Part shown: positions 1 to 5,488 of the stretch, in pieces
Layout of the letters: every line of letters starts with the position of its first letter
Numbering within the stretch: the first letter of the stretch is position 1
Virus record (IMG/VR): IMGVR_UViG_2778261674_000019
Coordinates: 1 to 5,488 of that record
DNA: 5,488 nt
Source of the DNA: a virus
Lineage: Duplodnaviria > Heunggongvirae > Uroviricota > Caudoviricetes
Direction: 5' to 3' (one strand)
Translations under genes and position numbers: made by a program
Notes under the pieces: generated by a model
Databases searched by the model: none
Told to the model about the DNA's origin: nothing
What the model saw: only the letters and a program-made list of their open reading frames with translations

Positions 1-297
1 CCCGCCAGCAGTGCGATGCGCCAGCATTGCCGCAAATACGGAGGCCGGGGAGTCGTAATACGCCAGCAGTGATTCTCCGTGTGGTGTCAGGTAGTGCAAC
101 GCCAGCCCGTGTGGTGTGAAGTCCACGCGGTAGCAGTCGTCTACTGTGAAATAAAGGGTGTCTGCATTCTCCGGTTTTGTGGTGCGTGCTCTGTTGTCAC
201 GACCACGGATGTAGAGATCAAATAATCCCTGAAGAACGGGAGCCAGACGGGTGTCCTGTGTGCGCACCCATCTTGTGAAGTCATGAGCGTCAATCAT
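1..297 (-). CDS. Hypothetical protein, 5' end only (3' end beyond left edge); sits where an antirepressor would in an immI-like module
   Basis: Open - strand frame from ATG at 297..295 to position 1 with no stop (99 codons visible, MIDAHDFTRWVRTQDTRLAPVLQGLFDLYIRGRDN...). SD-like AAAGAGAA about 8 nt upstream. Same frame and strand as the 76-aa gene, 72 nt downstream of its stop. Not in the ORF track, presumably because no stop is in the window. Confidence 0.5.
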   Translation of the reverse strand, partial: MIDAHDFTRWVRTQDTRLAPVLQGLFDLYIRGRDNRARTTKPENADTLYFTVDDCYRVDFTPHGLALHYLTPHGESLLAYYDSPASVFAAMLAHRTAGG

Positions 298-369
298 GCT
301 GCAATTCTCTTTACTACAGATGTGCGAAGGCCTCCCGCCGCAAGGTGCAGGAAAGGCCCGGAACAGGAA

Positions 370-600
370 TTAATGGAGTTTGTTTTGCTGCTGGAAGAGT
401 TGTTGCAGCTCGCGCAGATCATCCGCCAGATAGCTGAAAACAGAGGCGGAATAGATGTTCGATAGCGCGTGGCTGCGCTCATGCAGCATATTGATGTGCA
501 TGATTTGCGCGACGCGTGATGCGCGGAAAAGTCTACGGTTGATTTCAGTCTGGATGTGACGACGCTCCGCGATAGCGCGGTGCTGTTTGCGGTTTGCCAT
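370..600 (-). CDS. Small basic protein (76 aa, R/H/Q-rich), unknown function; sits where icd would in a P1 immI-like module
   Basis: ORF-track ORF with ATG at 600..598 and SD GAAGAGG (rc of 610..616) about 10 nt upstream. No family recognised from the sequence. Confidence 0.6.
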   Translation of the reverse strand: MANRKQHRAIAERRHIQTEINRRLFRASRVAQIMHINMLHERSHALSNIYSASVFSYLADDLRELQQLFQQQNKLH

Positions 601-608
601 GGTGTTTG

Positions 609-660
609 GCCTCTTCGTTTGTGAGTTTTTGGATACTCACCAACCAGAGTTGAGAATCTC
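609..660 (-). promoter_or_regulatory. Translation-initiation region of the 76-aa gene carrying two putative antisense target boxes (b2 CAAACGAAGA overlapping the SD, a2 UUCUCAAC) separated by a small hairpin
   Basis: b2 is rc of 612..621 and is complementary to the 12-nt loop of the structured domain (695..706). a2 is rc of 649..656 and is complementary to the single-stranded stretch at 682..689. Hairpin GTGAG-N10-CTCAC at 621..640. Confidence 0.4.
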
Positions 661-665
661 GGGGT

Positions 666-741
666 GGCGAGACGTACGGGGTTCTCAACACCGGCAAACG
701 AAGAAACCGGCCCGACCGAAGTCGGCCCCGTACGCCCCACC
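666..741 (-). ncRNA. Candidate c4-like antisense RNA domain (~76 nt)
   Basis: On the - strand, GGUGGGGCGUACGGGG (rc of 726..741) pairs with CCCCGUACGUCUCGCC (rc of 666..681) as a 16-bp closing helix with 3 G-U pairs. Inside are a C(UUCG)G tetraloop hairpin (712..725), a CCGG/CCGG stem with 12-nt loop UUUCUUCGUUUG (691..710) and a single-stranded GUUGAGAA (682..689). The loop and linker are complementary to boxes present twice nearby. Strand and exact ends are inferred. Confidence 0.35.
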
Positions 742-770
742 ATAATTCGTGTGCGAAAAAGACGTGGCAA
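742..770 (-). promoter_or_regulatory. Candidate sigma70 promoter, leftward: -35 TTGCCA (rc of 765..770), 17-bp spacer, -10 AATTAT (rc of 742..747)
   Basis: Hexamer match only; 5/6 for -35 and 4/6 for -10. Would start transcription at the 5' side of the structured domain. Confidence 0.25.
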
Positions 771-781
771 TACAGTACGCA

Positions 782-803
782 CAAAAAAACCGCTGGCGCG
801 GTT
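782..803 (-). terminator. Intrinsic terminator for the leftward early operon
   Basis: On the - strand: AACCGC-GCCA-GCGGTT hairpin (6-bp stem, 4-nt loop) followed by a U-tract of 7 in total. On the + strand it is preceded by A7 with no T-run after it, so it is unidirectional. The stem is short, so strength is uncertain. Confidence 0.4.
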
Positions 804-808
804 GTGCG

Positions 809-836
809 CTTCGTTTGTCAGCAGGTTGAGAATCCC
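809..836 (-). promoter_or_regulatory. Upstream copy of the two target boxes (b1 ACAAACGAAG, a1 GAUUCUCAAC) in the 3' region of the early operon
   Basis: Direct repeats of the boxes next to the 76-aa gene start: CTTCGTTTGT at 613..622 and 809..818; GTTGAGAATC at 649..658 and 825..834. Confidence 0.35.
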
Positions 837-862
837 GGCACCCGTTTTATGAGGTGCAGCAG

Positions 863-892
863 AAATGTAACCTGACTGATTGCGGCATGGCA
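863..892 (-). promoter_or_regulatory. Second candidate leftward promoter: -35 TTGCCA (rc of 887..892), ~18-bp spacer, -10 TACATT
   Basis: Hexamer match only. Would drive a transcript containing a1/b1, the terminator-like hairpin, the structured domain and a2/b2. Confidence 0.2.
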
Positions 893-925
893 AGCGGTTT
901 TTTTGTGTGTGCATGCTCTGATTTC

Positions 926-1225
926 TTACTGGTTCAGAAAAAAATCAAAAACCTTGTCAATGCGTTGCAACAGCTCTTGCTGTATTGCTTCCGGCGTTTC
1001 CGGTTCGCCTGGCGCCTCCAATGTCGCGCAGAAATCATCGATTTCATGATGGAGCGTCAGGCGAATGGCAGGAGCCGTGGTTCTGGCGTGCTCCAGCTCA
1101 TCCAGCAATGCCAGCACCGCAGACGGCGAGAGCATTGCGCGAAATGCCAGTAATTTTTGAGGTGTTGCCATTCGTTGCAGGGCAAATGCCAGTTCGCGTA
1201 GCTTCTGGTGGTTGATGGTGCTCAT
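926..1225 (-). CDS. Ead/Ea22-like prophage protein (99 aa)
   Basis: ORF-track ORF. Start ATG overlaps the upstream stop as ATGA. Contains the motif SPSAVLALLDELE, which I recall as characteristic of Ead/Ea22-like proteins of lambdoid prophages; family call is from memory. Confidence 0.6.
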   Translation of the reverse strand: MSTINHQKLRELAFALQRMATPQKLLAFRAMLSPSAVLALLDELEHARTTAPAIRLTLHHEIDDFCATLEAPGEPETPEAIQQELLQRIDKVFDFFLNQ

Positions 1226-1488
1226 GTTCTGGCTTCCTTCAGTAGCTGGTTAAACATGTGAGTAAGTGGATTGCTACACCCGAACGGCATCGGGTTTACG
1301 TGGTAAGAAGCCTGGCCTCCAGTTTTGCGAGCGCGACCACCTGTGCTGCGGTTTGTTCTGATGACTAAGCCGCCGCGCCAAAGTTGGCGTAACTCAGCAT
1401 TAATGGCTGTGGTTGGAGTATTCAGTGCTGCTGCGATTTCTCCGCCGCTACAACCCGGATGGGTAGCGATGTAGTCCAGAATGGTCAT
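1222..1488 (-). CDS. Probable winged-helix DNA-binding protein (88 aa)
   Basis: ORF-track ORF. ATGA start/stop overlap with the upstream gene. N-terminal ILDYIATHPGCSGGEIAAAL...LRQLWRGGLVIR resembles a winged HTH; Gly/Arg-rich basic tail. Confidence 0.6.
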   Translation of the reverse strand: MTILDYIATHPGCSGGEIAAALNTPTTAINAELRQLWRGGLVIRTNRSTGGRARKTGGQASYHVNPMPFGCSNPLTHMFNQLLKEART

Positions 1489-1688
1489 CTGCGTGGCTCC
1501 TGTACCTGTCGGATAAGATTCACCCGCGCCACGTTGGTGGCGCAGAAATAAGTGCCGTCAGTGAGGTAGATGTGGTGTGCATCCTTTTCCGAACGATGTT
1601 TGTCGATAGTGGTAATCAGTCGTTCGTCGACCTCGTATTCGCGCCCTCTGGAGGTAAAGCGAACGACGGGGAAATGCTTAATTGCCAT
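1485..1688 (-). CDS. Hypothetical protein (67 aa)
   Basis: ORF-track ORF with SD AAAGGGGG about 5 nt upstream of ATG 1688; stop overlaps the next start. Confidence 0.6.
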   Translation of the reverse strand: MAIKHFPVVRFTSRGREYEVDERLITTIDKHRSEKDAHHIYLTDGTYFCATNVARVNLIRQVQEPRR

Positions 1689-1711
1689 TGCGCCCCCTTT
1701 GTCCAGTAACC

Positions 1712-2122
1712 CTATGCGTTAAATACGGTGTGTCGGGCGTCATCAATGAATGCAACTTGAGAGCGCTCTATCAGGCGGAGATTTGTCAGAAGCGCTGATT
1801 CCCTTATGGGGTGAGGAGTGATCAGGTATTTGTCCTGTAATCCGGCAATAATGGTGTATCGCTGTAGCTCTGAGCCAATTGTGTAAATAAGGCGTCCGGT
1901 GTTAGATAAATCCAGTTCGGTGACTGGTTGAGTTTTGAAAAGCGTAAGTTCCGCACCCTGTTCTTCGATGATTTTGGCGGCTTCTGCCGTGACTTTTGCG
2001 ACTATCATTGTGTGGGTCGCGACGTCTATATGATTATTTGCTACGGCTTTTTTCGCTACTTCGCTTTCCATCTTTGAAATTTCTTTCAGTGCTCTGATGA
2101 TACCTTCTTCTTTTGCGTGCAT
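1712..2122 (-). CDS. Hypothetical protein (136 aa)
   Basis: ORF-track ORF with SD GGAGAT about 7 nt upstream of ATG 2122. Follows a 93-bp AT-rich gap. No family recognised. Confidence 0.65.
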   Translation of the reverse strand: MHAKEEGIIRALKEISKMESEVAKKAVANNHIDVATHTMIVAKVTAEAAKIIEEQGAELTLFKTQPVTELDLSNTGRLIYTIGSELQRYTIIAGLQDKYLITPHPIRESALLTNLRLIERSQVAFIDDARHTVFNA

Positions 2123-2215
2123 TTTTGTATCTCCGTTATCTGCGTGTGCGAATACCTCCGTTAATACGGATGGTTTTCACGTTTTCTTATTTAATTTGAT
2201 GTTTTATTTGTATCG

Positions 2216-2329
2216 TTATTCACCAGTGAAAAAACGTTCAATCTTTTTTACTGAATGAATAATTCGCATAATCCCAATGGCGCAGGCCACTGAAATAATC
2301 AGAGCAAGCCATGAAATAAATATACTCAT
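2216..2329 (-). CDS. Small single-pass membrane peptide (37 aa, MSIFISWLALIISVACAIGIMRIIHSVKKIERFFTGE), candidate membrane-active toxin or kil-type peptide
   Basis: Hand-translated; below the ORF-track size cutoff. ATG 2329..2327 overlaps the TGA stop of the upstream gene (2326..2328) as ATGA. Hydrophobic residues 3-21, then a basic tail. Confidence 0.4.
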   Translation of the reverse strand: MSIFISWLALIISVACAIGIMRIIHSVKKIERFFTGE

Positions 2330-2568
2330 GCGATATTCCCCAGCTTATACGGTTCAATATGTTCCCCGCATTCTGCGGCACAGATTAGCTCGGAAAGTTC
2401 GTTAAGTGCATCCAGATCATCAGCGTAAAAAGCCACGTCATACAGACTCCGGATTGCCCTGGTCAATGAGTCACGGGCTGCACGTTCAGCATGAGCGCCT
2501 GATGCACTTAAGCGAAAATAAAAACGCTCAAGTGCTTTGTTAATGAGAGTTTTATATTCTTTGCCCAT
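2326..2568 (-). CDS. Hypothetical protein (80 aa)
   Basis: ORF-track ORF with SD AAAGGG upstream of ATG 2568; 11 nt after the previous stop. Confidence 0.6.
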   Translation of the reverse strand: MGKEYKTLINKALERFYFRLSASGAHAERAARDSLTRAIRSLYDVAFYADDLDALNELSELICAAECGEHIEPYKLGNIA

Positions 2569-2579
2569 CGCAACGCCCT

Positions 2580-2867
2580 TTAATCTGCTTTCTGAATTTC
2601 AGCTTCTGAATCCATACAAATAATTTCGATATATGGTTCATCGCCATTAACCTGACGTGCCTTTTCAGCTTCACTAATGATTTCTCGTACGGTCTGGTAC
2701 GGAAGTTCCACAAGCAGTCGCGTGCCGTTCAGATAAACGTAAGTGGCTTCGTTGGCTCCGTTTTTACCCGCCGGAGCCACTCCATCAATAGCGGATGCGC
2801 GTAATAACAGTTCACCGCGAAAATCAATAAAACGGATAAATACACCTTGTGCATGCTCTTTGGTCAT
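2580..2867 (-). CDS. Hypothetical protein (95 aa)
   Basis: ORF-track ORF with SD AGGTGA 3-4 nt upstream of ATG 2867; 10 nt after the previous stop. Confidence 0.6.
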   Translation of the reverse strand: MTKEHAQGVFIRFIDFRGELLLRASAIDGVAPAGKNGANEATYVYLNGTRLLVELPYQTVREIISEAEKARQVNGDEPYIEIICMDSEAEIQKAD

Positions 2868-2877
2868 AAATCACCTG

Positions 2878-3231
2878 TTATAAATCAGTCTGTTTAATAA
2901 AACTCTGTCCACGCAGCAGACGATCAACCGTGCGAAGCGCTTCGTATAATGTGAAATCCTGCCCGAACTGATTGTCGCCGCTGCTTAGAGCAAAAATGCG
3001 GTTTCCAGTAAACGGATTGCGTGGGCATCTGTGAACCACGATTCCAGCCTTCTCAATCAGCCAGGTATGCTCGCCGATTTGTTTTACAGCGTGGCCATCC
3101 GGCGTTGCGTGTGTATCACTCAGGCTGTAGCGGATGTTGCTGCGTGATGCACTGGTAGCGAAACGGTTAGCATGGCGTTCCGCCCCGTTGCGGAAACGTT
3201 GTTGTGAAGAATTACGCTGTTGCTTATTCAT
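2878..3231 (-). CDS. Hypothetical protein (117 aa from ATG 3231; 120 aa if the GTG at 3240 is used), basic Q/R/S-rich N-terminus
   Basis: ORF-track ORF 2878..3240. The in-frame ATG at 3231 has a better SD (GAGGTG about 9 nt upstream). Confidence 0.6.
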   Translation of the reverse strand: MNKQQRNSSQQRFRNGAERHANRFATSASRSNIRYSLSDTHATPDGHAVKQIGEHTWLIEKAGIVVHRCPRNPFTGNRIFALSSGDNQFGQDFTLYEALRTVDRLLRGQSFIKQTDL

Positions 3232-3242
3232 TTTTTGCACCT

Positions 3243-3449
3243 CTACCCGATAAACCAGATGACAAACACCATGATCATTGCCCCAATGGCAGCCGGAAAA
3301 AGACCTCTGGCATAAGCAGTGATGTATTCAACATTGAGAGCCATAAAGCGTTCCTCATACCCTGTTAATTTGCGAAGAAGCCAAATCACTACCACGCCCA
3401 CTTCAAAAAGAACGAGGGTCAAAATGATATTGGTGATGTTGTTGGTCAT
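3243..3449 (-). CDS. Small two-helix membrane protein (68 aa)
   Basis: Internal ATG (3449..3447) of the track ORF 3243..3698; the upstream part of that ORF overlaps the cox-position gene out of frame. Two hydrophobic helices (NIILTLVLFEVGVVVIWLL and LFPAAIGAMIMVFVIWFIG). Starts 10 nt after the previous stop; SD is weak and distant (GAAGG at -17). Confidence 0.5.
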   Translation of the reverse strand: MTNNITNIILTLVLFEVGVVVIWLLRKLTGYEERFMALNVEYITAYARGLFPAAIGAMIMVFVIWFIG

Positions 3450-3459
3450 TTTTGTGTGT

Positions 3460-3981
3460 TTAGTTGCCTTCGCTGCTTTTGAGTCGCTCCAGCTTTGAGC
3501 TTCTACCCATATAAACCCGTTTTCCGTTAACGGTCTGGCAGTCTTCTTTGTCGGCTGGAGAGAACTTTCTTTTCTGGCGGTCATACGTCCAGTAACTTTT
3601 CCAGTTGTGCCATTCTGGGGGCTCGTACTCTGGTAGCTCATCAGCCAACTTGTCCCACTCTTTGGCGTTAAACCACCATACTCCGTCTGAGTTTTCATCT
3701 TCTGGGTTTGTGCGCGTTTTGTGTCCCGGCATTTGACCGCGATGAATGGCTACGCGCAGTGCAGATTTTGTTAGGCCAATATATGCCGCGCCTTTTTCCA
3801 GAGAGCAAAGCCCGGCGATCGGACCATCCAGCCGTAAAGTCGCTCCTTTTTTGTAGGAGCGCTTTTTCTTGTTTTCTTCGTGTTCGTCGTCGTTGGCGGC
3901 ATCAATGGATCCGCTGAGTGTGTCACTTTCCTGAAGTGGTTGGTGGTCAGATAACTCTTTATCGGCAATGAAGTCCCGCAT
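3460..3981 (-). CDS. Excisionase-family HTH DNA-binding protein in the cox/apl position (173 aa)
   Basis: ORF-track ORF with strong SD AAGAGGA about 6 nt upstream of ATG 3981. Central segment GAAYIGLTKSALRVAIHRGQMPGHK...DGVWWFNAKEWDKL resembles Xis/AlpA-type HTH domains. First gene of the operon divergent from the repressor. Confidence 0.65.
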   Translation of the reverse strand: MRDFIADKELSDHQPLQESDTLSGSIDAANDDEHEENKKKRSYKKGATLRLDGPIAGLCSLEKGAAYIGLTKSALRVAIHRGQMPGHKTRTNPEDENSDGVWWFNAKEWDKLADELPEYEPPEWHNWKSYWTYDRQKRKFSPADKEDCQTVNGKRVYMGRSSKLERLKSSEGN

Positions 3982-4084
3982 TTGTTATCCTCTTGCGTTG
4001 GTGCGCTTGTTGCGCCTTGTGATGGTTTGTTTTGGTTTGTTTTCTTCACCGTGTGGTGAAGAGCGAAAAGAGGATACTCATCGT
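3982..4084. promoter_or_regulatory. Divergent lysis/lysogeny switch region (Pe-like and Pc-like promoters with operators)
   Basis: 103-bp gap between divergent start codons. Tandem imperfect repeats TTGGTGCGC/TTGTTGCGC (3998..4015), perfect tandem GGTTTGTTTT x2 (4024..4043), palindrome TCTTCACC-GTGT-GGTGAAGA (4043..4062), and inverted AAGAGGATA SD boxes at each end (3986..3994 rc, 4068..4076). Promoter hexamers not confidently placed. Confidence 0.6.
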
Positions 4085-4426
4085 ATGGTGAACATGTCAA
4101 GAGATTACGCCAAAAAACTAAAGGCGATCAGAAATGCGGAAAAACTTACACAATCTCAGTTTTCGCAAGTAACGGGGGTTTCTGTAGGGACTATAGGAAA
4201 TTATGAGTCTGGATATAAACCTGCGCGAATTGAGGTTGTAGAAAAAGTAATCCAGGTCGAGCGATTCGAAAAATACACTATGTGGATACTTCACGACAAA
4301 ACATTTCCCGCTGCCGGGCAGGTTGCTCCGGCTCTCTCTCTTGATGGCTCTATTCAGTCGGAGGGCGATCAGGTTTCAATCGGCATTACCCAAAAATCAC
4401 CCCGATCAGGCCGCAATGTTGGCTGA
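4085..4426 (+). CDS. P2 C-like immunity repressor, HTH (114 aa)
   Basis: Internal ATG of track ORF 3968..4426, with SD AAGAGGA (4068..4074) 10 nt upstream. Resembles phage P2 repressor C as I recall it (KYTMWILHDK, AGQVAPAL). Directly upstream of and co-directional with int, as in P2. Confidence 0.8.
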   Translation: MVNMSRDYAKKLKAIRNAEKLTQSQFSQVTGVSVGTIGNYESGYKPARIEVVEKVIQVERFEKYTMWILHDKTFPAAGQVAPALSLDGSIQSEGDQVSIGITQKSPRSGRNVG

Positions 4427-4495
4427 CGCTACACATTGAGCGAATTACATCTCGCAAGGAGTGTTTAGTTAATTTATCCGTTGGAGGGGCTAATC

Positions 4496-5488
4496 ATGTC
4501 GATTAAGCAACTCAAAGACGGACGTTATCAGGTTGATGTAAGGCCTCAGGGTGCGGAAGGAAAGCGGATTCGAAAAATCTTCACCCTGAAATCAAAGGCT
4601 CAGGAGTTTGAGAAGTATGTGTTACAGAACTTCCATGACAAGCCATGGCAGGCTAAGCCAGCTGATCAGCGGCGATTATCAGAGTTACTTGATGCGTGGT
4701 GGATGCTTGACGGGCGTAATCAGGCTTACGGGGATAGCTACAGGGTCAGGTTAGGGAAGGTTATTCGTGAAATGGGGGATCCTCGTGCCAGTCAGATGAC
4801 GCGAAAATTTATGCTCGAGTATCGGTCAGAGAAATTACAGGCCGGATTAATGCCGTCCAGTATTAATCGTGACTTATGCGTTCTGTCTACCATGTTCACG
4901 GTGCTGATTGAAGCTGAGGTCTTTCACAACGCGAACCCTGTACGCGGTATACGCAAGCTGAAAGTTCAGAACACAGAGATGGCCTTTCTTTCTGATGATG
5001 AGATTGAGCGGCTTCTTGAGCGGCTGGAGGGGGATGCGCGTCGTGTTGCCATTCTGTGTCTTTCTACTGGTGCCCGATGGAGTGAAGCATCAGAACTACG
5101 TGGAGAGCATATCGTTGGCAACCGGGTTACGTTCTTTAACACCAAAAACGGAAAATCCCGTTCGGTTCCTGTGGCGGATTCGGTTGTGCCTCTGATTAAA
5201 ACCCGTCGAACGGGGTTGTTGTATCAGGTTGATTATCTGAAGTTCCGGGAGATTCTTCAGGAGGTGAAACCGGATTTACCGAAGGGGCAGGCTACGCATG
5301 TCATGCGTCATACATTTGCCACACACTTTATGATGAATGGCGGAAATATTGTTACGTTGCAACGAATCCTGGGGCACGCAACGATTCAGCAAACAATGAC
5401 GTACGCTCATTTTTCGCCGGACTTCTTACAGGACGCGATCAACTTTAATCCGCTGGCTGAAAGTGTCCATAAACTGTCCATCGATTAG
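4496..5488 (+). CDS. int: Tyrosine recombinase, phage P2 Int family (330 aa)
   Basis: ATG at 4496 with SD GGAGGGG 6 nt upstream; the track's TTG at 4481 is less likely. Strong resemblance to P2 Int (MSIKQLKDGRYQVDVRP..., ILCLSTGARWSEA, HVMRHTFATHFMMNGGNIVTLQRILGH, TMTYAHF with the catalytic Tyr). Stop TAG is the last codon of the window. Confidence 0.95.
   Translation: MSIKQLKDGRYQVDVRPQGAEGKRIRKIFTLKSKAQEFEKYVLQNFHDKPWQAKPADQRRLSELLDAWWMLDGRNQAYGDSYRVRLGKVIREMGDPRASQMTRKFMLEYRSEKLQAGLMPSSINRDLCVLSTMFTVLIEAEVFHNANPVRGIRKLKVQNTEMAFLSDDEIERLLERLEGDARRVAILCLSTGARWSEASELRGEHIVGNRVTFFNTKNGKSRSVPVADSVVPLIKTRRTGLLYQVDYLKFREILQEVKPDLPKGQATHVMRHTFATHFMMNGGNIVTLQRILGHATIQQTMTYAHFSPDFLQDAINFNPLAESVHKLSID

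Follow-up and report, generated by a model that had tools for sequence, protein, structure and literature searches.

A probable P4-type immunity and anti-immunity cassette in the early operon of a P88-like prophage

Gene organization of the window

We analyzed a stretch of 5,488 nucleotides (referred to as the window), which corresponds to positions 1 to 5,488 of the IMG/VR virus record IMGVR_UViG_2778261674_000019 (Caudoviricetes). The window covers the immunity region and the early end of a P2-family prophage, and the phages nearest to it are PhiR44_2 and the P88 group (Xuanwuvirus, Peduoviridae). At least some part of positions 1–1000 was matched in 1423 of 5426 complete E. coli genomes (about a quarter), and at least 80% of this segment was covered in only 261 of those matching genomes. 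Beyond the small early genes, the minus strand carries a promoter, two RNA genes, a gene for a 76-aa protein, and the beginning of a further gene. The RNAs, the promoter, the terminator, the complementarities and their covariation, the protein family, the synteny with P4, and the borders described below were determined computationally. The features are summarized in Table 1.

Table 1. Features of the window, listed from right to left.
Feature	Position	Strand	Basis or remark
Integrase gene	to 5488	+	
C repressor gene, P2 type	4091..4426	+	HTH_3; 35% identity to P2 C, E 1e-22
Cox-family gene	3981..3460	-	
Small early genes after the Cox gene	down to 926	-	
Right cassette border and upstream arm of an inverted repeat of 21 nt	890..910	-	Repeat I1; other arm 777..797
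Sigma-70-like promoter of isrK, TTGCCA/18 nt/TACATT	864..893	-	Predicted start ~857
isrK RNA (seqA / a1-b1 element)	783..857	-	Rfam RF01394, 62 bits (gathering 50), full length
a1 site in isrK	~825..837	-	Repeats D1, D2, I4, and I6 cover the isrK sites
b1 site in isrK	809..817	-	
Intrinsic terminator, AACCGCGCCAGCGGTT and U-run, stem 803..788	781..803	-	3' end of isrK
C4 antisense RNA (counterpart of P4 CI RNA)	660..747	-	Rfam RF01695, 79.2 bits (gathering 45)
C4 long stem	665..681 paired with 726..742	-	
C4 hairpin-2 loop b' (UCUUCGUUUG)	695..704	-	
C4 3' junction a' (GUUGAGAA)	677..689	-	Repeat I3 listed for C4
a2 target site (GAUUCUCAAC)	649..662	-	Complementary to C4 a'; repeats D2, I2
b2 target site (CAAACGAAGA, 621..612) and Shine-Dalgarno sequence	610..621	-	Repeat I5
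76-aa epsilon-family gene, candidate antirepressor of P2-type C	370..600	-	PF25738, BLASTP, PHROG 3688
GC-rich hairpin without U-run in the 72-nt spacer	328..359	-	Whole-spacer z only -1.5
Left ORF, first 99 codons of a 129-aa gene (orf129)	1..297	-	Open to base 1

The isrK promoter, RNA, and terminator

The sigma-70-like promoter ends 6 nt ahead of isrK and is conserved across 36 distinct relatives. In distant loci, it takes the form TTGCA/C, about 17 nt, and TATATT. A second promoter-like site at 770..742 was rejected as a promoter because its start would fall inside the C4 stem. Near the isrK promoter, the candidate C operator repeat (TGGTTTGTTTT) had no copies beyond chance.

The original prediction placed a separate control region behind an early-operon terminator. 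This terminator is the 3' hairpin and U-run of isrK, and an untranslated control region of approximately 200 nt does follow it. The 777..797 arm of the 21-nt inverted repeat is the 3' half of the isrK terminator region, and folding of 925..776 gave -54.8 kcal/mol (z -5.17). Since 910..890 can pair with 797..777, the upstream arm is a candidate antiterminator for transcripts reading in from the early promoter.

C4 antisense RNA and its target sites

The C4 match is full length, spanning model positions 1–87 of 87 in RF01695, and the C4 fold alone gave -48.6 kcal/mol (z -4.67). On the minus strand, isrK carries GAUUCUCAAC ... CAAACGAAG (a1 and b1), and the leader of the 76-aa gene carries GAUUCUCAAC ... 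CAAACGAAGAGG (a2 and b2). The b' loop of C4 was 100% complementary to b2 over 10 nt (repeat I5) and to b1 over 9 nt (repeat I6), and a' pairs with both a1 and a2. An independent repeat finder reported the same site pairs (D1, D2, I2, I4, I5, and I6). The b2 site overlaps the Shine-Dalgarno sequence of the 76-aa gene (GAAGAGG, 616..610). In the predicted fold of the read-through leader (857..585), a1/b1 of isrK were paired with b'/a' of C4 (-108 kcal/mol, z -4.69). The control by antisense RNA that the original prediction had guessed is thus strongly supported by a full-length C4 and a full-length isrK with P1-like a1/b1 and a2/b2 target sites. The identity of isrK with seqA and that of C4 with CI have been recognized already (Barquist et al., PMC3632133; Hershko-Shalev et al., PMC4825925).

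For a comparison of loci, the window and three annotated relatives were combined with 80 viral contigs coding for the 76-aa protein, which gave 84 loci. The isrK and C4 genes were located directly upstream of the 76-aa gene in all 84. These loci fall into 11 real loop (specificity) types; the listed twelfth type, L044, is really a C4 with a 17-nt insertion. Every real type exhibited perfect complementarity to both sites, over at least 9 nt for b' and at least 7 nt for a', compared with averages of 4.5 and 4.0 nt, respectively, for non-cognate combinations. The a and b modules reassort among the types. Six further loci, whose epsilon-like proteins are 26–45% identical, each have a type of their own and keep the three-way match, with the C4 end 56–57 nt ahead of the ATG. 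P4 contributes one more specificity type. Because the 84 loci are closely related, the independent evidence consists of approximately 18 types and not of the number of loci. The covariation strongly supports a C4 antisense control with exchangeable specificity, as seen between P1 and P7.

The 76-aa protein

The R/H/Q-rich basic ORF predicted at 600..370 (minus strand) is present, and its product contains R10, H6, and Q8, with a pI of 11.2 and a net charge of +6. The gene ends with a stop codon at 372..370. In a set of 34 distinct alleles, synonymous changes made up 58% of the single-base codon differences in the 76-aa frame, compared with 18% and 30% in the two alternative frames, which indicates that the 76-aa frame is under coding (purifying) selection.

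The protein matched the Pfam family PF25738 'Derepression' over residues 12–67 with 31.4 bits (gathering 27), a margin of 4 bits over the Pfam threshold. P4 epsilon, the archetype of this family, matched it over positions 1–95 with 170 bits. BLASTP aligned the 76-aa protein with P4 epsilon at an E value of 1e-8 (29% identity over 66 residues); the relationship is a remote one. Two motifs, EINRRL.RA and (F/L)SY(L/I)A(D/E)D(L/I), are common to the 76-aa family and P4 epsilon, and the second was seen in the form FSYLADDL. The protein also matched PHROG 3688 over its full length, and its close homologues are named 'derepression protein' in public records. By its profile, alignment, and motif matches, the 76-aa protein is a member of the P4 epsilon family. 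A profile search of 1.84 billion representatives gave only 22 matches at E ≤0.001, which indicates that the epsilon-like family is small. The original prediction suggested that both proteins of the locus might be new. The 76-aa family is not, judging from the described families PHROG 3688 and PF25738, and the left ORF also falls into a known group, PHROG 3237.

Apart from Derepression and one weak chance match, Pfam gave nothing for the 76-aa protein. Neither this protein nor orf129 had a match in NCBIfam, in PADLOC, or in sequence searches of the PDB. The AlphaFold model of the 76-aa protein is a plain two-helix hairpin (pLDDT 86), and a fold search of BFVD with this model gave nothing at E ≤0.001 and only generic helical hairpins.

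Among temperate phages, P2 is the classic example of a non-inducible one, and the classic satellite, P4, drives it out of lysogeny by means of epsilon. P4 epsilon reportedly binds the P2 C repressor and thereby derepresses the helper. Since P4 epsilon acts on P2 C, it is natural to infer from homology that the 76-aa protein inactivates the P2-type C of its own phage. The suggestion that the pair of genes includes an antirepressor is therefore plausible for the 76-aa protein on account of PF25738; it did not hold for the left ORF, which is not Ant-like.

Between the window, P88, PhiR44_2, and CM151354, the epsilon-like proteins are 89–96% identical, whereas the C repressors of the same four are only 33–41% identical. 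Any binding to C would therefore have to use its conserved C-terminal part, which carries the motif KY..W....GQIAPAL, and not its specificity region. The adjacency of near-identical epsilon-like proteins to very different C repressors also fits a different target: the protein might act on the repressors of other resident P2-family prophages or counter P4-like satellites, with the C4 types leading to cross-immunity between helpers and satellites. P4 itself uses a homologous protein against a heterologous prophage, and a possible protective role of prophage IsrK-C4 systems against satellites has been proposed (Barquist et al., PMC3632133). However, none of the 17 phage types matched the P4 type, and we regard a heterologous target as improbable compared with the phage's own C.

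The left ORF

The gene predicted to start at ATG 297 and to run off the left edge was also found, with 99 open codons. Its ATG (297..295) follows the stop codon of the 76-aa gene after a spacer of 72 nt, and the two ORFs are in one frame because 600-297 = 303. The left ORF is absent from the ORF list because ORFs running off an end are unlisted. In relatives, the gene encodes 129 aa (orf129, PHROG 3237). The family is narrow, consisting of 20 clusters, and all of the named organisms are E. coli. Several of its sources bear the evidently wrong name 'inositol monophosphatase'. No match to orf129 was found in Pfam, and a search of the PDB with its single-sequence model (pLDDT 70) gave nothing significant.

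The stop codon of orf129 overlaps the start of gpA, the replication endonuclease gene, by 4 nt in the loci L001 and L003 and in the phage Chuche, and gpA is followed by ParM and then by a partition gene. In Chuche, orf129 and gpA come directly after the small early genes, and neither isrK nor C4 (Rfam searched to E 1) nor an epsilon-like gene was found in this phage. The position of orf129 before gpA in the cassette-less Chuche indicates that orf129 should be counted with the replication module and that it lies outside the control unit. The idea of a two-gene unit was therefore not upheld.

The corresponding slot of P88 holds a different gene, of 121 aa and only 23% identical to orf129, with a 6-nt gap before gpA. 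This gene matched DUF5405 (the P2 Orf83 family) at E 0.076, below the threshold, and the slot gene of one distant relative also gave a weak DUF5405 match. P2 Orf83 is the gene before A in P2, and it has the position before gpA in common with the slot gene. A short BLAST match between orf129 and P2 Orf83 (E 0.003) was not accepted as homology, as the hhalign probability was 1.4%.

The original prediction compared the two ORFs with icd and ant of P1 immI. On that account, the 76-aa protein would be an Icd-like division inhibitor whose translation would be required for expression of the downstream left ORF, the presumed equivalent of Ant. The P1 record annotates a1, b1, c4, a2, b2, and icd in an order that matches the window, and the first ORFs are similar in size (76 and 73 aa). 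However, the 76-aa protein gave no alignment with Icd, and orf129 matched Ant1 only at E 0.23 over 22 residues. Neither protein contains an Icd, ANT, KilA-N, or Bro Pfam domain. Furthermore, the two ORFs are separated by a spacer with a hairpin and do not exhibit the overlap or coupling expected for such a pair, and both the place of orf129 in Chuche and the different gene in the P88 slot speak against this account. The analogy was thus sustained for the layout and position of the RNAs and failed for the identities of Icd and Ant. These comparisons largely refute the P1 immI-type reading of the locus, to which we assign only a very slight probability.

Borders and mobility of the cassette

A three-way alignment of the window with P88 and Chuche was used to define the borders. 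Homology with P88 extends from about 908 to about 292, and homology with Chuche extends from about 340 to 1. The spacer hairpin is located at or beside the left border. Phage 520873 (Xuanwuvirus) is without the RNAs and the gene and retains approximately 40 nt of the epsilon-like 3' end together with the spacer. In the unrelated 46-kb PhiR46_1, isrK and C4 are located ahead of other small ORFs, one of which is annotated as a putative antirepressor. These borders and contexts indicate that the unit consists of the promoter, isrK, C4, and the epsilon-like gene, that it is about 570 bp long, and that it is mobile. Placed on the window, the cassette spans ~340..908 (minus strand); it forms an insertion within the early operon of this P88-like prophage, directly ahead of the replication module.

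In the distant relatives, a gene for a replication initiator (gpA or a Toprim primase) was always found closely downstream of the cassette. This constant position, seen in every context, would also suit a cassette that serves mainly as a replication and superinfection lock, in which C4 keeps gpA and the partition genes silent, both in the lysogen and in a homo-immune phage that enters the cell. The 76-aa gene would then be a mere leader gene that prevents Rho termination, like kil/eta of P4, where translation of the first ORFs after seqC reportedly controls termination. The lack of covariation between the epsilon-like proteins and the C specificity points in the same direction. However, the 76-aa sequence is under purifying selection and keeps motifs in common with P4 epsilon across 25–45% identity, and a mere leader peptide needs neither, so both findings count against a leader-only role. 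We therefore consider a lock with a mere leader gene unlikely, although less so than a heterologous target. The lock and antirepressor roles are not mutually exclusive.

Comparison with known systems

The P4 immunity region consists of the promoter PLE, seqA, CI RNA, seqC, kil/eta, epsilon, orf151, and alpha. P4 contains the same RNA families as the window in the same order (isrK/seqA at 8692..8615 and C4/CI at 8507..8420), with the promoter-like hexamers TTGCCT ... TATAGT directly ahead of its isrK match. The CI loops have two complementary sites, one located upstream and the other downstream, over the ribosome-binding site of the first ORF, and an epsilon-family protein followed by a replication gene is encoded downstream of C4/CI. 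In contrast to P4, the epsilon-like gene here begins 56–59 nt after C4, without kil/eta ORFs. The window protein is 76 aa long compared with 95 aa for epsilon (29% identity), and the next gene, orf129, exhibited no similarity to P4 orf151 and is unrelated to it. Furthermore, a P2-type nickase, gpA, takes the place of the alpha primase of P4 as the replication gene. The cassette resides in a complete P2-family phage of 33–37 kb that has a C repressor itself, for which reason the presumed target of the epsilon-like protein is the phage's own repressor. In terms of family membership and gene order, every component of the cassette belongs to a described family, and the parts are laid out as in the P4 immunity region. 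This region, rather than P1 immI, is the closest model.

The immI regions of P1 and P7 (c4, icd, and ant1/2) have in common with the window a C4 RNA and the a1/b1 and a2/b2 arrangement, and their specificity types are also set by covariation of loops and targets. P1 matched the Rfam models of C4 and c4-a1b1. Its a1/b1 element, on the other hand, gave only 35 bits with the isrK model, below the threshold, and no terminator is annotated. The P1 proteins are unrelated to those of the window, and the P1 c4 promoter carries a C1 operator.

In the Salmonella prophage Gifsy-1 (isrK, orf45 (STnc1160), and anrP), isrK also has its own promoter and a leaky terminator, the read-through mRNA is silent as isrK pairs with a downstream C4-like segment, and the output is an antirepressor (PMC4825925). 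The predicted leader fold of the window resembles the inactive, translationally silent 'structure A' described there (PMC4825925). Gifsy-1 differs in that the host is lambdoid and the AnrP output is reached via a short ORF that lies upstream and shares sequence with the RNA. In the window, by contrast, the first ORF after C4 is the candidate antirepressor itself, and replication genes come next.

The LexA-controlled tum of 186 is likewise an antirepressor module of a P2-family phage located outside the main early genes, and the original prediction named it as a second possible counterpart. However, the control in the window is by RNA and not by LexA. A search of the window for the LexA box CTGT-N8-ACAG with at most one mismatch gave a single match inside int at 5054, which is at chance level. 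The 76-aa protein had no Pfam match to a Tum/DinI-like domain at E ≤0.1, and the absence of any Pfam family other than Derepression indicates that it contains no DinI-like domain. The proposed correspondence with tum was therefore abandoned.

Proposed mechanism of the cassette

Taken together, we consider it probable that ~340..908 (minus strand) is a self-contained P4/P1-type immunity and anti-immunity cassette in the early operon of a P88-like (Xuanwuvirus) phage. In the mechanism proposed below, the RNA processing, the translational block, the polarity, and the binding to C are modeled on homologous systems.

The promoter at 893..864 would produce IsrK, with most of the transcripts ending at the isrK terminator. 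Some transcripts would read through and carry C4, which may be excised as a stable RNA of approximately 80 nt by analogy with P1 C4 and P4 CI. The b' and a' segments of C4 would pair with b2 and a2 on the read-through mRNA, and translation of the 76-aa gene would be blocked because b2 overlaps its Shine-Dalgarno sequence. As in P1 and P4, the untranslated RNA would be expected to undergo premature Rho termination, so that orf129 and gpA would stay silent as well. IsrK holds the identical site pair a1/b1 and can thus pair with C4, either in cis on the read-through transcript or in trans as the short RNA, which would move the balance toward translation. Such a shift by IsrK has been demonstrated in Gifsy-1 (PMC4825925). 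Once produced, the 76-aa epsilon-family protein would bind the P2-type C, and the early promoter would be derepressed. With regard to the induction signal, P88 was obtained by treatment with mitomycin C, and the release of phiSM was spontaneous (PMC5285337, PMC6456863). No LexA box was found in the cassette, although P88 came from mitomycin C treatment.

A broader scheme can be put forward tentatively. The P4 RNA immunity and epsilon may form one mobile cassette that also occurs in P2-family helpers, where it would gate the phage's own antirepressor and replication. The interchangeable a/b types would then constitute a second immunity layer independent of C, with possible cross-immunity or cross-induction between helper and satellite, and pairing of 910..890 with 797..777 might let transcripts from the early promoter pass the isrK terminator, as a promoter-specific antitermination. 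We offer this scheme as a possibility that is well short of probable.

An epsilon homologue behind a P4-type IsrK/C4 lock was thus found inside complete P2-family phages. The arrangement provides a candidate mechanism for the escape of P88-like prophages from repression, and it suggests where the helper-derepression function of P4 may have come from, or gone to. It is relevant to the evolution of the P2/P4 relationship and to the annotation of RNA genes in spacers, and the many a/b specificity types represent a ready set of orthogonal antisense/target pairs. In the literature searched, we found no paper describing the P4-type isrK/C4/epsilon architecture in P2-family phages. According to a survey of P4-like elements, delta alone among the P4-specific genes is clearly represented by homologues in P2-like phages (PMC8628076).

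The Ash family and annotation of the RNA genes

A 206-aa ORF at 914..294 (minus strand), which is annotated as a protein in PhiR44_2, was rejected as a gene. It runs through isrK, the terminator, and C4, and in the part shared with the 76-aa gene, its frame exhibited no coding selection. The Pfam family PF10554 'Ash' matched the old P4 'cI' ORF, a conceptual translation of isrK-C4, at E 4e-16, and the 206-aa ORF at E 7e-4, which is below the threshold. P4 epsilon itself matched PF25738 only and not PF10554. From these matches, both the 'Ash' family and the overlapping 206-aa ORF seem to be translations of the isrK-C4 RNAs. The P4-like element survey mentioned above used PF10554 'Ash' as the marker of epsilon (PMC8628076). 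In most records of the collections examined, both RNA genes have been left unannotated.

Antirepressor candidate and C repressors

The C repressors of the window and of the three annotated relatives PhiR44_2, P88 and CM151354 shared only 33–41% mutual identity, whereas the epsilon-like proteins of the same four phages were 89–96% identical. In the window the C gene lies at 4091..4426 (+) and the gene for the epsilon-like protein at 370..600 (-). The antirepressor candidate is therefore conserved across phages that are heteroimmune with respect to C. The four repressors have a C-terminal motif in common, KY..W....P..GQ(I/V)(A/V/S)P(A/L)L. The divergent cox–C promoter region of the window contains a tandem TGGTTTGTTTT and a 15-nt direct repeat (TCACCGTGTGGTGAA and TCATCGTATGGTGAA, 32 nt apart), which are candidate C operators; no copy of these repeats was found near the isrK promoter. 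The Cox-family protein encoded beside this region is longer than P2 Cox (173 versus 91 aa), with the Cox domain at residues 58–129 preceded by an acidic N-terminal extension. The corresponding protein of a close relative has 108 aa.

Features of the window and of related loci
Feature	Position	Description
orf129 (left ORF)	window 1..297 (-)	homologues P0121-P0135
206-aa ORF	window 294..914 (-)	overlaps most of the 76-aa gene in a different frame and runs across C4, isrK and the isrK terminator
PF10554-matching region	window 654..869 (-); P4 8329..8521	Pfam match of conceptual translation
Inverted repeat	window 777..797 and 890..910	21-nt arms, 90% complementary
Cox-family gene	window 3460..3981 (-)	173-aa protein
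Tandem TGGTTTGTTTT (two copies) and direct repeat	window 4023..4043 and 4046..4092	candidate C operators, divergent cox/C promoter region
3' end of the epsilon-like gene and spacer	phage 520873, 2507..2621	putative deletion scar
isrK and C4	PhiR46_1, 2484..2673 (-)	followed by three other small ORFs

RNA elements of the cassette

An inverted repeat involves the isrK terminator. One arm lies just upstream of the isrK start and takes in the -35 element, and the other corresponds to the 3' half of the terminator and its U-tract. When a transcript that arrives from the early operon is folded (925..776; -54.8 kcal/mol, z -5.17), the two arms are predicted to be paired and the terminator hairpin is not formed, which suggests that transcripts from the early promoter would specifically read through the isrK terminator. 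The upstream AAAACCGCTTGC is kept in distant relatives and is absent from P4.

The C4 RNA of one IMG/VR contig (L044) carries a 17-nt insertion, which adds a second loop flanked by CCGG. The added loop (CUUUGCUCU) belongs to a different specificity type and precedes the cognate loop (CUUGUGUAG). Recombination or a chimeric assembly could account for this C4.

Annotation of the overlapping and flanking ORFs

The frame of the 206-aa ORF is uninterrupted in 82 of 84 relatives, and the PhiR44_2 record annotates it as a protein. No coding selection was seen on this ORF, which is probably an artefact of the sequence conservation of the isrK and C4 RNAs. The spurious ORF matched Pfam PF10554 ("Phage_ASH") below threshold (profile positions 1–79, E 7e-4), and the obsolete "cI" ORF of P4 matched the same profile with an E value of 4e-16. 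The sole Pfam match of the true P4 epsilon is PF25738. From these sequence matches, what PF10554 models appears to be the isrK-C4-seqC RNA region in conceptual translation; this family served as the epsilon marker in a survey of P4-like satellites (PMC8628076).

NCBI and UniRef records name the orf129 family "inositol monophosphatase". Its members have only 129 aa and contain no Pfam domain, and the name is very likely a propagated mis-annotation.

Possible loss of the cassette, and the RNA lock with other cargo

Phage 520873 (Xuanwuvirus) lacks isrK, C4 and the epsilon-like gene, and retains approximately 40 nt of the 3' end of that gene together with the spacer. This stretch resembles the scar of a deletion, which suggests that the cassette may be dispensable or may have been lost recently. 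PhiR46_1 (46 kb) belongs to a different phage type and combines the same RNA lock as the window with different cargo, and one of the small ORFs behind its isrK-C4 is annotated as a putative antirepressor.

Follow-up and report, generated by a model that had tools for sequence, protein, structure and literature searches.

What is encoded on the minus strand upstream of a small, 76-codon gene in this stretch of viral DNA (5,488 nucleotides, hereafter the window), and does it control that gene? An earlier note, made from the letters alone, had proposed an antisense-RNA switch of the kind found in the immI region of phages P1 and P7 or in IsrK-type loci, with a structured RNA that exposes two elements complementary to duplicated targets. 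Every element it claimed is present on the minus strand, displaced by no more than 1 nt from the position given. We consider it about 80% probable that the locus is an IsrK–C4 antisense-RNA control cassette of the P4 seqA–CI–seqC type (the name 'IsrK-C4 immunity system' is already in the literature; PMC3632133), situated in a P88-like prophage of the P2 type as part of its early operon. The C4 RNA most likely keeps an anti-repressor-like gene, and the replication genes behind it, from being translated.

The core of the locus is a C4/CI-type antisense RNA gene. Positions 747..660 (minus strand) match the Rfam C4 family (RF01695) over model positions 1–87 of 87 with 79.2 bits (E = 6e-15; curated gathering score, 45 bits), above the 68.8 bits that P1 c4 obtains on the same model; an Rfam hit to this family was one of the checks that the earlier note had named. 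RNAfold assigns the segment −48.6 kcal/mol (z = −4.67; none of 200 shuffles folded equally well), with a minimum-energy fold identical to the structure of the Rfam model. The fold anticipated in the earlier note thus holds, with amended dimensions: the structured domain spans 742..665 rather than 741..666, and its closing helix has 17 bp (742..726 paired with 681..665) rather than 16. Inside the helix, RNAfold predicts the expected UUCG hairpin (725..712), a second hairpin (711..690) whose 12-nt loop UUUCUUCGUUUG (706..695) is the b′ antisense element, and a single-stranded 8-nt linker GUUGAGAA (689..682) that is the a′ antisense element; both elements are also placed there by Rfam and by sequence matching. 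Across 31 distinct homologues, the 27 pairs of the fold are formed in 99.9% of cells, whereas slid controls reach 33–47% (about 40%); double compensatory changes are seen in 11 of the 27 pairs. Because both small hairpins belonged to the structural pattern with which viral contigs were searched (4 nt between CTTCGG and GCCGG), only the closing helix provides an unbiased test of covariation; here, 8 of 17 pairs carry double changes.

The region 5′ of the C4 gene encodes a second RNA. Positions 857..783 match the full-length Rfam isrK model (RF01394) with 62 bits (threshold, 50 bits), and the leader RNA so defined consists of a 5′ hairpin (857..838), a hairpin that presents box a1, a single-stranded box b1 and an intrinsic terminator; on its own, the leader has a folding energy like that of shuffles (z = −0.51). 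A consensus scan identified a candidate sigma-70-type promoter at 893..864 (−35 TTGCCA, 893..888; 18-nt spacer; −10 TACATT, 869..864), from which transcription is predicted, on this consensus match, to start near 857, that is, at position 1 of the isrK model match. The hexamers and their spacing are alike in 52 of 60 distinct P2-like modules, and homology to P88 begins just 5′ of the −35 element, the preceding gene being different. The terminator (803..781), recovered by a terminator scan and lying inside the isrK match, is a stem-loop (803..788) followed by a U7 tract, and its sequence CCGCGNNNGCGG plus T7 is kept in 60 of 60 distinct P2-like modules. It is the analogue of P4 timm and of the IsrK terminator, and the leader is the equivalent of P4 seqA and P1 c4-a1b1. 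A second promoter-like site (770..742) was rejected: its start would fall inside the closing helix and its −35 element is not conserved in P88. The upstream pair of target boxes lies within this promoter-to-terminator leader RNA, a unit absent from the earlier note.

Boxes complementary to the two exposed elements of C4 are present on both sides of the RNA. Boxes a1 (834..825) and a2 (658..649) share the 10-mer GAUUCUCAAC, which is complementary to the linker and longer than the core UUCUCAAC that had been pointed out at both places (832..825 and 656..649). Boxes b1 (818..809) and b2 (622..613) share the 10-mer ACAAACGAAG, which is complementary to the loop; the duplication of the loop target is therefore real, although the word originally given for it is not the repeated one, since CAAACGAAGA occurs only at 621..612 and the upstream copy reads CAAACGAAG followed by C. 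Each 10-mer has two copies on the minus strand, against an expectation of 0.01–0.03, and two matches of a box 10-mer were found in 0 of 200 dinucleotide shuffles. All four boxes form 8–10 Watson–Crick pairs with loop or linker, with no internal mismatch. The a1:linker duplex is predicted at −11.4 kcal/mol and the b1:loop duplex at −10.8 kcal/mol (equalled in 4 of 500 shuffles). As had been suspected, the downstream loop target lies over a ribosome-binding site: b2 runs into the Shine–Dalgarno (SD) sequence GAGG (613..610) of the 76-amino-acid gene (ATG at 600..598), and all 12 nt of the b′ loop are able to base-pair with b2 together with the SD (622..610; −13.8 kcal/mol, equalled in 0 of 500 shuffles), forming a duplex that spans the SD. 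The distance from the end of the b2 core to the ATG is 9–13 nt throughout the P2-like class. Box a2 begins 7 nt past the 3′ end of the closing helix (665), an offset that is the same in related modules and corresponds to the place at which P1 a2 is annotated.

To follow loop, linker and boxes through evolution, we compared at least 231 related modules with 61 distinct loop/linker specificities (26 in an earlier subset), taking the longest perfect complement as the box statistic. Across the 61 specificities, an uninterrupted complement of the loop, 7 nt or longer, is present in the module's own upstream flank in 85% and in its own downstream flank in 90%, versus 3–4% for the flanks of other specificities; for the linker, the values are 98% in both own flanks and 3–4% in those of others. 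In 60 of 61 specificities, the linker and box a1 vary in concert. Joint variation of the loop, the linker and both sets of boxes, which the earlier note had asked for in homologous loci, is thus observed, and the retention of three-way complementarity across at least 61 specificities requires ongoing selection. The cassette exists in many heteroimmune specificities, which arise from independently reassorting a′ and b′ elements, and similar DNA is found in 1,423 of 5,426 complete Escherichia coli genomes (about a quarter).

The first gene downstream (600..370, minus strand) encodes a 76-amino-acid homologue of P4 epsilon, the protein by which P4 derepresses its helper. It matches Pfam PF25738 ('Derepression') with 31.4 bits (cut-off, 27; P4 epsilon itself, 170 bits) and aligns to P4 epsilon by BLASTP with 29% identity over 66 amino acids (E = 1e-8), and its counterparts in P88 and RefSeq are labelled 'derepression protein'. 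A scan of genome contigs with this protein returned three close loci. No similarity to P1 Icd was found, NCBIfam gave no matches for any of the proteins, and in PHROGs the epsilon-like protein and the product of the next gene fall in families without assigned function (PHROG 3237 for the latter). That next gene (297..1) encodes a hypothetical protein that is cut by the window edge and has 129 amino acids in relatives, as seen in P88 and in an E. coli chromosome; it follows after a 72-nt gap with no sign of translational coupling, and a proposed relationship of its product to P4 orf151 was rejected. In P88 and in the E. coli chromosome, the replication endonuclease gene A comes after the hypothetical gene, outside the window, and the order epsilon-like gene to gpA recurs in 47 of the first 91 modules.

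The prophage that hosts the cassette is P88-like and of the P2 type, with a C repressor and Cox, in line with the P2-type element with a C repressor named in the earlier note. It carries P2-type int, C and cox, the repressor being a homologue of P2 C (PDB 2XCJ/2L49, E = 7e-15), and relatives have a portal gene nearby. The gene set of a P4 satellite (alpha primase; sid, psu and delta) was not encountered, and the downstream replication gene is gpA.

Among known systems, the closest is the immunity cassette of P4 (seqA–CI RNA–seqC), more so than P1 immI. The P4 immunity region comprises the PLE promoter, seqA, the CI RNA (seqB) and seqC, with the left operon (epsilon and alpha) behind them, and it gives the same two Rfam matches with order and orientation unchanged (isrK on seqA and C4 on CI), a pair that is also obtained with P88. 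Both P4 and the window have a leader with an intrinsic terminator directly after the b box, box pairs upstream and downstream of the RNA, a downstream b box that enters the SD, an epsilon homologue downstream and replication genes at the end of the unit. They differ in that the host here is a complete P2-type phage rather than a satellite, that the replication gene encodes a rolling-circle endonuclease A rather than the alpha primase, and that the epsilon-like gene directly follows the RNA, with no ORF between the two as there is in P4; leader and RNA are 36 nt apart, compared with about 108 nt in P4, and the gene after the epsilon-like gene is unrelated to P4 orf151. The a′/b′ specificities also differ from those of the P4-like class, with no overlap between the classes among the modules sampled.

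The comparison with P1 and P7 immI (a1 b1–c4–a2 b2–icd–ant1/2), from which the earlier note had started, holds for the RNA and its targets and fails for the genes behind them. The 5′ and 3′ sequences of the closing helix are nearly identical to those of P1 c4, the order and spacing of a1, b1, RNA, a2 and b2 are alike, with b2 just 5′ of the start of the first gene, and the box geometry agrees with the experimentally annotated a1/b1/c4/a2/b2 sites. Both units would control derepression of the main protein repressor, which is known for P1 Ant (PMC8198154) and is suggested by homology for the epsilon-like protein. By contrast, the 76-amino-acid protein has no relationship to Icd, and its gene is not followed by one of the Ant type. 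The P1 leader is matched best by the c4-a1b1 family (RF03163) and weakly by isrK (35 bits), whereas the window matches isrK and not c4-a1b1; and a C1 operator governs the P1 promoter, whereas no operator was identified in the window.

On the basis of these similarities, we propose that the cassette works as follows. The constitutive-looking promoter (893..864) would start a leader RNA bearing a1 and b1, and most transcripts would end at the terminator (803..781), giving an IsrK-like RNA of approximately 75 nt. Read-through RNA would carry the C4 domain (742..665), which, by analogy with P1 c4 and P4 CI, would be cut out by RNase P and trimmed at its 3′ end to a stable RNA of approximately 77 nt. 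C4 RNA is among the substrates of RNase P (PMC11143913), and a mature, trans-acting C4 of about 77 nt, generated from a longer transcript by RNase P and 3′ trimming, is described for P1 and P7 in the citation of Hartmann 1995 given by PMC11143913. The processed RNA would expose b′ in its 12-nt loop and a′ in its 8-nt linker, and these would pair with a2 and b2 on all RNA transcribed into the region, from the cassette's own promoter as well as from the early promoter on the Cox side, burying the SD of the epsilon-like gene. The untranslated RNA would then be prone to Rho-dependent termination, so that the epsilon-like gene, the next gene and replication gene A would be off, a polarity on gene A that is suggested by the gene order. 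Pairing with a1 and b1 on nascent leaders would be expected to strengthen termination, as in P4, and surplus leader RNA could titrate C4, as proposed for IsrK. In P4, CI acts on seqA and seqC and prevents expression of the replication genes, as stated in PMC4825925, and full repression of ant in P1 needs C4 (PMC8198154). We therefore propose that the cassette provides a second layer of immunity, based on RNA, in addition to the P2 C-type protein repressor, with a′ and b′ setting its specificity; this is the additional control layer that the earlier note had envisaged. The literature that we searched (P88, Xuanwuvirus and 'derepression protein') yielded no study of such a cassette in P2-like phages, and no expression, processing or genetic data were found for this element or for P88-like phages.

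The main alternative places the emphasis on positive riboregulation, as described for IsrK in the Salmonella prophage Gifsy-1: the C4 element would lock the read-through mRNA in an inactive form in cis, and the terminated leader (857..783) would open this fold in trans and activate translation of the epsilon-like gene. Gifsy-1 likewise has an isrK-family leader with a leaky terminator, a C4-like element of about 80 nt (STnc1160, an RNA processed from IsrK read-through) and an anti-repressor-type gene, and IsrK supplied in trans raised anrP translation about 140-fold (PMC4825925). The above-threshold isrK match with its terminator fits this logic, and so does the read-through RNA, whose predicted minimum-energy fold pairs a1/b1 with a′/b′ in cis, an analogue of 'structure A' of Gifsy-1 (PMC4825925). 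For the whole read-through transcript, this cis form, with the closing helix of C4 open, is predicted at −108.0 kcal/mol, versus −104.9 kcal/mol for the alternative fold, and it is the minimum-energy structure in 19 of 21 P2-like specificities; with the cis form preferred, release of a free, trans-acting C4 is not guaranteed. The gap between the two folds is nevertheless small (3.1 kcal/mol in the window, 0–12 kcal/mol overall), and both are thermodynamic folds that leave aside co-transcriptional folding and RNase P cleavage. The Gifsy-1 mechanism, moreover, needs a translated orf45 with a stop codon that overlaps the start of anrP. Here, no ORF stops at or close to position 600, where the ATG of the 76-amino-acid gene lies (a 79-amino-acid ORF ends at 545 and a 206-amino-acid ORF at 294, in other frames), and the SD of the regulated gene is itself overlapped by b2, an arrangement shared with P1 and P4. 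Also unlike Gifsy-1, the protein under control is epsilon-like rather than AnrP, and the prophage is P2-type rather than lambdoid. The folding models allow that IsrK-type logic may dominate, but as the main mode of control we consider it rather unlikely; the two modes are not mutually exclusive.

A reading of the region as protein-coding, with incidental RNA features, is very improbable. ORFs do cross it on both strands, and a 206-amino-acid ORF (914..294) and a 79-amino-acid ORF (784..545) span it; the former has a weak match to Pfam Phage_ASH (20.4 bits, under the cut-off of 26), a neighbouring pseudo-CDS is named 'ash family protein' in RefSeq, and one sense frame across C4 is free of stop codons in 57 of 57 distinct modules. 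However, two antisense frames are mostly open too, as expected for 88 GC-rich bases, and NCBIfam gave no match. Variable positions are distributed 16/17/16 over the three codon phases, without periodicity, so that the conserved coding frame that would have spoken against an RNA leaves no signature here. Substitutions in helices are compensatory and, moreover, co-vary with distant boxes, which a constraint on protein sequence does not explain. In P4, the Phage_ASH match falls on the experimentally known CI RNA and seqC. The Pfam Phage_ASH family (PF10554) appears to be a translation of the C4 RNA module. That the cassette is an inactive relic, as might be supposed of a possibly defective prophage seen through 5.5 kb, is hardly credible given that all four boxes pair and the C4 domain folds without mismatch, that promoter, terminator and SD are intact, and that related modules have kept three-way complementarity while diversifying, with similar DNA in the many E. 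coli genomes counted above.

The preferred reading, an IsrK–C4 cassette, also bears on the relationship between P2-type phages and satellites. Members of the P2 family, in which P88-like phages are included, are helpers for P4-like satellites, and a protein route from epsilon to C is known. Among the modules sampled, the linkers seen most often in satellites (UUUCCAC and UUCUCAC) correspond, as reverse complements, to two of the three most frequent linkers of the P2-like class (GUGGAAA and UUGAGAA); helper-type and satellite-type linkers are thus often mutually complementary. A satellite CI RNA with such a linker resembles the a-box target of the helper, and vice versa. P88-like phages and P4-like satellites, which share the RNA cassette, may conceivably communicate through it, their antisense RNAs pairing or acting as decoys and so coupling derepression besides the epsilon–C protein route, a suggestion that we regard as quite unlikely. 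In a related reading, the C4-gated epsilon-like protein may serve as the phage's own anti-repressor or be aimed at rival P2-type prophages.

For annotation, positions 601..893 of P88-like prophages should carry labels for two RNA genes and their target sites, and not for hypothetical or 'Ash family' CDSs. The cassette is real, but it is an ordinary representative of a known system, which it extends to another phage family; current understanding is not overturned. It is common to a P2-type lineage and to the P4 satellites that use P2-family helpers, and P88, an inducible, sequenced phage, offers a tractable model. Under the reading proposed here, immunity in a lineage of P2-type phages has a second layer, based on RNA, that would gate both an epsilon-type derepression protein and a replication gene.

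By the Rfam search proposed in the earlier note, which proved decisive, the window carries a two-part 'IsrK–C4' module on the minus strand, because the C4 model (RF01695) matches full-length at 747..660 (79.2 bits; gathering score, 45), the isrK model (RF01394) matches full-length directly upstream at 857..783 (62 bits; gathering score, 50), and phage P4 is matched likewise over its CI RNA (C4 model, 74.9 bits) and its seqA region (isrK model). The C4 model gives 68.8 bits on P1 c4. The 'IsrK–C4' module was already named by Barquist et al. 2013, who equated it with P4 seqA/CI (PMC3632133), and a study of IsrK at the Gifsy-1 locus described IsrK followed by a processed RNA of ~80 nt, STnc1160 (PMC4825925). 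Folding of 747..660 with RNAfold returned exactly the architecture described in the earlier note, a closed domain exposing two antisense elements (−48.6 kcal/mol, z = −4.67); the closing helix is present as claimed, with a length of 17 bp (742..726 with 681..665) and not 16. Strand reading and exact-word searches recovered every proposed element on the minus strand: the 12-nt loop b′ (UUUCUUCGUUUG, 706..695), the linker a′ (GUUGAGAA, 689..682), the a-box core (UUCUCAAC, 832..825 and 656..649) and the downstream b box (CAAACGAAGA, 621..612). The b box does occur twice, with an upstream copy that reads CAAACGAAG and then C, hence the word common to both copies is the 10-mer ACAAACGAAG (818..809 and 622..613); the common a-box 10-mer is GAUUCUCAAC (834..825 and 658..649). 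Each 10-mer has two copies on the minus strand against 0.01–0.03 expected, and two copies of a box 10-mer were found in 0 of 200 dinucleotide shuffles.

The spacing of these elements matches that of the annotated P1 sites a1, b1, c4, a2, b2 and icd. A predicted σ70-type promoter (TTGCCA, 18 nt, TACATT; 893..864, minus strand), identified by consensus match and kept in 52 of 60 distinct P2-like modules, is expected to start transcription exactly where the isrK match begins. That match puts box a1 in the second hairpin of the leader and leaves b1 unpaired immediately ahead of an intrinsic terminator (stem 803..788 plus U7, minus strand), which is kept in all 60 P2-like modules. Box a2 begins 7 nt past the C4 helix, and b2 runs into the Shine–Dalgarno (SD) sequence GAGG (613..610) of the 76-aa gene (370..600, minus strand); the full 12-nt loop is predicted to pair over b2/SD at −13.8 kcal/mol, a value reached by 0 of 500 shuffled targets. 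A second promoter-like site directly before the C4 closing helix (742..770, minus strand; TTGCCA, 17 nt, AATTAT) is probably non-functional, as its −35 element is not kept in P88 (TCGCCA). Homology to P88 starts just upstream of the −35 element of the leader promoter although the preceding genes differ, so the cassette looks like a self-contained unit.

Related modules were collected from phage P88, three bacterial genomes, P4 and the matches listed in two scans of viral contigs. Over 31 distinct sequences, the Rfam C4 structure is 99.9% paired (33–47% when partners are slid by 1–3 columns), with double-sided changes in 11 of 27 base pairs; the two small hairpins belonged to the search patterns, leaving the closing helix (double changes in 8 of 17 pairs) as the sole unbiased test of the fold. 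The intermolecular test of loop and linker against their boxes matters more. Among the 231 modules listed there are 61 distinct loop/linker combinations (specificities), and a perfect complement of at least 7 nt was found for the loop in 85% of its own upstream and 90% of its own downstream flanks, and for the linker in 98% of each, compared with 3–4% in the flanks of other specificities. Loop and linker thus change together with both box sets, as the first 26 specificities had already shown, with boxes at fixed offsets. Near relatives of the window are examples: P88 has the loop GUUCUGUAGUUG with boxes CAACUACAG, and a Salmonella prophage has the loop GAUCUCUUGUAG with boxes CUACAAGAG; in both, linker changes are mirrored in the a-boxes. 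Loops and linkers also reassort independently (12 loops and 7 linkers in the first P2-like sample alone), and determinants of immunity specificity under selection would be expected to show just such covariation and reassortment. The C4/IsrK-type antisense switch proposed in the earlier note is therefore supported by the Rfam matches, the fold and the loop/linker–box covariation, and these tests place the RNA pair in the C4/CI plus IsrK/seqA family.

Reverse complementarity is frequent between linkers of different lineages. Complementarity of at least 6 nt was found in 6 of 78 linker pairs (0.55 expected; 0 of 2,000 shuffles), and the count between P2-like and P4-like modules was 4 of 35 pairs (0.32 expected); the same pairwise test of b′ loops found none. 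The P88-type linker GUGGAAA complements the satellite linker UUUCCAC, and the window linker UUGAGAA complements UUCUCAC of P4. Shared descent among linkers reduces this to only about two or three independent events; that helper C4 and satellite CI RNAs could pair with or decoy each other is speculative. Some contigs that are neither P2-like nor P4-like hold two or three complete C4 modules ~850 bp apart (L061, at 7050 and 7919; L127, at 9238 and 10083; L138, at 3164, 4024 and 4872; L148, at 4057, 4917 and 5764). Each tandem copy has a different specificity, and in one L138 copy the b2 box is of another specificity and so does not match that copy's loop.

The window comes from a P2-type, P88-like (Xuanwuvirus) prophage, of which it represents the early region on the Cox side. 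It runs from the integrase (4481..5488) and a homologue of the P2 C repressor (PDB 2XCJ/2L49, E = 7e-15) through a Cox-family protein, small genes, a MarR-type gene and an Ead-like gene to the module, the 76-aa gene and a hypothetical gene, with replication endonuclease gene A just beyond the window. The 76-aa protein belongs to the Pfam family 'Derepression' (PF25738; 31.4 bits, cut-off 27) and shares 29% identity with P4 epsilon over 66 residues (E = 1e-8); comparison with P1 Icd found no relation. This epsilon-like protein is restricted to the P88 group among sequenced phages, roughly half of the first 91 modules share the order C4, epsilon-like gene, gpA, and 1,423 of 5,426 complete Escherichia coli genomes contain similar DNA. 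In a related P2-type prophage on an E. coli chromosome (L002, 1734..3009), ParM- and ParR-like partition genes right after gene A hint that the element could also be maintained like a plasmid, in the manner of P4 or P1. An 89%-identical whole cassette with its epsilon-like gene also occurs in an assembly assigned to a Firmicute (226-kb contig L004; NZ_JBQPOM010000071.1, labelled Vagococcus sp.), most likely through contamination or a mislabelled assembly.

The closest known system is the P4 immunity cassette, which shares both RNAs with the window, likewise has a terminator behind b1 and carries an epsilon homologue downstream, with replication genes last. In contrast to P4, a satellite with alpha, the host of the window cassette is a complete P2-type phage with gpA; no other gene separates the RNA from the epsilon-like gene, leader and RNA lie closer together and the specificities are different. 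Unlike P1 immI, the window has neither icd nor ant, and unlike Gifsy-1, neither orf45 nor anrP. The window copy, which Rfam recognises outright, belongs to a textbook system; our literature search found no published description of the cassette in P88-like or other P2-type phages.

To the family membership, fold, complementarity, covariation, SD overlap and gene identities and order established here, a mechanism can be added from P1 and P4 (PMC4825925, PMC8198154, PMC11143913). Read-through of the leader terminator would give a precursor, and RNase P cleavage plus trimming of the 3′ end would release a stable C4 RNA of ~77 nt from it. On any transcript entering the region, C4 would pair with a2/b2 and block translation of the epsilon-like gene, and the hypothetical gene and gene A would stay silent because the untranslated RNA would be terminated; pairing with a1/b1 would strengthen termination at the leader terminator. 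Once made, the epsilon-like protein would probably antagonise a P2 C-type repressor, and the C4 layer and the C protein would form a two-layer immunity system. A mode of the IsrK type, with the short leader RNA as activator or decoy, is a live rival or complement to the C4 block, because the predicted minimum-energy fold of the unprocessed read-through RNA (585..857, minus strand) pairs a1/b1 with a′/b′ in cis and leaves the C4 closing helix open, an analogue of the translationally inactive 'structure A' at Gifsy-1 (PMC4825925). The full transcript is predicted to be nearly bistable (−108.0 kcal/mol for the cis form versus −104.9 for the native-C4 form), and the cis form also has the lowest predicted energy in 19 of 21 P2-like specificities (gaps of 0–12 kcal/mol). 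The IsrK-type mode is disfavoured as the sole one, because the Gifsy-1 mechanism depends on a coupled upstream ORF of the orf45 type and the window has none.

Because loop and linker covary with their boxes, chance is ruled out for the C4 switch, as is a protein-coding explanation of 601..893: ORFs do run across the region, one sense frame is free of stops through C4 in all 57 distinct modules and a 206-aa ORF has a below-threshold match to Pfam Phage_ASH (653..869, minus strand), but two antisense frames are mostly open too, as expected of 88 GC-rich bases, the conserved coding frame that the earlier note had set against an RNA is not borne out by variable positions (16/17/16 across codon phases, not a coding signature), and Phage_ASH matches the obsolete P4 'cI 137-aa' ORF exactly over CI RNA and seqC (E = 4e-16; about 8330..8521 in our P4 locus, L038). 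Given that coverage, what Phage_ASH (PF10554) describes is apparently the IsrK–C4 RNA region in translation, and the family is not evidence of a protein. The 206-codon ORF (294..914, minus strand) has no stop across the leader, C4 and the entire epsilon-like gene, which it reads in another frame, and is probably spurious, though unusually long. A large survey of P4-like satellites took PF10554 as its 'epsilon' marker (PMC8628076); true epsilon is PF25738, not PF10554. RefSeq 'ash family protein' labels may follow an RNA gene, and the marker used in that survey may likewise do so.

Follow-up and report, generated by a model that had tools for sequence, protein, structure and literature searches.

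The five small genes that follow the Cox-family gene in the window (the whole stretch of 5,488 nucleotides that was analysed) are expressed together as part of the early lytic operon of a P88-like prophage; they do not form one five-gene unit but fall into three evolutionary ages. The durable unit comprises a DUF4761 protein, a DUF4754 protein and a small transmembrane (TM) peptide that is translationally coupled to the latter. A 95-aa gene is an insert within this core, and a 68-aa gene is cargo in front of it. The cassette products may be non-structural, early-lytic accessory effectors aimed at the host; this is the favoured reading, given a probability of about 0.4. It was drawn from the early-operon position of the genes and from the occurrence, in other Peduoviridae, of a short form of DUF4761 beside homologues of Fil and Dhr.

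The window was identified as the integrase arm of a P88-like prophage (genus Xuanwuvirus, P2 family, Peduoviridae). P88-type Escherichia phages matched 85-86% of it at ~94% identity. The annotated order in relatives is integrase, C-type repressor, Cox, several small genes in a row, a 'derepression protein' and the replication endonuclease A. Matching gene order was found in P88, in 569R5 and in E. coli prophages beside dmsA, which the chromosomal copies of the element adjoin in E. coli. The block was placed in a P88-like early operon by this synteny (int, C, cox, DUF4761 ... derepression protein, A) together with the high nucleotide identity. Related loci (88) were gathered from phage records, E. 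coli genomes, IMG/VR and species-representative genomes, and comparative counts were made over 89 loci. Int and the repressor gene lie on the plus strand of the window, and all genes from cox (3981-3460) leftwards lie on the minus strand. The features were as follows:

4481-5488, plus strand: int.
About 4094-4426, plus strand: gene for the HTH repressor (C).
4071-4100, minus strand: candidate early promoter Pe, TTGACA-18-TATCCT, with 10 of 12 consensus matches; the best promoter-like site in the window.
3460-3981, minus strand: Cox-family gene, long form, 173 aa; PF10743 at 30.6 bits (cut-off 27.5) and phrog_23196 at E 1e-112.
3243-3449, minus strand: open reading frame for a 68-aa protein with two hydrophobic helices; phrog_14475 at E 1e-27.
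2878-3231, minus strand: DUF4761 protein, 117 aa, pI 10.5; PF15958 at 233.8 bits; ATG preceded by GAGGTG.
2580-2867, minus strand: 95-aa acidic alpha/beta protein, pI 4.7; phrog_3800 at E 9.5e-62.
2326-2568, minus strand: DUF4754 protein, 80 aa, pI 5.3, predicted all-helical; PF15946 at 181.7 bits.
2216-2329, minus strand: 37-aa single-pass membrane peptide with one Kyte-Doolittle segment; its ATG overlaps the DUF4754 stop codon (ATGA).
2123-2215, minus strand: AT-rich spacer closing the cassette, 93 nt, 34% GC; hairpin with no T-run, RNA fold z = -2.9.

The first-pass annotation had described five open reading frames directly after the gene at the cox position, and their positions and lengths were reproduced. 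The upstream gene belongs to the Cox family (PF10743); its relatives carry the annotation 'Cox family DNA-binding protein', and the early operon begins with it. The description of the products as a two-helix protein, three soluble proteins and a single-pass peptide was borne out by Kyte-Doolittle hydropathy in 19-residue windows, which gave two segments for the 68-aa protein (residues 3-30 and 45-68), one for the 37-aa peptide and none for the other three. The gaps, read off the sequence from cox to the 37-aa peptide gene, were 10, 11, 10 and 11 nt, followed by the 4-nt ATGA overlap. From DUF4761 onward this spacing recurred in P88-like loci (10 nt in 84 of 85, 11 nt in 77 of 83, the overlap of -4 in 83 of 84). 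A plausible Shine-Dalgarno sequence precedes each start in the block, for example the GAGGTG ahead of the DUF4761 ATG (3231), with the exception of the 68-aa gene, where it is weak and distant.

Promoters and terminators were called by consensus scans. No consensus promoter or terminator of note was found in the interior of the block by these scans; a single weak promoter-like site (9 of 12 matches) lies inside it, and the overall promoter count was at chance level. The tight, same-strand spacing had been taken earlier to suggest co-expression, and this stood. The candidate Pe lies between the repressor gene and cox and faces the C repressor gene, which is the layout of the annotated P2 Pe/Pc. 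From its position it would drive cox together with the block. By analogy with P2, the block would be transcribed from Pe only after the C repressor is lifted.

All five open reading frames are genuine genes under purifying selection. Pooled pairwise dN/dS values (Nei-Gojobori, calculated over the 89 loci and uncorrected for phylogeny) were 0.33 for the 68-aa gene, 0.10 for DUF4761, 0.22 for the 95-aa gene, 0.17 for DUF4754 and 0.25 for the 37-aa peptide gene, similar to or lower than those of int (0.27) and C (0.39). Lengths were also kept: 35 of the 38 distinct alleles of the peptide gene encode 37 aa, 18 of the 20 distinct alleles of the 68-aa gene encode the full 68 aa, and every DUF4754 has 80 aa. 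Because lengths are retained and dN/dS is low across the loci, the five reading frames are beyond chance. Conservation at the protein level had been named in advance as the point on which the small reading frames might fail, and they were conserved.

The block had been proposed to be bracketed as a unit by its two membrane peptides, which did not survive comparison. In P88-like elements the order DUF4761, 95-aa gene, DUF4754, 37-aa peptide gene is nearly invariant (89 loci), so that four of the five genes do travel together there. The 68-aa gene was present in about 39 of the 89 loci. Among 5426 E. coli genomes it matched 332, and the remainder of the block matched 1383. It was found behind three different cox alleles and at distances from ~11 to ~780 nt from DUF4761. 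The interval from C to DUF4761 itself ranged from ~400 to ~2000 nt and held unrelated cargo, part of it on the opposite strand. Between cox and DUF4761 there is therefore a variable slot that different genes can fill, and the 68-aa gene is one of these alternatives.

The 95-aa gene is likewise optional. Two lineages lack it: P0116, which is the commonest of the diverged DUF4761 lineages (837 collection blocks in the index), and P0112; in both the order is DUF4761, DUF4754 and then a 41-aa TM homologue of the 37-aa peptide. As an insert between DUF4761 and DUF4754, the 95-aa gene is confined to the P88 sub-lineage. Salmonella and Citrobacter loci retain DUF4761, an 88-aa homologue and DUF4754, and there DUF4754 is followed by a different single-pass peptide of ~50 aa, the ATG of which again overlaps the stop codon (ATGA). 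A further locus (L086) encodes DUF4761, an 80-aa protein and then a 61-aa single-pass TM peptide; the 80-aa protein resembled DUF4754 weakly and colinearly (hhalign E 0.005).

The four-gene stretch from DUF4761 to the 37-aa peptide gene gave its 1383 matches among complete E. coli genomes that include O157:H7 and ST131 strains. About one quarter of complete E. coli genomes thus carry a P88-like prophage with this early-gene cassette. On plasmids the block was sporadic (6 records). Two block-bearing phages are active and workable, P88 (PMC5285337) and phiSM of Citrobacter rodentium (PMC6456863).

The three soluble proteins had been listed as unplaceable. Two are full-length Pfam members: DUF4761 scored 233.8 bits against a cut-off of 27 over model positions 1-105 of 105 (PF15958), and DUF4754 scored 181.7 bits against a cut-off of 27 over positions 1-80 of 80 (PF15946). 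The third had no Pfam match and falls in PHROG 3800. The earlier description stands in that all three are without assigned function. Block proteins are full-length members of PHROGs 2492, 3800, 2549 and 14475. Neither these PHROGs nor DUF4761 and DUF4754 have an assigned function, and they occur essentially only in prophages of Escherichia, Salmonella, Citrobacter, Cronobacter and Enterobacter. A word-indexed search of 5.8 billion proteins returned close relatives of the three soluble families only from Escherichia, Shigella, Salmonella, Citrobacter and Cronobacter. DUF4761 carriers numbered 3 among 185,579 species-representative genomes. An exhaustive profile search of 1.84 billion proteins yielded 19 representatives of the 95-aa family and no informative domain fusion. 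No family of known function was found among the five proteins in Pfam, PHROGs, NCBIfam or PADLOC. NCBIfam gave no match at all. Four of the five had no match in PADLOC-DB, and DUF4754 gave one stray match (11.4 bits, E 0.012).

Structure models were built from shallow alignments of close homologues. In the DUF4761 model the N-terminal 33 residues are disordered, and the folded part (pLDDT ~85) consists of a sheet of five strands and then a C-terminal helix. The predicted-disordered tail is basic, arginine-rich and highly conserved (R14, G16, E18, R19, H20, T26-A28, R34, Y35 and others). The 95-aa protein was modelled with AF2 by means of a natural in-frame fusion (P0141) and is predicted to form five strands, a helix and a sixth strand (pLDDT 85-92). 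The DUF4754 half of the same model, produced without an alignment, consists of helices at low confidence (pLDDT 58-74), and the DUF4754 model returned only generic helical-bundle structure matches. The 37-aa peptide carries a conserved basic C-terminal tail, GIMRIIHSVKKIERFFTGE, with the conservation pattern GIMRII..VKKIERFFTG. The profile searches and structure predictions that had been recommended for the soluble proteins were therefore run, and they returned no characterised relative and no fold match: PDB profile searches with the three soluble families were empty or at noise level, with nothing credible, and no significant structural analogue of the predicted folds was found among solved structures. 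A presumed resemblance of the 95-aa protein to FlbD was also followed up. Assignment as FlbD/SwrD-like was not supported, with no Pfam match at E up to 10 (HMMER, seven family members) and no solved structure matched. Comparisons gave no support for a hairpin motif shared by the 95-aa protein, the 67-aa protein and Dhr, or for DUF4761 and the 95-aa protein as paralogues.

Two members of the same phage family show what may occupy this position. The P2 record agrees with the earlier statement that orf78 and B lie here: both follow cox directly in the Pe operon, ahead of a terminator (annotated after B) or spacer. P2 B is an essential replication protein (helicase loader) of 166 aa, and no block protein resembles it. 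The best phmmer pairing of P2 B or orf78 with the block, within a set of about 30 sequences, was B with DUF4754 at a non-significant E of 0.023; no hhalign match exceeded 5% probability, and neither protein had a tblastn match in the 89 loci. In phage 186, cII, fil and dhr follow apl, and a terminator is annotated after dhr. The fil (75 aa) and dhr (66 aa) genes resemble the block in that they are small and overlap, belong to the early lytic operon, come soon after the Cox/Apl gene and precede a terminator or spacer. In the 186 record fil is annotated as a cell-division inhibitor and dhr as a host DNA replication inhibitor. Unlike the block, Fil and Dhr come without a separate transmembrane peptide. 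Fil and Dhr had no phmmer match among the block proteins and no hhalign match above 5% probability, and no homologue of Fil, Dhr or CII turned up by tblastn in the 89 P88-like loci.

A short form of DUF4761 (68 aa, ~40% identical over the folded domain) occurs in Salmonella phages SEN4/SEN5 and Enterobacter phage phiT5282H. In SEN5 and phiT5282H the order is cox, a 67-aa protein, short DUF4761, an overlapping Fil homologue and then a Dhr homologue. DUF4761 thus keeps company with known host-directed early genes of this phage family, an association that is positional only. The earlier proposal of a host-takeover module is a reasonable analogy as far as the position of 186 fil and dhr and the neighbours in SEN5 and phiT5282H are concerned, but does not extend to the proteins, which have no similarity to Fil or Dhr. 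Lambda Kil, T7 Gp0.4 and Rac KilR are small early-lytic host inhibitors. They share size class and early expression with the block, with no homology detected, and the resemblance is one of gene class only.

If the products are host-directed, the cassette may operate as follows. Once the repressor is lifted, Pe would transcribe cox and the cassette. The fixed ATGA coupling would lead to DUF4754 and the peptide being made in fixed proportion, and the basic cytoplasmic tail of the peptide could plausibly hold the acidic DUF4754 at the membrane. The coupling, the conserved basic tail and the acidity of DUF4754 together suggest a membrane-anchored pair. The conserved, disordered basic tail of DUF4761 could be a partner-binding motif, and the effectors would act on host components in the early lytic phase. 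A more specific form of this proposal, in which DUF4761, DUF4754 and the coupled peptide constitute an undescribed three-part, membrane-anchored effector that shuts down or re-programmes an essential host process (division, envelope or replication) at lytic onset, is speculative and judged improbable. Comparison with solved structures gave no significant match for any of the three. Such an effector, if real, would represent a new class of phage-encoded bacterial growth inhibitor in a very common E. coli prophage family.

Other functions were weighed against host-directed action. The leading alternative, though on the unlikely side, is that the core serves the development of the phage itself, as a regulator (of early-operon read-through or antitermination, or of the choice between lysis and lysogeny) or as a replication accessory replacing P2 B or 186 CII. 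Nearly all members of the lineage keep the core at a fixed position, which fits such a role at least as well as it fits host takeover, and DUF4761, with its arginine-rich N-terminal tail, is the most constrained gene of the block. P2 B and 186 cII sit at the same position. Terminator-like hairpins are present farther down the same strand and operon, at the 3' ends of isrK and C4 RNA matches and before A in the order of the relatives, and the record for 186 mentions terminators subject to early anti-termination. However, no HTH or other nucleic-acid-binding family was detected in the block proteins, and no similarity to B, CII or orf78 was seen. The form of DUF4761 in SEN5 and phiT5282H has no basic tail, 186 orf80 to orf84 (between dhr and A) are non-essential according to the record annotation, and a transcription or replication factor would not be expected to pair with a membrane peptide. 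A role in phage development, if confirmed, would be a real departure from the P2 and 186 paradigms.

Inhibition of host immunity (restriction, abortive-infection sensors) by the acidic 95-aa and DUF4754 proteins was considered rather unlikely. These proteins are small, lie near Pe and are likely expressed early, the family is tiny and taxonomically narrow, and the 95-aa gene is optional among lineages, as accessory counter-defence genes often are. Their acidity is nevertheless moderate, unlike that of a DNA mimic, no resemblance to solved anti-restriction or anti-CRISPR structures was found, and the core is uniformly conserved without patchiness. The least likely of the readings weighed is exclusion or abortive infection by the prophage, in which the membrane peptides would block entry of incoming phage DNA or kill infected cells. 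The first-pass annotation had favoured effectors of this type (kil, superinfection exclusion, abortive infection) on account of the small membrane peptides, and no specific support for them emerged. The block does contain two small membrane proteins, and the 68-aa gene occupies a hypervariable cargo slot which in relatives also holds opposite-strand genes. T4 Imm and Sp are early-lytic membrane proteins able to exclude other phages, and thus a precedent; they have size class, early expression and membrane location in common with the block peptides, with no homology detected. The block genes, however, lie downstream of cox on the cox strand, in the Pe operon, with no promoter of their own detected by the consensus scan. 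By analogy with P2 this operon would be silent in the lysogen, and exclusion by the prophage is therefore unlikely. P2 old and tin, in contrast, are located elsewhere and are annotated lysogenic-conversion genes with mapped old-tin mRNA starts. No PADLOC defence model assigned the block to a defence system, and the core is conserved and not variable.

In public records the cassette genes already appear under DUF or hypothetical-protein names, and the P88 genome shows the block. No papers on DUF4761, DUF4754 or these protein accessions were found in the literature library searched, and the papers on P88, phiSM and CP-933T do not address the cassette genes. The analysis newly contributes the anatomy (core, optional insert and variable slot) and the finding that neither sequence nor predicted fold ties the proteins to anything characterised. 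The cassette consists of ordinary, uncharacterised small accessory genes of a temperate-phage early operon, and nothing in the evidence is surprising. The corrected anatomy indicates which genes belong together for testing. Should host-directed action hold, the products would be new inhibitors, possibly with new host targets, beside fil and dhr of the P2 family.

The 3' boundary of the cassette was also compared. The spacer after the 37-aa peptide gene measures 86-93 nt in relatives, and the consensus scan found no canonical terminator in it on the coding strand. A type I toxin-like membrane peptide would come with a cis-encoded antisense RNA acting on its mRNA; Rfam gave no match within the block. 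Downstream of the 37-aa peptide gene there is a weak promoter-like site on the plus strand (2074-2101), and also a hairpin (2157-2170); neither is antisense to the peptide gene.

The interval between cox and the DUF4761 gene was compared across related loci together with cox itself, at the following positions.

3460-3981, minus strand: Cox-family gene, long form, 173 aa
3232-3459: slot following cox, with cargo compared in related loci L006, L009, L019, L025, L035, L062 and L081

The slot directly after cox was hypervariable among the related loci, ranging in length from 0 to approximately 1.5 kb, and it held unrelated cargo. The cargo included opposite-strand genes of approximately 60 to 219 aa, for which searches of Pfam and PADLOC returned no significant match. 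In several cases the insert was flanked by a stub that duplicates the N-terminus of DUF4761 (MNKQQQNSEPH...), a hint of recombination at this sequence. In P88-like phages the slot appears to be a hotspot for morons or accessory genes. The cox gene was also variable: at least four different alleles (92-175 aa) were found ahead of the same downstream genes among the related loci. The Cox-family protein of the window is extended at both ends, the N-terminal extension being acidic, and reaches 173 aa, whereas P2 Cox has 91 aa.

Natural in-frame deletion fusions joining adjacent genes of the five-gene block were present in public assemblies (database proteins P0141, P0213, P0271 and P0225). The 95-aa protein was seen fused to DUF4754 and to DUF4761, and DUF4761 was also seen fused to DUF4754.

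Beyond the 37-aa gene that closes the block, the following features were recorded.

2123-2215: spacer 3' of the 37-aa gene, 93 nt, 34% GC
2157-2170: hairpin, taken together with the following entry
2074-2101, plus strand: weak promoter-like site
1712-2122: 136-aa gene, optional, between the two cassettes
926-1688, minus strand: second gene chain, encoding a 67-aa protein, a MarR-like winged-helix protein (88 aa) and an Ead/Ea22-like protein (99 aa)

The spacer is the sole sizeable non-coding gap in that part of the early operon. Its RNA fold is a hairpin with z = -2.9 and no T-run, and annotated terminators lie at the equivalent position in P2 and 186. The plus-strand site and the hairpin at 2157-2170 could together yield a short transcript that is antisense to the next gene at its start. 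The 136-aa gene was present in approximately 38 of the 89 loci. The three genes of the chain are linked through -4 overlaps, and these overlaps were kept in 72/72 and 64/64 loci; the genes constitute a second cassette with translational coupling.

Further along the early operon, two strong Rfam matches and a truncated gene were located.

783-857, minus strand: isrK Hfq-binding sRNA match, 62 bits, E 6e-12
660-747, minus strand: C4 antisense RNA match, 79 bits, E 6e-15
1-297, minus strand: gene cut by the left window edge, start (MIDAHDF...) at approximately 297

Both RNA matches lie on the early-operon strand, flanked by the Ead/Ea22-like gene and the gene for a 76-aa 'derepression protein'. 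A promoter-like site precedes each match, and a terminator-like hairpin lies close to each 3' end. This layout resembles a control module of the P1 immI type or the Gifsy isrK type placed ahead of an antirepressor-like gene, and would put terminators between Pe, the candidate early promoter, and replication gene A. When compared by eye, the translation of the truncated gene resembled the approximately 120-aa protein that precedes gene A in relatives; in loci L101-L103 this protein gave a weak match to DUF5405, the P2 orf83 family.

Two phage loci carried a short DUF4761 of 68 aa, without the basic tail.

L091, 3769-4708: Salmonella phage SEN5
L092, 3769-4707: Enterobacter phage phiT5282H

The order in both was a 67-aa protein, the short DUF4761, an overlapping Fil homologue and then a Dhr homologue. 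The 67-aa protein itself gave a faint Dhr-like match (E 0.004, obtained against a tiny database). One further related locus (L008, NZ_JBQPOM010000071.1) came from an assembly labelled Vagococcus sp. WN89Y, a Gram-positive organism. The region is an enterobacterial prophage (87% protein identity), and its presence there is likely due to contamination or genome mislabelling.

Follow-up and report, generated by a model that had tools for sequence, protein, structure and literature searches.

A 37-residue predicted membrane peptide encoded directly behind DUF4754 in the early lytic operon of P88-like Escherichia coli prophages

In the window, i.e., the whole stretch of 5,488 nucleotides analysed here, a 37-codon open reading frame starts within the stop codon of a gene for a DUF4754 protein. 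Two questions arise from this arrangement: whether so short a frame is a gene at all, and what its hydrophobic product might do. The gene identities across the window were read from annotated relatives. P88-like phages and many E. coli prophages match the 5.5-kb window at 86–98% identity, and the window is the early (cox-to-A) lytic operon of a P88-like E. coli prophage of the genus Xuanwuvirus, Peduoviridae (P2 family). The gene order int, C, cox, DUF4761, DUF4754, peptide and, further on, replicase A is found in all allele types, with differences among the genes further downstream (Table 1). In the relatives, replicase A comes after the 76-aa 'derepression' gene. The packing of the operon is tight, with gaps of 2–23 nt or overlaps of 4 nt in the gap table.

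Table 1. Positions of the genes and smaller features in the window
Feature	Position	Strand	Remark
Integrase	4496-5488	plus	from annotated relatives
C-type immunity repressor	about 4085-4426	plus	from annotated relatives
Cox-family gene	3460-3981	minus	first gene of the early lytic operon
68-aa two-helix membrane ORF	3243-3449	minus	after the Cox-family gene
DUF4761 gene	2878-3240	minus	after the 68-aa ORF
95-aa gene	2580-2867	minus	after the DUF4761 gene
DUF4754 gene, 80 aa	2326-2568	minus	upstream candidate partner; Pfam PF15946, E 2.8e-54
Shine-Dalgarno-like GGGGA	2337-2341	minus	within the 3' end of the DUF4754 gene; 7 nt from the ATG
ATGA start/stop overlap	2326-2329	minus	read directly; identical in 85/85 loci and in all divergent allele types
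37-aa peptide CDS	2216-2329	minus	ATG start; stop TAA at 2216-2218; from the ORF lister
Predicted transmembrane helix, residues 3-24	2258-2323	minus	from hydropathy
Predicted cytoplasmic tail, residues 25-37	2219-2257	minus	predicted
Homopolymer runs in the tail-coding part	2229-2249	minus	A6 at 2244-2249, T6 at 2229-2234 (coding strand)
93-nt spacer after the peptide gene	2123-2215	minus	largest gap in this part of the operon
136-aa, 67-aa, MarR-type and Ead-like genes		minus	in that order after the 37-aa ORF
C4/isrK RNA region and 76-aa 'derepression' gene			after the Ead-like gene in operon order

The minus-strand ORF translates to the 37-aa peptide MSIFISWLALIISVACAIGIMRIIHSVKKIERFFTGE. 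Its ATG and the TGA of the DUF4754 gene share four bases, reading tcat on the plus strand and ATGA on the coding strand; both the frame and the overlap with the stop of the 80-aa gene are as the sequence-only reading had described them, according to the ORF listing and direct reading. The GGGG core of a Shine-Dalgarno-like site is situated at 2338–2341, 8 nt upstream of the peptide ATG, and the predicted duplex of GGGGA with the 3' end of the 16S rRNA has an energy of −5.5 kcal/mol, compared with −3.3 to −10.7 kcal/mol for the other operon genes. The strength of the Shine-Dalgarno interaction is thus typical for the operon. The window contains 76 ORFs of at least 25 aa, and a 37-codon ORF means little by itself. 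A default ORF cut-off of 60 aa would hide it.

Related loci were gathered via the neighbouring DUF4754 gene, 80 of them from IMG/VR, two from a species-representative genome collection and three from annotated records, giving 85 loci with 29 distinct peptide variants. In none of the 85 is the ATG or the ATGA overlap lost, and each has a frame that stays open for 37 codons or more. Disruption of the frame in homologs had been named by the sequence-only reading as the point to check, and the changes found are alternative C-terminal ends only. The variable sites at codon positions 1, 2 and 3 number 17, 9 and 26, and the pN/pS of the peptide frame is 0.27, falling to 0.21 once the three most divergent sequences are left out. 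Of the five alternative frames, four have a pN/pS of 0.9–1.4, with 1.0–1.4 for the same-strand pair and 1.0 and 1.2 for two reverse frames, and the fifth, a reverse-strand frame sharing the wobble positions, has 0.38.

Seven divergent alleles were compared in the same manner. The peptide pS among them is 0.55, with the synonymous sites near saturation, against a pN of 0.20; dN/dS is 0.23 for the peptide versus 0.35 for DUF4754. The same-strand alternative frames of these alleles have a pN/pS of 0.9–2.0 and contain stops in most cases (0–4 per frame and allele). Furthermore, 31 of the 36 allele pairs show higher conservation in the peptide than in DUF4754, with a mean identity of 66% versus 50%. 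On each of five divergent-allele contigs, the start of a 41-aa gene again overlaps the end of an 80/81-aa gene as ATGA, and a good Shine-Dalgarno sequence precedes this start; the sequences GAGGAG, GAGGTG, GGGGTG, CAGGAGG or CAGGTGG are found at the corresponding place in the divergent alleles, the 41-aa products of which are 54–76% identical to the window peptide.

The ORF therefore stands above chance expectation, because its frame and start are intact, its pN/pS is low, and both the overlap and the ribosome-binding site are kept in divergent alleles. As judged from these substitution patterns, the 37-codon frame is a true protein-coding gene, maintained by purifying selection, and that it gives rise to a real translated peptide located in the membrane is held to be very probable. 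A non-functional ORF, kept open by chance or by selection at the DNA or RNA level (signals at the 3' end of DUF4754, or a recombination linker), would agree with the shortness of the frame, its lack of an established family and the nucleotide-level conservation of the adjoining spacer, but is scarcely credible given the concentration of substitutions at third codon positions, the excess of pS over pN among the divergent alleles, the stops and the unconstrained pN/pS in the same-strand frames, and an amino-acid conservation that follows a helical face. An apparently disrupted copy in phage 503458 was set aside as uninformative, since the record is frameshifted in several genes, including DUF4754 and the replicase.

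In the predicted product, residues 3–24 are hydrophobic (Wimley-White octanol −11 kcal/mol, mean Kyte-Doolittle 2.4), with transmembrane segment scores of −11 to −14 kcal/mol. AlphaFold2, run on a 25-sequence alignment, gives a single helix of residues 2–34 with a pLDDT of 87. One continuous helix is predicted from these data, of which residues 3–21 or 3–24 would span the inner membrane. Together with the low pN/pS, the model and the hydropathy support the earlier proposal of a gene for a hydrophobic membrane peptide with a single helix. The tail HSVKKIERFFTGE, which had been called basic, contains three basic and two acidic residues and has a net charge of only +1; it is charged, as proposed, rather than strongly basic. 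From the established positive-inside rule, an N-out/C-in topology is predicted, because the N-terminal flank Met-Ser is uncharged and the basic residues, R22, K28 and the KRRK end of the 41-aa alleles, are situated on the C-side.

Residues 22–34 are predicted to form an amphipathic cytoplasmic extension of the helix. The hydrophobic moment is 0.53–0.78 in the tail versus 0.15 in the transmembrane part. R22, I23, I24, L/V/I27, K28, I30, E31, F/L33 and F34 are near-fixed, and positions 25, 26, 29 and 32 vary freely, so that conservation in the tail tracks the face of the helix: the hydrophobic face, made up of I23, I24, L/V27, I30, F33 and F34, is kept along with K28 and E31, and the polar face is variable. 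Within the transmembrane part, S6, W7, L10, I11, A17 and G19 are invariant in the 25-sequence alignment, and either Ser or Ala occupies position 13. Such a pattern of conservation suits helix packing on other helices, and a pore less well. The common allele P0194 (260 contigs), which lies outside the 25-sequence alignment, has Glu at position 19, and this allele weakens the argument from small-residue packing. A lipoprotein or signal-peptide reading of S-V-A-C or A-C-A was also considered and rejected: Cys16 is not conserved, many alleles having Met, Ile, Ser or Ala in its place, and residues 1–21 contain no Lys or Arg and hence no basic n-region.

The C-terminus is only loosely constrained in evolution and occurs in 37-, 41- and 45-aa forms, and the sole recurrent changes across the homologs are located at the very end. 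The 37-aa form corresponds to a 41-aa form ended by a stop placed further forward, and four codons on the previous stop is still present in frame. One-base slips in the A6 or the T6 run generate alternative C-terminal tails in alleles of 45–51 aa. A T6-to-T5 deletion, found in 7 of the 85 loci, yields the ending ...ERFSLVNNDTNKTSN, and clusters of the 45-aa form occur on many contigs.

In every locus examined, the peptide gene directly follows a gene for an 80/81-aa homolog of DUF4754. In the divergent loci, the upstream proteins are only 32–41% identical to the DUF4754 protein of the window but are homologous to it, with hhalign probabilities of 95% and 98.6%. Because of this constant adjacency and the gene overlap, DUF4754 is the obvious candidate partner of the peptide. 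The AlphaFold2 model of DUF4754 is a helical hairpin with helices at residues 4–48 and 52–66 (pLDDT 88.8). With this model as query, Foldseek yielded no hit under E 0.7 in the PDB or BFVD, and PDB sequence searches with DUF4754 and DUF4761 were uninformative. Strict co-evolution or co-inheritance of the two genes is not seen, since one peptide allele, P0081, follows two DUF4754 alleles that differ greatly, one sharing 82% and the other 41% identity with that of the window (recombinants; loci L091 and L092). Long 'DUF4754' proteins of 103–128 aa were considered as possible fusions with the peptide; the inspected forms proved to be third-frame frameshifts or proteins with altered or extended N-termini.

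The translational coupling proposed by the sequence-only reading is compatible with the ATGA overlap, which is kept in every allele type; as a mark of this particular pair, the overlap does not serve. Overlaps of the same 4 nt occur at two further junctions of the operon, 1485–1488 and 1222–1225, so that ATGA is an ordinary trait of this operon and not one confined to DUF4754 and the peptide. As such overlaps are routine here, the coupling may reflect operon compaction only.

From the structural and genetic features described above, the role considered most likely is put forward tentatively, namely that the peptide may be an early-expressed membrane anchor, partner or modulator, made together with DUF4754 and acting by protein contacts. 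This mechanism by itself is a plausible proposal rather than a probable one; taken in one statement with the reality of the gene, the whole is considered somewhat more probable than not. In this mechanism, the peptide would be made only after induction or infection has relieved repression by C. Its level would be tied to that of DUF4754, with ribosomes terminating at the TGA and restarting at the overlapping ATG. The peptide would then insert into the inner membrane and act by helix–helix contacts rather than as a pore, the contacts within the membrane being made via the conserved [S/A]13-x3-A17-x-G19 face and those in the cytoplasm via the amphipathic face. Its most likely job would be to serve the DUF4754 hairpin as a tether or partner at the membrane, to engage an inner-membrane protein of the host, or to do both, in a non-essential early host-modulating function occupying the operon slot of fil and dhr in phage 186. 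More speculatively, and at a clearly lower level of confidence, DUF4761, DUF4754 and the peptide may constitute an unrecognised, conserved early module of P88-like phages, in which the cytoplasmic amphipathic helix of the peptide would pack on the hairpin as a three-helix bundle and tether it to the inner membrane, where the complex would act on a membrane-associated machine of the host (division, replication anchoring or transport) at the onset of lytic growth, with the A6/T6 slippage tails tuning or switching the interaction.

With no more than 50 aa, one predicted helix and purifying selection, the peptide falls in the class of small single-pass membrane proteins. Like MgrB, AcrZ, MgtS, SgrT, Blr and CydX (PMC12648545), all of which have up to 50 aa, one helix and very short extramembrane parts, it possesses conserved small residues in the helix and would be expected to bind a larger protein rather than to act enzymatically. 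Unlike the MgrB-type proteins, to which it has no sequence relationship, the peptide is phage-encoded in a repressor-controlled lytic operon and has a conserved amphipathic cytoplasmic extension as well as a fixed, overlapping upstream gene.

The operon slot invites a comparison with other phages of the P2 family. In the early operon of phage 186, fil (a cell-division inhibitor) and dhr (a host replication inhibitor) are situated directly before the tR1 spacer, and in that of phage P2, orf78 and B precede a putative terminator. Like Fil (75 aa) and Dhr (66 aa), the peptide is the product of a small gene, non-essential in the proposed role, in the same stretch of a P2-family operon before a spacer or terminator. 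In contrast to the predicted transmembrane peptide, Fil and Dhr are not transmembrane proteins, and there is no homology; the likeness to fil/dhr of 186 and to orf78/B of P2 is one of position only. A search of the P2 and 186 early operons for an equivalent transmembrane peptide found none, and the 186-type prophage CFT073 phi-b0847 contains neither DUF4754 nor the peptide. The similarity of IMRIIH in the peptide to IIRIVH at the C-terminus of 186 Fil was dismissed as chance (hhalign probability 0.7% over 7 columns).

The resemblance to type I toxins, holins and Kil peptides suggested by the sequence-only reading is limited to general shape, and the peptide has no significant match in Pfam, PHROG, NCBIfam, PADLOC or the PDB sequences. 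A Pfam scan at E up to 0.1 gave a sub-threshold hit to YiaAB only (E 0.058, 14 bits versus a cut-off of 26.6). Among the rival readings, a stand-alone membrane-damaging or kil-like peptide is the least improbable. Such a peptide, expressed early in lytic growth, would oligomerise in the inner membrane and dissipate the proton-motive force or block division, thereby shutting down the host, with DUF4754 being unrelated or only moderating its action. The size, the single helix and the charged C-terminal tail match the build of small membrane toxins (PMC12648545), and the gene occupies the slot where phage 186 keeps host-inhibiting genes. However, the transmembrane segment is uniformly apolar in most alleles and offers no polar or charged positions to line a pore, and the strongest conservation is found on the cytoplasmic amphipathic face, which is better suited to protein binding than to pores. 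No toxin family matches, and an early collapse of the membrane potential would be harmful to the replication of the phage itself. A kil-like action is thus considered unlikely.

Phages commonly encode small inner-membrane exclusion proteins, such as Imm and Sp of T4, gp15 of HK97 and SieA of P22. The predicted membrane location would allow the peptide to be such a superinfection-exclusion or immunity protein, blocking DNA entry or receptor function of competing phages, and the role is a common one among phage small inner-membrane proteins. Temperate phages usually have their exclusion genes switched on in the prophage state, whereas the peptide gene belongs to a repressor-controlled early operon and has no promoter of its own above chance, so that a lysogen would not express it. 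Within the interval 1600–3000, two promoter-like sites are observed against 2.0 expected. In addition, the gene is situated outside the known accessory ('moron') positions of P2, which are after gene A and between the tail genes G and FI (PMC3573123), and there is no PADLOC match. An exclusion function is on these grounds quite improbable, somewhat more so than a toxic one.

The spacer that follows the peptide gene bears on the possibility of antisense control. Its conservation extends to loci with a different next gene (56 distinct downstream sequences aligned), and it contains a hairpin with its core at 2157–2170, extended to 2148–2180, and a fold z-score of −3.4 on the coding strand. In the alignment of this hairpin, 98.8% of the cells are paired, with one CG/UA covarying pair and two G:U variants, the latter pairing on the coding strand only. 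On the opposite strand, just beyond the 3' end of the gene, a conserved hairpin followed by a T-rich run is flagged as terminator-like in four allele contexts. Antisense promoter-like sites are neither above chance nor conserved across the four allele contexts: locus L084 has none, and those of L091 and L086 are located inside the ORF, past the hairpin. A search of Rfam detected no antitoxin or toxin-leader family in the window.

Like the type I toxins Hok/Gef, TisB, Ldr, ShoB, Ibs, DinQ and ZorO, the peptide is short, has a single hydrophobic helix and is predicted to be located in the inner membrane. As a toxin of a type I toxin–antitoxin pair, it would be controlled by an antisense RNA, and the terminator-like hairpin on the opposite strand might in principle terminate a transcript complementary to the 3' UTR. 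The gene, however, has neither a leader (5' UTR) nor a transcription unit of its own, its start codon being placed inside the stop of the previous gene, and no antisense partner is indicated by Rfam, by the chance-level, unconserved promoter-like sites or by the hairpin variants that pair on the coding strand. Unlike those toxins, the peptide appears to be translationally coupled within an operon, has a helix that is apolar in most alleles, and matches no type I toxin family in Pfam. The likelihood of a type I toxin is very slight.

A holin, antiholin or other lysis-timing peptide is no more to be expected: in phages of the P2 family the lysis genes belong to the late region, and although the single transmembrane helix with its charged C-terminus recalls holins and pinholins (P2 gpY, lambda S and S68 of phage 21), the gene is found between cox and replicase A in every locus, in the early operon rather than in a lysis cassette, with no endolysin nearby. 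Holin and endolysin families were undetected in the ten minus-strand operon proteins scanned, peptide included, and neither Pfam nor PHROG gives a holin match for the peptide, which with 37 aa and one helix is far smaller than the described holins, at about half the size of the smallest.

The peptide gene is unstudied rather than undiscovered, as it is already carried by RefSeq and by phage records. It is annotated as 'hypothetical protein' in WP_000021648.1 and as 'putative membrane protein' in URC09552.1, and is labelled 'membrane protein' in phage P88 and 'Prophage membrane protein' in UniRef. Literature searches on DUF4754, on the peptide sequence and on WP_000021648 returned no mention of either protein, and the P88 and phiSM papers are silent on the early genes. 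The window peptide is a member of the unnamed family of WP_000021648.1, placed after DUF4754 with a 4-nt overlap, for which a Pfam, PHROG or NCBIfam model is missing from the annotation resources. The exact sequence is present on at least 1000 contigs in the protein collection. A phmmer search of 1.84 billion representative proteins returned only six clusters, all of the same family, two of them being 41-aa forms with 68% and 57% identity. A profile search of 5.8 billion proteins returned about 151 clusters (at 90% identity), again all of the Escherichia type, nearly all from E. coli and the others from E. albertii, E. fergusonii and, in a few cases, Salmonella and Citrobacter. Neither search found distant relatives able to lend a function. 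The family consensus is M-[SN]-[IV]-F-x-S-W-x-x-L-I...A-x-G-I-M-R-I-I-x-x-x-K-x-I-E-x-[FL]-F-T, and the family is a narrow one of 37-, 41- and 45-aa peptides, carried almost exclusively by Escherichia prophages of the P88-like type.

An uncharacterised, phage-encoded small membrane protein, predicted to be single-pass and lacking a family model, a name and a literature, is encoded in about one quarter of the complete E. coli genomes. It offers a clean and cheap target for functional work on the small membrane proteins of phages, with DUF4754 as the partner to be considered alongside it. If the peptide acts on a membrane machine of the host, it would give the few phage factors known for early host takeover a P2-family member; if no such machine is targeted, it would be an ordinary accessory gene. 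Of 5426 complete E. coli genomes, 1385 carry the gene, some of them in two or three copies, and its carriers include ETEC, STEC (O157, O145, O103 and O45) and ST131 strains.

In the coding part of the peptide gene that specifies the C-terminal tail, T6 and A6 runs are present, and one-base slips at these runs generate natural alleles of 45-51 aa, in which the peptide ends with an unrelated tail (...ERFSLVNNDTNKTSN). Such slip alleles are observed in the related loci L032, L033, L057, L072, L073, L075, and L078. The 37-aa form is itself a 41-aa form that terminates early; four codons past its stop, the ancestral stop of the 41-aa form is retained in frame. Within the predicted membrane helix, Gly19, otherwise invariant, is replaced by Glu in a common 41-aa allele (protein entries P0194 and P0197; loci L105-L107), which is found on 260 contigs, and this Glu19 is located three residues N-terminal to Arg22.

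Frameshifts also account for the long "DUF4754" proteins of 103-128 aa in the database (P0016, P0019, P0020, P0025, P0031, P0037, P0048, and P0052), the majority of which represent one or a few sequences each. A fusion of the DUF4754 protein with the peptide was considered for these proteins and rejected; they are frameshifted read-throughs to the third frame, which holds an ORF of 47 aa in the window.

Positions of the features in and around the peptide gene and in the rest of the operon
Feature	Position (nt)	Strand	Remark
76-aa "derepression protein" gene	370-600	-	Pfam PF25738
C4 antisense RNA and isrK Hfq-binding RNA	660-747 and 783-857	-	Rfam
Conserved hairpin directly 3' of the peptide gene	2148-2180 (core 2157-2170)		within the spacer 2123-2215
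Homopolymers T6 and A6 within the tail-encoding section of the peptide gene	2229-2234 and 2244-2249	-	
Third-frame ORF, 47 aa	2238-2381	-	
Second small membrane protein gene of the operon, 68 aa	3243-3449	-	two hydrophobic segments

The 93-nt spacer that follows the peptide gene contains a conserved hairpin, whose fold on the coding strand has a z-score of -3.4. In the alignment, 98.8% of the cells are paired, including one covarying pair (CG/UA) and two G:U variants that pair on the coding strand only. The opposite strand has a T-rich run 3' of the same hairpin and is scored as terminator-like in four contexts, namely the window and three other allele contexts. Furthermore, the flanks of the hairpin, GAAAACCA and GGTATTCGCACAC, are kept even with a different downstream gene. 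The hairpin could serve as a site of mRNA processing or stabilization, could block antisense transcription, or could act as a recombination linker.

The operon carries a second small membrane protein gene, which starts 10 nt past the cox-like gene and encodes a 68-aa protein (MTNNITNIILTLVLFEVGVVVIWLL...GAMIMVFVIWFIG); a homolog, likewise of 68 aa, occupies the matching position in L105-L107. The ORF lister gives this gene only within a longer 151-aa ORF overlapping cox. In addition, the 325-nt gap upstream of the 76-aa gene holds the adjoining C4 (79 bits, E 6e-15) and isrK (62 bits, E 6e-12) RNAs, forming together with the "derepression protein" gene a P1/P7-style C4/anti-repressor control module within a P2-family prophage.

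In the RefSeq record of Escherichia phage 503458 (L096, NC_049341.1), the peptide gene is without annotation. Frameshifts affect DUF4754 as well as the peptide gene, and also the replicase, which is split into two CDSs; this suggests homopolymer sequencing errors. A contig from the assembly of the Gram-positive "Vagococcus sp. WN89Y" (L004, NZ_JBQPOM010000071.1) contains an E. coli-type prophage region, with a DUF4754 98% identical to that of the window, likely resulting from contamination or mis-binning in this assembly.
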